This document shows, piece after piece, positions 1-64,000 of a stretch of DNA of 64,000 nucleotides; position 1 is the stretch's first letter; each line of letters begins with the position of its first letter. This DNA comes from Candidatus Dormiibacterota bacterium (GTDB lineage Bacteria; Chloroflexota; Dormibacteria; CF-121). The notes beneath the pieces are model-generated. The model was not told the origin of the DNA. It worked only from the letters and a program-made list of their open reading frames with translations, and did not search any database. The stretch lies in the NCBI GenBank assembly GCA_035716185.1, contig DASTJZ010000172.1:16031-80030 (forward strand), given 5' to 3'. A program made the translations under genes and the position numbers.

Positions 1-900
1 CCGCCGCACCCGGAACGGGCCACCGTCGGCGGCATGGTGGCCGCCAATACCAGCGGGCTCAGCCGCGCCCGCTACGGCACGGTACGCGACTGGGTGATCG
101 GCATCGCGGTAGCCTACCCCTCGGGGAAGGTGGCCCGAGCCGGCGGCAAAGTGGTGAAGAACGTCGCCGGCTACGACCTCATGAAGCTGCATATCGGCGC
201 GTTGGGCACGCTGGGCGTCGTGGCCGAGGTCAATCTCAAGGTGCAGGCCAGGCCCGAGGCGGCGGCCACCCTGCTCGGGCACTTCGAGGCGCCAGCGCCG
301 GCCGTCGAGGCCGGCCTCCGCCTGGCCCGCCAGTATCTCGCCCCGGCCTCCGCCGTCGTGGTCGATCGCAACGCGCTGTGGGCTTGCGGTCTGACCGCGG
401 ATTGGCGCTGGACGCTCGCGCTCAAGCTCGAGGGCTACCGGCGCGAGGTGGACGCCGCCAAGGAGGTTGCCGCCAGGGCGATCCGCGAGGCAGGGGGCCG
501 GACCGAAGGACAGGACATCCCGGTGGGCTTCTGGGAAGCGGCTCGCGATTGGTCGGGAGCAGGTGACGATCAGGTCCTGCTGCGCGCGATCGTTCCGCTG
601 AACGGCGAGGCCACCATCATGGCCGCGCTTCCAGCCGATGGGCAGCTGATGGCCCAGCCGGGCGCCGGCATCATCGAGGCCCGCCTGCCGGCTGGCAGCG
701 CTGCCGCGGTCCTGACCCGCCTGCGCGCGGCGGCCGGCCCGGACGGCCAGGTGATCGTCGCCGCTGCACCGGCTTTGGTCAAGCAAGGACTGGATGTCTG
801 GGGACCGCCTCCGCCTGGCTTTGCCATCATGCGAGCCCTCAAGCAGGCGCTCGATCCAAATGGCATCTTGAACCCGGAGCGATTTGTGGGAGGCATCTGA
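1..900 (+). CDS. glcE: Glycolate oxidase FAD-binding subunit GlcE-like (FAD-linked oxidase, C-terminal part; 5' end outside window)
   Basis: The open frame continues from nt 1. The C-terminus ends ...KQALDPNGILNPERF, typical of GlcD/GlcE FAD-linked oxidases. It lies directly upstream of glcF. Confidence 0.7.
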   Translation, partial: PPHPERATVGGMVAANTSGLSRARYGTVRDWVIGIAVAYPSGKVARAGGKVVKNVAGYDLMKLHIGALGTLGVVAEVNLKVQARPEAAATLLGHFEAPAPAVEAGLRLARQYLAPASAVVVDRNALWACGLTADWRWTLALKLEGYRREVDAAKEVAARAIREAGGRTEGQDIPVGFWEAARDWSGAGDDQVLLRAIVPLNGEATIMAALPADGQLMAQPGAGIIEARLPAGSAAAVLTRLRAAAGPDGQVIVAAAPALVKQGLDVWGPPPPGFAIMRALKQALDPNGILNPERFVGGI

Positions 901-906
901 GACCTG

Positions 907-2265
907 ATGCCGGAGGTGGCCAGGCTCGACTTCAAGCGGCAACTCGAACGCGATGGGGTTCCGGCGCCGGCCGCCGGCATGGACATGGATCTGGTGCGCG
1001 ACTGCATCCATTGCGGGCTCTGCCTTCCCAAATGCCCGACCTTCCGCGCGCTGCACCACGAAGGGGACAGTCCACGCGGGCGGATGTGGCAGATCAAGGA
1101 GGCGACCCTGGGTCTGGTCGCATTCGACGATCCACGCTTCCAGGCGCACATCTATCAATGCTTCAATTGCCGCGCCTGCGAAACGGCCTGTCCCTCCGGC
1201 GTGCAGTTCGGCGCGGTCATGGAACTGGCGCGGGCGCAAACCCCGCCCCAGAATCGGCGCGATCGAATGGTGCGCGGGCTGCTGCTCAATGGCTTGCTGC
1301 CGCATCCTGGACGGCTGCGGATCGCCGGTTGGCTGTATCGGCTTTCGCGGGCGCTGCGCCTCCCCGGCCTGTTGCGCCGCTTCGGGGCGTGGAGGATCAT
1401 GCCGCTGGGCAAGTTTGCCGCCTTCCCGCCCGCCGGGGACGTGCGACCCGGCCAGGTTCCTCTTCCGGCCTTGATGCCGGCGCAGGGCGCACGCCGCGGC
1501 CGGGTGGGCCTGTTGAGCGGTTGCATCCAGGACGAAATGTTCCATGGGACCAACCGCCGGACTGCCCTGGCACTGGTGATGAACGGTTTCGAGGTGATCC
1601 TCCCCCACGAGAGGGTCTGCTGTGGCGCGCTGGCCTCGCATGCGGGCGAGGCGAAAACCGCCGAGCGGCTGGCAGCCCGAACCATGGAGGCCTTCAGCGG
1701 GCTCCAGGCGGACGCCGTGATCGTCAATGCCGCGGGTTGCGGCTCGAACATGAAGGAGTACGAGCTGCAGCTGCGCAACGATCCCCGGCGCCGCCAGGCC
1801 GGCAAGGAATTTTCCGCCACGGTCCGGGACGCATCGCAGTTCCTGGTTGACCACGGACTTCAACCCCCCGCGCACCGGATCGCGCTGCGCGTCGCCTACC
1901 AGGACCCCTGTCACCTGGTGCATGGTCAGAAGATCCACCAGCAGCCTCGCCAGGCGCTCAAAATGATCCCCGGCATCGAACTGGTGGAGATGCAAGAGAG
2001 CGACTGGTGTTGTGGGTCGGCCGGTGTCTACAACCTCACCCATCCAGAGATCGCCGAGCAGGCGCTGAGCTGGAAGGTCCGGCACATCCTGGAATCGGGG
2101 GCCCAGGTCGTCGCCTCGGCAAACCCGGGTTGCATCCTGCAAATCGGCATGGGGCTGCAGCGGGCCGGACACGACATTCCGGTCGTGCACGTGATGGACC
2201 TGCTGGGCTGGGCCTACGGCGACGCGGGCGAGAAGCCGGCCGTGGTTCGCCGCGCCATGATGTGA
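907..2265 (+). CDS. glcF: Glycolate oxidase iron-sulfur subunit GlcF (4Fe-4S dicluster plus two CCG domains)
   Basis: Ferredoxin-type Cys motifs are present (CIHCGLCLPKCPTF, CFNCRACETACPSG). The C-terminal half carries cysteine-rich CCG repeats. Length is 452 aa. Confidence 0.85.
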   Translation: MPEVARLDFKRQLERDGVPAPAAGMDMDLVRDCIHCGLCLPKCPTFRALHHEGDSPRGRMWQIKEATLGLVAFDDPRFQAHIYQCFNCRACETACPSGVQFGAVMELARAQTPPQNRRDRMVRGLLLNGLLPHPGRLRIAGWLYRLSRALRLPGLLRRFGAWRIMPLGKFAAFPPAGDVRPGQVPLPALMPAQGARRGRVGLLSGCIQDEMFHGTNRRTALALVMNGFEVILPHERVCCGALASHAGEAKTAERLAARTMEAFSGLQADAVIVNAAGCGSNMKEYELQLRNDPRRRQAGKEFSATVRDASQFLVDHGLQPPAHRIALRVAYQDPCHLVHGQKIHQQPRQALKMIPGIELVEMQESDWCCGSAGVYNLTHPEIAEQALSWKVRHILESGAQVVASANPGCILQIGMGLQRAGHDIPVVHVMDLLGWAYGDAGEKPAVVRRAMM

Positions 2266-3314
2266 GCGAGGCGGTCCTCTCGCGACGCGGCGCCATCGAC
2301 GACCCCTGGCTCAACGATCTTTCGACGACCATCTGGTCGAAGCCAGAGTTCAGCATGGTACCGATCGATGTCGACACGGTGCCACTCGGCTCTTACAGTG
2401 GTCCACCACTCGATGAGCGCGGCCCGCGACTCGTGTTCTGCGGGATTCCCTCCGATTACGGCACGGCCTTCTTCCTTCACCTGATCGAGCAACGCGCCAA
2501 CATCGTGGCTGCGGTCTGTAGCGCGCGCTGGCAGCGGACCCATCCCAAGGCGGACCTGGTCGCTCGAATCGCGGGGCACCTGGGCAGACCGGTCGAGGTG
2601 ACCGCCGACGCCAATGCCGACAGCTTCATCCGAAGCCTGCAGGGCTACGCCCCGGACGTCGTCGTGATGGCGAGCTTCGACCAGATCCTGGCGGCGCCCA
2701 CCCTGGCGGTGCCCGGACGGGGCTGGCTCAACGTCCATCCGTCGCTGCTGCCCCGTCATCGCGGCCCGGAGCCGATCTACTGGACCATCGTCAAGGGCGA
2801 CCGCGAGGCCGGAATCACTGTCCACCTCACCGAGCCGCGCATCGATGCCGGACCCATCCTTGCGCAGCGGCGAATTGACGTGCGACCGGGTGACACCGCC
2901 GGCACGCTGAGCAAGCGGCTGGTGGCCGAGGGCCTTGCTGCGCTCGACGACACGCTCGCCGCGTTGCGGAGCGGCCGCACCAGGCCGGTCCCGGCCGACA
3001 TCAGCCGCGGGAGCTATGAGCCGCCGGTCCAGAGGACCGAGTTGGACTGGGACCAGCCATTTGCGCAGATCGACCGCCTGATTCGGGCCGGCCACCCGGA
3101 CCAGCCGCCGTTTTTCACCTACCGCGGCCGGCGCCGCTTCGCCGACGCCGCCCGCTCCATCAAGCCACGCGCCGGCGAGCCGCTGGGCGTCAGTGAAGCC
3201 CCGCTGTCCGGCGAGATGCTGGCCGTCGTCCGGGATGCGGTGGTTGCCATCCGCTGGCGACCCGTCGGCCATACCCATGCCTCGCTGCCGCAGGCCAGGC
3301 AACACTTCCCGTAA
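2262..3314 (+). CDS. Formyltransferase family protein (Fmt/ArnA-like N-terminal formyl-transferase domain plus C-terminal domain)
   Basis: The catalytic region reads HPSLLPRHRGPEPIYWTIVKGDREAGITVHLTEPRIDAGPIL. The GTG start at 2262 overlaps the glcF stop (GTGA). An alternative ATG start lies at 2355. The six-frame track ORF from 2007 over-extends. Confidence 0.7.
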   Translation: MSEAVLSRRGAIDDPWLNDLSTTIWSKPEFSMVPIDVDTVPLGSYSGPPLDERGPRLVFCGIPSDYGTAFFLHLIEQRANIVAAVCSARWQRTHPKADLVARIAGHLGRPVEVTADANADSFIRSLQGYAPDVVVMASFDQILAAPTLAVPGRGWLNVHPSLLPRHRGPEPIYWTIVKGDREAGITVHLTEPRIDAGPILAQRRIDVRPGDTAGTLSKRLVAEGLAALDDTLAALRSGRTRPVPADISRGSYEPPVQRTELDWDQPFAQIDRLIRAGHPDQPPFFTYRGRRRFADAARSIKPRAGEPLGVSEAPLSGEMLAVVRDAVVAIRWRPVGHTHASLPQARQHFP

Positions 3315-3334
3315 CGCCCGCGTTACAACTCGAC

Positions 3335-3366
3335 TTGTCGGGATCTCGAATGGCAGGCCCTATAAT
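3335..3366 (+). promoter_or_regulatory. Candidate promoter for the IscA-like gene, with a perfect TATAAT -10 at 3361-3366
   Basis: TATAAT ends 8 nt before the ATG at 3375, so the mRNA would be leaderless or nearly so. A possible -35, TTGTCG at 3335-3340, sits at a suboptimal 20-nt spacing. Confidence 0.3.
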
Positions 3367-3374
3367 TGGGCCAC

Positions 3375-3767
3375 ATGGCTCAAGAAATGATCGAACAAGA
3401 CACCCAGCTGATCAGCATCACGGATTCGGCCCTTGGCCAGTTGCGCGACCTGCTCCAGAAGCAGGGCCGCCCGGAGATGGGCCTGCGCGTCTTCGTCCAG
3501 CCGGGTGGCTGCTCGGGGATGTCCTACGGGATGGGCTTCGAGGACCAGGCGGAAGAGGGCGATGCCATCAGTGAAGTTGGCGGCGTCCGTCTCTTTGTTG
3601 ACTCGGTCAGCGCGCGGTACATCAAGGGCGCCGAGATCGACTTCGTCGACAGCTTGATGGGCGGCGGCTTTACGGTCCACAACCCTAACGCCGTCTCGAG
3701 CTGCGCTTGCGGCAGCTCGTTCGACACCGGCGGTGACGCCGGCACCGCACGCGGCTGCAGCCACTGA
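3375..3767 (+). CDS. A-type iron-sulfur cluster carrier (IscA/ErpA/HesB family)
   Basis: The protein is ~120 aa and its C-terminal half matches the HesB/IscA family. It contains the ...VQPGGCSGMSYGMGFEDQ... region and a C-terminal CxCGSSF motif (SSCACGSSF). Confidence 0.8.
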   Translation: MAQEMIEQDTQLISITDSALGQLRDLLQKQGRPEMGLRVFVQPGGCSGMSYGMGFEDQAEEGDAISEVGGVRLFVDSVSARYIKGAEIDFVDSLMGGGFTVHNPNAVSSCACGSSFDTGGDAGTARGCSH

Positions 3768-3771
3768 TTGT

Positions 3772-3808
3772 CCGGAAATCTGAGAGCGATTCCCGGGGAA
3801 TCTGAGTG
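3772..3808. promoter_or_regulatory. Direct repeats GGAAATCTGAGAG / GGGAATCTGAGTG (12/13 identical) spaced 21 bp apart, upstream of the response-regulator gene
   Basis: Repeat units lie at 3775-3787 and 3796-3808. A third degenerate copy, CCGGGGAAATTTCGG, lies at 3850-3864 inside the promoter spacer. Confidence 0.35.
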
Positions 3809-3844
3809 AGTTGTTGGGGGGCATTTACGTCATAAACCGGTGCA

Positions 3845-3873
3845 TTGACCCGGGGAAATTTCGGCCTTAGGCT
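3845..3873 (+). promoter_or_regulatory. Candidate sigma-70-type promoter TTGACC-N17-TAGGCT for the response regulator gene
   Basis: The -35 TTGACC is at 3845-3850, followed by a 17-nt spacer and a -10 TAGGCT at 3868-3873. The ATG lies at 3894. Confidence 0.3.
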
Positions 3874-3893
3874 GAGGCCCTCAAAAGGCATAA

Positions 3894-4322
3894 ATGGCAC
3901 CCCAGCCCCGCGTCCTGATGATCGAAGATCATCCTGAAATTGTCGAGCTGTACCAGCTCAAACTTCAACTCGATGGGTATCGCGTGGCGGTCGCCTCGGA
4001 CGGGGTCTCGGGTCTGGAGATGGCGCGCGGTCTGTTACCAGACGTTGTCCTGCTCGATATCCATCTGCCGCAGCTGGATGGCCTGCAATTGCTCAACGCA
4101 CTCCGTAAGGACGATGAAACTCGCGGCCTCGCCGTGGTGTGCTTCAGCGAAGACGACAGTCCGGAGCTGATTCGCGAGGCGGAGCGGTTGAGCGCCGACG
4201 CTTACCTGTTGAAGTCGCGCCTGCTCCCAAGCGGGCTCAGCCGTACGGTCGCCGAAGTCCTGCGCAATCACGGCCCTCTTTCAGCCGAGCTGGATGCCGT
4301 CGAGGCCGCGCCGGCATCCTGA
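3894..4322 (+). CDS. Single-domain response regulator (CheY-like receiver)
   Basis: The receiver region reads LMIEDHPEIVELYQLKLQLDGYRVAVASDGVSGLEMARGLLPDVVLLDIHLPQLDGLQLL. Length is 142 aa and there is no output domain. Confidence 0.85.
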   Translation: MAPQPRVLMIEDHPEIVELYQLKLQLDGYRVAVASDGVSGLEMARGLLPDVVLLDIHLPQLDGLQLLNALRKDDETRGLAVVCFSEDDSPELIREAERLSADAYLLKSRLLPSGLSRTVAEVLRNHGPLSAELDAVEAAPAS

Positions 4323-4367
4323 TCGGGCTGAACTCTTAGCACCTTCTTAGGCCGCCGTCATCGTCCC

Positions 4368-5171
4368 TTGAATTCCTTGCACCAAAATGGGCCCATGACG
4401 GCGACCCGTCGCTATCCCACCTTGGTCGTCGTGCTGGCCCTGCTGGTCGCGCTCGCCGCGGGGGCGGTCAGTGCTCAGCTCATCCTTGGCCGGCCGAATC
4501 CAACCACGCCCGTGGCGCTGAACACCACCGCCACGGCCAGCGGAATCGCGGCACACACTGCTGTTTCACCCGCCGCGATCTACAAACAGGCGTTGCCCGG
4601 GGTGGTCACGATCACGACGCAAGCAGGCCTCCCCGGCCGTGGTCAGGGTACGGGATCGGGGATTGTGCTGAATCGGAATGGTGACATCCTCACCAATAAC
4701 CACGTGGTCAGCGGCGCCAGCCAACTCCAGGTCATGTTCCACGACGGGGCGACCGCGGCGGCCACGGTGACCCGCACCGATCCGGCAAACGACCTGGCGG
4801 TCATCAAGGTGTCGGCCAACGCCTCAAGGCTGCACCCATTGAGCCTGGGCAACTCGGACAACGTGCTGGTCGGTGATAGCGTGTACGCGATCGGCGCCCC
4901 CTTCGGCTACGCCGAGTCGATGGTCGCGGGGATTGTTTCGGGCTTGAACCGAACCGACGACGCCTCGGGACTGCATGGTCTGATCCAGACCGATGCCCGC
5001 ACCAACCCGGGGAATTCCGGCGGCCCTCTCCTCAACACGCTGGGTCAGGTGATCGGCGTCAACGTCGCCATCGATAGCCCGGTCCAGGGCAGCGTCGGGG
5101 TCGGCTTTGCCATCCCGATCAACCTCGCGAAGTCGCTGATCGGCTCGAGCGAGAGCGGCTCTGGCATCTAG
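4368..5171 (+). CDS. Membrane-anchored trypsin-like serine protease (S1C/HtrA-like, no PDZ)
   Basis: There is an N-terminal TM helix. The catalytic triad context is TNNHVV...NDLAVIKV...GNSGGPLLN. Confidence 0.8.
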   Translation: MNSLHQNGPMTATRRYPTLVVVLALLVALAAGAVSAQLILGRPNPTTPVALNTTATASGIAAHTAVSPAAIYKQALPGVVTITTQAGLPGRGQGTGSGIVLNRNGDILTNNHVVSGASQLQVMFHDGATAAATVTRTDPANDLAVIKVSANASRLHPLSLGNSDNVLVGDSVYAIGAPFGYAESMVAGIVSGLNRTDDASGLHGLIQTDARTNPGNSGGPLLNTLGQVIGVNVAIDSPVQGSVGVGFAIPINLAKSLIGSSESGSGI

Positions 5172-5184
5172 CGGCACCGGCCCG

Positions 5185-5709
5185 CTACGGCTCGAGGATA
5201 TGCACCGCGGTCAGATTTCGATAGAGCTCGTCGTAGTCAAGGCCGTAACCGACCACGAAATGGTTGGGGATATCGAACCCCTTGTAGGCGATGGGAACAG
5301 GGGTAATCCGGCGCTCCTCTTTGTTGAGCAGGACGCAGAGCTTGAGCGACGCGGGACGATGCCGCTGCACGTGCTCGAAGAGAAATGAGGTTGTCAAACC
5401 GGTGTCGATGATGTCCTCCACCATCAGGACGTCCCGGCCGGCCACGTCCATGGTCAGGTCCTTGAGCAGCTGGACGTGGCCCGACGATTCCGTCCCCGAG
5501 CCGTAGCTGCTGACGGCGACGTAATCGAAATTCACGGGCACCTCGATGTTCCGGCTGAGGTCGGTGGCAAAACAGACCGAGCCCTTCAGCACCGAGAGCA
5601 GGATCAGGGGCCGGTCAACGGACGCATAGTCTTTTGAGATCTGACCGGCGAGCTCCTGGACTCGGCGTTGAATCGCGTCGGCACTCAGTAACTGGCGGCC
5701 GAGTTTCAA
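5185..5709 (-). CDS. hpt: Hypoxanthine-guanine phosphoribosyltransferase
   Basis: A PRPP-binding motif, VLMVEDIIDTGLT, is present. Length is 174 aa, typical of Hpt. Confidence 0.9.
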   Translation of the reverse strand: MKLGRQLLSADAIQRRVQELAGQISKDYASVDRPLILLSVLKGSVCFATDLSRNIEVPVNFDYVAVSSYGSGTESSGHVQLLKDLTMDVAGRDVLMVEDIIDTGLTTSFLFEHVQRHRPASLKLCVLLNKEERRITPVPIAYKGFDIPNHFVVGYGLDYDELYRNLTAVHILEP

Positions 5710-5737
5710 TTCCGTGGCGGCGATGGTAGGGCCAACT

Positions 5738-6253
5738 TTACTCGGTGGGCGCCACCAGAAAGATCCAGATGTCCCATGCCACGTGGCTGATGATCAGTGG
5801 GGCCAGCCGCTGGTCCCGGGCGTAAAGCGCTCCCCAGAAGAGGCCGGCGGTGCCGGCGGCTCCCGTCAAGGTCAGGTTCTCTGACACCAGGTGGACGGCG
5901 CCATAGGCGGCTGCCGCCAGCAGCCAGCCGGCCATCGCGCCGTAGCGCCGGTGGAGATTGCGCTGGATAAGGCCCCGCCAGAAGAGTTCTTCGCCCGGGC
6001 CGATGACGAGCGCGAGTGCCGTGGTGATCGCCGGGCGTGGCGCGACGGTGCGCAGCTCGTAGATGGCGCCGATATCCTGCGCCCCGGCCGGCATGATGCG
6101 CCGTGCCATCCGGTCGCCCACCTGGAAGATGCCGTAGAGCGCGGCCGCCGAGCCCAGTCCGGTCACCAGGTCTCGACCACGTGGCCGTTCGCGCCGTATG
6201 GCCGGCTCGGTCGCCAGCGCATACAATCCCAGACTGCCGACGCCGAGCGTCAT
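5738..6253 (-). CDS. CPBP family intramembrane metalloprotease (CAAX protease/Abi)
   Basis: The EELFWRG and HxxWD motifs are present (GEELFWRGLIQRNL, ISHVAWDIWIF). The protein is multi-TM. Confidence 0.7.
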   Translation of the reverse strand: MTLGVGSLGLYALATEPAIRRERPRGRDLVTGLGSAAALYGIFQVGDRMARRIMPAGAQDIGAIYELRTVAPRPAITTALALVIGPGEELFWRGLIQRNLHRRYGAMAGWLLAAAAYGAVHLVSENLTLTGAAGTAGLFWGALYARDQRLAPLIISHVAWDIWIFLVAPTE

Positions 6254-6336
6254 CCGCAGCCAGAACCGCGAACGGGGGCCGCGGAAGGCCGCGGTCCAGG
6301 CCGCGCTGGCCAGGGCGAGGCCGGTGAGAACGCGCT

Positions 6337-8316
6337 TCAGTGGAGACCGGATCCGGCGATGAGCCCGACCAGAAGCAGCGCCCCGAAGGCACTGTGCAAC
6401 CGAGCCGTCATCAGGTCAATCATGGCGATGGCCCGCAGATGGCCCTGGGCTCCCAGCTCGGCCGACCGCAGAATCCAGGCCATCAACGGCAGGCTCAGCA
6501 GGGTCAACAGCGCCAGCTTCGGCAACGCTCCGACCATGACGGCGAGCCCGACGGCCACGTAGGCGCCCAGCACCAGCATGACGTAGATCCAGTGCGCGGC
6601 GTCACGCCCTAACTGGGCTGAGAGGGTGGTGAAGCCATGGCGCGAATCCTCGGCGACGTCGCGCCACTCGTTGCCGTGCAGGATGGCCGCCACCAGGAGG
6701 CCGACTGGCACGGAGACCACGATCAGGCTGGGATCAAAGGTTCCGGTGACCGCGTAGTAGGAGCCGATCACCATCAACGGGCCCATCAAGACGAAGACCA
6801 GGGGCAGTCCCAGCGCGCGATATTTGTACTGGAAGGGCGGCGCCGTGTAGAAGTAGCCGCCGACGAAGCCGATCAATCCGAGCAGGATGATCGGCAAACC
6901 GCGATTGATCGTCAGGAAGACGCCCATCAGCAGCGCGATCGCAAAGCCGGTCCAGGCTACCGCGAACGCACCGCGTTCCGTGATGCGCCCTTTGAGAATG
7001 GCCATCGACATCCGGGGTGACGTGATCGAGTCGATGCCGTGGCGCACGTCGTAGATCTCATTGACCACATTGGTGCCGATGTGCAGGCCGAGAGCGCCGA
7101 TCAGCGCCGCGAGAAAGAGCAGCCAGTGCATGCGGCCCTGGCCGAGGGCAACGGCGCCGCCGACCGAAACGGGTAACACCGATGCGGTGAAGGCGAAGGG
7201 ACGCATCACCTCCCAGGCTCCACCGGCGCGCCGCAGAATCGGCGTTCCGGCGCTGACTCCTCCCCGCGCCGCAGCGGTTTGGTCGACCGGGGGTGCTACC
7301 GCGGCTGCCGCACCGTGCGTGCCATAGGTGACCGCAGCATCGAGCACCGCCTTGACCTGGGCTTCTTCTTGCAGGATCGGCTGCAACAGCGGTACGTCCA
7401 TACCCGCCTCATCGTGGTAGGCGGCGGTGCGGGCCGCGATTTCATCGACGGTGCCGCAGAGGATGAAGGCGTCCAATAACTCGTCGGGAATCAGCCCGCC
7501 CGCCTTGTGGTAGTCCTCGGCCCGCCAGGCGGCAGCGATCTGGCTCCGCAACTGCGGGTCGAAGCCAGCGCGCTTCAGCGAGATGTCACTGAGCACCGAG
7601 ATCATGTAGATGACAAACGGCTCACGTTTCGCCCGGTTGAGCGCCTCCTGGCGGCTGCTGTCGATCAGACACAACAGGTAGCCGCGGAAGTCGATGTCGG
7701 CGGCAGTCCGACCGTGGGACGCGGCGGTCTCGAGCACGCGAGCCCGCATCTTTTTATATGCCGGCAACGATTCGGCCGGGCGCCCCAGGTAACCGTCGGC
7801 TTTTTCTCCGCAGAGGTCGAGAAATGGCGTGCGGTAGGCCGCGATGTAGATGGGAATGCGGTGCGGCGGCTGAAACATTGGTTGTAGCGGGGGAACCTTG
7901 TCGTTCAGCTTCAGCGGTTCGCCGCGCCAGAGCTGGCGGATCTGATCGATGGCGACGGAGACGCGGGCGACGGTGTCGTCATATGGGATCGCCATCTGGG
8001 ACAGCCGCAACGGCAACCCGCTGCCCAGCGCTAAGGTGCAGCGGCGTGGCGCCAGGTCGTCGAGCGCGGACAGGGTCATGGCGACCACAACGGGATGCCG
8101 GGTGTACGGGTTGAGCGCCCCGGCGCCGAGCCCGATGCGACGCGTCACCTGACCGATCGCCGTCAGGTAGGTGATCGGATCGCGTTCGAAGTAGCTGTCG
8201 TGGACCCAGACCGAGTCCAGGCCCAGATCTTCGGCTTGTCTCGCCCAGGACGCCGCCTCCTTGATGTCGCCGCGCGCGGCGAGCCCGAGGCCAACCCGGC
8301 GTCCGAACTCTGCCAC
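6337..8316 (-). CDS. Fusion protein: N-terminal LLM-class flavin (possibly F420)-dependent oxidoreductase plus C-terminal MenA/UbiA-family prenyltransferase
   Basis: The first ~340 aa carry LLM motifs (GLDSVWVHDSYF, RIGLGAGALNPYTRHP, LSALDDL...LALGSGL). An Ala-rich linker follows. The second domain has UbiA/MenA motifs (NEIYDVRHGID, HGNEWRDVAEDSRHGFTTL) and 8-9 TM helices. It is a single uninterrupted ORF of 659 aa. Confidence 0.75.
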   Translation of the reverse strand: MAEFGRRVGLGLAARGDIKEAASWARQAEDLGLDSVWVHDSYFERDPITYLTAIGQVTRRIGLGAGALNPYTRHPVVVAMTLSALDDLAPRRCTLALGSGLPLRLSQMAIPYDDTVARVSVAIDQIRQLWRGEPLKLNDKVPPLQPMFQPPHRIPIYIAAYRTPFLDLCGEKADGYLGRPAESLPAYKKMRARVLETAASHGRTAADIDFRGYLLCLIDSSRQEALNRAKREPFVIYMISVLSDISLKRAGFDPQLRSQIAAAWRAEDYHKAGGLIPDELLDAFILCGTVDEIAARTAAYHDEAGMDVPLLQPILQEEAQVKAVLDAAVTYGTHGAAAAVAPPVDQTAAARGGVSAGTPILRRAGGAWEVMRPFAFTASVLPVSVGGAVALGQGRMHWLLFLAALIGALGLHIGTNVVNEIYDVRHGIDSITSPRMSMAILKGRITERGAFAVAWTGFAIALLMGVFLTINRGLPIILLGLIGFVGGYFYTAPPFQYKYRALGLPLVFVLMGPLMVIGSYYAVTGTFDPSLIVVSVPVGLLVAAILHGNEWRDVAEDSRHGFTTLSAQLGRDAAHWIYVMLVLGAYVAVGLAVMVGALPKLALLTLLSLPLMAWILRSAELGAQGHLRAIAMIDLMTARLHSAFGALLLVGLIAGSGLH

Positions 8317-8373
8317 GAGAACAGGATAATCGTGAACGTGGGGCAGCCAGCGCGGGCCGACCGGATTCGGCAG

Positions 8374-9030
8374 ATGTTCGATCAGGTGGCGGCCGGATAC
8401 GACGTCCGCAACCGGCTGTTCAGCTTCAATCGCGACAGCGCGTGGCGAAGGCGGGCCGCTCGCCGTGCCGCTTTACGCCAGGGCCAGACGGCGCTGGACC
8501 TCTGTACCGGGACCGGAAAGCTGGCGCACGAGCTCCTGAACTATGTCCATCCGGGTGGCCGGGTTACTGGAGTCGATTTCTCGCCGGCGATGCTGGATCA
8601 GGCCCGCCGCGTCGAACCCGGGGTCGAATTTCGCCTGGGTGACATTACCCATCTTCAGGACGCTGACGCCAGCGTCGACGCGGTCACCATCGGGTTCGGG
8701 CTGCGCAACATCGTGGACCGGGAGGCGGCCTTACGCGAGGTGCAGCGTGTCCTGCGGCCGGGCGGACGGCTCGTCATCCTGGAGTTCGCTCCGCCACCAT
8801 CCGGCCCGCTGATGTGGGGCTATCGTCTTTACCTCACCGTGCTGATGCCGGCGGTCGCCGCCCTGCTCAGTCGGGAGGAAGGCCAGGCGTATCGCTACCT
8901 GGCGGAGAGCGTAGAGCGCTTTCCTCAGCCGGCCGAACTGGCCGCTCAGCTCCAGCGGCTCGGCTTCACGGTCACGGTGGAGAGGCTGACGGCTGGCATC
9001 GTCGCCATCCATACCGCAACCAAGGCCTGA
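8374..9030 (+). CDS. menG: Demethylmenaquinone/ubiquinone C-methyltransferase (UbiE/MenG family)
   Basis: The N-terminus is MFDQVAAGYDVRNRLFSF, followed by a SAM-binding LDLCTGTGK motif. The gene is divergent from the LLM-MenA gene. The track ORF from 8095 over-extends. Confidence 0.85.
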   Translation: MFDQVAAGYDVRNRLFSFNRDSAWRRRAARRAALRQGQTALDLCTGTGKLAHELLNYVHPGGRVTGVDFSPAMLDQARRVEPGVEFRLGDITHLQDADASVDAVTIGFGLRNIVDREAALREVQRVLRPGGRLVILEFAPPPSGPLMWGYRLYLTVLMPAVAALLSREEGQAYRYLAESVERFPQPAELAAQLQRLGFTVTVERLTAGIVAIHTATKA

Positions 9031-9037
9031 CGTCGGC

Positions 9038-9682
9038 ATGCCATCCCTGCTAGCGGCTCCAAACCTCCTGAGCTTCTCGAGAATCCTGGCGGCCCCCGTT
9101 CTCTATGCGCTGGTCGTCAGCAGCTGGCGGTACGGCTTCCTGGTGGCGGCGATCGTGTTCGTCCTGGCATCGATTACGGATACCCTCGATGGGCAGATCG
9201 CCCGCCGGCGGCATATCGTGTCGCCGCTCGGCATCTATCTCGACACCACCTCGGACAAGATCCTGGTGGCCGTTTTGCTGGTAGCGCTCGCGGTGACCCA
9301 TTTTGCGCCGGGCTGGATGGCGGCCGTCATCATCGCCCGCGAGTTCCTGGTCACCGGGCTGCGGAGTTACGGCGCCGCCCTTGGCGTTGTGATTCCCGCG
9401 GGCGGCTGGGGAAAGGCCAAGACGTTGATCACGATTGCGGCGCTGCTGCTCGTCCTGCTCGAGGGCGACGCTGCGCATAGCGGCTGGCTCTGGCCTCTCG
9501 ATCCCCCCGGCAGCCTGTTGCTGAGGCCGCTTGGGGCATTCACGTTTCCCGTGTGGGCGCTCCTCGTCTCGGTGATCTGGACTGTCGGGTCCGGCGCCGA
9601 GTACATCCGCGAAGCGATTCCGTTGCTGACCCGTGGGCAACTCGGCAGGGAGCCAATCTCCCACGCGGCCGAGGAACTCTAA
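9038..9682 (+). CDS. pgsA: CDP-diacylglycerol--glycerol-3-phosphate 3-phosphatidyltransferase (CDP-alcohol phosphatidyltransferase)
   Basis: The CDP-alcohol phosphatidyltransferase motif is present (DTLDGQIARRRHIVSPLGIYLDTTSDK). Confidence 0.85.
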   Translation: MPSLLAAPNLLSFSRILAAPVLYALVVSSWRYGFLVAAIVFVLASITDTLDGQIARRRHIVSPLGIYLDTTSDKILVAVLLVALAVTHFAPGWMAAVIIAREFLVTGLRSYGAALGVVIPAGGWGKAKTLITIAALLLVLLEGDAAHSGWLWPLDPPGSLLLRPLGAFTFPVWALLVSVIWTVGSGAEYIREAIPLLTRGQLGREPISHAAEEL

Positions 9683-9693
9683 CCGCGGTCCCC

Positions 9694-10656
9694 TTACCGC
9701 TCCTCCCGGACGTAGGGGACGCCAAGCGACGCCGGCGCGCCGAGCCGCTTGCCGGCCCAACCGGTTGAGACCAGGACGAGCACCACGACCGTCATCAGGT
9801 AGGGAAGGGAGGCGAAGACCTCGGGAGGTAGATGGACCTGCCGAGCTTGCAAGGTGAAGGCAAGGCTGGAGAATGCGCCAAACAGGTAGGCGCCGACCAG
9901 GGCGAGCTCGGGTCGCCAGAACGCAAAGATCACGAGCGCAATCGCGATCCAGCCCGCGCCCGACGTCATCCCATCGATCCAACCTGGCGTGATCGCCAGG
10001 CTGAAGAAGGCGCCGCCGATCCCGGCCAGCGCGCCGCCGATCAGCACGTGGATGTAGCGGTAGGCGGTGACATTGACGCCCATGGCATCGGCCGTGGCGG
10101 GCGACTCACCAACGGCGCGGAGGTGTAGACCGGGTCGAGTCCGATAGAGGTAGACGAGCGTCAATGCGACCAGCACCCAGGACACATAGGTCAGCGCGTT
10201 CTGGTGCAGCAGGATTGGACCCAGCACCGGAACATCTTTTAGCCCCAGCACGTTGATGGCCGCGAATTCGTGGCGGGCGGGCTTCCCGCCCAGGTCGGCC
10301 ACGTGCCCGATGTAGGACGAAAGCCCGCTGGCACCGGCAAAGATCGTGAGAGCCAGGCCCGAGACGATCTGGCTGGCCCGAAGGCTGATCGTCAGGACAG
10401 CGTGGATAAGTGAGGTGGCGGCCGCCGCGAGCGCGGCGACGATGACGGCCATGAGCAGGCTGGCCCACGATGGTCCACCAATGGTTTGCACGGCCCAGAA
10501 ACCGCTGACCGCGCCGATCAGCATCATGCCCTCGACTCCCAGATTGAGGACGCCCGAGCGCTCGGCCAGGAGCTCGCCAAGGGCGGCAAACAGTAGTGGT
10601 GTGCCATAAGCGATGGCTGATGCCACGATCACGACGAGGAGGCTGTCGTTGATCAT
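9694..10656 (-). CDS. ABC transporter permease (BMP/nucleoside uptake family)
   Basis: This is a multi-TM permease starting MINDSLLVV. It overlaps the upstream permease by 4 nt (ATGA). Confidence 0.8.
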   Translation of the reverse strand: MINDSLLVVIVASAIAYGTPLLFAALGELLAERSGVLNLGVEGMMLIGAVSGFWAVQTIGGPSWASLLMAVIVAALAAAATSLIHAVLTISLRASQIVSGLALTIFAGASGLSSYIGHVADLGGKPARHEFAAINVLGLKDVPVLGPILLHQNALTYVSWVLVALTLVYLYRTRPGLHLRAVGESPATADAMGVNVTAYRYIHVLIGGALAGIGGAFFSLAITPGWIDGMTSGAGWIAIALVIFAFWRPELALVGAYLFGAFSSLAFTLQARQVHLPPEVFASLPYLMTVVVLVLVSTGWAGKRLGAPASLGVPYVREER

Positions 10657-11783
10657 GCGGCGCCCACCGGCGCCGGTTTCGTCGCCGGGGGCGAGGCTGC
10701 CGCTCCACGTCGGAAACGAATTCGATAGTGGACCAGGAGCTCGCCGGCGAGCGCGCAAAACAGAATGAGGCCCTGCAGTGTCCCAACCAGGCCTGCCGGA
10801 AACGTCGCCCCCTGCAGGCTGAAGCCGGCATTCGACAAGCCGCCGAGCAAGACCGCTACCACCACCACCGCGAAGGGATTCAGCCGGGCCAGTGCCGCGA
10901 CGACGATGCCCGCATATCCGAAGCCGGCTTGCTGCAGGCCGCGGGGATCGAGCACATGACGGAAATCGCCGATCTCGCTGGCGCCACCGATTCCGGCCAT
11001 GGCGCCCGACAGCGCCATGACGGCCACGATCTTGCGTCGGGTGCGCATTCCCGCATAGTGCGCGGCTTGCCGCGAGTCGCCGATGACGCGAGCCTCAAAA
11101 CCGAAACGCGTCAGGCTGTAGATGAGCCACAGAATCCCAGCGGCGACGATGCCGACCAGAAAGCCGAGCGGGATCGCAATGCCAGCGATTCCGAGTGACG
11201 GCCAGGTGGCGGCGGGTGACAGGTACTTGCCCTGCGGAAAGACACGCGCCGTGAAGGTCGAGAGGTCACGCCAATACGAGTGACTATTGAAGATCAGGTA
11301 GCTCATGACCAGTCCGGCAACGTAATTGAGCATCAGCGAGGTGATGATTTCGCTCGTGCGGGTGTACGCGCGGAGCACGCCCGGGATGGCCGCCCAGGCG
11401 GCGCCGCTGATGATGCCGGCCACGATCATTGCCGGGATGATGATCACGGCTGGCCGATCCGCCAGGGCGATGCCAGCGCCCGAAGCGCCGACGGCTCCCA
11501 GATAGAGCTGGCCCTCGGCGCCGATATTCCAGGTCTGCATGCGAAAGGCGGCGGCCGCGGCGAGGCCCGTCAGCAGGAGCGGCGTGGCGGTCACCAGGGT
11601 GGCGCTCATGGCGCCCTCGGAGAAGAAACCACGATCAAGAAGCCGGCCCCAGGTCGCAATGGGATCGTGGCCGGTGACCAGCAGGATCAGCCCAGACAGG
11701 ATCACCGCCGCGACGAGGGATCCTGCCGGCACCGCGACAACCAGCCAGGGCGCTTCGGTCAGGCGGCGCTCGATGCTGATCAT
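10653..11783 (-). CDS. ABC transporter permease (BMP/nucleoside uptake family)
   Basis: This is a multi-TM permease, coupled to the ATPase gene upstream and the second permease downstream. Confidence 0.8.
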   Translation of the reverse strand: MISIERRLTEAPWLVVAVPAGSLVAAVILSGLILLVTGHDPIATWGRLLDRGFFSEGAMSATLVTATPLLLTGLAAAAAFRMQTWNIGAEGQLYLGAVGASGAGIALADRPAVIIIPAMIVAGIISGAAWAAIPGVLRAYTRTSEIITSLMLNYVAGLVMSYLIFNSHSYWRDLSTFTARVFPQGKYLSPAATWPSLGIAGIAIPLGFLVGIVAAGILWLIYSLTRFGFEARVIGDSRQAAHYAGMRTRRKIVAVMALSGAMAGIGGASEIGDFRHVLDPRGLQQAGFGYAGIVVAALARLNPFAVVVVAVLLGGLSNAGFSLQGATFPAGLVGTLQGLILFCALAGELLVHYRIRFRRGAAASPPATKPAPVGAA

Positions 11784-13312
11784 GCCGCGCCGGCCATCAT
11801 CAGACCGATTTGCTCGATGTGAGCCTGCTGGCGATCCAGGATGCCAGTGATGCGGCCGTTGTAAAGCACGGCGATCCGGTCGGCCAGGGCAAAGATCTCC
11901 TCGAGATCCTCGCTGATCAGCAGCGTGCCGACCCCGCCGTTTGCCGCATCCAGCAGCAAGCCGCGCACCGCATCCGTGGCGGCGACGTCCAGGCCACTCG
12001 TCGGTGAGGAGGCAACCAGAACACGGGGGTTGCCGGACAACTCGCGGGCGAGCAGCACCTTCTGAATATTTCCTCCCGAGAGCTGACGGGTAGGGGTGTC
12101 GGGTGAAGCGGCCCCGATGTTAAATCGCTGCATCAGGCGCAGGGCGTTCGACCGGATACGCCGCGGATGCAGGAAGCCCTGGGTTGAGATGGGCGACTGG
12201 CGAAATGCCTTGAGGACGAGATTTTCTGCGACGCTCAGCGATGGGGCCACCCCAGTGCCCAATCGATCGTCGGGGACGTAGGCGATCCCGCGACGGATTG
12301 CTTCCAGCGGATCTCCGCCCCGGGTTGGCCGGCCGGCGACCAGCACGGTTCCAGCCGTTCGGTGCCGCATCCCCGTAATCACCTCGGCAAGCTCGCGCTG
12401 GCCGTTGCCGGCGACGCCCGCAACCCCGACGATCTCGCCCATATGCACGGTCAGATCGACATCATGGAGCGCGGGCACGCCGAGATCGCCACGAGCGCTC
12501 ACGTTGCGCAGCTCGAGGGCGACCTGGCGGCCATCCTTCGCGGCGCCCTCCTTTTTCTGGGTGAAGACGACGTCGCGCCCGACCATCATGCGGGCCAGCT
12601 CCCGGGTGGTCGTCAGCGCCCTCGGCACGGTACCGACGACCTTGCCGCGCCGCAGCACCGTGACGCGGTTCGAGATGGCCATCACCTCGTCCAGCTTGTG
12701 CGAGATAAAGATGATGGCACGGCCCTCACCGGCCATCAAGCGAAGCGTCTGAAAGAGATCGTTGGCCTCCTGCGGCGTTAACTGGGAGGTCGGCTCGTCC
12801 AGGATCAGGACGCGCGCGCCGCGATACAGCACCTTGAGGATTTCGACCCGTTGCTGCTCGCCGACCGACAGCTGCCAGATCCGGGCCCGGGGATTGACCG
12901 GCATCCGATAGCGGCGAGCCAGTTCGTTGATGCGACCGTCGATGACGTCCGGCTCGAGCAGCAGCCCACGGTCTGCAGCGTCGCGATGTCCGAGCACCAG
13001 GTTCTCCGCGACGGTAAACGAGGCGGCGAGGCGGAAGTGCTGGTGCACCATCCCGATGCCGGCCGCGATCGCGTCGCGCGGCGCGTGAAACTGGACCGCT
13101 TGCCCGCGCAGATAGATTTCGCCCTCGTCGGGGCGGTAGAGGCCGGTCAGGATGTTGGAGAGGGTCGACTTGCCGGCCCCGTTTTCACCGAGCAGGGCGT
13201 GAATCTCGCCCTGAAGGACTTCGAAGTCGATGGCGTCGTTGGCGGTGACGCCGGGGAACCGCTTGGTGATCCCCCGTACGGTCACCGCTGGAGATTGCCC
13301 AGCGGTGACCAC
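11780..13312 (-). CDS. ABC transporter ATP-binding protein with duplicated ATPase domains (nucleoside/BMP-type)
   Basis: Two Walker A motifs are present (GENGAGKST and GVAGNGQ) along with an LSGGQ-like signature. Length is 510 aa. Confidence 0.85.
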   Translation of the reverse strand: MVTAGQSPAVTVRGITKRFPGVTANDAIDFEVLQGEIHALLGENGAGKSTLSNILTGLYRPDEGEIYLRGQAVQFHAPRDAIAAGIGMVHQHFRLAASFTVAENLVLGHRDAADRGLLLEPDVIDGRINELARRYRMPVNPRARIWQLSVGEQQRVEILKVLYRGARVLILDEPTSQLTPQEANDLFQTLRLMAGEGRAIIFISHKLDEVMAISNRVTVLRRGKVVGTVPRALTTTRELARMMVGRDVVFTQKKEGAAKDGRQVALELRNVSARGDLGVPALHDVDLTVHMGEIVGVAGVAGNGQRELAEVITGMRHRTAGTVLVAGRPTRGGDPLEAIRRGIAYVPDDRLGTGVAPSLSVAENLVLKAFRQSPISTQGFLHPRRIRSNALRLMQRFNIGAASPDTPTRQLSGGNIQKVLLARELSGNPRVLVASSPTSGLDVAATDAVRGLLLDAANGGVGTLLISEDLEEIFALADRIAVLYNGRITGILDRQQAHIEQIGLMMAGAA

Positions 13313-13338
13313 TTCAGTGTTGATGATGTCTTAGGGAA

Positions 13339-14436
13339 TCAGCTGCCCTTCGGGTTGCCGACGACCCCCTGGACGAACCAGTCCATTGCGTAGAGATCGT
13401 CGACCGTCAGCTTCTTGCCGTCTGGCACATGGACCGCGCCCGACTGATCCTTGAGTGGTCCGGTGAACTCGTAAAAGCTGCCGCTCTTCAGCGCGTTCAT
13501 TTTGTCGTTGATCTGCTGCTGGACGGAGGCGGATACCGCCTTACCGAATGGCGCCAGGCCGACCAGGCCGTCGGCGATGCTGCCGTAATAGTTATCGGTC
13601 TTCCAGCTGCCATCCATGGCGGCCTTCACGCGCTTGACGTAGTAGGGGCCCCAGTGATAGACGGTGCCGGTCAACCAAATATCGGGCGCATAGGATGATT
13701 GGTCGGAATCGTAACCGCTCCATGGGACATTGACCGCCTTGGCGGCGTCTCCGGTGGCGGGGCTGTCCTGCCCCTGGCCAATCGCGTCCACGCCGAGCGT
13801 GAGCAGGCTCTGCGCCGCTTGCTTCTCTTTCGTCGGATCGAACCAGGTATTCGTCCACACCACCTGCACGGTGGCGCCGGGGTGGGTCGCCTGCGCCCCC
13901 AGCGTGATGGCGTTGATTTCGCGAATGACCTCGGGAATCGGGAAGGGCGCCACAAAGCCGATCTTGCCCTTCTTGCTGGCGGCGCCCAGTGCCATGCCCG
14001 TCAGATAGTCGGCGTCTTCAGCGGCGCCGAAGTATTCGCCCAGGTTGCTGGACGTCTTGGTGCCGGTGGCTTGTTCGAATTTGACGTCGGGATGCTTCTG
14101 CGCTTCGGTGAACATCGCATCCTGGAAGCCGAACGAGGTGCCGAAGATGATCTTGTTGCCGTCGCGGATCAGGTCTTCCACCACCTGCGCAACCTGCGGA
14201 CCCTCGGGGACGTTTTCTTTGTAGGTGGTCTGCACCGAGCTGCCGAGCTGCTGCTGCACGTACTTTCGCCCCTCATCGTGCGCCTGCGTCCATCCGTGAT
14301 CGGTTGTCGGACCGACGTAGATCCAGGCCGCCTTGATCGAACCACTGGAACCGCCCGTCGAGGCCGTCGATCCACCGCAGGCGCCCAACGCAAGCGCAGC
14401 AATCGAGACCACTGCAAATCGAACCGTATTCTTCAT
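13339..14436 (-). CDS. BMP family (Med/TmpC/PnrA-like) substrate-binding lipoprotein of the nucleoside ABC importer
   Basis: There is a lipoprotein signal, MKNTVRFAVVSIAALALGAC. The BMP fold region reads FVAPFPIPEVIREINAITLGAQATHPGATVQVVWTNTWFDP. An RBS, GGGAGAGGAG, lies upstream. Confidence 0.85.
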   Translation of the reverse strand: MKNTVRFAVVSIAALALGACGGSTASTGGSSGSIKAAWIYVGPTTDHGWTQAHDEGRKYVQQQLGSSVQTTYKENVPEGPQVAQVVEDLIRDGNKIIFGTSFGFQDAMFTEAQKHPDVKFEQATGTKTSSNLGEYFGAAEDADYLTGMALGAASKKGKIGFVAPFPIPEVIREINAITLGAQATHPGATVQVVWTNTWFDPTKEKQAAQSLLTLGVDAIGQGQDSPATGDAAKAVNVPWSGYDSDQSSYAPDIWLTGTVYHWGPYYVKRVKAAMDGSWKTDNYYGSIADGLVGLAPFGKAVSASVQQQINDKMNALKSGSFYEFTGPLKDQSGAVHVPDGKKLTVDDLYAMDWFVQGVVGNPKGS

Positions 14437-14506
14437 TTGGCTCCTCTCCCTAGCGCCGTGCCCCCAACTCAAGCGAGCATTTTATCGTCCAGGGCTCGAG
14501 CGGCGA

Positions 14507-15577
14507 TTAGAGACGGACGGCGGTGCGAAGCAGTGCCTTGAGCCGGTCGGGCTGCCGTCGATAGCGCTCCCATTCGGAAGGCAGCTTGGTGGATTTTTCC
14601 AGGATGGCCCAGAGCACCGAGTTCACCGGCGTCGGGACGTCGAAGCGCCGTCCGGCGTCGACCACGGCGCCATTCAGGAAGGAGGCTTCCGTCTTGCCCT
14701 TGCCCCGGCTGAGATCCCACCACAACGACGGCATCTTGTTGCCACGCGCACCGCCCAGCCGGGGCTCCAGGATCATCTGGGCCAGCAGCGGGGGCAGGCT
14801 CATGGCGCGCCGCAGGGTCGGGATCGCCAGCCCGGGAAGCGGGACCACCGCGAGCCGCATCCGGTCCATCACCATGACCGCCTCACGAAATGCAGCCCGC
14901 TCATAGCGGAAAAGCTCGCTGTCGGCGAAGACGTGGCTGGGCGGAAGGTCGAGGATCGCGCTCTGGGCATTGCCCAGGATGTTGGCCAGCAGCTTCGACC
15001 ACTTCATGGCCCGGAAATCCGGGTAGCGGCGGACCTTGAAGCTCGCGTCGTGCAACCTGCGAAGCAGCGGCCCCACATTCACTTCGGGCGAGACGGGAGC
15101 GAGGGCAATGCCGCCACGGCGTGAGTGCAGCTGCACCGTCCCCGGCTCGTCGAGGCTGACCGGAAGGGTCAGGCTGCCGGCGACCAGGGCCTGATCCGGC
15201 AGCGCCGCAGCGATCGCTTCCTCATTGCCCACGCCGTTCTGAAAGCTGCCCAGGATGGTTCCAGGGCGCAGCGCCGGCTGCAACTGGTCGAGGGCATCCA
15301 TCGTGTCATAGCCCTTGACGGTCAGGAAGATGAAGTCGAACGGGCCGCCGGCCTCACCAACCGTCGGTCTGGCGGCCAGCACCGACTGGCTGGTGACCTC
15401 GCCCGCCACTACCATGCGCACCCCGTCGCGCGCCACCGCCTCAACGTGCGGGGCGCGGCCGACCAGGGTGACTTCGGCGCCCGTCCTGGCCAGCCTGGCA
15501 CCGATCATTGAGCCGACGGCGCCGGCGCCGAAGAAGAGGAACCGCATCGGGGGTCCCGCCGGAGCTCGATCGGGCAT
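14507..15577 (-). CDS. panE: 2-dehydropantoate 2-reductase (ketopantoate reductase, ApbA/PanE family)
   Basis: A Rossmann N-terminus is present (MRFLFFGAGAVGSMIGARL). The ATG at 15577 overlaps the plsY stop (TGATG). An alternative start lies at 15547. Confidence 0.8.
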   Translation of the reverse strand: MPDRAPAGPPMRFLFFGAGAVGSMIGARLARTGAEVTLVGRAPHVEAVARDGVRMVVAGEVTSQSVLAARPTVGEAGGPFDFIFLTVKGYDTMDALDQLQPALRPGTILGSFQNGVGNEEAIAAALPDQALVAGSLTLPVSLDEPGTVQLHSRRGGIALAPVSPEVNVGPLLRRLHDASFKVRRYPDFRAMKWSKLLANILGNAQSAILDLPPSHVFADSELFRYERAAFREAVMVMDRMRLAVVPLPGLAIPTLRRAMSLPPLLAQMILEPRLGGARGNKMPSLWWDLSRGKGKTEASFLNGAVVDAGRRFDVPTPVNSVLWAILEKSTKLPSEWERYRRQPDRLKALLRTAVRL

Positions 15578-16200
15578 CAGTGCGTCGTGAGTTTGAGCTC
15601 CCGGCCGGTCGCCAATCGTTCGATGTTATGCCGGTGGCGGTAGAGCACCAGTCCAGTCAGCGCCAGACCCAGGAAAATAACCGACCAGCCCACCGGACGC
15701 CAGATCCACCAGCCCATCAGGTGAAGCGCGATCAGGCTGAGAAGGCCAACCCCCACGGCGACCAGCGACGAGAGCGAAGCCAGATGGGTGAGGCGAACGA
15801 CCAGGAACCAGCTCAGGACGGCGACGATCAGGGCCACCGGCGCGAGCGCCAGCATGACGCCGCCCGTGGTGGCCACGCCTTTCCCGCCCCGGAACCCGAG
15901 GTAGATCGGCCAGGTATGGCCCGCCACCGCGGCCAGGCCGATGGCGGCCAGGGCGATTTCCTGGTCACCAAGCCCGAGCGCGATCCCCAGCATCACCGGA
16001 ATGAAGCCCTTCAGGCCATCGAGGACCACCGTGAAAGCAAAGGCACCTGGACCACCAGCCCGGAAGACGTTTGCCGCCCCGATGTTTCCGCTGCCCAGCT
16101 TGCGGACATCGAGGCCGCGATAGATCTTCATCACGACCCAGCCACAGGGGACCGACCCGAGCAAATAGGCGAAGGCCACCAGCGCGAGCACTTTTGGCAT
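15577..16200 (-). CDS. plsY: Glycerol-3-phosphate acyltransferase PlsY
   Basis: The N-terminus reads MPKVLALVAFAYLLGSVPCGWVV...GSGNIGAANVFRAGG. Length is 207 aa and the protein is multi-TM. Confidence 0.9.
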   Translation of the reverse strand: MPKVLALVAFAYLLGSVPCGWVVMKIYRGLDVRKLGSGNIGAANVFRAGGPGAFAFTVVLDGLKGFIPVMLGIALGLGDQEIALAAIGLAAVAGHTWPIYLGFRGGKGVATTGGVMLALAPVALIVAVLSWFLVVRLTHLASLSSLVAVGVGLLSLIALHLMGWWIWRPVGWSVIFLGLALTGLVLYRHRHNIERLATGRELKLTTH

Positions 16201-16276
16201 GGGAGGCGTCCCGGAGGACGCTCTCCACTATAGATCGGCGGGTTGGGGTATGTCAGCAGCCGCCGTTATCACATTG

Positions 16277-17455
16277 TCAGGCGGAAGGCAGCTCGAATCG
16301 GAATTCGCTACCCGATCCGGGGCGGCTATCCAGGAGCACCCGCCCTCCATGGGCGCGCGCCACCTCCTGCACCAGATAGAGGCCGATCCCCAGACCGACG
16401 AGATGGGCGGTCGCCTCGGTCTCGATCCTGGAAAACCGCCTGAACAGCTGCCCCTGCTGGGCTGGATCGATGCCGAAGCCGTCATCGAGCACGCTCACAG
16501 TCCAGCCGCTGGCCGATTTGTCGAGCGCGACATCGATCCGGCCCGTCGGGGCCGGCCGGAAGCGCACGGCATTGTCGAGCAGCTCCCGAATGGCCAGGTG
16601 CAGCCAGTAGCTGTTGCCGCGGACCGGCGCCGCCAGGACATCGAGCCGCAGATCGATGGCCAGGTCGGGAAAACGCCGCTGCTGGTCCTTCACGATGGGC
16701 TCGACCAGCTGGGCCAGGTCGACCGGCTCGGTTGGCATCGAGGGACTGAGTTCGTCGAAGCGCCCAACGAGGCTCATGTCCATGATCAGGCGGCTGAGGA
16801 GCCGGCCCTTCTCATAGATCCGCGTTCCCGCGAGTTTCTGGTGCTCCGGGCTCAGCCCGCCCTGGGCGAGCAGCGAGCCGTACCCGATGATGACGCTCAG
16901 CGGCGTGCGCAATTCATGGGCGGCCACGTTGAGAAACTCGGTCTTTGCCGCATTCATCTCGCGCAAGCGGGCGACGTCCAGATCCTTGGAGCCGGCGGGA
17001 CGGGGCATCAGCCCGGTCAGGCAATATTCCGTCGACCGGCCGTCGGCCTTCAGCGGACGGATGAACCAGTCCCAGCTCTGGCCATCGATGACGACCGTCG
17101 CTGTGGCTGGCCCGCCGCTCTCGGCAACGACGCGGTAGGGCCGTGGATCCGCAAGCGGATGCGTGGGCGGCAACAGGGCGGTAATCGTGAGCCCGGCGGC
17201 ATCCGGCCGGCGGAAGACCTGCGCCATCGAATCGTTTGCGGCGAGGACCCGCCGCTCCCGAGCATCGAGAACCGCCAGCGGGATGGGGATCGCCTCGAGG
17301 ACTTCGACGACCGGCGTGGCGAAACGTTCGGAGAGCGCCGTCTCGAGTAACTGGGCAAGCGCTTCAGCGCGCCGATCCAAACGGATTCCCTCCAACTCGC
17401 TGATAGACTGGTCGACGGCCGTGGAAGACCCCGACAAACTTAATGATGAAACCAA
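16277..17455 (-). CDS. Sensor histidine kinase (PAS-like sensor plus HisKA plus HATPase_c)
   Basis: The H-box reads EFLNVAAHELRTPLSV. The ATPase region contains NAVRF...GFGI...GLGIGL and ends GSGSEFRFELP. Confidence 0.8.
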   Translation of the reverse strand: MVSSLSLSGSSTAVDQSISELEGIRLDRRAEALAQLLETALSERFATPVVEVLEAIPIPLAVLDARERRVLAANDSMAQVFRRPDAAGLTITALLPPTHPLADPRPYRVVAESGGPATATVVIDGQSWDWFIRPLKADGRSTEYCLTGLMPRPAGSKDLDVARLREMNAAKTEFLNVAAHELRTPLSVIIGYGSLLAQGGLSPEHQKLAGTRIYEKGRLLSRLIMDMSLVGRFDELSPSMPTEPVDLAQLVEPIVKDQQRRFPDLAIDLRLDVLAAPVRGNSYWLHLAIRELLDNAVRFRPAPTGRIDVALDKSASGWTVSVLDDGFGIDPAQQGQLFRRFSRIETEATAHLVGLGIGLYLVQEVARAHGGRVLLDSRPGSGSEFRFELPSA

Positions 17456-17897
17456 TTATCAGCGATGCTTTGCCTGCGGCCCGCGAAACGATTCGGGGCT
17501 AAGACTGCGGTTCCGGCGCGAGGGTGATCGCATCCTCGCCGATTACCAGCCGCAAGAACGATTCCAGGGGTTTCCTGGAGTCCTTCATGGTGGCGTGCTC
17601 GCCACCATGCTCGACGAAACCATGAGCCGGACGGGCGCGTTACGCCGCGAATGGCTGATGACGGGCAAACTTGATATCCGCTATCGCCGGCCGGCGCCCG
17701 TCGATCAACCGCTGCTGGTCTGGGGCGAGATCCGCCGCGAGCGCGAAGGCGCCGTCGATGCCGTGGGGGCGGTCGAGCTGCTGGACGGCACCGTCGTGGC
17801 CGATGCCCGCGGCATGTTCGTGAGGCTCCCGGAAACCCTGGCGACCGCGACGGTGGCCGAATTTCCGGAGTTCATCAACTACTGGCAGCCGCAGTAG
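17421..17897 (+). CDS. PaaI/hotdog-fold thioesterase
   Basis: A Zn-ribbon-like CFACGP motif is followed by a hotdog core (FPGVLHGGVLATMLDETMS). There is no in-frame ATG; GTG at 17421 is the closest start but would overlap the divergent kinase gene start. Confidence 0.65.
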   Translation: MEDPDKLNDETNYQRCFACGPRNDSGLRLRFRREGDRILADYQPQERFQGFPGVLHGGVLATMLDETMSRTGALRREWLMTGKLDIRYRRPAPVDQPLLVWGEIRREREGAVDAVGAVELLDGTVVADARGMFVRLPETLATATVAEFPEFINYWQPQ

Positions 17898-17974
17898 CTT
17901 CGTCGCGCTCTCACCTCTTCAAGCCGGAGCATGAAGAGTTTCGTGGTACGCTGCGGCGCTTCATCGACAAAGAG

Positions 17975-19048
17975 GTGCGCCCGCACGTCGATGAATGGGA
18001 AGCGGTGTCGCAATTCCCCCGAGAGCTGTTCCGCAGGTTTGCCGCGCTGGACCTGCTCGGATTGAAGTACGACGAGCAATACGGCGGGACCAACGCGGGC
18101 GTCATCTATGAAGCCGTCCTCTTCGAAGAGCTCGCCCGTTCCGGCTCCGGCGGCGTCGCGGCGGGCATCGGCGCCCATGTCGCCATCGCCACCCCGCCGA
18201 TCAATGACTTTGGCACCGACGCGCAGCGGCAACGCTGGTTGGCGCCGGCGATCAAAGGTGAAAAGATCGCGGCGCTCGGCATCACGGAGCCGTCTGGTGG
18301 ATCGGACATCGCGCATGTCGAGACCACCGCTCGCCTGGACGGTGATGCCTACGTCGTCAACGGCAGCAAGATGTTCATCACCAACGGCGTCAACGCTGAC
18401 CTCGTGGTGGTGCTGACTCGAACCAGACCGGAAGGCGGTCACCGCGGCCTGACCATGCTGGTGATCGAACGCGATACGCCGGGCTACAGCGTCGGCCGGA
18501 AGCTTGACAAGCTTGGTTGGCGCGCCTCGGACACCGCGGAGCTGGTCTTCCAGGATTGCCGGGTTCCGGTCGAGAACCGGCTGGGTGAGGAAAACAACGG
18601 CTTCTATCTGGCGGTTGGTAACTTCCAATGGGAGCGGCTCTGGATCGCGCTCATGGCGGTCTCCTCCGCGCAGCGCAGCCTGGAACTGGCGGTCGACTAT
18701 GCCGCGAACCGGGTGCAGTTTGGCAAGCCGCTTACCGCGATGCAGGTGATCCGGCACGAGATCGCCGATATGGCACTGACCATCGAGGCGGCGAGGCAGC
18801 TGACCTATCACGCCCTCTGGTTGCACTCACAGAAGATGCCATGCACCAAAGAAGTGTCGATGGCGAAGATCGCCGCCACCGAAGCCGACGTGAAGGTCGC
18901 CGACCGGGCGTTGCAAATCCACGGCGGCTACGGGTACATGATGGAGTACCCGATCCAGCGCGCCTGGCGCGACGCCCGCCTGGGACCGATCGGCGCCGGC
19001 ACCAACGAGATCATGCGCGAGATCATCGCCAAGGAACTCGATCTTTAG
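17975..19048 (+). CDS. Acyl-CoA dehydrogenase
   Basis: ACAD motifs are present throughout ([20 protein letters not shown]). The upstream in-frame sequence, [21 protein letters not shown], is clearly the ACAD N-terminus. The true start is therefore near 17900 with a non-ATG/GTG/TTG start codon, or an indel is present. Confidence 0.8.
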
Positions 19049-19091
19049 CCGGTCGGGTTTTCTCGCGACAGACGCTGGCTAGACTCTAGAC

Positions 19092-21179
19092 GTGCCTTTC
19101 GAATTCAGTTTGCCGTTCAGCGCGATCGTCGGGCAGGAGTCGATGAAAAAGGCGTTGCTGCTCAACGCCATCGATCCTGGCATCGGCGGCGTGCTGCTGC
19201 GTGGCCATCGGGGCACCGCGAAATCATCGGCCGTCCGCGCCCTGGCCAGGCTCCTGCCCGAATACCAGGCGGTCGAGGGCTGCGTCTATCGCTGCGATCC
19301 CTCCGCGCCCGCGCGGTTTTGCGGCGACTGCCGGCGGCGCGCAAAAGCGGGCCCCCTGCCTGTCGTGCGACTGCCGATGCGGATCGTGGAGCTACCCATC
19401 AACGCGTCCGAGGACCGTCTGGTCGGCTCGATCGACATCGAGGCCGCGGTGCGCGCCGGGACGAGACGCTTCCAACCGGGCGTGCTGGCGGAGGCCAACC
19501 GCAACCTCTTATATGTGGACGAGGTCAACCTGCTCGACGACCATCTGGTCGACGTGCTGCTGGATGCCGCGGCGATGGGGGTCAACGTTGTCGAGCGCGA
19601 AGGCATGTCGGTCATTCATCCAGCTCACTTCATCCTGGTCGGGACGATGAACCCCGAGGAAGGCGAGTTACGACCACAGCTGCTCGACCGATTCGGACTT
19701 TGCGTCGACGTCGAAACGCCAACCGATATCGACCTGCGGCTGGGGGTCATCGAGCTGGAGCGCCGGCTGCTCGATGATCCTCGGGCGGTGCAGCAGGCGT
19801 ATCAAGCCAACGAACGCGAGCTCCGCCAGCGACTGCAATCTGCCGCCGCGCAGCTCGATGGCGTGGGGGTGCCGGCGGCGATCCGCAGCTTGATCGCACG
19901 CCTCTGCCTGGAGGGCTCGGTGGCGGGTCATCGCGCCGACCTGGTCGTCGCCCGAACCGCCCGGGCACTATGTGCGCTTAGAGCTGGGACGGTCGTTGAG
20001 CTCGCCGATGTCCTCGAGGCGCTGGAGCTGGCGTTGGCTCATCGCCGCCGCGAGGTTGCGATCGCGAAGCAGGTTCAGACCCAGGAGCTTGCGTCGCGGG
20101 CCGCCGAGCAACTCGCCCAGATCCAGGCAACCATGCCGGCCGACGCCAGCCAGGCGGTTCACGGGGAAGCGACCCAGCAGGAGGGCGCATCGGGCGGCGA
20201 GTCGCACGAGGGCTGGACGACCGCCGAATCGCCGGAGTCGCCTGGGACCGAGGTCCAGAGCGATCCGGATACGGTGATCCAGCTCAGAACGTTTTCCGTC
20301 AGGAAGCTCGACCTGCCGCGCGAGAGACAGGCGCGGCGCGCGGCCGGAAAACGGACGTCGACGAAAAGCAAGACGAAGCGCGGCCGCTACGTCCGCAGCG
20401 CACAGGCCGAGAAGGTGACGGATGTTGCCTTCGACGCGACGGTGCGGGCAGCGGCGCCATACCAGCTGAGCCGCCGGCAGGCGGTGCCCGATGCGCCCAA
20501 TCGGCTGCAGCTCGAAACCTACGATCTCCGGCAGAAAGTCAGGGAGCGAAAGACGGGCAACCTGATTGTCTTCGTCGTCGACGCGTCGGCGTCGATGGAT
20601 GCGGAGCAACGGATGCTGGCGACCAAGGGGGCGATTCTCTCGCTGCTTCGCCATGCCTACGTGCGGCGCGACAAGGTGGCGCTCGTGGCCTTCAGCGGTC
20701 GAAACGCCCGGGTCGTGCTCCGGCCGACCTCGAGCGTGGACCTGGCGGAACGGCGGCTGGAGCGCCTGAACGTTGGCGGCACGACGCCCCTGACTCACGG
20801 GTTGATGACCGCGCTCAAACTCGTGAAGACCGAACGGTTGCGTGACCCACAGGTCTACCCGCTGCTGGTTTTGATCAGTGACGGCCGGGGCAACATCAGC
20901 CTCTTCGGTGAGGAGCCACTGCTCGAAGCACAGCGCACGGCCATTCAGATCAAGCAAGAGGGAATCCGCGCCATGGTGATCGACTCCACTCGCGATTACG
21001 GCAACCAGCCCGGCTATCCCCGGAACCGTGTCACAAGCCTCTATGGCGCCTACGCCTTCAATGTCTGCAGCGACCTGGCGGAGCGCCTGGGCGGCCGATA
21101 CTACGGCCTCTTCGACCTCTCCCAGAGTTCGATCGTGGACAGCGTGCAGCGTGAGATGCTAAGGACCGGGTCGGCTTGA
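19092..21179 (+). CDS. Mg-chelatase subunit D-like protein (ChlD/BchD family: AAA+ module plus acidic linker plus C-terminal vWA domain)
   Basis: The N-terminal AAA+ module has an intact Walker A (GHRGTAKS) and Walker B ([12 protein letters not shown]). An acidic Q/E-rich linker follows. The vWA MIDAS region reads [11 protein letters not shown]...[10 protein letters not shown]. Length is 695 aa. Confidence 0.8.
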
Positions 21180-22207
21180 TGGAACGATTTGTCTATCCGT
21201 TCAGCGCAATCGTCGGTCAGGACAAGATGAAGCTGGCGCTCGTCCTGAACGCGATTCATCCGGCGATCGGCGGCGTCCTGATTCGAGGCGAAAAGGGCAC
21301 CGGCAAGTCGACGGCGGTTCGGGCTCTGGCCCGCCTGCTGCCGGAGCTGTCCGTGGTCGCGGATTGTCTCTATCGCTGTGATCCCGATGCCGGCGAGGCA
21401 CTCTGCTCCGACTGTCAGGATCGGGTAGCGCGCGGGGAAACGCTGCCTCGTGCGCGCCGCCGCATGCGGGTGGTCGAGCTGCCCATCAACGCCTCGGAGG
21501 ATCGTGTCGTCGGCGCCATCGACATCGAGGCGGCGATCAAGAGCGGGGAGCGTCGGTTCGAGCCTGGCGTGCTGGCGGAAGCCAACCGCAACATCCTCTA
21601 CGTCGACGAGGTCAACCTGCTGGACGATCACCTGGTCGACGTCCTGCTGGACGCTGCCGCCATGGGCGTCAACGTCGTGGAGCGCGAAGGCATCTCGATC
21701 TGGCATCCGGCGCGCTTCATCCTGGTTGGGACGATGAACCCGGAGGAAGGCGATCTGCGCCCGCAACTGCTGGACCGCTTCGGGCTCACGGTTGACGTGG
21801 AAGGCATCAAAGACATCGGCCAGCGGGTCCTGATCGTCGAGCGGCGCGAGGAGTGGGAGACCGATCCGGCGTCCTTCAGCCAGCGGTTTGCCGACGAGGA
21901 CGCGGACATCGGCCATCGGATCGCCGAGGCCATCGTTCGCTTCCCGCGGGTGGTCATGCCCGCTGCCATCCTGCGCTCGCTGGCCGAGCTGAACGTGAGC
22001 CTCCAGGTGGATGGCCATCGCGCGGACCTGGTCGGGCGGAAGGCCGCCCAGGCGCTGGCAGCCTACCGGGCTGTCGCCGAGGTGGGGGTTGCCGAGGTCA
22101 ACGAGGTGGCCGACATGGTCCTGGCCCATCGGGTCAAGTCGGGGGGCCGCCGGGAGCTCGGAGGCGTCACCCAGAGCCTCCCGGCCTCCCGGGCCTCGCG
22201 CAGCTAA
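21179..22207 (+). CDS. Mg-chelatase subunit I-like AAA+ ATPase (ChlI/BchI family)
   Basis: The sequence reads [45 protein letters not shown]...LLDRFGL. Length is 343 aa. The ATG overlaps the upstream stop (TGATG). Confidence 0.85.
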
Positions 22208-22261
22208 AGCCCCCACCCTGCCCTTCCCCCAAGGGGGAGGGAGCTTCTGAGGCCGAGGAAC

Positions 22262-22290
22262 TTGATATCAAAGCACTCATGTGATACGGT
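22262..22290 (+). promoter_or_regulatory. Candidate promoter TTGATA-N17-TACGGT upstream of the small acidic ORF
   Basis: The -35 is at 22262-22267 and the -10 at 22285-22290. The predicted transcription start lies ~20 nt upstream of the GGGAGG RBS. Confidence 0.35.
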
Positions 22291-22328
22291 AGGGCCGCGC
22301 TAACCAACCGCACAGGGAGGTAATGCAG

Positions 22329-22499
22329 ATGGTCAACGATCCGGAGCTCGAGCGTGAGGAGGTCGGTGGTCGTGAGCCGATGGGCGATCCGGCGGAGACT
22401 GATCCGCAGACGACCCGAGAAGGCGACGGTGTCCCAGAAACTCCCGACGAGACGACGACCGAAGGCGAACCACGCGAGCGAGAACTCGTCAGCACGTAA
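22329..22499 (+). CDS. Small, highly acidic hypothetical protein (56 aa)
   Basis: The RBS GGGAGG at 22315-22320 sits 8 nt before the ATG. The protein, MVNDPELEREEVGGREPMGDPAETDPQTTREGDGVPETPDETTTEGEPRERELVST, is rich in E, D, T and P. A canonical intrinsic terminator follows immediately. The gene is missing from the six-frame track (shorter than 60 aa). Confidence 0.45.
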   Translation: MVNDPELEREEVGGREPMGDPAETDPQTTREGDGVPETPDETTTEGEPRERELVST

Positions 22500-22518
22500 G
22501 GCAACGGTCGCGCGACAG

Positions 22519-22546
22519 GGCCAGCCCTAATCCGGCTGGCCTTTTT
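22519..22546 (+). terminator. Rho-independent terminator (GGCCAGCC-CTAATCC-GGCTGGCC followed by TTTTT)
   Basis: A perfect 8-bp GC-rich stem with a 7-nt loop is followed by a T5 run at 22542-22546, directly after the small-ORF stop. Confidence 0.7.
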
Positions 22547-22567
22547 GATGCTCGATAAACTTCCGGG

Positions 22568-24370
22568 GTGTCAACGCCGACCAACCTGACTCGCGCGATT
22601 TCCGTGATCGCGCACGTCGACCACGGAAAGACCACGCTCTCCGATCGCCTTCTCGAATACACCGGCACCGTGGCACCTCGCGACATGGTGGAGCAGGTGC
22701 TCGACCAGCTGGACCTGGAACGTGAGCGCGGCATCACCATCAAGGCGCAAGCGGTGCGGATGCTGTACAAGGCCGACGATGGCAAGACCTATCAGATCAA
22801 CCTGATCGACACCCCCGGGCACGTCGACTTTTCTTACGAGGTCTCTCGGGCGCTGGCGGCCTGCGACGGGGCCATCCTGGTGGTGGACGCCTCGCAGGGC
22901 ATCGAGGCGCAAACCATCGCCAACGTTCACCAGGCCCTGGAGCACAACCTGAAGATCGTCCCGGTCGTCAACAAGATCGACCTGCCGCAGGCGAATCCCG
23001 AGTTGGTGCGCCAGGAAATCGAGAAGGTCATCGGCTTGCCCGCCGAGTCGGTGATCTTCGCCAGCGCCCGGCAGGGCATCGGCACCAGAGAGATTCTCGA
23101 GGCGGTCGTCCGCGAGGTGCCGCCACCGACCGGCAATCCGGCGGCGCCCCTGCGCGCGCTGATCTTCGACGCCAAGTTCGACGCCTACCGCGGCGTCGTG
23201 ACCTACATCCGCGTGCTCGAGGGGACCCTCCGCAAGGGTGCCAGGATCGAGATGATGCAGACGGGCAAGACGTTTGAGGCGGACGAGGTCGGCATCTTTC
23301 GGCCCGAGCGCACGCCCATCGATGAGCTCGCTGCCGGTGAGGTCGGTTATGTGATCGCCAACATCCGGAACGTCAGGGACTCGCGGGTGGGCGACACCGT
23401 GACCGAGGCCGACCGGCCGGCCAGCGAACCGTTACCCGGGTACCGACACGTCACGCCGATGGTGTTTGCCGGGCTTTTCCCCACCGACAGCGATCAGTAT
23501 CAGCAGTTGAAAGAGGCGCTGGAGAAGCTGCAGCTCAACGACGCTGCGCTCGTCTATGAGCCAGAGACGTCCGCCGCCCTGGGCTTCGGCTTCCGGTGTG
23601 GCTTTCTTGGACTGCTGCACATGGAGATCGTCCAGGAGCGTCTCGAGCGCGAGTTCAACCTCACGCTTCTCGGTACGGCTCCAACCGTTGAATACCGCGT
23701 CAAGCTGCGCGATGGAACAGAGGTTCCCGTTGACAACCCCGACCATCTGCCCAACCCCGCCGAAATCGAAAGCATCAGCGAGCCGATGGTCATCGCAACC
23801 ATTGTCGTGCCGAGTGCCTACCTCGGAAACATGATGCAGTTGAGCCAGGAGCGCCGCGGGCAATACCTGAACACGGTATACGAGCCAGGGGACCGCGTCG
23901 TCCTGACGTATCGCATGCCACTGGCGGAAATCATTCATGACTATTACGACCAGCTGAAGTCGCGGAGCAAGGGCTACGCCTCGCTGGATTACGAACTCGT
24001 GGGATTCGAGGAAGCGAATCTCGTGAAGCTCGACGTCCTGGTTGGTGGCTCGCCGGTCGACGCGCTGTCGATGATCGTTGAGCGCGGGAAGGCGCAGGTG
24101 CAGGGCAGGCGGCTGGCGGAGAAGCTCAAAACCCTGATCCCGCGGCAGCTGTTCGAGGTGCCGATTCAGGCGGCGATTGGGGGCAAGATCGTCGCCCGCG
24201 AAACGGTTCCTGCGATGCGGAAAGACGTGCTGGCCAAGTGCTACGGCGGCGACGTGACCCGCAAGCGGAAGCTGCTGGAAAAGCAACGCGAGGGGAAGAA
24301 GCGTCTCAAGCGGGTCGGCAACGTCGAAATCCCACAGGAGGCCTTCATGGCCGTGTTGAGCCTGGACTGA
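22568..24370 (+). CDS. lepA: Elongation factor 4 (LepA)
   Basis: GTP-binding motifs are present ([25 protein letters not shown]). The LepA-specific C-terminus ends [28 protein letters not shown]. Confidence 0.9.
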
Positions 24371-25488
24371 TGGAACGGGTCCACAGCCTCTACCTGCACG
24401 TCCCCTTCTGCACCTGGGTCTGCAAGTACTGCGACTTCAATGCCTACGCCGTGCTCGAAGGCCTGATCCCGGCCTACGTCGAGGCGCTTGCTCGCGAAAT
24501 CGAGGTGGCCGCCGCCGACCTACCGGTCGGACCTCTTAAAACGGTGTTCATCGGCGGCGGGACACCCAGCCTATTGACGGGACCGCAACTCAACCTTTTG
24601 ATGGATCGAGCGCGTTCGATTGGCCTGGCATCCGGTGCCGAGGTCACCATGGAGGCGAACCCCAGCAATGTGACGAGCGCTCGAGTGGAAGCATGGCTCG
24701 CGGCCGGCATCAACCGGTTGAGTATTGGCATCCAGAGTCTTCAGCCAGGTGCGCTTCGCTTTCTGGAGCGGTTGCATTCGGGCGGCGAAGCCCTCGACGC
24801 GATTCGCATCGCTCGTGCCGGTGGATTCGCGAACCTCAACGCGGATCTGTTGTACGGCGTTCCTGACGTCGACCTTTCTATGTGGCTCGAAACGCTCGAC
24901 GCGGTTGTATCCGAAGGCGTCGATCATCTTTCGGCGTATGAGTTAACGGTTGAATCCGGGACCCGCCTTGGCCAGGAAGCCCGCACCGGCCTGGTGACGA
25001 TGCCGGACGCTGAGGCGCAGCTCGAACAGTACTGGGCGGCGGCCGCGCAGCTGGGGCGCGCCGGCTTTCGGCATTACGAGATCTCCAACTGGGCGCGCTC
25101 GGGCTTCGAATGCCGGCACAACCTCGCGGGCTGGCGCTATCAGCCCTACCTGGGCTGCGGCGCGGGCGCGCACTCGATGTTCCGCCTGGATGATCGCGTC
25201 ACCGAGCGCTCCTGGAATATCAAAGGCCCGCACGCCTATGTCAAACAGGTCGCTCAGCGAGGCCGGCCCGTCGATGGTCGGGAAACGCTTTCTGCGGAGC
25301 GCGCCCGCGGCGAGGCCGCGATGATCGGAGTTCGGCTGCTCGAGGGGACGGCTGCCGCCCAGGACTTCCCGAGTGAACGCCGTCAGCTCGTGGCCGCCGG
25401 CCTCCTGGTGGAGGACGACGGACAGGTACGCCTCAGCCGGCGTGGGGTGGAGCTGGCGAACCAGGTCGGCGCAACGTTCCTAGCGTAA
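24370..25488 (+). CDS. hemW: Radical SAM heme chaperone HemW (oxygen-independent coproporphyrinogen-III oxidase-like)
   Basis: The Cx3Cx2C motif is present in LYLHVPFCTWVCKYCDF. The ATG overlaps the lepA stop (TGATG). A HemN_C-like C-terminus is present. Confidence 0.85.
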   Translation: MERVHSLYLHVPFCTWVCKYCDFNAYAVLEGLIPAYVEALAREIEVAAADLPVGPLKTVFIGGGTPSLLTGPQLNLLMDRARSIGLASGAEVTMEANPSNVTSARVEAWLAAGINRLSIGIQSLQPGALRFLERLHSGGEALDAIRIARAGGFANLNADLLYGVPDVDLSMWLETLDAVVSEGVDHLSAYELTVESGTRLGQEARTGLVTMPDAEAQLEQYWAAAAQLGRAGFRHYEISNWARSGFECRHNLAGWRYQPYLGCGAGAHSMFRLDDRVTERSWNIKGPHAYVKQVAQRGRPVDGRETLSAERARGEAAMIGVRLLEGTAAAQDFPSERRQLVAAGLLVEDDGQVRLSRRGVELANQVGATFLA

Positions 25489-25708
25489 GCAACAGCATCA
25501 CCACGATGATGCCGGGAATCAGCACGAAGGCCAGTCCCATCACGACATAGATCAGCACATCCATCACGACCACGATTGGCCACAAGTCTGCACCCGTCCG
25601 GGCCAGCAACAGCGTGACGATCTCCAGCAGCATGACCAGGCCCAAAGGAACGGCGAGTGCCAGGGCGAGGACGCGAAGGAGACGGCTGAGGCTCAACCCA
25701 TCGATCAT
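25433..25708 (-). CDS. Small hypothetical membrane protein (2 TM)
   Basis: It is hydrophobic throughout (MIDGLSLSRLLRVLALALAVPLGLVMLLEIVTLLLA...). Its 3' end overlaps hemW convergently by 56 nt, which weakens the call. Confidence 0.3.
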   Translation of the reverse strand: MIDGLSLSRLLRVLALALAVPLGLVMLLEIVTLLLARTGADLWPIVVVMDVLIYVVMGLAFVLIPGIIVVMLLLTLGTLRRPGSPAPPHAG

Positions 25709-25766
25709 CGCTGAGGCGCGCCGGTTTCGTTGGCCGATCGCGTAACGGGTTGGCAAAGGTGGCGCA

Positions 25767-26390
25767 TCATGCTGGTCGGCTACCAATTCGAAGCACGCCG
25801 ACTTTGGCCATGACGCGCTCAAAGACGTCGTACGGCTGGGCGCCCATGACCAGGTAGCGGTCGGCGATCACGTGCGCTGGGATGCCGTCGATCATCAGAT
25901 CTTCGGCCTCCTGGCGGCGGGCGTCGAGGTAATCGCCGAAGCGATTGGCGGTCAGGGCGGCCTCCATGCCGGCGACGTCGACGCCCGCTTTTGCCGCAAC
26001 CTCGCGAAGGACAGGAAGGTCGGACACGTCGCGACCCTCGTCCCAATAGGCGCGAAAGAGTTCCCGGTGCATCGGGTCGAATCGGCCCTGCTCGCGGGCA
26101 AATTCGGCGGCCTGGAGCGCCGGACGCGAATTGATCAGGCGGGCGTGGCTCGCCAGCTTCAGGCCGGTCTGTTCGGCCATCCGTTTCAGGCCTTCGTTGA
26201 CTCGCGACAGGTAAGCGGCTGGGAGGACCTCCTCGCGCGGCCGCCCCTCCGGTGGGATCTCCGGGTGCAGTTCGAAGGGCACCCACTCGATGGCCACGTC
26301 GTATTCCCGCTCCAGCCGCTCGACTCCGACCGAGTCGATGTAGCAGAAGGGTCAGACGTAATCGGAATAGATCCGAACGGGCGTTGGCAC
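25767..26390 (-). CDS. DsbA/FrnE-like thiol-disulfide oxidoreductase with in-frame TGA (putative selenocysteine) at the CxxC position (U-P-F-C)
   Basis: The six-frame track begins this ORF at 26297, but the frame stays open upstream apart from one TGA at 26354..26352. Read through, the N-terminus is (GTG at 26390) MPTPVRIYSDYV-U-PFCYIDSVGVERLEREYDVAIEWVPFELHPE.... This matches the DsbA-like/FrnE N-terminal beta-strand and CPxC active site, with TGA replacing the first Cys. A candidate SECIS-like hairpin, CUCG-GGUCGGAGU-CGAG, lies ~17 nt downstream of the UGA. Confidence 0.6.
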
Positions 26391-26418
26391 GAGTCGAGGA
26401 TAGCCGGTAGAATTCGCC

Positions 26419-26445
26419 TTAGCACTCTCGCTTGGAGACTGCCAA
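26419..26445 (+). promoter_or_regulatory. CIRCE-like HrcA operator: TTAGCACTC-N9-GACTGCCAA
   Basis: The left half is a perfect CIRCE consensus (TTAGCACTC). The spacer is exactly 9 nt. The right half matches GAGTGCTAA at 7 of 9 positions. The element ends 1 nt before the hrcA ATG at 26447. Confidence 0.4.
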
Positions 26446-26446
26446 C

Positions 26447-27487
26447 ATGGTTGAACCCAGCCCGCTCGACGAGAGAAAGCAGCAGATCCTGAAGGCCGTC
26501 GTGGCCGCCTACACGCTGACCGGCGTGCCGGTTGGTTCCCAGGTCCTGGCTGCCAAGCACTTCATCGCGCTCTCTTCGGCGACGATCCGCAACGAGCTGG
26601 CCGACCTGGTGGGCACCGGCTACCTGCAGCAACCGCACACGTCAGCCGGCCGGATTCCGACCGACCGCGGTTACCGCTATTTCGTCGATTTTTTGATGGA
26701 GCCCGAGTCCGCCTCGGCGACGGTGCGGCGGACCGTCCGGCAGGAATTCGAGAATGCCCCACGGAGCGTCGACGCAATCCTGGAGCGAGCCGCGATGGTC
26801 CTGGCACAGGTCACCGAAAACGTATCGCTGGTCACCGCTCCAGAGGCGAGCGACTTCCGGATCAAGCACGTCGATCTCGTCTCGTTAGAGCCGCAGTCCG
26901 TGCTGATCATCCTGGTGCTGGAGGGCAACCTCATCAAGCAACAGGTGGTGCGGCTCGAGCGTGCCACCTCGCAGGAAGACCTCAGCCGGATGGCGGCAAT
27001 GTTGAATCGCAAAGTGAAAGGACAGACCGCCGATGACCTTGCCACCCGGCTGGAGCAGCTTGGTCCCGATCGAGGCGAGCAGCGGCAGATTCTGCAGCGC
27101 CTGATCGACTCCATCGCGGCGCACCAGACCAATCGACAGACGGTGGTGCTGCACGATGGGGTACGCAACCTGCTCCGGCACCCTGAGTTTGTCGAGGTCA
27201 ACCGCCTGGAGGAGCTCATCGAGTTGCTCGAGCAGGGCGCCCAGCTGGCGGCCGTCCTGCAGCAGGTCGCCTTCGAAAAGGAAGTCGAGATCATCATCGG
27301 CCGCGAGAACACCAGCAGTGGGCTGCGCGAATGCAGTCTGGTGCTGACCACCTACAACATGGCGGCGCGAGTCCGCGGGACGATCGGCGTCATCGGCCCG
27401 ACCCGGATGCCGTACGGGCAAGTCGTCGCCCGCTTGCGCCTGGTCAGCCAGGCGATATCTGACCGGCTGGCCGCCCTGGCGAACTGA
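26447..27487 (+). CDS. hrcA: Heat-inducible transcription repressor HrcA
   Basis: The N-terminal wHTH reads LDERKQQILKAVVAAYTLTGVPVGSQVLA. Length is ~347 aa. The track's TTG start at 26432 is less likely. Confidence 0.85.
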   Translation: MVEPSPLDERKQQILKAVVAAYTLTGVPVGSQVLAAKHFIALSSATIRNELADLVGTGYLQQPHTSAGRIPTDRGYRYFVDFLMEPESASATVRRTVRQEFENAPRSVDAILERAAMVLAQVTENVSLVTAPEASDFRIKHVDLVSLEPQSVLIILVLEGNLIKQQVVRLERATSQEDLSRMAAMLNRKVKGQTADDLATRLEQLGPDRGEQRQILQRLIDSIAAHQTNRQTVVLHDGVRNLLRHPEFVEVNRLEELIELLEQGAQLAAVLQQVAFEKEVEIIIGRENTSSGLRECSLVLTTYNMAARVRGTIGVIGPTRMPYGQVVARLRLVSQAISDRLAALAN

Positions 27488-27503
27488 TTCGCGCCTGAAA
27501 TCG

Positions 27504-28115
27504 ATGGGTAAGAAGAAACACATGTCAGCCAAGCATCAGAACTCCAACCACCCACAGGGCGCCGAGCCTCACGCGCCAGGCGCCGTGGATACAAGGGCCA
27601 GCGCATCGGCAGATCCGGCACCGGACGCCGGCGAGACGACCCAGACCGTCGATTCTGACCTGCAGGCCGCTCGCGAGGAAGCGAAGGCGACCTTTGCTCA
27701 ATACCAGCGACTGGCCGCGGACTTCGAGAACTACAAGCGGCGCTCCCGTCAGGATCTGGCCGATCGAACCCAGTACGCCAACGAAGAGCTGGTTCGCAAG
27801 CTGCTGCCCATCCTCGATAACTTCAAGCGGGCCCTGGACCACGCGCCCGAGAACATCGATCCGAGCTGGTTCGAGGGCATCAAGCTGGTCGCCCGGCAGT
27901 TCGAGGAGACCCTGCAGGCCCAGGGGCTGTCGACCATCCCGGCCGTCGGCCAGCCGTTCGATCCTGCGCAGCACGAGGCCATCGCCCGTGAAGAAACCGA
28001 CGAACACCAAGAGGGCACGGTCGTGGAGGAGATGCGGCCCGGCTACCGGCTACACAATCGGGTCCTGCGGCCTACCCTGGTGAAGGTTGCCCATCCCCGC
28101 GCGTTAAAGTCCTAG
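27504..28115 (+). CDS. grpE: Nucleotide exchange factor GrpE
   Basis: The GrpE core reads FENYKRRSRQDLADRTQYANEELVRKLLPILDNFKRAL. Length is 203 aa. Confidence 0.9.
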   Translation: MGKKKHMSAKHQNSNHPQGAEPHAPGAVDTRASASADPAPDAGETTQTVDSDLQAAREEAKATFAQYQRLAADFENYKRRSRQDLADRTQYANEELVRKLLPILDNFKRALDHAPENIDPSWFEGIKLVARQFEETLQAQGLSTIPAVGQPFDPAQHEAIAREETDEHQEGTVVEEMRPGYRLHNRVLRPTLVKVAHPRALKS

Positions 28116-28124
28116 CGACCTTCT

Positions 28125-29246
28125 ATGGCGATCAAGCGGGATTACTACGAGGTGCTCGGCGTCAGCAAGACGGCCAGCGCCGAGGAACTGAAGCGGGCTT
28201 ACCGCAAGCTGGCGCTGCAGTTCCATCCCGACCGTAATCCCAACGACCCCCAGGCCGAAGCCCGTTTCAAGGAAATCAACGAAGCCTACGAGGTCCTCAG
28301 CGACCAGTCGAAACGGCAGCGCTACGATACCTTCGGGCATGCCGGGACGCAAGGCATGCCGGGCTTCGACTTTGGCGGCGCCGGTTTCGGCGGCATCAAC
28401 GACATCTTCGAGGCATTCTTCGGCAGTGCCGCCGCCGGCCGGACCCGGACCGGTCCGCGCCGTGGCACCGATCTCCGGCTCGACCTCCGACTGACCTTCG
28501 AAGAAGCGGTCTTCGGCGTCGAGCGCGAGCTGACCATTCCGCGGGCTGACGCCTGCGAGGCCTGCCATGGAACGGGTGCGGCAGCCGGCACATCGCCGCA
28601 AACCTGTCCGCAGTGCCGGGGCAGCGGCCAGGTGCGCCGCGCGACGCAGTCGATCTTCGGCCAGATCGTGAACGTGACCAGCTGTCCGCGCTGCAATGGC
28701 GAGGGCAAGGTTATCGAGCGGCCCTGCCGCAACTGCGGCGGCAGCGGGCAGGTGCCCGGAGAGAAGAAGGTCCGCGTCCACATTCCGGGCGGCGTCGATA
28801 GCGGCTCACAGATCCGGCTGTCGGGCGAGGGAGAGGCGGGGCCCCGCGGCGGCTCCCCCGGTGACCTCTACATCGTCATCAATGTCAAGCCCCACGCCGT
28901 TCTCAAGCGAAGTGGCACCGACGTCGTCTATGAGTTACCGCTGAGCGTTGCCCAAGCCGCCCTGGGCGACACGGTCGAGATTCCAACCGTTGACGGCGAG
29001 GAGAAGATCGAGATTCCACCCGGGACGCAGTACGGGAAAACCATCCGGCTGCATGGTCGCGGCATCCCCCATTTGCGCTCGGGCCGTCGGGGCGATCAGA
29101 TCGTCTTCGTTCGGGTTGTCATCCCGACCAATCTGACCGAGGAGCAGCGGCAGGCGATGCGGACGCTGGGCGGCGTCAGCGGCAAACCGCACCCGGTCGA
29201 GAAGGGCTTTTTCGACCGCTTCAAGCACGCCATCGGTCTCGAATAA
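28125..29246 (+). CDS. dnaJ: Chaperone DnaJ
   Basis: The J-domain reads DYYEVLGV...HPDRNP. A G/F-rich region follows. Four CxxCxGxG zinc-finger repeats are present. Length is 373 aa. Confidence 0.9.
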
Positions 29247-29266
29247 GTTCCGTAGACTAACACCCG

Positions 29267-29464
29267 GTGTCGACGGCGTTCCGCATTCTGCTGGCCCTCG
29301 CCGCGGCATCGATCGCGCTCGCGTTCCTGCTGGGTCCGGCCTGGCGGGGCAGCTTCTACCGCAGCTGGCTGCGGCCTCGACTGGTGGCGCTGGGAATTCT
29401 GCTGGTGATCTTTGCCATTGGTGAGTACGCCTACCGCCTGCTGACGGCCATCCGGAAACACTGA
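29267..29464 (+). CDS. Small hypothetical membrane protein (65 aa, 2 TM)
   Basis: It has a GTG start. Its stop overlaps the ferredoxin ATG (TGATG). Confidence 0.4.
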   Translation: MSTAFRILLALAAASIALAFLLGPAWRGSFYRSWLRPRLVALGILLVIFAIGEYAYRLLTAIRKH

Positions 29465-29730
29465 TGGCGCGTCGATTCCAGGTCACCTTCACGGAGAGCG
29501 CCAAGACGGTCGAGGTCGCCGAGAACGAAGCCATTCTCGAGGCCGGACTCAGGGCCGGCGTCAGGCTCGCCTTCGATTGCCGCAAGGGCCGCTGCAAGAC
29601 CTGCATGGTCCGGGTTGACGGCATCATCGATCAAACCGATGCCTGGCTGATCAGTAATGAAGAGCTTGCTGAGGGCTATGCCCTGATCTGCGTTGGCCGG
29701 CCGCGGAGCGATCTCCGGGTGCACGCCTGA
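29464..29730 (+). CDS. 2Fe-2S ferredoxin (plant-type)
   Basis: The Cys pattern is C-x4-C-x2-C ... C (FDCRKGRCKTC ... LICVG). Length is 88 aa. Both ends are translationally coupled to neighbours (TGATG). Confidence 0.75.
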   Translation: MARRFQVTFTESAKTVEVAENEAILEAGLRAGVRLAFDCRKGRCKTCMVRVDGIIDQTDAWLISNEELAEGYALICVGRPRSDLRVHA

Positions 29731-30905
29731 TGCGCTTCACGATCGTCGACGCGATCGCCGCGGTGGCGGTGATCTTCGCCATCAGCAGCGGCTACCGGCG
29801 GGGCTTCTGGTTGTCGCTCGCCCAGTACGCCGGGGTTGTCATCGGCGTGGTGGTCGGGGCGGCATTGGCGCCCCCGCTGATGGACTGGCTGGGCTTGACC
29901 AGTGCCACCATGCGCTCGCTCGTGGCGATCACGATCCTGGTCGTCGCCGGCGTCATCGGCAGTAGCATCGGATACTGGCTGGGCGAGCCGATCCGGATTC
30001 GACTTCTGGCCCGTCCGAGTAGCGGCCGAGTGGACAGCGTGGGGGGCGCCATCTTTTCCGCGCTTGCCATGCTCTCCGTCTGCTGGTTTCTCGGACTCAG
30101 CCTGGCGCGGGTACCCAACCCCGTCCTTTCGGGGGCGATCCAGCGGTCAGCAGTGTTGCGCGCCCTGGATGGGATCGCTCCTCGGCCGCCGGCTTTTCTC
30201 GCGCGCGTCGAGTCGATCATCGCCGCCGTCAATTTCCCGAGTGCCTTCTCGGGCCTCGAGCCAACACCCTCGGCCCTGCCGCTGCCCGCATCGGTCGATA
30301 CCCCGGGGGTGCGGACCTCTGAGAGTGAGACCGTCAAGGTGCAGGGCTTTGGTTGCGGCGGCATCGTATTCGGCAGCGGCTTTCCGGTCGGACCGGGGAT
30401 GATCCTGACCAATGCGCACGTCGTTGCTGGCACTCACAGCACGACGGTCCATAGTGACACTGGCGGTACCCTGGCGGCCCGGGTCGTGCTCTTCGATCCC
30501 GAACGTGACGTCGCCATTCTCTACGTGCCCCGCCTGGCGATGCCGCCTATCGGGCAAGGTTCGGCGGCGGCTGGCACCCAGGGAGCGGCCATCGGGTACC
30601 CGGGGGGTGGCGCCGAACAGGTCTCGGCCGCGGTCGTCAATGGCCAGGTCCGGGCAGAAGGCCGGGACATCTACGGGCAGAATCTGGTGGTGCGGAGCAT
30701 CTGGATCATCCAGGCGAACGTTCAGCCGGGGAATTCCGGCGGACCGCTGGTCGATCTCAACGGCAAGGTCGTGGGGGTGATCTTCGCCGCCTCAACCAGC
30801 ATCCAGGGCCAGGCGTATGCCCTCACCGATGCCGAGGTGCAACCCGATATCAACCAGGCGCAGGGTCAGACGCAGCCGGTTGCCGTTGGTCCCTGCGCCA
30901 TGTAG
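29730..30905 (+). CDS. MarP-like membrane protease: N-terminal CvpA-family 4-TM domain fused to C-terminal trypsin-like S1 serine protease
   Basis: The N-terminal ~150 aa are hydrophobic and CvpA-like. The C-terminal catalytic context reads ILTNAHVV...RDVAIL...QPGNSGGPLVD. Confidence 0.8.
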   Translation: MRFTIVDAIAAVAVIFAISSGYRRGFWLSLAQYAGVVIGVVVGAALAPPLMDWLGLTSATMRSLVAITILVVAGVIGSSIGYWLGEPIRIRLLARPSSGRVDSVGGAIFSALAMLSVCWFLGLSLARVPNPVLSGAIQRSAVLRALDGIAPRPPAFLARVESIIAAVNFPSAFSGLEPTPSALPLPASVDTPGVRTSESETVKVQGFGCGGIVFGSGFPVGPGMILTNAHVVAGTHSTTVHSDTGGTLAARVVLFDPERDVAILYVPRLAMPPIGQGSAAAGTQGAAIGYPGGGAEQVSAAVVNGQVRAEGRDIYGQNLVVRSIWIIQANVQPGNSGGPLVDLNGKVVGVIFAASTSIQGQAYALTDAEVQPDINQAQGQTQPVAVGPCAM

Positions 30906-30949
30906 CTGAGGCTCGGGCCGGGAGGCCCGGGTCTGCGAGACTGACGCCG

Positions 30950-32182
30950 ATGGCCGAGCCGGAACACGGAAGGTGGGCTGCGAGAGCCTGGCGCAGTGTC
31001 GAGCAGCCGGTTCGCATCCTCGTCTATCTGCTGATCGCCCTCTCGGCGGTGATGCTCTATCACCAGAGCGAATACCTGGTCGTCCACCTGTTCAATGTGC
31101 TGCTGCTCTTCCTCTTTGCCGCGATCATCGCCCTGCTCCTGACGCCGCTGATCGACCGGATGGAAGCGATCATGATCTTCAAAGGGCGGCGCATCCTGGC
31201 CGTCTTGCTCGTCTACCTGGTCTTCCTTGGCCTGATCGCAGGGGTGATCGCGCTTGTCGCGCCTCCGCTGGTCGGCCAGGCCAGGCAGTTGCCGGCACTC
31301 GAAAATCGAATCAACGCCATCATCCAGGCCCTGTCGGCCGCCATCAACAGCGCCGGCATCCCCGTCAAGCTGAGCCTGCCCAACGGCTTCGCCGGGCTCA
31401 GTCCATCGGTCCTGGGATCGGCGTTCGGCATCCTGTCCGGCACCGTCGGAACCCTGGTCAGCCTGCTGCTGGTGATCGTGATCTCGATCTATCTTCTGGT
31501 GGAGGGCCGCCAGCTGATCGCCAGCATGCGCAAGCTATTTCCCAGCCACGAAGAGGTCTACGACTTCACCCTGGTTGCGGTCGGCACCACCTTTGGCCAG
31601 TACGCGCGTGGCCAGCTGATCATGTCGCTCGTGATGGGGACCTATACCGCCGTCGCGATGACGCTGGTGGGCGTGCCCTACGCCGTGGTTCTCGGGATTC
31701 TGACGTTCTTCCTGGAGTTCCTGCCCCTGATCGGTGCCCCAGTGGGGATGGGCATCGCCGTCATCATCGCCCTCATCTTCAAGGGACCCTTCGTCGCGTT
31801 GCTGGCGCTCGCGGTGGCCCTCGGCGGCCACGCCATCGAGGCCTACATCCTCGGGCCGCGCGTGACCGGCTCCGCCACGCGCATCCATCCACTGGTGGCC
31901 ATGGCGGCGTTGTTGATCGGAGCCGAATTGGGCGGCATCCTGGGCGCGCTCTTCGCGGTTCCGGTCGCGGCCCTCCTCAACGTCTTCCTGGGCGCCATCT
32001 ACCGTGCCCGGCGCGGCGAGGAGGCGCCCCTGTCCGCGAGCCCATCCGGCGAGGTGCACCCCGAAGCCCTGCCGCGGCTGTCCGAGGAGATTGCCGAGGC
32101 CGCCGCCGAGGGCCCCCTCCAGGACAAGCCGGTGCCGCATACGGCGGGCGAGGGCGAAGCGGCTCGAGAATCGGCCGGTTAG
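30950..32182 (+). CDS. AI-2E family transporter (PerM/UPF0118)
   Basis: It is a 410-aa multi-TM protein with the AI-2E core (FFLEFLPLIGAPVG...). The overlapping track ORF 30973..32196 is in the wrong frame. Confidence 0.8.
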   Translation: MAEPEHGRWAARAWRSVEQPVRILVYLLIALSAVMLYHQSEYLVVHLFNVLLLFLFAAIIALLLTPLIDRMEAIMIFKGRRILAVLLVYLVFLGLIAGVIALVAPPLVGQARQLPALENRINAIIQALSAAINSAGIPVKLSLPNGFAGLSPSVLGSAFGILSGTVGTLVSLLLVIVISIYLLVEGRQLIASMRKLFPSHEEVYDFTLVAVGTTFGQYARGQLIMSLVMGTYTAVAMTLVGVPYAVVLGILTFFLEFLPLIGAPVGMGIAVIIALIFKGPFVALLALAVALGGHAIEAYILGPRVTGSATRIHPLVAMAALLIGAELGGILGALFAVPVAALLNVFLGAIYRARRGEEAPLSASPSGEVHPEALPRLSEEIAEAAAEGPLQDKPVPHTAGEGEAARESAG

Positions 32183-32184
32183 GG

Positions 32185-33561
32185 TTAGGGGCCTGACGAC
32201 GGCAGCGGCGTCGGCTCGACGTTCTGGGTATTCTGCTGACCTTCGATCGTGATCTGTCCCGTGATCAGGAAGGGCGCCCGGCTGTTCTCGCGGATGAAGC
32301 CCATGGTGATGATCATCGCCATGGTCAGCCCGGCCAGCAGGATCAGCAGCCGCTGCTCCCCCCGGCGAGCGGTGCCCCAGACGACGCCGGGCAAGCCGCG
32401 CAGGTACCAGACGACGGCGGCGATCGCGAGCAGGCTGTAGCCGATCAGGGCAAGCACCTTCCAGGGGATCATCGAGCCGAGCGGATTGATGAGGCCCCCT
32501 TCCCAGAAGGGGCGGTTCAGGCCGGCGGCGACCACCGTGTCATAGCTGAAGCTGATGTGATACGGCATCGCGGCCAGCAGGGTGCTCGCCACCATGCCGG
32601 CGGTCATCAGTTTGAGCAGTCCCGATCCGGGCGCGTGGTCGGTTCGCAGCCGGCGCGTGAAATAGAACAGGGCCACGATGAACATCAGGCCCAGCAGAAA
32701 GATCTGCCAGAGGAAGACCACGCTCAGCTGGCCGAACATCATCTTGTACCAGCTGTTGTACGCGTGCAACTGGATCTCTTTGGCGTAGGAGTAGCCGACG
32801 ATCGGCTGCACCAGCGTCATCGACACGCCCCAGAGCAAACCGAAGCTGCCGGCCCAGTCGTAGAAGGCGCGGTCCTCGGGATCGCGGGCCCGCAGGAAGC
32901 GGATGGCGCAAAACGCACCAAACACGAAGCCGATATAGGCGAGGTTGGCGACCGTCCGGTGCACCGTCAGTGGATAGGACGTTGGATTCAAGGCCAACCG
33001 GAGCGGGTTCTGCGGATTGGTCGGGGTGAGCATATAGCTGGCGATGATGTCGATCATGTAGACCTGCAGGAAGGAGGCGATCGCGAGCAAGCCGCCGAGC
33101 GCCATGTGAAGGCCCTTGAAGCCTCGCAGCGCGTCCCAGCTGTAGTACCAGATGTAGGCGAGTGAAACCTGCAGGACGAAGGTCCAGGCCTCGATGAAGA
33201 AGGGCCACCATCCGATGGTCACGATGGTCGACCAGAAATGCCCCCAGAACCCGACCAGCAGCACGGTGATCAGCAGGATGGCGATGGTCGAGCTGACGCT
33301 GAAGTAATAGACCATGAAACGGCCCAGCCCATGCGCCAAGCGGTCGTAGCGACGGCGTTGCCGGACGTAGCCGAGGAACTCGATCGCCGGAGCAAGCTCG
33401 CCGGCGCCGCTCACCAACCCAGCGATCAGGATGTGTAGCGAGAACAGCGAGCCGATCGCCGCCTGGGCCGCGATCCGGTTACTGCCCTGGGGTGCCTGGG
33501 CCGGAAGCTCCGCGGCGAGGCGTTGGAGCGCCGGAGCAATGACCGCGAGCAGCTGACTCAC
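32185..33561 (-). CDS. Cytochrome bd-type quinol oxidase subunit I-like membrane protein (CydA family paralog B)
   Basis: It has an N-terminal TM His (SLHILIAG, compare CydA HFLFVP). An FFIEAWTF motif matches the CydA AIEGLMAFF region. SWDAL matches CydA GWDRL. The C-terminal IRENSRAPF matches CydA AEYGRQPW. It overlaps the cyt b stop by 4 nt. Confidence 0.65.
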   Translation of the reverse strand: MSQLLAVIAPALQRLAAELPAQAPQGSNRIAAQAAIGSLFSLHILIAGLVSGAGELAPAIEFLGYVRQRRRYDRLAHGLGRFMVYYFSVSSTIAILLITVLLVGFWGHFWSTIVTIGWWPFFIEAWTFVLQVSLAYIWYYSWDALRGFKGLHMALGGLLAIASFLQVYMIDIIASYMLTPTNPQNPLRLALNPTSYPLTVHRTVANLAYIGFVFGAFCAIRFLRARDPEDRAFYDWAGSFGLLWGVSMTLVQPIVGYSYAKEIQLHAYNSWYKMMFGQLSVVFLWQIFLLGLMFIVALFYFTRRLRTDHAPGSGLLKLMTAGMVASTLLAAMPYHISFSYDTVVAAGLNRPFWEGGLINPLGSMIPWKVLALIGYSLLAIAAVVWYLRGLPGVVWGTARRGEQRLLILLAGLTMAMIITMGFIRENSRAPFLITGQITIEGQQNTQNVEPTPLPSSGP

Positions 33562-34724
33562 TGGTTGAACAGCCTCCCCGAGCCGAGCAGCGTGAGGATG
33601 ACGATGAAGAGGACCGCGAAGGCGCCCGGAACCATGACCGCCGGACGCTCAAAGGGATTGCGTTCCGGACCACGGTCGATGAAGGGAAGCGCGAGCAGCA
33701 GCAGGACGCCGCCCGCCGGCAAGACCAGGATCAGGGGGATGAGCTGCTGGGGAACCAGGAGCAACAGCTGGTCGAGGGGGAGGAAAAACCACTCGGGAAC
33801 CGGCACATAGGACGTGGTCGAGGGATCCGCGATCGCCTCCAACGGCGCGCCGATGGCCACCGCCAGGATGAAGACCACGATCACGAGCCCAACCGAAACG
33901 ATGCCGTCCTTGAATGTCTGATGCGGGTAGAAGTCTTCCGTCTCGAGTGGAGCCGCCCAGAGTTCGTCGGTTGGGACCGCCGGATAGGGTGGCTCGATTG
34001 GTCGCTGCTTCGGAGCCGGCGGCACGTCGACGCCCTCCCGGCTGCGGAAGGCGCCGCGATAGTTGATATACGAACCGAACTCGCCGTGCTTTCTCAGGAG
34101 GGCCAGGTGGGCGAGGATCAGCGGGAAGAGGATCGCCGGGAGCAGCCAGACGTGAATGCCAAAAGTCCGGACAAGCGTGATCGGGCCCATCGTGTCGCCA
34201 CCTCGCCAGAGGGCGCGAAGAAAGGAGCCGATCAGAGGCGTGTAGGCCGCGATGTTGGTGACGACGACCGCGGTCCAGTAGGCCGCCTGGTCCCAGGGCA
34301 GAAAGGCACCGGTAATCGCCATGCCCAGCACCAGGACGAACAGGATCACGCCCGTTACCCAGTTGAGCTCGCGTGGCCGCTTATACGAGCCGGAAAAGAA
34401 GGTCCGCACCATGTGCAGCCCGATGACGAACAGCAGGATGTAGGCGGACCAGAGATGGATGCCGCGGACGATTGACCCGAAGGCATCGTGCTGTTTGAGA
34501 TAGTTCAGGCTGGCCCAGGCTTCGGTCACCGAGGGGACGTAGAGCAAGGTGAGGAAGATGCCGGTGATCAGCTGGAGCAGGATCAAGACCAGCGTGGCGC
34601 TGCCCAGGGTGTAGAACCAGGCACCACGGACGGGGACCGCTTCGTAGAGTCCCTTGCGCAGCAGATTCCGGACGGCGGCGCGCTCGTCAAACCAGTTGTA
34701 TGCGCCGGAAAGCAAGCGTTGCAT
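33558..34724 (-). CDS. Cytochrome b (bc-complex/b6-type, QcrB/PetB-like)
   Basis: Two bis-His heme motifs are present (HLWSAYILLFVIGLHM and HVWLLPAILFPLILAH). The ATG overlaps the Rieske stop (TGATG). The track ORF over-extends to 34862. Confidence 0.85.
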   Translation of the reverse strand: MQRLLSGAYNWFDERAAVRNLLRKGLYEAVPVRGAWFYTLGSATLVLILLQLITGIFLTLLYVPSVTEAWASLNYLKQHDAFGSIVRGIHLWSAYILLFVIGLHMVRTFFSGSYKRPRELNWVTGVILFVLVLGMAITGAFLPWDQAAYWTAVVVTNIAAYTPLIGSFLRALWRGGDTMGPITLVRTFGIHVWLLPAILFPLILAHLALLRKHGEFGSYINYRGAFRSREGVDVPPAPKQRPIEPPYPAVPTDELWAAPLETEDFYPHQTFKDGIVSVGLVIVVFILAVAIGAPLEAIADPSTTSYVPVPEWFFLPLDQLLLLVPQQLIPLILVLPAGGVLLLLALPFIDRGPERNPFERPAVMVPGAFAVLFIVILTLLGSGRLFNQ

Positions 34725-35215
34725 CAGATGTTCTCGGTGAAGCGGTTTTCGATGTAGAGAGTGGTGCCGTCGATGCGGTGGACATACTGCGGCAGCGGCT
34801 TCGGGGGAGGACCGCCGACGTTCTGGCCCGTGATGTCGTAGAGGCCGCCGTGGCAGGGGCACAGAAATTGGCGGAGGGCGTCATCCCAATGCACTGGACA
34901 TTGCATGTGAGAGCAGACGTTGGAGAGGACCGTGTAGTTGTTGTTCTGCTTGACGACATAGACCGCCGCGTTGACTTTCGAGCTGGTCCATTCGCCTTGC
35001 GGAAACGACACGACGAATTTGGTCGGCTGACCGTCCGGCACGCTGCCGATGTCGCCCACCTGCTGCCAGTAGGTCGGCTGCCGGCGGAACAGGGGCGACA
35101 GGATGAACCCGATGATCGGAATGCCGAGCAGGACGGCGACCACCGCGCCGGCGACCTGCGTGCCGAGGAGGTCGAACTGCCGCCGCGTCAGGCGGCGAGG
35201 ATCACGATGTGCCAT
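34724..35215 (-). CDS. Rieske [2Fe-2S] iron-sulfur protein with Tat signal anchor
   Basis: A twin-arginine signal is present (RRLTRRQF). The Rieske boxes read CSHMQCPVHW and CPCHGGLYD. Confidence 0.85.
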   Translation of the reverse strand: MAHRDPRRLTRRQFDLLGTQVAGAVVAVLLGIPIIGFILSPLFRRQPTYWQQVGDIGSVPDGQPTKFVVSFPQGEWTSSKVNAAVYVVKQNNNYTVLSNVCSHMQCPVHWDDALRQFLCPCHGGLYDITGQNVGGPPPKPLPQYVHRIDGTTLYIENRFTENI

Positions 35216-35438
35216 AGCGGATGAAGCCGTAGAGCACGCCGGCCGTGCCCACGACGATGAACAGAAAGACAACGGTGACGGCGCCGCTGACCAGCCAGAA
35301 GATCAGCGGCGTGTGACCCTGCCCCTGACGGGCCCAGCGACGAAGGCTGCGAACGACGAGACCGACGAACAACAGCGTCAGCGAAACCATGATCGCGCTG
35401 ATCAGGGCGAGATAGAAATAGGTCTGCAGATCACCCAT
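35202..35438 (-). CDS. Small 2-TM membrane protein (possible accessory subunit of the complex)
   Basis: Length is 78 aa, hydrophobic, and it sits between the cyt bd-like and Rieske genes. Confidence 0.45.
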   Translation of the reverse strand: MGDLQTYFYLALISAIMVSLTLLFVGLVVRSLRRWARQGQGHTPLIFWLVSGAVTVVFLFIVVGTAGVLYGFIRYGTS

Positions 35439-35444
35439 CGGTGC

Positions 35445-36689
35445 TCATGGGTAGTAGCCCTTGCTGGGCGCCTGGAAGATGCCATAGCTGTCCGACTCGG
35501 TCATCACGCCGTAAATGGTGTAGTTGCTGCGGGCCGTCTCCCGAATGACCCCCATCAAGAGAAAGAGCAGCAGCGCGCTGGCGCCGGTCACCGCCAGCGT
35601 GACCTGGCTGCTGCGGCGCAGCTCGTTGGTGGGCGCGGGCACCCGCGGCCTGGAAATCAGCCAGTGCGCCAGGCTGATGAACACGGCGACCGCCAGCGCG
35701 ACATAGCGCAGCCAGAACACGTCTTTGGGGAAGACCGCCGCCGGCAGCATGGTGATCAGCGACGTCACGATCACGATGGCGGTCAAGACCGGCCCGGTCG
35801 GCGTTCGACGCGATTGCACGAAGTAGAGATTGGTGCCGATCAGCAGGATGGCGATAAACGTGGCCTGGATCAGCCACAGCCAGGCGAACGGCCCTTGCAG
35901 CGAATATTGAAAAGCCCCGGGCGACGCCCGCTTGATGCTCTCGACAAATATGGCGCCCAGTCCGATCTGGATCGCCAGCGTCGTGAAGCCGACCACCAGG
36001 CTGACTCGAGCGGCCCAGTGGAAGTACACGCGGTTGGCCGCCTGGCGGCTGACCGCGGCATAGACCGCAGCAACTCCGGCAATGAAGAACGATGCCCAGG
36101 AAAGATTGCCGACGAACCGATGAGCGAGCTCCGGCCAGTAGGAGGCGTTGAAGAAGGCGCCGATGCCGCGGCCCGGCGTCAGCATGTAGCTGTCCAGCGC
36201 CACGATGATGAACAGAAAGATGTGCTCCGAGGCCGCCGCCCCGTAGCCGATCGCGATGTGCCTCCCCTTGCGCGCCTGGAAGCGATCCCAGCGCAGCGTG
36301 TAGAGGAGCAGCAAGGCGATGGTCAGGAACCAGATGGTGAAGGCGAGCACCGCCGGCCAGAAGAAGATCGTGACCAGGGTGACGAAGAATTTTCCGTAAA
36401 GCGCCGCGACGACAAACACGGCGAAACCACCCAGCGTCGCGCCCAGGCTGAAGATCTTCTGATTGACATTGCCCAGCGTGCGGGCGTAGCGCTCGAACCG
36501 TGGATCCTCGCGACGAAGCCCGATCCATTCATAGGTCGGACCCAGCACCAGCGAGCCCATCGTGAAGGAGCCGAACATGATGTGGATCAGGAAGAAGATG
36601 CCCACCGCCCATCGATTGGTGATGAACGGGAGCTGGACGCCGGGCTGATTGACCGTGAATGACCCGGCGATAAAGGTCACCGGTGACAT
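35445..36689 (-). CDS. Cytochrome bd-type quinol oxidase subunit I-like membrane protein (CydA family paralog A)
   Basis: The start is MSPVTFIAGSF. The TM1 His is in IHIMFGSF (compare CydA HFLFVPL). LRWDRF matches CydA GWDRL. IRETARSNY matches CydA AEYGRQPW. The track ORF over-extends to 37043. Confidence 0.65.
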   Translation of the reverse strand: MSPVTFIAGSFTVNQPGVQLPFITNRWAVGIFFLIHIMFGSFTMGSLVLGPTYEWIGLRREDPRFERYARTLGNVNQKIFSLGATLGGFAVFVVAALYGKFFVTLVTIFFWPAVLAFTIWFLTIALLLLYTLRWDRFQARKGRHIAIGYGAAASEHIFLFIIVALDSYMLTPGRGIGAFFNASYWPELAHRFVGNLSWASFFIAGVAAVYAAVSRQAANRVYFHWAARVSLVVGFTTLAIQIGLGAIFVESIKRASPGAFQYSLQGPFAWLWLIQATFIAILLIGTNLYFVQSRRTPTGPVLTAIVIVTSLITMLPAAVFPKDVFWLRYVALAVAVFISLAHWLISRPRVPAPTNELRRSSQVTLAVTGASALLLFLLMGVIRETARSNYTIYGVMTESDSYGIFQAPSKGYYP

Positions 36690-36694
36690 CCGTG

Positions 36695-37405
36695 TCAGTC
36701 CATCTCGCCGACTCGCCGGCCCAGCCGGCCGGTGAGCCCTGCCGCGCCAACCAGGAAACCGAACGCGCCGAGCAGCGTTTCCCAGGGCAGCAGATTGGGC
36801 TGGCCGCCCAGGCTGCCAAGCAACGCCTCGTGGAGATAGCTGTAGGGCAGCAACCGCGAGATCACCAGGAGGACGGGGTGCGTCAACGGCGTGAAGACGC
36901 CGGATAGATAGAGGAGGGGAAGAAGCGGGATGACGACGTAAAGCATCACTTCGCCCGGCGAGGTCGAGAGCGTGCTGGCGACCGCGCCGAACAGATTGCC
37001 AATCAGCAGCACGGCCGCCGTGCCCACGATCAGCGCCGGCCACCAGACGAATTGGGATGGGTGACGAGCTGCGATGAGCAGCAGCACCGGCGTCAGCTGC
37101 ACGAAGTCGATGACGGCGTTGGTGCCCAGCCGCTCGATCAGCAGTCGGCCCGGTGCCACGGGGAGGATTCGATAGCGCAGGGCGAGCCCGGTCTGGCGTT
37201 CGCGGGAGAGGACCGCTCCCGATCCCAGCGCGCCGACGATCGCCACCAGCATCGTGAGCGCCATCGCGGCGTAAATTGCGGGCGCGCCACTCAGGACCAG
37301 CGGCACGGCCAATAAGACCGGAAAGGCCAGCTTGATGACCAGCGCGCGGCGGCGTTGGGCGAATTCGGTCAGCTCGCGCTGCCAGATGGTGCCGGCGAGC
37401 ATCAC
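36695..37405 (-). CDS. ABC-2 type transporter permease
   Basis: It is a 6-TM ABC-2 permease. It overlaps the ATPase by 4 nt, and the cyt bd-like gene follows after a 5-nt gap. Confidence 0.7.
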   Translation of the reverse strand: MMLAGTIWQRELTEFAQRRRALVIKLAFPVLLAVPLVLSGAPAIYAAMALTMLVAIVGALGSGAVLSRERQTGLALRYRILPVAPGRLLIERLGTNAVIDFVQLTPVLLLIAARHPSQFVWWPALIVGTAAVLLIGNLFGAVASTLSTSPGEVMLYVVIPLLPLLYLSGVFTPLTHPVLLVISRLLPYSYLHEALLGSLGGQPNLLPWETLLGAFGFLVGAAGLTGRLGRRVGEMD

Positions 37406-38271
37406 CGGTGCGCGGCCGGCAAGGCGACGCCGGTCAGCTTGAGGAAGAGGTCGCCCAGGTTGGGACGGCGCACCCGCATGGTGCTGACCAGGTCCGCGGT
37501 GCCATTCAGTACGGCCAGCACCTGCGCCGGGTTGGCGCCCCGGGCCAGGATGATGTGGACGGTGTCACCGTCGACGCTGGCGGCCTCCACGGCGGCGAGG
37601 CGGCGCAGGCTCTCCAGCGGGACCGGCGAATTGACCTCGAGCTGCACCTCCTTCGATCCCGCAACCTCAGTCAGCAGGTCGGGGACGCGGCCTTCGCGGA
37701 TCACCCTCCCCTCGTGAAGGAAGAGCACGTAGTCACAAAGCCGCTCCGCCAGATGGACGTCATTGGTCGCGAGCACCACTGCCGTTCCCGTCAGGCTCAG
37801 CAGTTGCAGCCGTTCGATCAGATCCAGCTCGGCTCGATAGTCGAGCGCGAGCGTGGGTTCGTCGAGCAACAGGATGGAAGGCCGGTGGACCAGGGCCTCG
37901 ATCAGATTGAGCTTGCGCTTCATGCCGAGCGAGTACTCGCCCACGAGCTGCTCTCTCGCATCCCAGAGGCCCGCCCAGTGAAACAGCTCGTCGAGGCGGT
38001 CACGGCTGAGCTCGTCCGACAGTCCGAACTGATGCGCGAAGAACCAGGCATTCTGGTAGCCGCTCATCTGGTCGAAATGGGCGGCCTGGTCGAGCATGGT
38101 CCCCAACCGGCGCCGGACCGACGGGTCGCGCGGATTGCTGTTGCCAAACCATCGAATCTGTCCCGCCGTTGGGGTCGAGGCAGTGGCCAGCAGACGGAGC
38201 AGCGTGGTTTTCCCCGAGCCGTTCGGGCCCATCAACCCGAGGACACCGCCCGCGGTCAGCCGCAGCGTCAC
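37402..38271 (-). CDS. ABC transporter ATP-binding protein (ABC-2 exporter type)
   Basis: Walker A is GPNGSGKTT, the signature is YSLGMKRKL, and Walker B is LLLDEPT. It has a GTG start and an RBS, GGAGGCAGGGG. Confidence 0.85.
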   Translation of the reverse strand: MTLRLTAGGVLGLMGPNGSGKTTLLRLLATASTPTAGQIRWFGNSNPRDPSVRRRLGTMLDQAAHFDQMSGYQNAWFFAHQFGLSDELSRDRLDELFHWAGLWDAREQLVGEYSLGMKRKLNLIEALVHRPSILLLDEPTLALDYRAELDLIERLQLLSLTGTAVVLATNDVHLAERLCDYVLFLHEGRVIREGRVPDLLTEVAGSKEVQLEVNSPVPLESLRRLAAVEAASVDGDTVHIILARGANPAQVLAVLNGTADLVSTMRVRRPNLGDLFLKLTGVALPAAHR

Positions 38272-38329
38272 GTCGAAGACGCCCCTGCCTCCGCGATAGG
38301 CTCGCGTGACTCCGGTCGCCGCCAGCAGG

Positions 38330-40867
38330 CTAGGCTCGGAAACCGTAGCGGCCCTCGTGGAAGTCGCCCGTTTCGATCCACTTCTGGATGACGGCGTCCA
38401 TCACCTTGCTGGTGACTCGGTCGTTGCCAAGCTCGCGCGCGTTGCCTTCGATGGCTTCCATCACCTGGCCCTTGACGAAGCTGGGCATATTCGACAGCCG
38501 TCCCTCGGCATCTGGATCCCATGCCATCGTCAAGCCCTTGCGTTGCAGGGCGTCAGAGACTTCTGCCCACATTCCGAACTTGACGTCCATGACGTCGGGC
38601 GTGATCACGGGCCCGAGGCCCTTCTTTGCCGCGGTCCACTCGACTCGCCAGCGGCTCAGCTCGCGGCAGTACGAGGGCAGGGCTTCCAGGCGAGCTTCCG
38701 CCTCGGCCGTCCAGGTAAATCGGTGCTCGAAGGTTTTGGGGCTGAGCGGGTGGCCGTAGCCGATCTTGATGCCCAACCGCTCGAGAAAGGCCGCATTGAT
38801 CGCCTCCGAGGTACGCGCCGCCCGCGACTCGGCGGCATGCTGCGCCAGCTCGCGCGCTCGGGCCGGTTCGAACTTTTCCTCGGCCCGGATTTCGACCTCA
38901 TTGAGCCGCCGGACGCCATCCTCGGTCCATCCCGGTGAGGCCTCGCGCGGCGACGAGCCATCGCCGGCGGGATGCCCGTGCGCCCGCATGGCGGCTTCGA
39001 CGACCTCGGGTGAGTGCGCCTTCAGTGCCTGATCCATCATCAGGCGCGCATCGACCAGGCCGCCTTCGACCACGTCTCGGGTGATCGCCTCGGCGTGAAT
39101 TTTCCGGGCGAACTCCTCCACCTTGGTCCGGGCCAGCATGCGCATGAACCCGGCCGGCACCCGTTCCATCCGCTGGACGGCGTCATCGGTCCAGGTCACC
39201 GGCGTGGACGATTCCCCTCCATCTTTGGAGGAGGGCAGGGTGGGGGCCGTGTCGCTGACGACTTCGGCGACCGGGGCATAGGCCTCATCCAGGTTGGCGT
39301 CGGTGAACTCCCTGGTGATGCTCGGCAGGCGCTGGATACGGGCGATCTTTTCGATACGGGCTTTGACCCGCCGGCGCTCATAGCCCTTCGGCACTCGGCC
39401 GAGCACGTCTTTGGCCTCGACGGTCCACTTGACCTTGAAGCCGTCGAAGGCCTCTTCTTCCTCGATGCCGCCCTCGCGGGTGGCGGCGGCGACCATGGCT
39501 GCCTTATCGACGCGCTGAAAGCTCACGCCGTCGCACACCGGGCACACCGCCGGCTGCGCTCCGCGGATCGGACGACCGCATCGGCGGCAGACCCAGGTGT
39601 CAGGAGCGGGCTGGGATGCCACCGTCGCTTTCACTCGCGCGGGTTCGACGCCCATGGCCCGGGCGGCATGCTCGGGCATCACCTCGGACACCGCCTCGTC
39701 GATGATCGACGAGCTGATGATCGAATGGCCGCGCTCCATGGCATAGCGGCAAATGGCCGTACGGGTGATGGCGCGAAACGCGGCCGGCACCTTTTCCATC
39801 CGGATCTCGGCTTCTTCGGTCCACACCACGCTGGCCTCCGCCTGCAGGTCGATCGGCGGCACAAAGGTGCGACTCGAGAGGAGGACGCTGACCGGCGCCA
39901 GGCGCAGCAGGTTGTCGCTATTGCTGCCGATGTCCATCTCGGCGGCGGAGTGGACACCGATCCGACCCGCGACCAGCAGCCAGGGTGGCTCCTGACGGAC
40001 ATACTGCAGCACTTTCTTGAACGCTTTGCCATCGAGCAGCGTGGTCTTGATCGGGAGGCCTTCGTCGCGCGCGATTGATTCCGCGACGCGCAGGTGCGAT
40101 TCATAGATCTTCGCCAGGCCGGTGTCGATGATCTCTTCGTGCAGCTGTTCCTGTTCCTTGAACCGGAAGACCTTTGACGCCTCGGCCGAGAGGACGTCGA
40201 CGATGCCGTTGAACATCGCGTAATGCAGATAGGGGTCGTAGACCGAGACCGCCTCGACCTTCTTGCCGAAGACGCGGGCCAGGTCGATCGCCGTGCGCAA
40301 ACCGGCGAAGGATTGCGGACTGCCGTCGATCGCGACCACGATCCGATCGGATGCATCGTCGCGGAAGGGATGCGTGTCGCGGATCACCAGCGAGTCGACC
40401 CGGATGCGTCGCAGCACCCGATCCGTCACGCTGCCGACCATGCTGTCCTTGACCGCGCCCATCCCGAGCGCACCCATCACGACCAGGTCGTAATCCGACT
40501 CGGCGATGTCGTCGACCAAGCACTCCCAGTTCTTGCCGTCGAAGGTCTTGTATTCGAAGGGAAGACCGGCCCGCTCGCAGGCCACCTTCATGACGTCCAG
40601 GTACGAGTCGGAGATGAGCTGGAGGCCGCGGGTGATCAGCGAGTCGTGGATCTTGCGCTGCCGCTCGAGTTCCTGCTCCTGCTGGTACTCGTCCGGCAGG
40701 GTAAATTCCATTTGCTTGAACCGGACGTCGTGCATCCGGGCGGCGTAGACATGGCTGCCGACCAGGCGGGCTTCGGTGGCCCCGGCCAGGCGGACGGCCA
40801 CCTCGATGGCGGCATTGGAATGGTCAGAGTTGTCAAGGGGAACGTAGATTTTGCGGTACACGGGCAA
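38330..40867 (-). CDS. Multidomain protein: tandem universal stress protein (USP) domains plus Zn-ribbon plus ~6 repeats of the PCP_red domain (C-terminal domain of protochlorophyllide reductase BchB/ChlB)
   Basis: USP-like regions are at aa 5-165 and 173-335. CRRCGRPIRGAQPAVCPVCDG is at aa 427-445. Repeats of the WT-x-EA-x-x-R-x-x-x-VP type (VVWTEEAEIRMEKVPAAFRAITRTA..., VKWTVEAKDVLGRVPKGYERRRVKARIE..., VTWTDDAVQRMERVPAGFMRMLARTKVEEFA..., RFTWTAEAEARLEALPSY..., AWDPDAEGRLSNMPSFVKGQVMEAIEG...) start at about aa 347, 478, 556, 645, 717 and 782. The gene has a TTG start with a GGAGGG RBS. Confidence 0.7.
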   Translation of the reverse strand: MPVYRKIYVPLDNSDHSNAAIEVAVRLAGATEARLVGSHVYAARMHDVRFKQMEFTLPDEYQQEQELERQRKIHDSLITRGLQLISDSYLDVMKVACERAGLPFEYKTFDGKNWECLVDDIAESDYDLVVMGALGMGAVKDSMVGSVTDRVLRRIRVDSLVIRDTHPFRDDASDRIVVAIDGSPQSFAGLRTAIDLARVFGKKVEAVSVYDPYLHYAMFNGIVDVLSAEASKVFRFKEQEQLHEEIIDTGLAKIYESHLRVAESIARDEGLPIKTTLLDGKAFKKVLQYVRQEPPWLLVAGRIGVHSAAEMDIGSNSDNLLRLAPVSVLLSSRTFVPPIDLQAEASVVWTEEAEIRMEKVPAAFRAITRTAICRYAMERGHSIISSSIIDEAVSEVMPEHAARAMGVEPARVKATVASQPAPDTWVCRRCGRPIRGAQPAVCPVCDGVSFQRVDKAAMVAAATREGGIEEEEAFDGFKVKWTVEAKDVLGRVPKGYERRRVKARIEKIARIQRLPSITREFTDANLDEAYAPVAEVVSDTAPTLPSSKDGGESSTPVTWTDDAVQRMERVPAGFMRMLARTKVEEFARKIHAEAITRDVVEGGLVDARLMMDQALKAHSPEVVEAAMRAHGHPAGDGSSPREASPGWTEDGVRRLNEVEIRAEEKFEPARARELAQHAAESRAARTSEAINAAFLERLGIKIGYGHPLSPKTFEHRFTWTAEAEARLEALPSYCRELSRWRVEWTAAKKGLGPVITPDVMDVKFGMWAEVSDALQRKGLTMAWDPDAEGRLSNMPSFVKGQVMEAIEGNARELGNDRVTSKVMDAVIQKWIETGDFHEGRYGFRA

Positions 40868-40926
40868 GCTTCCCTCCTAACAGCGGCGTAGGCGTCCAGA
40901 CTGATATTGGCAGACCGAGACAATCT

Positions 40927-40938
40927 CCGCAATTGCGG
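40927..40938. promoter_or_regulatory. Perfect 12-bp palindrome CCGCAATTGCGG flanked by direct repeats CTGATATTGGC / CTGATATCGGC
   Basis: It lies in the 100-bp gap upstream of the USP/PCP_red gene. An AT core inside a high-GC palindrome is a typical operator architecture. Confidence 0.25.
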
Positions 40939-40968
40939 TCGATAAGCTGATATCGGCGGGCGCCTAAG

Positions 40969-41889
40969 CTAGGGCAAAATCCCCCATGAACTGCTGGTGG
41001 TCTGGCGCGGCTCCAGCCGAATCAGGCCGAGCCCGTTCTGGAAGGCGTTCGGGGCGCAGGTCATCGGCTCGATCGCCAGGCCGCGCCGCCGCCGGTGGAT
41101 GTCGGCGATTGTGTCGCCGGTAAAGACCATGACATAGGCGTAGGCCTTGTCCATCCACAGCGTCAGCCGGCGTCGACCGTCCGGCGACTGAATCAGGACG
41201 CGGGTCAGGCCGTCCGTGTCCGGGACCAGACTGGTGAACGGCGTGTCCAGCCGGGTGGCCCCGATCGGCCTGAGTTCCAGGAAGTCCAGTTCCGTTCCGG
41301 CCACCTGACTGAGCCGGCCGGTTGGAATCTGGCGATCGTCGACCTCGAGCCGGAGCAGTGCGGGCAGCTTCAGCAACGCCTGGTCGAGTCGTTCGGTGCC
41401 CACTGTCAGATACGGATGATGCCCGGCACCATAAGGCAGCGGTAGGTCGCCCTCGTTGCGCGCCGTCGTACGGACGGTCAGGCCCGCGTCGGAGAGCTGG
41501 TAATCGATCGACAGCGCCAGCGTGAACGGATACCCCTCCTGCGGGTGGAGCAGCAGGCTCATCACGACCCGATCCTCGGCCTGCTGTGACCCGGTCCAGT
41601 TCTGCCAGCGGGTCAGCCCATGGATGGCATTCCCTCTGGGGACCTCCGTGATTGCTGTCTGGTAGGTGGCTCCCAGGAACTCATAGCGGCCGTCGCGAAG
41701 TCGATTGGGCCAGGGCAGCAGGGGAGCGCCGCGCGCGACGGTGGACATCTCGTCTACCGGATAACCATCGATAACGTCCTCGCCCTCGACGGTGAAGACT
41801 CGAAGCCCACCACCAACTTCGGTAATCACCGCCTCCTGGGAGCCGTGGGTGATCGGGTACTGCCGGCCCGACGGTGGGATGCGAGGCAT
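40969..41889 (-). CDS. Aldose 1-epimerase family protein (galactose mutarotase-like)
   Basis: The mutarotase-fold motifs GYPFTLALSIDYQL and HGLTRWQNW are present. Confidence 0.75.
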   Translation of the reverse strand: MPRIPPSGRQYPITHGSQEAVITEVGGGLRVFTVEGEDVIDGYPVDEMSTVARGAPLLPWPNRLRDGRYEFLGATYQTAITEVPRGNAIHGLTRWQNWTGSQQAEDRVVMSLLLHPQEGYPFTLALSIDYQLSDAGLTVRTTARNEGDLPLPYGAGHHPYLTVGTERLDQALLKLPALLRLEVDDRQIPTGRLSQVAGTELDFLELRPIGATRLDTPFTSLVPDTDGLTRVLIQSPDGRRRLTLWMDKAYAYVMVFTGDTIADIHRRRRGLAIEPMTCAPNAFQNGLGLIRLEPRQTTSSSWGILP

Positions 41890-41910
41890 CGCGCTCCGGA
41901 TAATAAGGAT

Positions 41911-42294
41911 GTGGCCCGTCTGAAGCTTGGTCTATACGCCAATCCGCGAGACGAGCTGGCCGCGACCGTCGATGGAGAGGTCCCCGAGTGGATCGAGCGG
42001 CTTTATCTCAGCTATGGCACCACATCCGAAACCGCACCGGCCAGCGTCTCTGTTCTGGCGCTCGGGGAGTCGCTCCATTACCGCCTCCGAAAACTGTCGG
42101 TGCTGCTCTCGAAAATGGAGGCGCTGGGGTGGTCGGTGGAACCACGGCGCTGGGAGCTGGTGGCCAGCACCGACCTCGACGAGGAGGAGGCCCAGGCCCA
42201 GCTCGAAGAAGCGGGAGTGTGGATCATCGCCCGTCAGCACGCGCCAGTCGATAAGGACGGCAATGTCCACTGGTCGCGCGGGTTGATTCCATAG
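41911..42294 (+). CDS. Hypothetical protein (~128 aa, acidic C-terminal region)
   Basis: Composition is protein-like in this frame only (…EWIERLYLSYGTTSETAPASVSVLALGESLHYRLRKLSVLLSKMEALGW…). A GTG start at 41911 is assumed. The 5' part of track ORF 41620.. overlaps the epimerase and is rejected. Confidence 0.4.
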   Translation: MARLKLGLYANPRDELAATVDGEVPEWIERLYLSYGTTSETAPASVSVLALGESLHYRLRKLSVLLSKMEALGWSVEPRRWELVASTDLDEEEAQAQLEEAGVWIIARQHAPVDKDGNVHWSRGLIP

Positions 42295-42344
42295 CCGAGC
42301 CGCCTGCGCTCCTCTCGGAGGACAGCGTCGACCGCAACCCATTC

Positions 42345-42908
42345 ATGCAGTTCGCCAGCTGGTATCGCGATGCGTTGGCGGCGGAGGAGATCTTGCCCGA
42401 GGCGATGACGTTGGCAACCAGCACCCGGTCGGGCGAGCCATCGGCGCGCATGGTCCTGCTGCGGGGCTTCGACCAGCGCGGCTTCGGATTCTTCACGAAT
42501 TACGAGAGCCAGAAGGGGCAGGAGCTGGCCGAGAACCCGCGGGCCGCCCTCGTCATCTACTGGCCGAAGCTGGCGCGCCAGGTGCGGATCACCGGAGCAG
42601 TCGTCAAGCAATCGGCCGACGAGTCGCGCGCCTACTTCCAGAGCCGGCCACTGGCCAGCCAGCTGAGCGCCTGGGCGTCAGCGCAAAGCCAGGTAGTGAG
42701 CAGCCGCCGCGCGCTCGAGGACGCGGTCGCGGCGCTGGCGGAGAAATACGGCGCCGGCCCGGCGCCGTTGCCGCCGAACTGGGGAGGCTATCGCCTAATT
42801 CCGCAAACCGTCGAGTTCTGGCTGCATCGCGACAACCGCCTGCATGACCGCATCCGCTATCGGCGACAGCCGGACGGCAGCTGGAAGATCGACCGCCTCG
42901 GCCCGTAA
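42345..42908 (+). CDS. pdxH: Pyridoxamine 5'-phosphate oxidase PdxH
   Basis: The core reads RMVLLRGFDQRGFGFFTNYESQKG. The C-terminus, HDRIRYRRQPDGSWKIDRLGP, is almost identical to the E. coli PdxH C-terminus. In-frame upstream residues (LSEDSVDRNPF) also align to PdxH, suggesting a non-canonical start upstream of the ATG. Confidence 0.8.
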   Translation: MQFASWYRDALAAEEILPEAMTLATSTRSGEPSARMVLLRGFDQRGFGFFTNYESQKGQELAENPRAALVIYWPKLARQVRITGAVVKQSADESRAYFQSRPLASQLSAWASAQSQVVSSRRALEDAVAALAEKYGAGPAPLPPNWGGYRLIPQTVEFWLHRDNRLHDRIRYRRQPDGSWKIDRLGP

Positions 42909-43016
42909 CTGAACCGGGCGGTGGTGCAGTCGCCCTCATTCGCCCGAAAGGTCGGAGCGCTGACGCGCGCGGGAAAGCCCCGGCGCGCTGCCGGGGCTTT
43001 GTGGGGAAAGGAGGAG

Positions 43017-43610
43017 TTACTTGTTGCGGTAGGCGACGATGGCGGCGTCGAAGTTGTGGCCCGCGTCATAGTTGCCGGCGGCGGCGAGGCGCATTCCAGC
43101 GTGGATGTCGTTCAGCGAACCAGCCTGGCGCTGTTTCTTGCCGAGGATCTCGAAGTACTTCGTGTCGCTGTTGACGGTGATGCGGGCGTCCTTGCCGTCG
43201 CGAGTGCGGATCGTGATGACGTTGCCGTTGATGCTTTCGACCTTTCCAGCGAGGTGGGCGCGACCGATGTGGATCCGCTTGGCATAGAGCTTGCCGTCGC
43301 GCTCTTCAAACTGGACGCGGACCTGGCTGTTGACTTCAATCTCGGACCAGGTCGCCTTCTCGTTGCGGCCCTTGGTGACGACGGTGGCGTCGGTGCGCAA
43401 GAACGTCTTGCTACCAGCCTTCGCGTTCTTGACCGTGAGCTGCGTTTCGTTGATCGCCGTGACGATGCCGCCGAAGACGTCCTTCGCTGCCTGATGCTTG
43501 GCTGCCGGCGTGGCAGCCCCGGTGGCAGCTGGCGCCGCCATGGCCCCGGTGGCCAGGACGCCGGCCAGCACGCCTGCGGTTGCGAGTCCTGCGAATGCTT
43601 TGCCGATCAT
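43017..43610 (-). CDS. Secreted hypothetical protein with DUF5666-like beta repeats
   Basis: A signal peptide (MIGKAFAGLATAGVLAGVLATGAMA) is followed by repeated V-x-V-K/R-T-x-DGK modules. An RBS, GGAGGT, is present. The track ORF over-extends to 43883. Confidence 0.55.
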   Translation of the reverse strand: MIGKAFAGLATAGVLAGVLATGAMAAPAATGAATPAAKHQAAKDVFGGIVTAINETQLTVKNAKAGSKTFLRTDATVVTKGRNEKATWSEIEVNSQVRVQFEERDGKLYAKRIHIGRAHLAGKVESINGNVITIRTRDGKDARITVNSDTKYFEILGKKQRQAGSLNDIHAGMRLAAAGNYDAGHNFDAAIVAYRNK

Positions 43611-43842
43611 TGCTACAACGACCTCCTGTGTTCTCGACGAAAATTTCGATAGGCCCATCCTCGCGCCGGCGGCTGAGCAGCTCCCTGCAACCGCCTTAGA
43701 CCTACCTGAGAGGCCGGCGCTTAACACCCCTTTTCGCGGGCGCGACGGCAGCGCGATACCGTCTTGACAGAGCAGTGAATCTCCGTTAAACCCTGCAAAC
43801 GCATTAGGTCCGCCGTAAGCTTGGGGCCCTATTGTCGGCCGC

Positions 43843-45014
<1,172 letters not shown>

Positions 45015-45018
<4 letters not shown>

Positions 45019-45314
45019 TCGTCGAACAGCAAGAGCCGATCGACACCGACACCGTCCGCGATATCGCCGCCGACCTGCGGGGAGAGCTCGACCGGGTGGA
45101 AGAGCAGATGGCCGACCTGACCCGCGAACACAAGCGGGCAGTCGCGCTCAAGCACATCTTTGGGATGGATCCGCTCACCCGGGACCGCTTCAACCATCTG
45201 CACGCCAACATCGACCAGTTCCCGGGCAAGATGGCGGAGCTCCGTGAGGAAGCGCGGTTGTTAACGCGCTGGCTCGATCGCTGCCGCGACCTGCTTCAGG
45301 CCAAAGCGGCCTGA
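45015..45314 (+). CDS. Hypothetical coiled-coil protein (99 aa) translationally coupled to cpaF
   Basis: The ATG overlaps the cpaF stop (ATGA). The sequence is charged and helical (LRGELDRVEEQMADLTREHKRAVALK...). Confidence 0.4.
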
Positions 45315-45321
45315 GCCAGCG

Positions 45322-46011
45322 CTAGATCTCGAGGGCGCGGACGATGAAATCGCGGCTGCCGTCCCAGGTCCAGCACGTCTGCAGCGTCAGCGCCGACGAT
45401 GACGTGGCGCCTAACGGCCACATCTGGGTGTTGCTGACGATCGTCGTAAAGCTCACCCGATAGGTGTGCACCCGGCCGGAAGGATCGCCATAGCGAATGA
45501 TGTCGCCGGCATGCAGGCCCAGGATAGGGGTGAAAATTCCCGGGTTGTGCGCCATCACATAGATGTTGTTGGCGCCGGCGCAGCTCCAGCGCCAGGTGCC
45601 CCACCGTGGGACGGCGGCGTGTCCAAGACAATCGCTGTACCACCCGACCGGCTGATTGAGTCCCAATCGCGGAATCACGATGTTGTTCGCCCGGACGGCC
45701 GGCGCAGGCGGTGGTTGCGGTGCGGCGGCCGGCGCGGGGGCAACCGGACGGAGGGTTACCGTTGCGGCGATGACCGGCGAGGGCGACGCCAGTGCAGCCA
45801 CGGCCTGCGAAGCGGCGAGCGCCAGTTGCTGTTCGTGTAGTTGCTGCAGCACCAGTCCGTGGTCGTTCCAGTCGGCGCCGGCAGGCTTGAGGTCGTGGGC
45901 AGCGACCGGGGTCACGGGCGTGGGATGCGAGGTCAGTAGCGGAAAGCTCAGCAGCCAGAGAGCCACGCCTCCCAGGAGCGGTGCTCGCCAGCGATGCCAG
46001 AGCTGGGCCAT
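45322..46011 (-). CDS. Sortase family transpeptidase (class E/F-like)
   Basis: It has an N-terminal TM anchor. The catalytic His context is VMAHNPGIF. The active-site signature TLQTC (TLxTC) is present. Confidence 0.75.
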   Translation of the reverse strand: MAQLWHRWRAPLLGGVALWLLSFPLLTSHPTPVTPVAAHDLKPAGADWNDHGLVLQQLHEQQLALAASQAVAALASPSPVIAATVTLRPVAPAPAAAPQPPPAPAVRANNIVIPRLGLNQPVGWYSDCLGHAAVPRWGTWRWSCAGANNIYVMAHNPGIFTPILGLHAGDIIRYGDPSGRVHTYRVSFTTIVSNTQMWPLGATSSSALTLQTCWTWDGSRDFIVRALEI

Positions 46012-46073
46012 GGGTCGGGCAACGCTGGGGCGGCGCCAAGGTTTGCGCGATTTACACGATCGTCACGGGGCGG

Positions 46074-46460
46074 TTAACTGGCTTGCGACTCCGGACGGCC
46101 GACGTACGGCTCGACGAGCGCAATCAAGTCTTCGAGCTCATAGGGTTTCGTCAGGCACTCGGCGCATCCGGCCGCGATGGCGCTTTCGCGGTCGCCGACC
46201 ATCGCGTGCGCGGTGATCGCCACCACCGGGATTTGGGCCAGCTTGGGATCGGCCTTCAGCGCGCGGGTTGCCTCCCAGCCGTTCATCTCGGGCAGCGACA
46301 GATCCATCAGGATCAGGCCGGGCTGCAAGCTCGCGGCCATGGCCAGCGCCTCCTTCCCGGTGCGCGCCAACTCGGTGCGAAAACCGCGCGACCGCAGGAT
46401 TTTCAGCGCCATCTTTTGCATCGTCGCGTCGTCCTCCACGACCAGGATTAGTTGACTCAT
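46074..46460 (-). CDS. Single-domain response regulator (CheY-like)
   Basis: The receiver domain is 128 aa (LILVVEDDATMQ...LILMDLSLPEMNGWE). It overlaps the kinase gene by 4 nt. Confidence 0.85.
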   Translation of the reverse strand: MSQLILVVEDDATMQKMALKILRSRGFRTELARTGKEALAMAASLQPGLILMDLSLPEMNGWEATRALKADPKLAQIPVVAITAHAMVGDRESAIAAGCAECLTKPYELEDLIALVEPYVGRPESQAS

Positions 46461-49168
46461 GCGGCCGCTCCTTGGGATTTGCTCTGACCCAGCAGCTGGC
46501 GAACCGCATTGGTCAGGCCTTCGGGTTCGATCGATCCTTTCGCCACGAATCGCTGAACGTGTCCATTCAGGGTCAAGATGTCATCTGCCGTCAGGTCCTT
46601 GGCGCTGACGATCATCACCGGGATGCGGGCGCCGTCGGGCTGGGCGCGCATCCGGGCGACCGTCTCAAAGCCACTCATTCCCGGCATCATCAAATCGAGC
46701 AGGACCAGGTCAGGCGGCGACTGGGCGATCAGACTGAGCGCCTCATCGCCACTGGAGGCCAGCACGACGTCGGCCTCCTCCTCTTTCAAGACATGGCCGA
46801 GCATGGTGCGCGCCTGTGGGTCGTCGTCGACGACCAGGACCCGCTTTCCATTCAGTTCGGGCAGCAGGCGATGAATCTTGGAGATGAGGGTGCCCTTCTC
46901 GTACGGCTTGCCCAGGTAATCGGAGGCGCCCAGGTCGAAGACCATGCGCTGGTCTTCGACGATCGTCACGACCAGCACCGGGATGCCGGCGGTGCGCGGA
47001 TCCTCCTTCAGCTTCTCCAACACCCACCATCCGGACGCATCCGGCATCATGATGTCCAGGGTGATCAGCAGCGGCCGGCTCTCGCGGGCGAGCTGCAGCG
47101 CGTCGGTCGCGTTGGACGCCTGGACCGTCTTCCAGCCCTCCTGCTCCAGGTGGCGGGCGATCAGCTGCCGGACGCTCGGGTCGTCGTCGACGACCAGGAT
47201 GGCCGCGCCGGGCAAACCTTGATTGGGTCGCCGTAGCGGGCGGCGCTGCGGCGTGGCCATCGTCCCCTGGGCCGCCGCCCAGGCCGGCACGGTGAAGGTG
47301 AAGGTGCTGCCCAGCCCGGGCTCGCTGACGACGGTGACCGCACCGCCGTGCATTTCCACCAGCTTGCGCACGATGCTCAGGCCGAGGCCGGTGCCGCCGT
47401 GCCGCCGGGTGCTGCTGCCGTCGCCCTGAACGAACTCATCGAAGATCACCTGCTGCGACTCCGCCGAGATGCCGATCCCCGTGTCCTTCACGGCGATCCG
47501 GACCAGGCGTCCCGAGGGCTGCGCGATCACTTCGATGTGGCCCCGTTCGGTGAATTTGACGGCGTTGGACAGGAGATTGATCAGGATCTGCTTCAGCCGT
47601 CCGGAATCGGCCTCAACCGCGGGAAGCCCGGGAGCAAAGCGGGTCTCGATCCGCAGTCCCTTCTCCTGGGCGAGTGGGCTGATGCTTTCGAGCACCGAGG
47701 TGATCAGCGCCGGCAGCTCGACGCGCTCGATGCTGAGCTCCATCTTTCCCGCCTCGATCTTGCTCAGGTCCAGGATCTGATTGATCAGGGCCAGCAGGGA
47801 TTGCCCACTCCGGTTGACCTGGAGGATGTCCTGCTGCTGCTCCTCGTTCATCGGCCCATCGATGCCGTCGAGGAGAATCTGCGAGAAACCGATGATGGCC
47901 GACAGCGGGGTTCGCAACTCGTGCGAGACGTTGGCCAGGAACTCCGACTTGAGCTTGTTGGCGCGAGCGAGCTCCTGGTTGGCTGCCTGAAGCTCGGACG
48001 TCCGCTGCGTGACCTTCTCTTCAAGGGTCTGGTAGGCGCCGCTGAGTCGAGTCACCATCTGGTTGAAGTTGTGCGCCAGCGCGCCCAGCTCCTTCGCCGC
48101 GAAGCGCTCGCGCACCGTGACCGGGGTGGCAAAGTCGCCTTGCGCGATCCGGCCGGCGGCCCGGGTCAGCTCCACCACCGGCCGGCTGATCCAGGCGGCG
48201 GCCACGAAGCCCAGCAGGAGCGCCAGGATGATGGCGACCAGCAGCCACTCGAGCGTGCTGATGATCAGCGGTGTCAGCTCCGAGCGGAGGTCGGCGACCG
48301 GCTGCGAAACCCACACTTTCCAACCGACCACCGGCACCGTCGCGAAACCGGCGACCCGTGGCACGTTGCCATCCGGATCGGTGTACCAGCTGACGCCGAC
48401 ATCGTGGCCGAGCGATGCCTGAAAGATGCCAGACGATGAGAGGTCCTTGGCTTCGGTCCGCCACTCCTCGCGCGGGTGCGCGATCACGCGTCCCCGCCGG
48501 TCGACGACCACCGCCTGGCCGTTGACGCCGATCCGGCTGTAGGTCGAGAGGCGCTGCACCTCGGTCAGGTTCACGGTCCCAGCCAGGAAGCCGACGAGAT
48601 TGCGCTGCGGATCGAGGATGGGCACCGCGATTACGACGGCGGCCTGGCTGGCGTCGCCCCGCGTGCGAATGACATCGGAATAAGTTGGACCGCTCGTCCC
48701 CGGGTTCAGGACTTCTTTGACGTAGTTCCAGCTGCTGTAGCCAACGCCGACTCCGGCGGGTGGGGCGGCGGCAACGGCGCGGCCGGCGAGATTGCCGATA
48801 TACAGCTGGAGCAGTGAAGGCTGGGCGGAGTGGGCGGCCGCCAGCTCCTGGTTGAGGTGTGCGGGATTGAAGCTGGCGTCGTTCAGGTGGGCGATGCTCG
48901 AATCGTTGTCGGACTGGATCTGTGACGCCGTGCTTTGCAACGCGGCGGTCTGGTCCAGCAGGTAGCCGTAGATGGCCTGCGCCAGGCTCTCCGCCATCGG
49001 CTCGTGCTTCTGTTGAATGCTGTTGTTCTGGGTGGCGAACAGCGACGAAATGTTCTGGGCGCCGAAGAAGATCAGGGGAATGACGCCGACCAGCAACAGG
49101 CCGACGCTGATGTACCAGCGGAGGCTGTGCATCGATTCCCGGCCGGCACTGCGCGGCGGCGCGCCCAC
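46457..49168 (-). CDS. Hybrid sensor histidine kinase (periplasmic Cache-like sensor, HAMP, HisKA, HATPase_c, three receiver domains)
   Basis: The H-box reads FLANVSHELRTPLSAI. The ATPase region contains GTGLGLSI. There are three REC domains with conserved Asp (LITLDIMMPD, LVLLDLMMPG). Confidence 0.85.
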   Translation of the reverse strand: MGAPPRSAGRESMHSLRWYISVGLLLVGVIPLIFFGAQNISSLFATQNNSIQQKHEPMAESLAQAIYGYLLDQTAALQSTASQIQSDNDSSIAHLNDASFNPAHLNQELAAAHSAQPSLLQLYIGNLAGRAVAAAPPAGVGVGYSSWNYVKEVLNPGTSGPTYSDVIRTRGDASQAAVVIAVPILDPQRNLVGFLAGTVNLTEVQRLSTYSRIGVNGQAVVVDRRGRVIAHPREEWRTEAKDLSSSGIFQASLGHDVGVSWYTDPDGNVPRVAGFATVPVVGWKVWVSQPVADLRSELTPLIISTLEWLLVAIILALLLGFVAAAWISRPVVELTRAAGRIAQGDFATPVTVRERFAAKELGALAHNFNQMVTRLSGAYQTLEEKVTQRTSELQAANQELARANKLKSEFLANVSHELRTPLSAIIGFSQILLDGIDGPMNEEQQQDILQVNRSGQSLLALINQILDLSKIEAGKMELSIERVELPALITSVLESISPLAQEKGLRIETRFAPGLPAVEADSGRLKQILINLLSNAVKFTERGHIEVIAQPSGRLVRIAVKDTGIGISAESQQVIFDEFVQGDGSSTRRHGGTGLGLSIVRKLVEMHGGAVTVVSEPGLGSTFTFTVPAWAAAQGTMATPQRRPLRRPNQGLPGAAILVVDDDPSVRQLIARHLEQEGWKTVQASNATDALQLARESRPLLITLDIMMPDASGWWVLEKLKEDPRTAGIPVLVVTIVEDQRMVFDLGASDYLGKPYEKGTLISKIHRLLPELNGKRVLVVDDDPQARTMLGHVLKEEEADVVLASSGDEALSLIAQSPPDLVLLDLMMPGMSGFETVARMRAQPDGARIPVMIVSAKDLTADDILTLNGHVQRFVAKGSIEPEGLTNAVRQLLGQSKSQGAAA

Positions 49169-49226
49169 ATGGCAGTAACGCCTCGATCAAGCCAACTTTG
49201 CGGAGAGGTCAACTCCGCGCCGTTAC

Positions 49227-49994
49227 ATGAGCGTTACGCTTGACCGTGTGGCAGGGCTTCGCGCAAAAGACCGGGCTTTGCTGGCCGTCGAACGGCTGAA
49301 ACCGCTCTATCCAGCCGCCTCAGAGCTGGACCACGCCAGCCCGTTTCAGATGCTGATCGTCACCATCCTCTCGGCGCAGACAACCGATCGGACGGTCAAC
49401 GCGATCAGCCCCAAGTTGTTTGCCAGATACTCCGACGCCGCCGCGCTGGCGCATGCCAACCCTGCCGATGTGGAGCGCATCATCAAGCCGACCGGTTTCT
49501 TCCACGTCAAGGCAAAGACCATCATTGCCTGCGCCCGGGCGCTGGTTGAGCGATTCCACGGTGAGGTGCCTCGCCGGATGGAGGACCTGGTGACCCTCCC
49601 CGGTGTCGGTCGCAAGACCGCCAACGTCGTGCTTGGGGTCGCCTTCGGCATCCCAGGGTTTGCCGTCGACACCCACGTCACTCGTCTCACCCGCCGGCTG
49701 CGGCTGACGAAGAGCACCGACCCAGTCAAGATCGAGAGGGACGTCACGAAGCTGATTCCACCCGAAGAATGGACCGGGTTCAGTCTTCGGCTGATCTTGC
49801 ACGGCCGTCGAATCTGCGTGGCCAGGGTGCCACGATGCCCCGAATGCGTGATGAATGACTTCTGTCCGTCCTCTACCGTTCGGCCCGGCCGGCGGCCCTT
49901 GACACCGACTCGCACCGGGGTAAGGTTGGGTCGTGGCAGAAGGGGCCCCGCCAAGCGCGCCGCCCGTCCAAAGGCCCGCTCCAAGCGTGCTTGA
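49227..49994 (+). CDS. nth: Endonuclease III (Nth)
   Basis: The HhH-GPD region reads LPGVGRKTANVVL. The C-terminal [4Fe-4S] Cys cluster reads CVARVPRCPECVMNDFC. Confidence 0.9.
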   Translation: MSVTLDRVAGLRAKDRALLAVERLKPLYPAASELDHASPFQMLIVTILSAQTTDRTVNAISPKLFARYSDAAALAHANPADVERIIKPTGFFHVKAKTIIACARALVERFHGEVPRRMEDLVTLPGVGRKTANVVLGVAFGIPGFAVDTHVTRLTRRLRLTKSTDPVKIERDVTKLIPPEEWTGFSLRLILHGRRICVARVPRCPECVMNDFCPSSTVRPGRRPLTPTRTGVRLGRGRRGPAKRAARPKARSKRA

Positions 49995-50532
49995 TCGCTG
50001 GCGGGCGCGGCCGTCGACGATTCTCGGAGGACTGCTCATCGTGTTTGGGGTCATCCTGCTGCTCGGGCAGGTCTTTCATGTCGACCTCGGGCACTATGGC
50101 TGGCCACTCTGGATCATCGCCCCGGGAATCCTTCTCCTGATCCTGGCTGGGACCTCACGCGGCTTTTTCGGCGAGGGCCTGGCGATCGTGGGCAGCATCA
50201 CGACAATGACGGGCCTGGTCCTGCTGGTTCAGAATTCGACCGATCATTACAGCAGCTGGGCCTACGCCTGGGCGCTCATCTTCCCTGGATCCGTCGGGAT
50301 CGGCATGATCCTGTATGGCCTGACGGCGGGGCGGGCGGGTAACGTCCGCGCCGGGATGCGGCTGCTCGTCATCGGTGTGCTGCTCTTCCTGCTGGGCGCC
50401 GCTTTCTTCGAGGGCGTCATCTGGGGCGGGAACGAGTTCGGGACGTCAGCCGGTGTGATCGCCGGCATCGTGATCATCGTGCTCGGCGCAGTGCTGGTGC
50501 TGCTCAACCTGACTTCAAGACGGCGGGGCTAG
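49987..50532 (+). CDS. Hypothetical integral membrane protein
   Basis: It has 5-6 TM helices and a GTG start overlapping the nth 3' end. The track ORF from 49933 over-extends. Confidence 0.5.
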   Translation: MLDRWRARPSTILGGLLIVFGVILLLGQVFHVDLGHYGWPLWIIAPGILLLILAGTSRGFFGEGLAIVGSITTMTGLVLLVQNSTDHYSSWAYAWALIFPGSVGIGMILYGLTAGRAGNVRAGMRLLVIGVLLFLLGAAFFEGVIWGGNEFGTSAGVIAGIVIIVLGAVLVLLNLTSRRRG

Positions 50533-50552
50533 CCAGCCTTAGACTAGGCGGG

Positions 50553-51596
50553 GTGCGAATTGGTGTACTGACCGGCGGTGGTGACGCGCCCGGGCTCAAC
50601 GCCGCCATCCGGGGGGTGGCCCGGCGCAGCTTTCAGAAAGGCTTTCAGGTTACCGGGATCAAGAACGGCTGGGCCGGCGTCCTGGGCCAGGGCGACATGG
50701 AGGACCTCTCCCCAACGTCGGTCCGCGGAATCCTGCCGCTGGGTGGGACGATCCTGGGCACCTCGAGGACCAACCCGCTCAAAGAGAAGGATGGGATCGC
50801 GCGGATCATCCAGCTGCTGCGCGGCCGGAGCATCGACGGCCTGGTGGCCATCGGTGGCGATGACACGCTCTCGGTTGCGGCCGCGATGAGCGATGCCGGC
50901 TTCCCCGTCGTTGGGGTGCCCAAGACCATCGACAACGACCTCTCCGTTACCGAGTTCTGCATCGGCTTCGACACGGCGGTGGGCGTGGTGGTGGAGTCGC
51001 TCGATCGGCTGCACACCACGGCATCGGCGCATCACCGGGTCATGGTGGTCGAAGTGATGGGCCGCGATACCGGCTGGGTGGCGATGGTCGGCGGTCTCGC
51101 CGGCGGCGCCGACATGATCATGATTCCCGAAGTCGAGATTTCCTTCGACGCAGTCGTCGAGCACCTCCGCAAGCGGAGGTCGGAGGGAAAGGACTTCAGC
51201 ATCATCGTCGTTGCCGAGGGCGTGAAAATGCGCGAGCTCGAGCCGGCCATGGCCGTTGCGGCAGCTGCCGAGAAGCGCGACGCGTTTGGCCACGTCCAGC
51301 TCGCCAAGCAGGGCATTGGGGAAGCGCTCAGCACCAGGATCGAAGAGGCAACCGGGTTCGAAACCCGGGTCACGGTACTCGGTCACGTGCAACGTGGTGG
51401 CTCGCCGTCGCCGGTGGATCGCATCTGGGCGACGCGGTTGGGAGTTGCCGCCGCCGATCTGCTTGCGGACGGCAAGGCCGGCGTCATCCCTATCCGCAAA
51501 AACGGGCAGGTCGCGGTGGTGCCGCTGCGCGAGGTGATTGCCGAGACGCGTCGCGTCCCGCGCGAACTCTACGACCTGCAGCAGGTCTTCGGCTAG
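50553..51596 (+). CDS. pfkA: 6-phosphofructokinase
   Basis: The motifs MRIGVLTGGGDAPGLNAAIRGV, GGDDTLSVAA and MGRDTGW are present. Length is 347 aa. Confidence 0.9.
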   Translation: MRIGVLTGGGDAPGLNAAIRGVARRSFQKGFQVTGIKNGWAGVLGQGDMEDLSPTSVRGILPLGGTILGTSRTNPLKEKDGIARIIQLLRGRSIDGLVAIGGDDTLSVAAAMSDAGFPVVGVPKTIDNDLSVTEFCIGFDTAVGVVVESLDRLHTTASAHHRVMVVEVMGRDTGWVAMVGGLAGGADMIMIPEVEISFDAVVEHLRKRRSEGKDFSIIVVAEGVKMRELEPAMAVAAAAEKRDAFGHVQLAKQGIGEALSTRIEEATGFETRVTVLGHVQRGGSPSPVDRIWATRLGVAAADLLADGKAGVIPIRKNGQVAVVPLREVIAETRRVPRELYDLQQVFG

Positions 51597-54019
51597 CTGG
51601 CCTTTCGCTTCTGCCGGTAGAGGGTGGCGTCGGCGGCGGCGAGCAGCTCCTCAGCGGTGCTGCCATTCTCGGGGAAGGTCGCGATCCCGAGGCTTACCCC
51701 AGGGATCTGGAGCAGCTCCCGACCGGCCATGAAGCGGTGGCGGGTGACGCCGTCCGCGATCCGCGCGGCGACGCTCGCGGCCGCGGCGGCGTTGGTAGCC
51801 GGCAGCAAAACGATGAACTCGTCCCCACCGTACCGGGCGACGATGTCCTCGCCTCGGACGGCATCCATCAACGCATTCGAGACTTCGCGCAGCAGCGCAT
51901 CGCCGGCCAGGTGGCCATAGGTGTCGTTGATGCGTTTGAGGTCATCCACGTCCAGAAACAGAATGGAAAAGTTCTCATCCCGGCTGCCCGCACGCGCGAT
52001 TGCCTGCTGAGTCCGCTCGAGGAACATACGGCGGTTGTAAAGTCGGGTGAGCGGATCGTGGCTCGCCTCGCGCTTCAAGGTGTCATGCAGTTGGGCGACC
52101 TCGAGACAGGAGGCGAGCTGTGATCCGACGGCCGTCATCAGGGCCACGTCGGCTTCGGAAAAGACATCCGCCTGCTGGCTCTCGGCGTTGAGCACGCCGA
52201 CGACGCGTCCGCGGCTGATCAAGGGGAAGGCAATCTCCGATCGAACCTGTTCGTCGAGACCGACATAGCGAGGCTCCTTGCGCACGTCGCCGATGATTTG
52301 CGGCGCGCCATGCGCAAAGACCCATCCCGTGACACCCTGATTCAGCGCGATGGTCATTCCGGTGATATCGGCCTTGTAACCGCTGTGGGCGCCGACCCGC
52401 AACCCGCCCTTCTCGCCGGGCAACAGCACGGCGACCATGTAGTACCCCATCACGTCCCGAATGATGTCCACGATGCGGTTGAGAAGCGTGCTGAGATCGA
52501 GCACCGCGGTCATCTCCTGCGCAATTCGGTAGATGATCCGCAGTTCGCGGGAATCGGCCACGCTCAGGATGTCACGGCGACCCGTGGGAGTAGCGACCGG
52601 CTCGGAGCTCAGCAGCGACGCGTGCATCTCGCTGTACCACGGCTCGTTGCGGGAGGCGGCCTCGCGACACATGCTGACGAACGCGGTTGTCAGCGCCGGG
52701 TCGAGATTGACGCCCGCGAACCGCGTCATCTCCTCCAGCCCCTCGTCTATTGTTGTGCCGGTTTTGTGGGGCAGGTCGAAGGTGACGTTGAAGAACGCGT
52801 TGATCACCGAGATCAGCCTGGTCTCGAGCGGGATCGCTTCGCCCCGCAGTCCATCCGGGTAGCCCTCACCGTTGAACCACTCGTGGTGTGACCGAACCAC
52901 GGGGGCAAGCCCCGCCAGCGGCGGAAACCTGGCCAGCAAATCGGCCGCCACCACCGGGTGCGTCATCATCTGCGCTCGTTCCTCGGCGTCGAGACGGCCT
53001 CGCTTCTTGATGATGCTGTCGGGTAGGCTCAGCTTGCCGAGGTCCTGGATAAGGGCGGCGTGATGGATTCGCCGTCTGTGAACGGGGTCCAGTCCCCGAT
53101 AGGCGGCGAAGCGTTCGGCCAATTCGGCATGTTCTGGCGCTCGCGAGCGGAGCGCCTCGCGCATCTCAATCGCTCCGGCGAGCGTCAGAACCGCGGCCTC
53201 TTCCAGCTGGCGTGACTCGGCCAGCAAGCGTGCCGTTTCGAGGGCCGCCGCGGTCTGGTTGGCGAAGGCCATGACCGCCGGAAGGTCCGTTTCCTTCAGG
53301 GCTGGGCCCATGACGGTGATCGCCCCGATGGCGCGGTCGCCCACCACCAGCGGCGCCGACACAACAGCGTGCATCTGCAACAGCTCGCCGATCTGGCGAG
53401 CGTTGGCCACCTTGTCTGCTGGCAATGTGACCGCGACGCGTCCAACCACCTCGTCGGGGTCACCGATGTACCGGGGTTGGAGCGTGGTGCACACCTGACG
53501 AAGAACCGGGACGCGCTCGAAAGGCAGAAATAACCCAGGCTCGAGGTTCCCCCGCAAGCCGGCAAGCTGGGCTGCGGGAGCCAGCACCTGATGAAACGCC
53601 AGGGTCAGCCCCTTCCCGTCTGGAGTTGCGTCGAAGATAAAGGTCGAAAGCCCGGCCTCCCCGAGCCGGCTCGCCACGGCCTCGAGGATCGCGGCGCGGT
53701 CGGGGCTCTGCAAAGCCTGCAGGCCGGCGTCGTTCAGCGCTCTCAGCAGCGCGCCCGTTGGGACCGCTGCAGGCGCGGGTTGGCCGCCCCGTTCCCCGGC
53801 CACCCTGGGAAGAAACTGGGCGAAGCCCGCCTCGGCCAGCCGCTCCGCACGGAAAAACCAGACCCTGCCGATCTTTTCCGCGGGCAGGCGCCCATCCCGG
53901 GCCTGCCGCCGCACCACCTCGGGGTGGCGATGGATCATCGCCGCCACCTCCTCGACGGACAGCAAGTTCGGCAGCTTCGACGCTAGTGGCACCGACGGTT
54001 GTGTGACGCGACGATTCAC
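51593..54019 (-). CDS. Multidomain c-di-GMP signalling protein: excisionase-type HTH, GAF domains, HD-GYP phosphodiesterase, C-terminal GGDEF diguanylate cyclase
   Basis: The HTH reads LLSVEEVAAMIHRHPEVVRRQARDGRLPAEKIGRVWFF. HD-GYP is HHEWFNGEGYPDGL. GGDEF is RYGGDEFIVLL. The track ORF runs to 54118, but a later GTG (about 54019) avoids overlap with the divergent gene. The start is uncertain. Confidence 0.8.
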   Translation of the reverse strand: MNRRVTQPSVPLASKLPNLLSVEEVAAMIHRHPEVVRRQARDGRLPAEKIGRVWFFRAERLAEAGFAQFLPRVAGERGGQPAPAAVPTGALLRALNDAGLQALQSPDRAAILEAVASRLGEAGLSTFIFDATPDGKGLTLAFHQVLAPAAQLAGLRGNLEPGLFLPFERVPVLRQVCTTLQPRYIGDPDEVVGRVAVTLPADKVANARQIGELLQMHAVVSAPLVVGDRAIGAITVMGPALKETDLPAVMAFANQTAAALETARLLAESRQLEEAAVLTLAGAIEMREALRSRAPEHAELAERFAAYRGLDPVHRRRIHHAALIQDLGKLSLPDSIIKKRGRLDAEERAQMMTHPVVAADLLARFPPLAGLAPVVRSHHEWFNGEGYPDGLRGEAIPLETRLISVINAFFNVTFDLPHKTGTTIDEGLEEMTRFAGVNLDPALTTAFVSMCREAASRNEPWYSEMHASLLSSEPVATPTGRRDILSVADSRELRIIYRIAQEMTAVLDLSTLLNRIVDIIRDVMGYYMVAVLLPGEKGGLRVGAHSGYKADITGMTIALNQGVTGWVFAHGAPQIIGDVRKEPRYVGLDEQVRSEIAFPLISRGRVVGVLNAESQQADVFSEADVALMTAVGSQLASCLEVAQLHDTLKREASHDPLTRLYNRRMFLERTQQAIARAGSRDENFSILFLDVDDLKRINDTYGHLAGDALLREVSNALMDAVRGEDIVARYGGDEFIVLLPATNAAAAASVAARIADGVTRHRFMAGRELLQIPGVSLGIATFPENGSTAEELLAAADATLYRQKRKAS

Positions 54020-54089
54020 TCCTCCCTGCAACGAAGGAAGGTCCGAGTTCCTACGTCTTATTGCCGTGGACCCGTTGCCGTCCGGACCG

Positions 54090-55076
54090 ATGCCCGAGCG
54101 CCGGACCATCCTGGTCACCGATGACAGCAGCGCGAACCGCGATCTCCTCTCGGGTCAACTGTCGACGCTTGGCTTCTGGACAGAGGCTGCGACCAACGGC
54201 CAGGAGGCGATCAATGCGGCCCGCCGGTTGAAGCCGGACTTGATCCTGATGGACGTCGAAATGCCGGTAATGAATGGGCACGAGGCCTGCAAGCGGCTGA
54301 AGTCGGATCCCCAGACCGCCGACATCCCGGTCCTGATGATGACCGGCTTCGATCCTCGGCCGGAACGGCTGAAGATGGTGGAAGCCGGAGGCGACGACCT
54401 GATCATCAAGCCCATCCCGATGCGCGACCTGCAGGTTCGGGTTCGTGCCTTGCTCCGACTCAAGGAACTGCGCAAGGACCTTCGTAGCACCCAGGAAAGC
54501 CTCCGAGAGCTGGTCAAGAGGGAGAACCCAACCGAATCCAAGGAACCCTTCGACGACCGCGTTGCTCTCACGGCACAAGCGCTGGCGCGGCTGATCGGCA
54601 TGGACGCCGAAGATCAGGAGGTGGCGTTCCACGCGGGCCTGCTTCACGACATTGGGCAGATCGGCTTGCCCGAGGAACTGCTGAACAAGCAGGGGAGCTA
54701 TACACCTGAGGAATTTGCCCAGATCCAGAAGCACACCATTCTGGGTGCCGAAATCGCGGGTCCCTTCCGTCCGGCTTCCGTGCTGGCGCCCGCCATCCGG
54801 CACCACCACGAACGCTGGGATGGCAGCGGCTACCCCGACAAGCTGCAGGGGCCGGCAATCCCGATGATGGCGCGCATCGTGGCCGTCGCCGACGCCTTCC
54901 ACGCCATGATCACCGACCGTCCCTATCGCCCGCGGCGGACGGTCGCCAAAGCCCTCGAGATCCTGGCGGCTGGTTCTGGCAGCCAATGGGACCCGCGCTT
55001 GACCTCGGCCTTCGCCACGTCGTCGCTGCCGCAACGCCTTGCCGGCACCCAGGGCGAAGAAGCCAAGATCGCCTAA
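54090..55076 (+). CDS. Response regulator with HD-GYP phosphodiesterase output domain
   Basis: The receiver is RTILVTDDSSANRDLL...LILMDVEMPVMNG. HD-GYP is HHERWDGSGYPDKL. Confidence 0.8.
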   Translation: MPERRTILVTDDSSANRDLLSGQLSTLGFWTEAATNGQEAINAARRLKPDLILMDVEMPVMNGHEACKRLKSDPQTADIPVLMMTGFDPRPERLKMVEAGGDDLIIKPIPMRDLQVRVRALLRLKELRKDLRSTQESLRELVKRENPTESKEPFDDRVALTAQALARLIGMDAEDQEVAFHAGLLHDIGQIGLPEELLNKQGSYTPEEFAQIQKHTILGAEIAGPFRPASVLAPAIRHHHERWDGSGYPDKLQGPAIPMMARIVAVADAFHAMITDRPYRPRRTVAKALEILAAGSGSQWDPRLTSAFATSSLPQRLAGTQGEEAKIA

Positions 55077-55120
55077 AAACAGTTCGGCCGGCGCGAGGCC
55101 GGCCGAACCAGTTGGTTTGT
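55075..55120. terminator. Bidirectional intrinsic terminator: 11-bp perfect stem GTTCGGCCGGC-GCGAG-GCCGGCCGAAC
   Basis: The stem is at 55082-55092 and 55098-55108. On the minus strand it is followed by TGTTTTTAG (T5), terminating the pilin gene. On the plus strand it is followed by CAGTTGGTTTG. It sits between convergent genes ending at 55076 (+) and 55131 (-). Confidence 0.65.
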
Positions 55121-55130
55121 CGTCAGTCGG

Positions 55131-55607
55131 TTACGGGTTGTACGCGGCGCAGTTGGCGTTGCCGACGATCGTCCCGGTCACGGTGCCCTGCGGGGCGGTC
55201 TTGTAGACGAACCGCTCCTGGCCGTTTGCGGGCGCCGTCCAGCCGGCGGTCGTGCTGTGCAGCAGGTTGGCCATGATCAGCTCCTGCTCATTGACGAATT
55301 GTGGTTGTGCCGCTGCTCCACCCGGGTTCGTCAAGTCACCGGCACCCGGCAGGGTGGCCGGCGTCGCCGTGCCAGCCGGATAGACACCGTAGAGGTTGTA
55401 GTAGAGGTCGGCGGCACCCTGGATGGTGGCGCCGTCGGTCTTCATCCCGTTGCAGGCGGCGCTGGCATTCACACCGGAGATGTTGAAGAGGACGATGGCG
55501 GCCAGCACGCCCAGGATCGCGATAACGACGAGCAGCTCGACGAGGGTGAACCCTCCCTGGCTGCGGTGCGAGCGGCGCCGCGCATCTTTGAGAATTTGGC
55601 GAAGCAT
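55131..55607 (-). CDS. Type IV pilin (prepilin-type N-terminal cleavage/methylation domain)
   Basis: The class III signal is GGFTLVELLVVIAILGVLAAI. Length is 158 aa. Confidence 0.8.
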   Translation of the reverse strand: MLRQILKDARRRSHRSQGGFTLVELLVVIAILGVLAAIVLFNISGVNASAACNGMKTDGATIQGAADLYYNLYGVYPAGTATPATLPGAGDLTNPGGAAAQPQFVNEQELIMANLLHSTTAGWTAPANGQERFVYKTAPQGTVTGTIVGNANCAAYNP

Positions 55608-55814
55608 GGTTGTGCGAATTACCTCCTTACTGATGTCGAGCTTAGGTACGGTTTCTTGCGAGAATCGTGAAAGTACGTTCAGCGCAGTAGCAGCTGTGTG
55701 ACGGCGACCGTTATCGCGCTGCTGAGCAGCACGGCCACGGCGATCGCGATCACTGCTCGGGTGTGGCTGGGCGCTGGCGGTGGAGCGAAATCGACGCCCA
55801 CCCCGGGCGCGCGA

Positions 55815-56858
55815 TCAGGCCGCGACACGAATGTCACCTCCCTGTGAAGGGGTGAGGCGGTCTCGCCAGCGTCCCTGCTCGAGCAGACCGATGCTGGCCA
55901 GGTGCGCCTGCCAGGGAAACCCGGGCGGGGCCGTGAGCGTCGTGGTCGGTGTGGTGATCGCGAACGGAAAGCGCTCCTGGGCGCGGCGTAGCCCATCCTC
56001 GATGAAGGCGAACCGCCCGGCCAGCGCCAGGGTCGTGGCCGGACCAATCGATACGTCCGGAGCGGCCCCCCGCATGAATTTGACGAGGGCGTTGAGTGAC
56101 ATGGCGAGCTCATCGAGCTGGGCCTCGACGTCGTCGGGGGAGGCGTCGACCTGAAAAGTCCGGAAGAAGCGTGGTCGCCCCTGCACCATCAGGACCAGCG
56201 TCGCTTCGACGGCGCCCCACTCCAGCACCAGCCCATCGGTGGGGCCGGCGCCGCGGGCCAGGGCCAGCGCTTTGAGGTCCATGCGCTCGACTCGCAGCCC
56301 GGCGCCGGCGAGCGCTCCAACCAGGGCGTCGATCATGTCGCGCCGGGCCGCCACCAGGTAAACCGCGAAACCTTGCCCGTCGCGGATCGCGTGCCAGGCG
56401 AAGTACACATCGGCTGCCGCCATCGGGATCAGGCGGCGGCCTTCGAACATGACGGCGCGGCTGAGCTCGCTGGATGGCATGGGCGGCAGAGCGAAGTCCC
56501 GATACGCCGTACCGGTTTCGGCGATGGCCACCCGGGCCTTCGTGGCGGTAAAGCCGCCCGCCTCGATCGCGCCGCGAATCACGGCGGTCAGCAACGGGGT
56601 TGGCATGCCGTCCACCAGCGCGCCATCCGGCAAGAGCACCTCGGCGTGGCGCACCAGATGACGCCCGTCGGCCTCGAGCAGCCGGAGCTCACGCGCTCCC
56701 AGGTCGAGAGCGAGCCGGGCGGCTACTGGAAGGCCTCCCAGTTGACTGCCCAGCTCGCCTTCTTGCCGGCGTTCGATGACGAGATCTGGGCGTTCAGCTT
56801 GCGGTTGGCGCCACTCGCCGTCACCGCGACGGTATAGCTCGGCTTGTTGGCCTTGCAT
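55815..56858 (-). CDS. pilM: Type IV pilus assembly protein PilM (actin-like ATPase fold)
   Basis: The N-terminal region reads LALDLGARELRLLEADGRHLV...LPDGALVDG. The C-terminal region is consistent with PilM. There is no canonical start near the expected N-terminus. The ATG at 56858 implies a 135-nt overlap with the upstream pilX-like gene. Confidence 0.6.
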   Translation of the reverse strand: MQGQQAELYRRGDGEWRQPQAERPDLVIERRQEGELGSQLGGLPVAARLALDLGARELRLLEADGRHLVRHAEVLLPDGALVDGMPTPLLTAVIRGAIEAGGFTATKARVAIAETGTAYRDFALPPMPSSELSRAVMFEGRRLIPMAAADVYFAWHAIRDGQGFAVYLVAARRDMIDALVGALAGAGLRVERMDLKALALARGAGPTDGLVLEWGAVEATLVLMVQGRPRFFRTFQVDASPDDVEAQLDELAMSLNALVKFMRGAAPDVSIGPATTLALAGRFAFIEDGLRRAQERFPFAITTPTTTLTAPPGFPWQAHLASIGLLEQGRWRDRLTPSQGGDIRVAA

Positions 56859-57169
56859 CCAACGACTGGCGTGATCGTGACGGTGTCCGTGATTGAGGTC
56901 GAGCCGTAGCTCAGAGGAAAGTTCGTGGCGGGGGTTGGGTTGCAGCCGGAGCCCTTGGCGGCCGAATCATTGATTTCGATGGCATAAGCCAGGCCGGCGT
57001 CGAGCGCATACGTGCTCCTGGTGTCGGCTTTGACGCTGGCCAGGTCGAGGAACGCGCCGCTCGCCAGCCACAGCCCCGCCGAGATGAGCAGCAAGAATGC
57101 GGCGACGAAGGCGAGGACGATCAACAACGCCTGTCCACGTTGTTGCACGAGGCGAGGCGCGGGCATCAC
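56723..57169 (-). CDS. PilX-like minor pilin (PilX N-terminal domain)
   Basis: It begins MMPAPRLVQQRGQALLIVLAFVAAFLLLISAGLWLAS. It overlaps the upstream gene by 4 nt. Confidence 0.6.
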   Translation of the reverse strand: MMPAPRLVQQRGQALLIVLAFVAAFLLLISAGLWLASGAFLDLASVKADTRSTYALDAGLAYAIEINDSAAKGSGCNPTPATNFPLSYGSTSITDTVTITPVVGCKANKPSYTVAVTASGANRKLNAQISSSNAGKKASWAVNWEAFQ

Positions 57170-57630
57170 AGGCAGCCTCCCCGTCGATTACTCACGTTGA
57201 GCGTCGATACGGTCGCGCCGGTGGCGGATGGTTGGATCTGGGCCGTCGCGTAGCAGCCGGAAACGGTGATCACCACGCTGGTGATGCCCCGCGCGGCGAC
57301 CCGCGCCGAACCGCTCACGGTGCGGATCAGGTTGTGGTTGGCGTCGACGCTATAGACGACGGTCACTGCCGGCGAGCCGTAGGTGAGCGTCACCGTCTTG
57401 GTCGTACTGATGGTTCCCGCCGCCAACGCATTGGCGCTTTCGAGATCGCGTACCAGGCTGAGGCTGGCCTCGCTGACACCGGTGTCCGCGGCGATGATGC
57501 GCGCCTCGGTGCTGATCGTCCGGTAGCCGACCAGGAAGGTGCTGATCATCACCAGGCTGACGATGGCGAAGATGGCAATCCCGACCATCGTCTCGACGAG
57601 TGTGAATCCGCCCTGTTGCTGGCGGGTCAC
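57166..57630 (-). CDS. Pseudopilin / minor pilin (prepilin-type N-terminal domain)
   Basis: It begins MTRQQQGGFTLVETMVGIAIFAIVSL. Confidence 0.7.
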   Translation of the reverse strand: MTRQQQGGFTLVETMVGIAIFAIVSLVMISTFLVGYRTISTEARIIAADTGVSEASLSLVRDLESANALAAGTISTTKTVTLTYGSPAVTVVYSVDANHNLIRTVSGSARVAARGITSVVITVSGCYATAQIQPSATGATVSTLNVSNRRGGCL

Positions 57631-58001
57631 GGCTCCACCTTCAGGAAGTCAAGTTGTTGGCTGGCGTTGTTAGGACCCTTGACGGTGAGGATGATCTCCT
57701 GCAGACCGTTGTCAGTGAGCGCGGTAAAGGTCTTCAAAGCGGGGTCATAGAACTTCACCTGGTAGCTGAACGTGTATCCGGCGGCGGGGAGGTTGCTGTA
57801 GGTCGCAGCTGTCGAGTAAGCCTGGCTCTTGATGTACTCGGCGTCCGAGCGAGTCAGCCGGTCCAGGGCCGTGAGCTGGGCGTGCCGGGTCGCCGCGATC
57901 GTCGTTGCGGAGAAGGCACTCAGGATCGAGACCACGATGACCCCGAGTAAGGCCACCGCGATCAAGGTCTCGAGGAGGGTAAAGCCCCGCTTGCTGCTCA
58001 T
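57627..58001 (-). CDS. Pseudopilin / minor pilin (prepilin-type N-terminal domain)
   Basis: It begins MSSKRGFTLLETLIAVALLGVIVV and is 124 aa. The track ORF over-extends to 58547. Confidence 0.7.
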   Translation of the reverse strand: MSSKRGFTLLETLIAVALLGVIVVSILSAFSATTIAATRHAQLTALDRLTRSDAEYIKSQAYSTAATYSNLPAAGYTFSYQVKFYDPALKTFTALTDNGLQEIILTVKGPNNASQQLDFLKVEP

Positions 58002-59221
58002 TTCAGCGCGCCGACCAGTCCGTACATCGCGGAGATCAGTGAGACGGCGATGAAGCCGACGACGATCGCCACGGCCACCGTCATCACCGGTTCGATCAGC
58101 GACGTCATCGTGCGAATGCGGAAGTCCAGTTCTTCCTCGTAGAACTCGGCGGCCTGCTCCAGGTAGGTATCCAGCGTTCCGGTTTCTTCGCCCACCCGGA
58201 CCATCTGAGTCAGCATCGGAGGGAAGAGATGGGTCCGGATCAACGGCCCGGCAAATCCGTCCCCGCTCGTCATCTGCTCCTTGACCGTGGTCAATCCGCG
58301 CTGAAAGACGCGGTTGGCGGTACTGGCGATAACCGCCTCGAAGGTTTGTCCAAGGGGGACGCCGGCCTTCAGCACCATCGCCAGCGTGCGGGCGAACCGG
58401 TTGAGCACGGCGGAAAGCACAATGGGGCCAAGGATGGGCGCCTTGATCGAGAGCTGATCCCGGGCGTATTTGCCCCGTTCCGTACGCAACACGAGCACGA
58501 CAGCGCCGACCAGCGCCAGGATCGCGGCGCCAATCATCAGCGCCCACCTGGTGATGAACCCAACGACGCCGATCAGGATCCGCGTTGGCAATGGCAGCTC
58601 AACGCGAAACTCGGCGAAGATCCGGACGAACGCCGGCAACGCAAAGACGACCAGGATGATGACGACCGCCGTCGCGACGACGAGGATGACGGTCGGATAG
58701 ATCATCGCGGCGCGAACACGGCGAACCGTATTGAGGTCGCGCCGCAAGTAGACCGCCAGCTCGGTGAGGGTCGCCTCCAGGTTACCGGTGAGCTCCGCGA
58801 CGCGGACCAGGTCCACATACAGGGTGGGGAAGACCTTGGGGTGCTTCGCCAGCGCCTCGGAGAGATTCTGGCCGCGCTCGAGATCATCGAGCACCGCCAG
58901 GATGACGCGCTTGAAAAGGGGTGAAGCCGTCTCCTCCGCGATCGTTCCCAGCGCCCGGCTCATCGGCACGCCGGCGCCCACAAAGGTTGCGAGCTGGCGG
59001 GTGAAGAGGATGATGTCGGCTCGCGAGATCTGGTACAGCGATGGAAAATAGTCGGCCATCGTCTTCTTCGGCGCTGCCGGCGTGAGGCGAATGATCTTCA
59101 GGCCCTCGAGCCAGAGCGCCTGCTCGGCGGCCGACGTCCCCTCCGCCTCGATCACGCCGTCGCGCCGCTGCCCCGCCTCGGTATACGCCCGATACGCGAA
59201 GCTAGCCACTTCGGTCCTCAC
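57998..59221 (-). CDS. pilC: Type IV pilus inner-membrane platform protein PilC (GspF family, two T2SSF domains)
   Basis: Length is 407 aa with duplicated GspF domains and 3 TM regions. Confidence 0.85.
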   Translation of the reverse strand: MRTEVASFAYRAYTEAGQRRDGVIEAEGTSAAEQALWLEGLKIIRLTPAAPKKTMADYFPSLYQISRADIILFTRQLATFVGAGVPMSRALGTIAEETASPLFKRVILAVLDDLERGQNLSEALAKHPKVFPTLYVDLVRVAELTGNLEATLTELAVYLRRDLNTVRRVRAAMIYPTVILVVATAVVIILVVFALPAFVRIFAEFRVELPLPTRILIGVVGFITRWALMIGAAILALVGAVVLVLRTERGKYARDQLSIKAPILGPIVLSAVLNRFARTLAMVLKAGVPLGQTFEAVIASTANRVFQRGLTTVKEQMTSGDGFAGPLIRTHLFPPMLTQMVRVGEETGTLDTYLEQAAEFYEEELDFRIRTMTSLIEPVMTVAVAIVVGFIAVSLISAMYGLVGALK

Positions 59222-60929
59222 TGATGTGCACCGAACGCACCACCTCGGCGATGGTGGTCACTCCTTCGTCGATCCTGGCGATGCCGCCCGAGCGCAGCGC
59301 CGTCATCCCCTCGGCGGTGGCCAGCGCCCGCACCACCTCGGGGGAGGCATTGCGCAACAGGAGCCGTTTGATTCCCTCGGTCATCCGCATGACCTCGAAG
59401 ACGCCGATGCGCCCGTAGAAACCCGTGTGAGCGCAGTAGGCGCAGCCCGTCCCTCGCTGGAATGCCGTTCCTTCGCCGCCCAACGAGCGGTAAAAGGCGA
59501 GCTCCTCGGGGGCCGGTTCGTACGGTCCGGTGCACTGCGGGCAGACCCGGCGCACCAGGCGCTGGGCCAGCACGCCGATCACCGCCGACGTCACCATGAA
59601 GGCTTCGATGCCCATCTCCAACATGCGGTACATCGCGCCGATGGCGTCCGTGGCGTGCAGGGAGGAGAGCACGAGGTGGCCGGTGAGCGCCGATTGGACC
59701 GAGATTTCCGCGGTCTCCTTGTCCCGGATCTCGCCCACCAGGATGGCGTCTGGGTCCTGGCGCAGCACCGCGCGTAACCCGTTGGCGAAGGTGATGCCCG
59801 CCAGCTTGTTGATCTGAATCTGGTTGACGCCCTCGAAGGTGTACTCGACCGGGTCCTCGATCGTCATGATGTTCCGCTCCACGTGGTCGAGCTCGTTGAG
59901 GGCGGCATAGAGCGTCGTTGTCTTACCGCTGCCGGTCGGTCCCGTCACCAGGATCATTCCGTAGGGTGACTGGACCAGCCCACGAAACGTTTGCAGGCCC
60001 GCCGGCGAAAAGCCCAGCGTGTCGAGGCTGAGAATCGAGCGAGAGCGTTCGAGCAGGCGCAGCACCACTTTCTCGCCCCAGATGGTCTCGATGGTCCCGA
60101 CGCGAATGTCCAGCGGCCGCCCGTTCACAGTGGTCTGGATCTGTCCATCCTGGCTGTGACGCCGATCGACGATGTCGAGGTTTGCCAGCAGCTTGACGCG
60201 CGAGGCGATCGGGGCCGCCAGCGTTGCCGGCAGCCTGGTTGCATCGTGGAGGACGCCGTCGATGCGGAAGCGGACACGCAGGTGGTCCTGCTGCGGTTCG
60301 ATATGGATGTCCGAGGCGCGTTCTTCGGCGCCCTGGGTGATGATCAGATCGACGATCTGCACGACCGGGGCATCCTGTTTGACGTCGCTCAGGCGTCTCG
60401 CAGACGTGCCCGGCTGGAGGGTCTCCTCAAACGAGCGCACGTGGCGATCGACGCCCGTACGCAGCTTGTAGGCCTGCGTGATCGCGAACTCGATCTCGGA
60501 ACGCACGCCGAGCAACGGCTTGATGCGTTTCCGTGTCAGCACCTTGAGTTCGGCGAAGAGGGCCAGGTCGCCGGGATCAACCGTCACGACTTCGAGCTCG
60601 TCCTTGCTCAGGCGGATGGGAAGGATGGTGTGCTCGCGCGCGTACGCTTCGGGAATCAGGGCCAGCGCATCCTTCTCCACGCGTGCCCGGGTGAAGTCGA
60701 CCTGCGGCACGTTGAAGTGCAGGCTCAGCACCGCCGCCAGCGCCTTCTCGTCGACGAGCCCCTCGCTCAGCAGCACCTGCCCCAGCGGGAGCCGCAGCCG
60801 TTTCTGATCGGCCAGGGCGCTTTCCAGCTGCTCAGCCGTCAGCAGACCGTTTTCGAGCAGCAGCTCACCGAGTCGCTTCTCCTGACGGAGGCCAAACCGC
60901 TCGATCGGCTGGCGCTCCACGGCACTCAT
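59202..60929 (-). CDS. pilB: Type IV pilus assembly ATPase PilB (GspE family with N-terminal GSPII_E_N domain)
   Basis: Walker A is GPTGSGKTTTLYAALNEL. A tetracysteine motif is present (CPQC...CAYCAHTG). Length is 575 aa. Confidence 0.9.
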   Translation of the reverse strand: MSAVERQPIERFGLRQEKRLGELLLENGLLTAEQLESALADQKRLRLPLGQVLLSEGLVDEKALAAVLSLHFNVPQVDFTRARVEKDALALIPEAYAREHTILPIRLSKDELEVVTVDPGDLALFAELKVLTRKRIKPLLGVRSEIEFAITQAYKLRTGVDRHVRSFEETLQPGTSARRLSDVKQDAPVVQIVDLIITQGAEERASDIHIEPQQDHLRVRFRIDGVLHDATRLPATLAAPIASRVKLLANLDIVDRRHSQDGQIQTTVNGRPLDIRVGTIETIWGEKVVLRLLERSRSILSLDTLGFSPAGLQTFRGLVQSPYGMILVTGPTGSGKTTTLYAALNELDHVERNIMTIEDPVEYTFEGVNQIQINKLAGITFANGLRAVLRQDPDAILVGEIRDKETAEISVQSALTGHLVLSSLHATDAIGAMYRMLEMGIEAFMVTSAVIGVLAQRLVRRVCPQCTGPYEPAPEELAFYRSLGGEGTAFQRGTGCAYCAHTGFYGRIGVFEVMRMTEGIKRLLLRNASPEVVRALATAEGMTALRSGGIARIDEGVTTIAEVVRSVHISEDRSG

Positions 60930-61117
60930 GCGACCTCCACCACGCCGCCTTCGAGCTGGCGTCGGATCTCCTGCAGCATCGCCGGCGTGAAGCGCAGATG
61001 CCGGCCAGGCGTTCGGAACGCCGGCTGGATGTCACCGCGGTTGACGGCGCGGATCAGGGTCGACTTGCTGATCCCAAGCCAGCGTGCGGCCTCACTGGTC
61101 GAAAGCGCCGGCTTCAT
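60926..61117 (-). CDS. Excisionase-family helix-turn-helix DNA-binding protein (63 aa) embedded in the pilus operon
   Basis: The sequence MKPALSTSEAARWLGISKSTLIRAVNRGDIQPAFRTPGRHLRFTPAMLQEI fits the MerR-like excisionase HTH. The RBS GGGAG lies 4 nt upstream. The stop overlaps the pilB ATG (ATGA). Confidence 0.6.
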   Translation of the reverse strand: MKPALSTSEAARWLGISKSTLIRAVNRGDIQPAFRTPGRHLRFTPAMLQEIRRQLEGGVVEVA

Positions 61118-61209
61118 GGAACTCCCTAACTGGAGCAAACGTGTCAACCGCCGCGAACTTTCAGGTAGGGTGCAGGGCGCTTCTGCGCCCCGCGCTTTCG
61201 CGCTTTGAG

Positions 61210-62298
61210 TTACGCGGCTAGCCGGCGCAACTCTTCGGGATGCTGGGCTCGAGCGGCGGCGGTATTGAAATCCACCAGGCCCGCCCTGATGAGATCGCTG
61301 AGGCTGCGCTCCATGGTATTCATGCCTTCTTTGAGGCCGGTCTCGATCACGTTGCGCAGCTGGCGCGTCTTGCCTTCCTTGATCAGATTCTGCACGGCGA
61401 TGGTGTTGAGCAGGACCTCGAAGGCGGCGACCCGTCCCGGTCCATCCCGGCGCGGCAGCAGCTGCTGATAGATCACCGCCGCCAGCGTGTTCGACAGCTG
61501 CACTCGAACCTGTTGCTGCTGCTCAGCGGGGAAGACGTCGACCATCCGGTCGACGGCCTGGGTCGTATCGTTCGTGTGCAGGGTGGCCAGCACCAGGTGA
61601 CCGGTTTCGGCCACGGTAATCGCGGTGGCGATCGTCTCCAGATCGCGCATCTCGCCGATCAGGAGTACGTCGGGCGTCTGGCGCAAGGCGGCCCGAAGCG
61701 CCTCGGCGAATGAATTCACATCCGCCCCGACCTCTCGTTGCTCGACAATACTGCGCTGATGCCGGTAGACATACTCGATCGGGTCCTCGATGGTGATGAC
61801 GTGGCAGGGGCGGTTGGCCACGATGTCGCTGACCATGGCCGCCAGGGTGGACGATTTGCCCGAACCCGTGGGCCCCGTGACCAGGATCAGCCCCTGGCTG
61901 AGTCGGGTGAGGCCGCGCACCACCATCGGCACTCCGAGCTGGTCGTAGTTTGGAATCTGATAGGGGATCAATCGCAGGGCCAGCCCGACCGAGCCGCGCT
62001 GCATGAAGGCGTTGATGCGAAAGCGCGCCTCCCCTCGCCAGTTGAAGGAGAAGTCGAGGTCACGATCTTCCTGAAACTTCTTCCAGCGGTCGGCGGACAA
62101 CAGTTCGCGCGCCATCTGCTCGATCTGTTCCGGGCGCAACGGTTCCGGGGCGATCGCGACCAGGGCGCCGTCCTTGCGCATGGTCGGCGGGGCGCCGGCC
62201 GACAGGACGAGGTCGGACGCCGCCTGCTCGAGCAGAACCCGAAGGTAGGCGTCGATCATCGGTGGCTGCGGCTCCACGTGCTGGCCAGGAGGCGCCAT
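61210..62298 (-). CDS. pilT: Twitching motility ATPase PilT
   Basis: Walker A is GPTGSGKSSTLAAM. The PilT-type motifs are also present, in the order VLLIGEMRDLET (Walker B) then TGHLVLATLHTN (His box). Length is 362 aa. Confidence 0.9.
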   Translation of the reverse strand: MAPPGQHVEPQPPMIDAYLRVLLEQAASDLVLSAGAPPTMRKDGALVAIAPEPLRPEQIEQMARELLSADRWKKFQEDRDLDFSFNWRGEARFRINAFMQRGSVGLALRLIPYQIPNYDQLGVPMVVRGLTRLSQGLILVTGPTGSGKSSTLAAMVSDIVANRPCHVITIEDPIEYVYRHQRSIVEQREVGADVNSFAEALRAALRQTPDVLLIGEMRDLETIATAITVAETGHLVLATLHTNDTTQAVDRMVDVFPAEQQQQVRVQLSNTLAAVIYQQLLPRRDGPGRVAAFEVLLNTIAVQNLIKEGKTRQLRNVIETGLKEGMNTMERSLSDLIRAGLVDFNTAAARAQHPEELRRLAA

Positions 62299-62708
62299 TG
62301 CTAGACATCCTGTGCAACCTGCTCGGCGCGGCCTTCTTGCTTCCGCTGGGGATGGCGCTGGGCAGCTTTTTCGAATTGGTCCTCGATCGGGCGCCGCGAG
62401 GCGAGTCGATCCTCTGGCCGCCTTCCCACTGCCGGACCTGCAGCCACCGCCTGACCGCCGATGAACTCGTGCCGGTGGTGAGCTACCTCGTCCAGCGCGG
62501 CCGCTGCCGTGCTTGTGACACCCCGATCGGCCGGGGAGTTCCGATTCGCGAGGGCTTCAGCGGGTTGGCGCTTAGCGTGCCCTGGCTCGTCACCGGTTGT
62601 GCCCACCCGGTGTTTTCGCTGGTCGGCGGGGTGGTTGTGCTGGTCGGCATCTGGATCGTTCGAGCCCTCACCCAGGGCCGTCGGTCGCCGGCTGCCAGAA
62701 GCAATTAA
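62298..62708 (+). CDS. Stand-alone prepilin peptidase N-terminal (DiS_P_DiS / zinc-binding) domain protein, lacking the A24 peptidase domain
   Basis: The region GSFFELVLDRAPRGESILWPPSHCRTCSHRLTADELVPVVSYLVQRGRCRACDTPI matches the PilD N-domain with its two CxxC pairs. There is no downstream Asp-box peptidase domain. The RBS AGGAGG precedes a TTG start. Confidence 0.5.
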   Translation: MLDILCNLLGAAFLLPLGMALGSFFELVLDRAPRGESILWPPSHCRTCSHRLTADELVPVVSYLVQRGRCRACDTPIGRGVPIREGFSGLALSVPWLVTGCAHPVFSLVGGVVVLVGIWIVRALTQGRRSPAARSN

Positions 62709-62740
62709 GGTCGCAATCGCTCGTTTCTTCGGTAACGACC

Positions 62741-63601
62741 GTGAAACTGGCAGGACCACTTCTGCACGGGGCGCTCGGCATTCGTCGAATCGTTGGGCTC
62801 GCCCTGTTGCTCACCGCCGTCGCGGCAGTCGCCTACCTCGAACGTGCCGTCGGCGGCACCTTCGACCTGCGCCTGCTGTATTTCGTGATCGTCCTCTATG
62901 GGGCGATCCTGCTCCCCCGGATGCTCGCGCTCGCCATTGCCGCGGGCGTCGCGGTGGTGAGCACGGGCATCAGCGGCGTCGAAGGAACCAGCCTGATTGT
63001 CAACGGCCTCACCAGGCTCTTGATGTATGCCTATGCTGCGCTGCTAACCAATAACTGGGAGCAGGAGCGCCGCCGCCTGATGCGGATGAGCCGGGTCGAC
63101 GAGCTGACCGGGCTCTACAACCTGCGCGCGCTGAAAGAGCAACTGCCGACCCGGCTCGGCCCCGCGGCCCGAACGGGCCGGCGGATGGCCGTCTTGATGA
63201 TGGATATCGACGGGTTCAAGACCGTCAACGACCGCCTCGGACACGGGGTCGGGAACGAGTTGCTGAAAGAGGTTGCGAACTTACTCCGCTTTGCCGTCCG
63301 CGTCGGCGACGAACCCTTCCGATTCGGCGGCGATGAGTTCATCCTGCTGCTCTCTGACGCCGACCCCGACGGCGCGATGATTGTGGCGACGCGGATTCAG
63401 GACATCTATCGATCGATGGGGCAGACACTGCGGGGGACGGAGGTCAACGTCACGTTCAGCGTCGGCATGGCGATCTTCCCCGACGATGGCGCTACGCCGG
63501 ATGCCCTTCTGGCCCGCGCCGACGAGGCGCTGTACGAGGCCAAGCGCACCGGGCCGGGCAATATTGCCCGCTACAAGCGCCCGGCCGAGGCCGCAGCTTA
63601 G
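62741..63601 (+). CDS. Membrane-anchored diguanylate cyclase (GGDEF domain)
   Basis: An N-terminal 4-TM region is followed by LTGLYNLRAL...RFGGDEFILLL. It has a GTG start. The track ORF from 62597 over-extends. Confidence 0.8.
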   Translation: MKLAGPLLHGALGIRRIVGLALLLTAVAAVAYLERAVGGTFDLRLLYFVIVLYGAILLPRMLALAIAAGVAVVSTGISGVEGTSLIVNGLTRLLMYAYAALLTNNWEQERRRLMRMSRVDELTGLYNLRALKEQLPTRLGPAARTGRRMAVLMMDIDGFKTVNDRLGHGVGNELLKEVANLLRFAVRVGDEPFRFGGDEFILLLSDADPDGAMIVATRIQDIYRSMGQTLRGTEVNVTFSVGMAIFPDDGATPDALLARADEALYEAKRTGPGNIARYKRPAEAAA

Positions 63602-64000
63602 GGCCGGCAGGTAAAGGGCTGCGGCGTTACGGCGTAGCTGGGATTCGTGAAGACCAGCTGCTCGGTGCCCGACGAGGCCGGCGTCCAGCTGTCGGTCACG
63701 GTGAAGTGTGCGTTCGCATCTCCAGCCGCCACCACCACGCTATAGGTCTGGCTGACCACTGTGCCATTGCTGTCCTTTCGAATCCAGTAGTAGGTCACGG
63801 TCCCGCCGGGCCCGTTTGCCAGCATCCGGAATGTGCCGGTCGCCGTGACGGTGCCCAGCTTGCATTTGGTCGAGGCGTTGACGTTCATGCTCACGTTCTC
63901 ACTTGCTGACTGGAAGGCGAAGGGTGCGGGAGTCGGCGTGGGCGTCGGTGTTGGGGTAGGTGTCGGTGTTGGCGTCGGAGTGGGTGTGGGTGTCGGCGTG
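63598..64000 (-). CDS. Secreted protein with (Thr-Pro)n linker and C-terminal ~100-aa Cys-bracketed beta domain (3'-terminal part; start outside window)
   Basis: The frame stays open upstream of the track's GTG and encodes (TP)x13-APFAFQSASENVSMNVNASTKCKLGTVTATG...PQPFTCRP. Confidence 0.5.
   Translation of the reverse strand, partial: TPTPTPTPTPTPTPTPTPTPTPTPAPFAFQSASENVSMNVNASTKCKLGTVTATGTFRMLANGPGGTVTYYWIRKDSNGTVVSQTYSVVVAAGDANAHFTVTDSWTPASSGTEQLVFTNPSYAVTPQPFTCRP
63925..64000. repeat. Tandem hexanucleotide repeat (ACNCCN)n encoding a Thr-Pro linker
   Basis: On the plus strand it reads GGCGTCGGTGTTGGGGTAGGTGTCGGTGTTGGCGTC.... Confidence 0.6.

Follow-up and report, generated by a model that had tools for sequence, protein, structure and literature searches.

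A candidate selenocysteine-containing DsbA/FrnE-like oxidoreductase encoded divergently from hrcA in Dormibacterota-type bacteria, with an in-frame UGA conserved across a Chloroflexota-related subfamily

DsbA-like proteins with a UxxC active site constitute a described selenoprotein family. This family (DsbA-like, COG2761, UxxC) was first reported in 2005, from the Sargasso Sea selenoproteome (PMC1088965), was found later in Anaeromyxobacter, Desulfovibrio and Desulfotomaculum (PMC1794560), and appears in a 2026 review as 'DsbA-like protein form 1, PF01323, UxxC', with Asgard archaea among its hosts (PMC13188914); a count made in 2016 arrived at 41 organisms (PMC5029168). The gene described here lies in a 64-kb stretch of DNA (64,000 nt, analysed in full and called the window below) from a Candidatus Dormiibacterota bacterium, and it resembles the described family in encoding a PF01323 protein with a UxxC motif, in having the proposed selenocysteine (Sec) at the N-terminal nucleophile, in having a hairpin after the UGA within the coding region, and in having widespread Cys-containing homologues. 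It differs in that its closest members are Dormibacterota-, Limnocylindria- and Dehalococcoidia-type, the likeness to the described members being one of family-level homology, and in its linkage to hrcA and CIRCE, which is absent from the accessible portions of the published descriptions (PMC1088965, PMC1794560, PMC13188914). Judged from its sequence, the window gene has every feature that marks the DsbA-like UxxC selenoprotein family. We consider it highly probable that the UGA encodes Sec, that is, that the gene specifies a FrnE-type DsbA-like protein in which the N-terminal nucleophilic Cys is replaced (U-P-F-C).

In a six-frame ORF listing, the gene is called as an ORF of 176 aa that starts at GTG 26297 and occupies 25767..26297. 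The frame of the called ORF is open upstream as far as GTG 26390, the TGA at 26354..26352 being the sole interruption, and the next in-frame stop upstream of GTG 26390 is at 26562-26564. The read-through product is V(fMet)PTPVRIYSDYV-[TGA]-PFCYIDSVGVERLEREYDVAIEW..., comprising 207 codons, and contains one cysteine, Cys16. The preliminary description of this DNA had reported a single in-frame TGA in an otherwise open frame and a listed ORF that begins past the active site; all of its coordinates were verified. The coordinates of the features discussed here are collected in Table 1.

Table 1. Positions of the candidate selenoprotein gene and associated features in the window.
Feature	Position	Strand	Details
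Full-length DsbA/FrnE-like selenoprotein gene (candidate)	25767..26390	-	207 codons, including the Sec codon
Start codon GTG	26390..26388	-	Terminator TGA at 25769..25767
In-frame UGA, proposed selenocysteine codon	26352..26354	-	Residue 13
Redox motif U-P-F-C	26343..26354	-	Cys16 at 26345..26343
N-terminal 12 codons (beta-strand 1 region, ...RIYSDYV)	26355..26390	-	Dropped by gene callers
SECIS-like hairpin	26338..26320	-	UCGACUC-GGUCG-GAGUCGA; 7-bp stem; begins 13 nt past the UGA
Apical loop GGUCG	26331..26327	-	20 nt between UGA and loop
Pro171 in G-I-P-A-H loop	25878..25880	-	Aligned with FrnE G-V-P (phmmer)
CIRCE inverted repeat	26419..26445	.	TTAGCACTC-N9-GACTGCCAA as read on the + strand; two mismatches; inside the 56-nt gap
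TAnnCT hexamer (TATCCT)	26397..26402	-	Ends 6 nt before the start codon

With Cys placed at the stop, the read-through product matches the Pfam DSBA family (PF01323) with E=4e-36, residues 5-193 aligning with profile positions 2-189 of 191; because the match starts at residue 5 and profile position 2, the domain includes the 12 residues that precede the TGA. Among solved structures, the best match is FrnE from Deinococcus (5CNW; phmmer E=1.5e-21, residues 5-190 against chain residues 14-211), and in this alignment SDYV-[TGA]-PFCY of the window protein lies opposite SDIACPWCY of FrnE, so that the catalytic Cys of the FrnE CPWC motif falls at the TGA. The two matches bear out the earlier assignment of the product as a DsbA/FrnE-like oxidoreductase, and the earlier placement of the TGA at the first Cys of a CxxC motif agrees both with the first Cys of FrnE CPWC and with the TGC or TGT found at this position in distant homologues. 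By analogy with FrnE, Pro171 is presumed to be the cis-proline of the thioredoxin fold, opposite the active site. The N-terminus, MPTPVRIYSDYV, leads directly into strand 1, and a signal peptide is absent; as a FrnE-like protein without a signal peptide, the product would be a cytoplasmic DsbA-family thiol-disulfide oxidoreductase, and, since it has a single cysteine, Sec13 and Cys16 are its sole possible redox pair.

The comparison with described thioredoxin-fold proteins also sets limits to the likeness. The window protein shares with Deinococcus radiodurans FrnE the aligned active site, the G-[VI]-P loop and the lack of a signal peptide, but it has Sec for the first Cys, is about 50 residues shorter (207 vs. 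260 residues), and has low sequence identity to FrnE. FrnE has a C-terminal Cys-containing tail; the window protein, which ends at residue 207 with Cys16 as its only Cys, has no such tail and no second cysteine pair, and hence is not a full FrnE equivalent. With periplasmic DsbA of the E. coli type it has in common a thioredoxin fold, into which a helical segment is inserted, and an active site of the CxxC type, but we rejected identification as periplasmic DsbA given a score of 16 bits against NF008198 (cutoff 279), the lack of a signal peptide, and an active site that reads UPFC in place of CPHC. The protein is therefore unlikely to act as an oxidant of secreted proteins.

To place the TGA in the context of its relatives, loci were fetched as DNA, 80 from species-representative genomes and 80 from metagenomes, and the critical codon was scored in those 155 of the 160 loci whose motif was identifiable. 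It is TGA in 90 loci, TGC in 51 and TGT in 14, and is never TAA or TAG. The distribution follows subfamily membership: TGA is present in 90 of 90 subfamily loci, and TGC or TGT in the 65 more distant homologues. The 90 TGA loci, of Dormibacterota and Dehalococcoidia type, come from many MAG projects and from soil and marine metagenomes, and comprise two groups. Group A, with 76 loci at 68-84% identity and the motif SDYV-U-PFCY, originates from Candidatus Dormiibacterota, 'Chloroflexi bacterium' and Limnocylindria MAGs and from soil metagenomes; group B, with 14 loci at 37-42% identity and the motif SDY[IL]-U-PWCY, originates from Dehalococcoidia/Chloroflexota MAGs and from metagenomes. The motif across the Sec forms is SDY[VIL]-U-P[FW]-CY, as compared with SDYVCPFCY in Cys forms. 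A downstream motif, EWVPFELHPE, is common to groups A and B; every locus with the subfamily motif WVPFELHP has TGA, and WVPFEL occurs in none of the Cys-form loci. We conclude that UGA is fixed throughout a Chloroflexota-related subfamily that includes Dormibacterota-, Limnocylindria- and Dehalococcoidia-type members.

Coding conservation is observed on both flanks of the UGA. Codon conservation and normalised synonymous-codon entropy, computed on 66 distinct group-A sequences, show that amino-acid conservation in codons -12 to -1 is 0.68-1.00, with R, Y, S, D, Y and V invariant, and that synonymous entropy is 0.52 in codons -12 to -1, 0.53 in codons +12 to +30 and 0.61 in the rest of the gene. 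Differences among group-A sequences in codons -11 to -1 are synonymous in the proposed frame. The start codon is at one fixed position: of 56 distinct upstream regions, 43 have ATG there and 13 have GTG. Group B retains both the N-terminal strand and the TGA (VVSDYI-TGA-PWCY) even though hrcA and CIRCE are absent upstream, and the conservation before the TGA is therefore not merely that of promoter DNA. The pattern of conservation is that of purifying selection at the protein level on both flanks of the TGA.

The segment immediately downstream of the UGA contains a conserved hairpin. When 71 nt spanning the UGA are folded, the 7-bp hairpin listed in Table 1 forms part of the MFE structure (z=-2.0), and an RNAalifold consensus of 54 distinct group-A sequences recovers 6 of its 7 pairs. 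Across the same 54 sequences, 97.1% of the cells of the 7-bp stem are paired, vs. 22-60% after a shift of the 3' partners by 1-3 columns. Substitutions in the stem nearly all preserve pairing: one pair is UA in 36 sequences, UG in 13 and CG in 5, another changes from AU to GU and a third from CG to UG, with few exceptions overall. Covariation is thin: a double change is seen at one stem pair only, in 5 closely related sequences, and the shuffle control is marginal (4/500). The double change goes with the replacement of Ser/Gly codons by Leu/Arg codons in a single sub-lineage and probably represents one event. Synonymous constraint is stronger evidence for the hairpin than covariation: in the seven hairpin codons the normalised synonymous entropy is 0.11, about 5-fold below that in the rest of the gene (0.52-0.61). 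The preliminary description had proposed a SECIS-like hairpin past the UGA, which stands, and had drawn it as a 4-bp CUCG/CGAG pairing, which does not; the outer pair of the 4-bp version is broken in 32 of the 54 sequences and 78% of its cells are paired, and the 7-bp hairpin is preferred.

In bacterial SECIS elements as modelled by bSECISearch, the apical loop lies 16-37 nt from the UGA and has a G within its first two positions. The GGUCG loop begins with GG, is 20 nt from the UGA, and fits this model. As in the E. coli fdhF-type SECIS, the hairpin lies directly 3' of the UGA inside the ORF, and the GGUC of the apical loop presumably resembles the E. coli fdhF loop. In contrast to the fdhF element, the stem is shorter (6-7 bp) with no identified bulged U, and the sequence outside the loop is unrelated. 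The hairpin has no family match in Rfam at gathering thresholds, and a search of the hairpin at a permissive threshold gave chance matches only (for example, mir-4079). The group-A hairpin is absent from group B, where other GC-rich hairpins with a weak consensus occur ~23-26 nt past the UGA.

The gene lies next to a heat-shock locus. It is divergent from hrcA-grpE-dnaJ (Pfam assignments; hrcA is PF01628, E=3e-57), and past its 3' end, on the opposite strand, are a radical-SAM gene and lepA. The gap between the start codon of the candidate selenoprotein gene (26390) and the hrcA ATG (26447) is 56 nt. A CIRCE inverted repeat (pattern TTAGCACTC-N9-GAGTGCTAA) lies within this gap; read on the minus strand it is TTGGCAGTC-N9-GAGTGCTAA, at 26445..26419, with 28 nt between it and the start codon. 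Divergence from hrcA, with a leader that shares the CIRCE region, had been proposed before; the PF01628 match bears out the divergent hrcA, and the repeat at 26419..26445 is a real CIRCE element that the leader may share. Of 70 distinct upstream regions, 52, all of them Dormibacterota-type (group A), have the CIRCE pattern at an identical offset (-55); in four Limnocylindria-type relatives a variant of CIRCE is shifted, and the Dehalococcoidia-type relatives (group B) have none. A consensus scan places the hrcA promoter with its -35 element at 26384-26389 and its -10 element at 26408-26413, such that the -35 element overlaps codons 1-3 of the candidate selenoprotein gene. CIRCE clearly serves hrcA; any control of the candidate selenoprotein gene by CIRCE would depend on where transcription of that gene starts.

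TGA is an ordinary stop codon elsewhere in the window, terminating 24 of 47 Pfam-supported genes. A scan of the window for further in-frame TGAs with coding-like flanks gave three candidates, none in a redox context, one of which we set aside because it looks like two adjacent membrane-protein genes that share a frame by chance. With 24 of 47 genes ending in TGA and no convincing further in-frame TGA, we conclude that TGA is not reassigned genome-wide and that recoding is site-specific. The window also contains HesB-like and GlpC-like genes in ordinary Cys forms; their families have Sec forms elsewhere.

Genes for Sec machinery were sought in the window and in the fetched loci. In the 64-kb window, ARAGORN detects no tRNA genes, an Rfam scan at gathering thresholds finds nothing, and the ~50 Pfam-scanned ORFs include no match to the SelA, SelB or SelD families. 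In the 160 fetched loci, which are short and largely represent syntenic genome parts, ARAGORN detects no tRNA-Sec, and tblastn with approximate E. coli queries detects no SelA, SelB or SelD. The tblastn matches obtained, to the LepA GTPase and, weakly, to a PurM/SelD-superfamily sequence in an unrelated Cys-form locus, were rejected, as was a 95-nt 'tRNA-Arg' call in one fetched locus (L010), which was checked against Rfam and dismissed. The window and the 160 loci cover a small part of each genome, and these results are absence of evidence. A literature search gave no paper linking Dormibacterota to selenocysteine or selenoproteins. PMC13326102 ranks the Dehalococcoidia with the bacteria richest in selenoproteins, which fits the composition of group B.

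The databases present this gene in truncated form. A protein search of 5.8 billion sequences gave 594 relatives, the best 120 of which were examined. These best 120 of 594, which include NCBI-annotated MAG proteins and are up to 95% identical to the query, are 166-193 aa long with a query coverage of 79-92%, and all are truncated at the N-terminus and lack the active site; all 14 sequences that were inspected begin past the motif (for example, MDSVGVERL... or VPFELHPE...). We interpret the truncated entries as the outcome of gene calling at a conserved in-frame stop. The best NCBIfam result is a partial 42-bit match to NF041057 (cutoff 190), and the subfamily has no NCBIfam model of its own, so that the mis-annotation is systematic. 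The suspicion, voiced in the preliminary description, that the gene is mis-annotated as a truncated ORF thus extends to the best 120 of the 594 database proteins.

Several readings other than Sec have to be weighed against these observations. If a TGC had been misread in sequencing or assembly, or if the gene were a recent pseudogene, one base change, TGC to TGA, would be enough, and the handling of the ORF as truncated by gene callers would be accounted for. This explanation had been offered earlier as the alternative to Sec; however, the same TGA is strictly kept in 90 of 90 independent loci from independent assemblies, at 37-95% protein identity and never as TAA or TAG, which rules it out. 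Moreover, both flanks are under purifying selection, a 200-codon frame with a synonymous-constrained hairpin would not be expected to persist in a pseudogene, and the divergence of the related loci excludes one contaminating sequence behind all of them; we regard the probability of error or recent pseudogene as negligible. According to a different reading, the true start lies past the TGA, at GTG 26297 or at the ATC or ATA chosen by annotators, the protein has no CxxC motif, and the conservation upstream is that of hrcA promoter and CIRCE DNA. The overlap of the hrcA -35 element with codons 1-3 and the strong conservation of the intergenic DNA speak for a downstream start, as does its use by all public annotations among the best 120 of 594 database relatives. 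Against this, codons -11 to -1 vary synonymously while R, Y, S, D, Y and V are 100% conserved, the Dehalococcoidia-type relatives keep VVSDYI-TGA-PWCY with neither hrcA nor CIRCE nearby, the Pfam and FrnE alignments require strand 1 and the active site, and a protein started downstream would be a thioredoxin fold left without a redox centre, with one Cys remaining. A downstream start is accordingly, in our estimation, exceedingly unlikely.

The remaining readings accept that the UGA is decoded and concern the amino acid inserted. The codon could be read as Trp or Cys by near-cognate read-through, or by a suppressor tRNA with a UCA anticodon, with the hairpin acting as a stimulator; unusual 'allo-tRNAs' reported from soil metagenomes are candidate non-Sec decoders. 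The failure to find Sec machinery in the 64-kb window or the 160 fetched loci, and to find a Dormibacterota-Sec link in the literature, is what such decoding would lead one to expect. However, the site is the nucleophile at which Sec and Cys classically exchange, in a family catalogued as a UxxC selenoprotein (PMC1088965, PMC13188914), the distance and G-rich loop of the hairpin match the bacterial SECIS model, and the Dehalococcoidia-type relatives belong to a Sec-rich class (PMC13326102). Insertion of Cys, in particular, would be expected to have allowed TGC or TGT to become fixed in some of the 90 lineages, and this is seen in 0. We judge decoding of the UGA as an amino acid other than Sec to be very unlikely. 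Still more broadly, the lineage might have no canonical SelA, SelB, SelD or tRNA-Sec at all, the UGA and hairpin being read by a UCA-anticodon suppressor or allo-tRNA (Cys/Ser) or by a new recoding factor; if true, aerobic soil bacteria would possess a system that recodes UGA as sense in a site-specific manner, and we think this reading very unlikely. Selenocysteine, as proposed in the preliminary description for U-P-F-C, is the reading favoured by the combination of an alignment column occupied by Sec or Cys, selection on both sides of the codon, a conserved hairpin, and the use of TGA as a normal stop otherwise.

If the UGA encodes Sec, the mechanism can be sketched from what is established for thioredoxin-fold selenoproteins with a UxxC motif. 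SelB, carrying Sec-tRNA(Sec), would bind the hairpin, and Sec would be put in at the UGA in competition with RF2. In the resulting protein, Sec13/Cys16 would alternate between the selenol/thiol and the selenenylsulfide; the selenolate would attack substrate disulfides, and the selenenylsulfide with Cys16 would be resolved by a cellular reductant. By catalysing thiol-disulfide exchange, the pair would reduce or isomerise the disulfides of its clients at a higher rate, and across a broader redox range, than Cys/Cys would.

The finding is well supported as an added member of a described selenoprotein family, in a host lineage whose use of Sec has apparently gone undiscussed. It leaves what is known of the mechanism of Sec insertion, and of the DsbA-like selenoprotein family itself, unchanged; its value is in correcting an annotation and in flagging Sec use. 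Dormibacterota-type soil bacteria are implied to use selenocysteine, for which we found no mention in the literature searched, and, with the truncated annotation, functional and metabolic inference for these abundant soil bacteria misses both a redox enzyme and the whole trait of selenium utilisation. The finding also places a selenoprotein beside, and possibly under, the HrcA/CIRCE stress switch.

The last possibility is suggested by the sequence between the CIRCE repeat and the start codon. Across 56 distinct upstream regions, the T, A, C and T of the TAnnCT hexamer listed in Table 1 each reach 90% conservation or more, and in none of the 56 does the stretch from -16 to -4 contain a Shine-Dalgarno-like motif. 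The hexamer, which was not called in the consensus promoter scan, may be the -10 element of a leaderless transcript: the hexamer and the absence of a Shine-Dalgarno-like motif together suggest such a transcript, for which the -35 region would fall in CIRCE. A -35 region inside CIRCE would make HrcA co-repression of the candidate selenoprotein gene plausible. In Dormibacterota-type bacteria, the gene may be co-repressed by HrcA through CIRCE and induced by heat or proteotoxic stress, and its product may thus be a selenoprotein of the HrcA/CIRCE heat-shock regulon, translated from a leaderless mRNA.

The preliminary description held that the selenoprotein gene, if real, is mis-annotated as a truncated ORF, and public annotation bears this out: the N-terminus is cut short in all 120 of the closest public protein records (the best 120 of 594 relatives). 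Among the matches listed, the truncated entries include NCBI "DsbA family protein" records from Candidatus Dormibacteraeota MAGs and, likewise, JGI "predicted DsbA family dithiol-disulfide isomerase" records, and several of the 120 entries have a non-canonical start directly after the motif. No NCBIfam model covers this DsbA/FrnE-like selenoprotein subfamily.

The promoters of hrcA and of the selenoprotein gene appear to lie back to back, on opposite strands, at 26384-26449, with the hrcA -35 element overlapping codons at the 5' end of the selenoprotein gene. A GGAGA sequence within CIRCE is likely the hrcA ribosome-binding site. The selenoprotein strand carries a conserved TAnnCT whose 3' end is 6 nt upstream of the selenoprotein start, and the region lacks a Shine-Dalgarno motif ahead of that start; together, these sequence features suggest that the selenoprotein mRNA is leaderless, with its -35 element inside CIRCE. 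The heat-shock operon of the window has no dnaK between grpE and dnaJ, and departs from the usual order, hrcA-grpE-dnaK-dnaJ.

Coordinates of features in the window
Feature	Position	Strand	Remarks
GlcD-like FAD oxidase fragment, then same-frame GlpC-like Fe-S/CCG oxidoreductase	1-2265	+	
HesB/IscA-like gene	3366-3767	+	near the GlcD-like/GlpC-like frame
hrcA promoter -35	26384-26389		TTGGCA
CIRCE	26419-26445		abuts hrcA ATG at 26447
hrcA-grpE-dnaJ operon	26447-29246	+	heat shock
grpE	27504-28115	+	
dnaJ	28125-29246	+	
Long membrane-protein ORF, then same-frame 78-aa ORF	35202-36680	-	long ORF ends ...GIFQAPSKGYYP, then TGA 35447..35445

The Dehalococcoidia-type Sec loci (fetched loci L014-L016, L018-L020, L049 and L146-L152) are more distant relatives, with 37-42% identity and the motif U-P-W-C; their N-terminus is longer, and a Shine-Dalgarno site is clearly present. 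In these loci neither hrcA nor CIRCE adjoins the gene, and the SECIS-like hairpin of the Dormibacterota-type and Limnocylindria-type loci is absent; different GC-rich hairpins, with poor consensus, lie ~23-26 nt 3' of the UGA. Judging from these sequences, the SECIS has apparently been remodelled inside a single protein subfamily.

Other candidates for selenocysteine use were also considered. Beyond the TGA that ends the long membrane-protein ORF, the same frame continues into a 78-aa hydrophobic ORF (MGDLQTYFYLALISAIMV...), directly upstream of Rieske/cytochrome b genes; no redox motif is present at this TGA, and the frame probably comprises two neighbouring genes. Sec-containing forms of GlpC-like and HesB-like proteins occur in other bacteria; those in the window are both ordinary Cys forms and were rejected. 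A 95-nt element at 12371-12465 of fetched locus L010 was called tRNA-Arg(CCT) by ARAGORN; Rfam did not match it to any tRNA at E<=1, so the call is probably a false positive, and the element is not a tRNA-Sec.

Two multi-domain reading frames lie elsewhere in the window. A large protein (38330-40876, minus strand) has an unusual architecture of two universal-stress-protein (Usp) domains and three copies of PCP_red, the protochlorophyllide reductase 57 kD subunit domain. A single stop-to-stop frame (6337-8472, minus strand) contains luciferase-like monooxygenase and UbiA prenyltransferase domains, and is either a fusion or two neighbouring in-frame genes.
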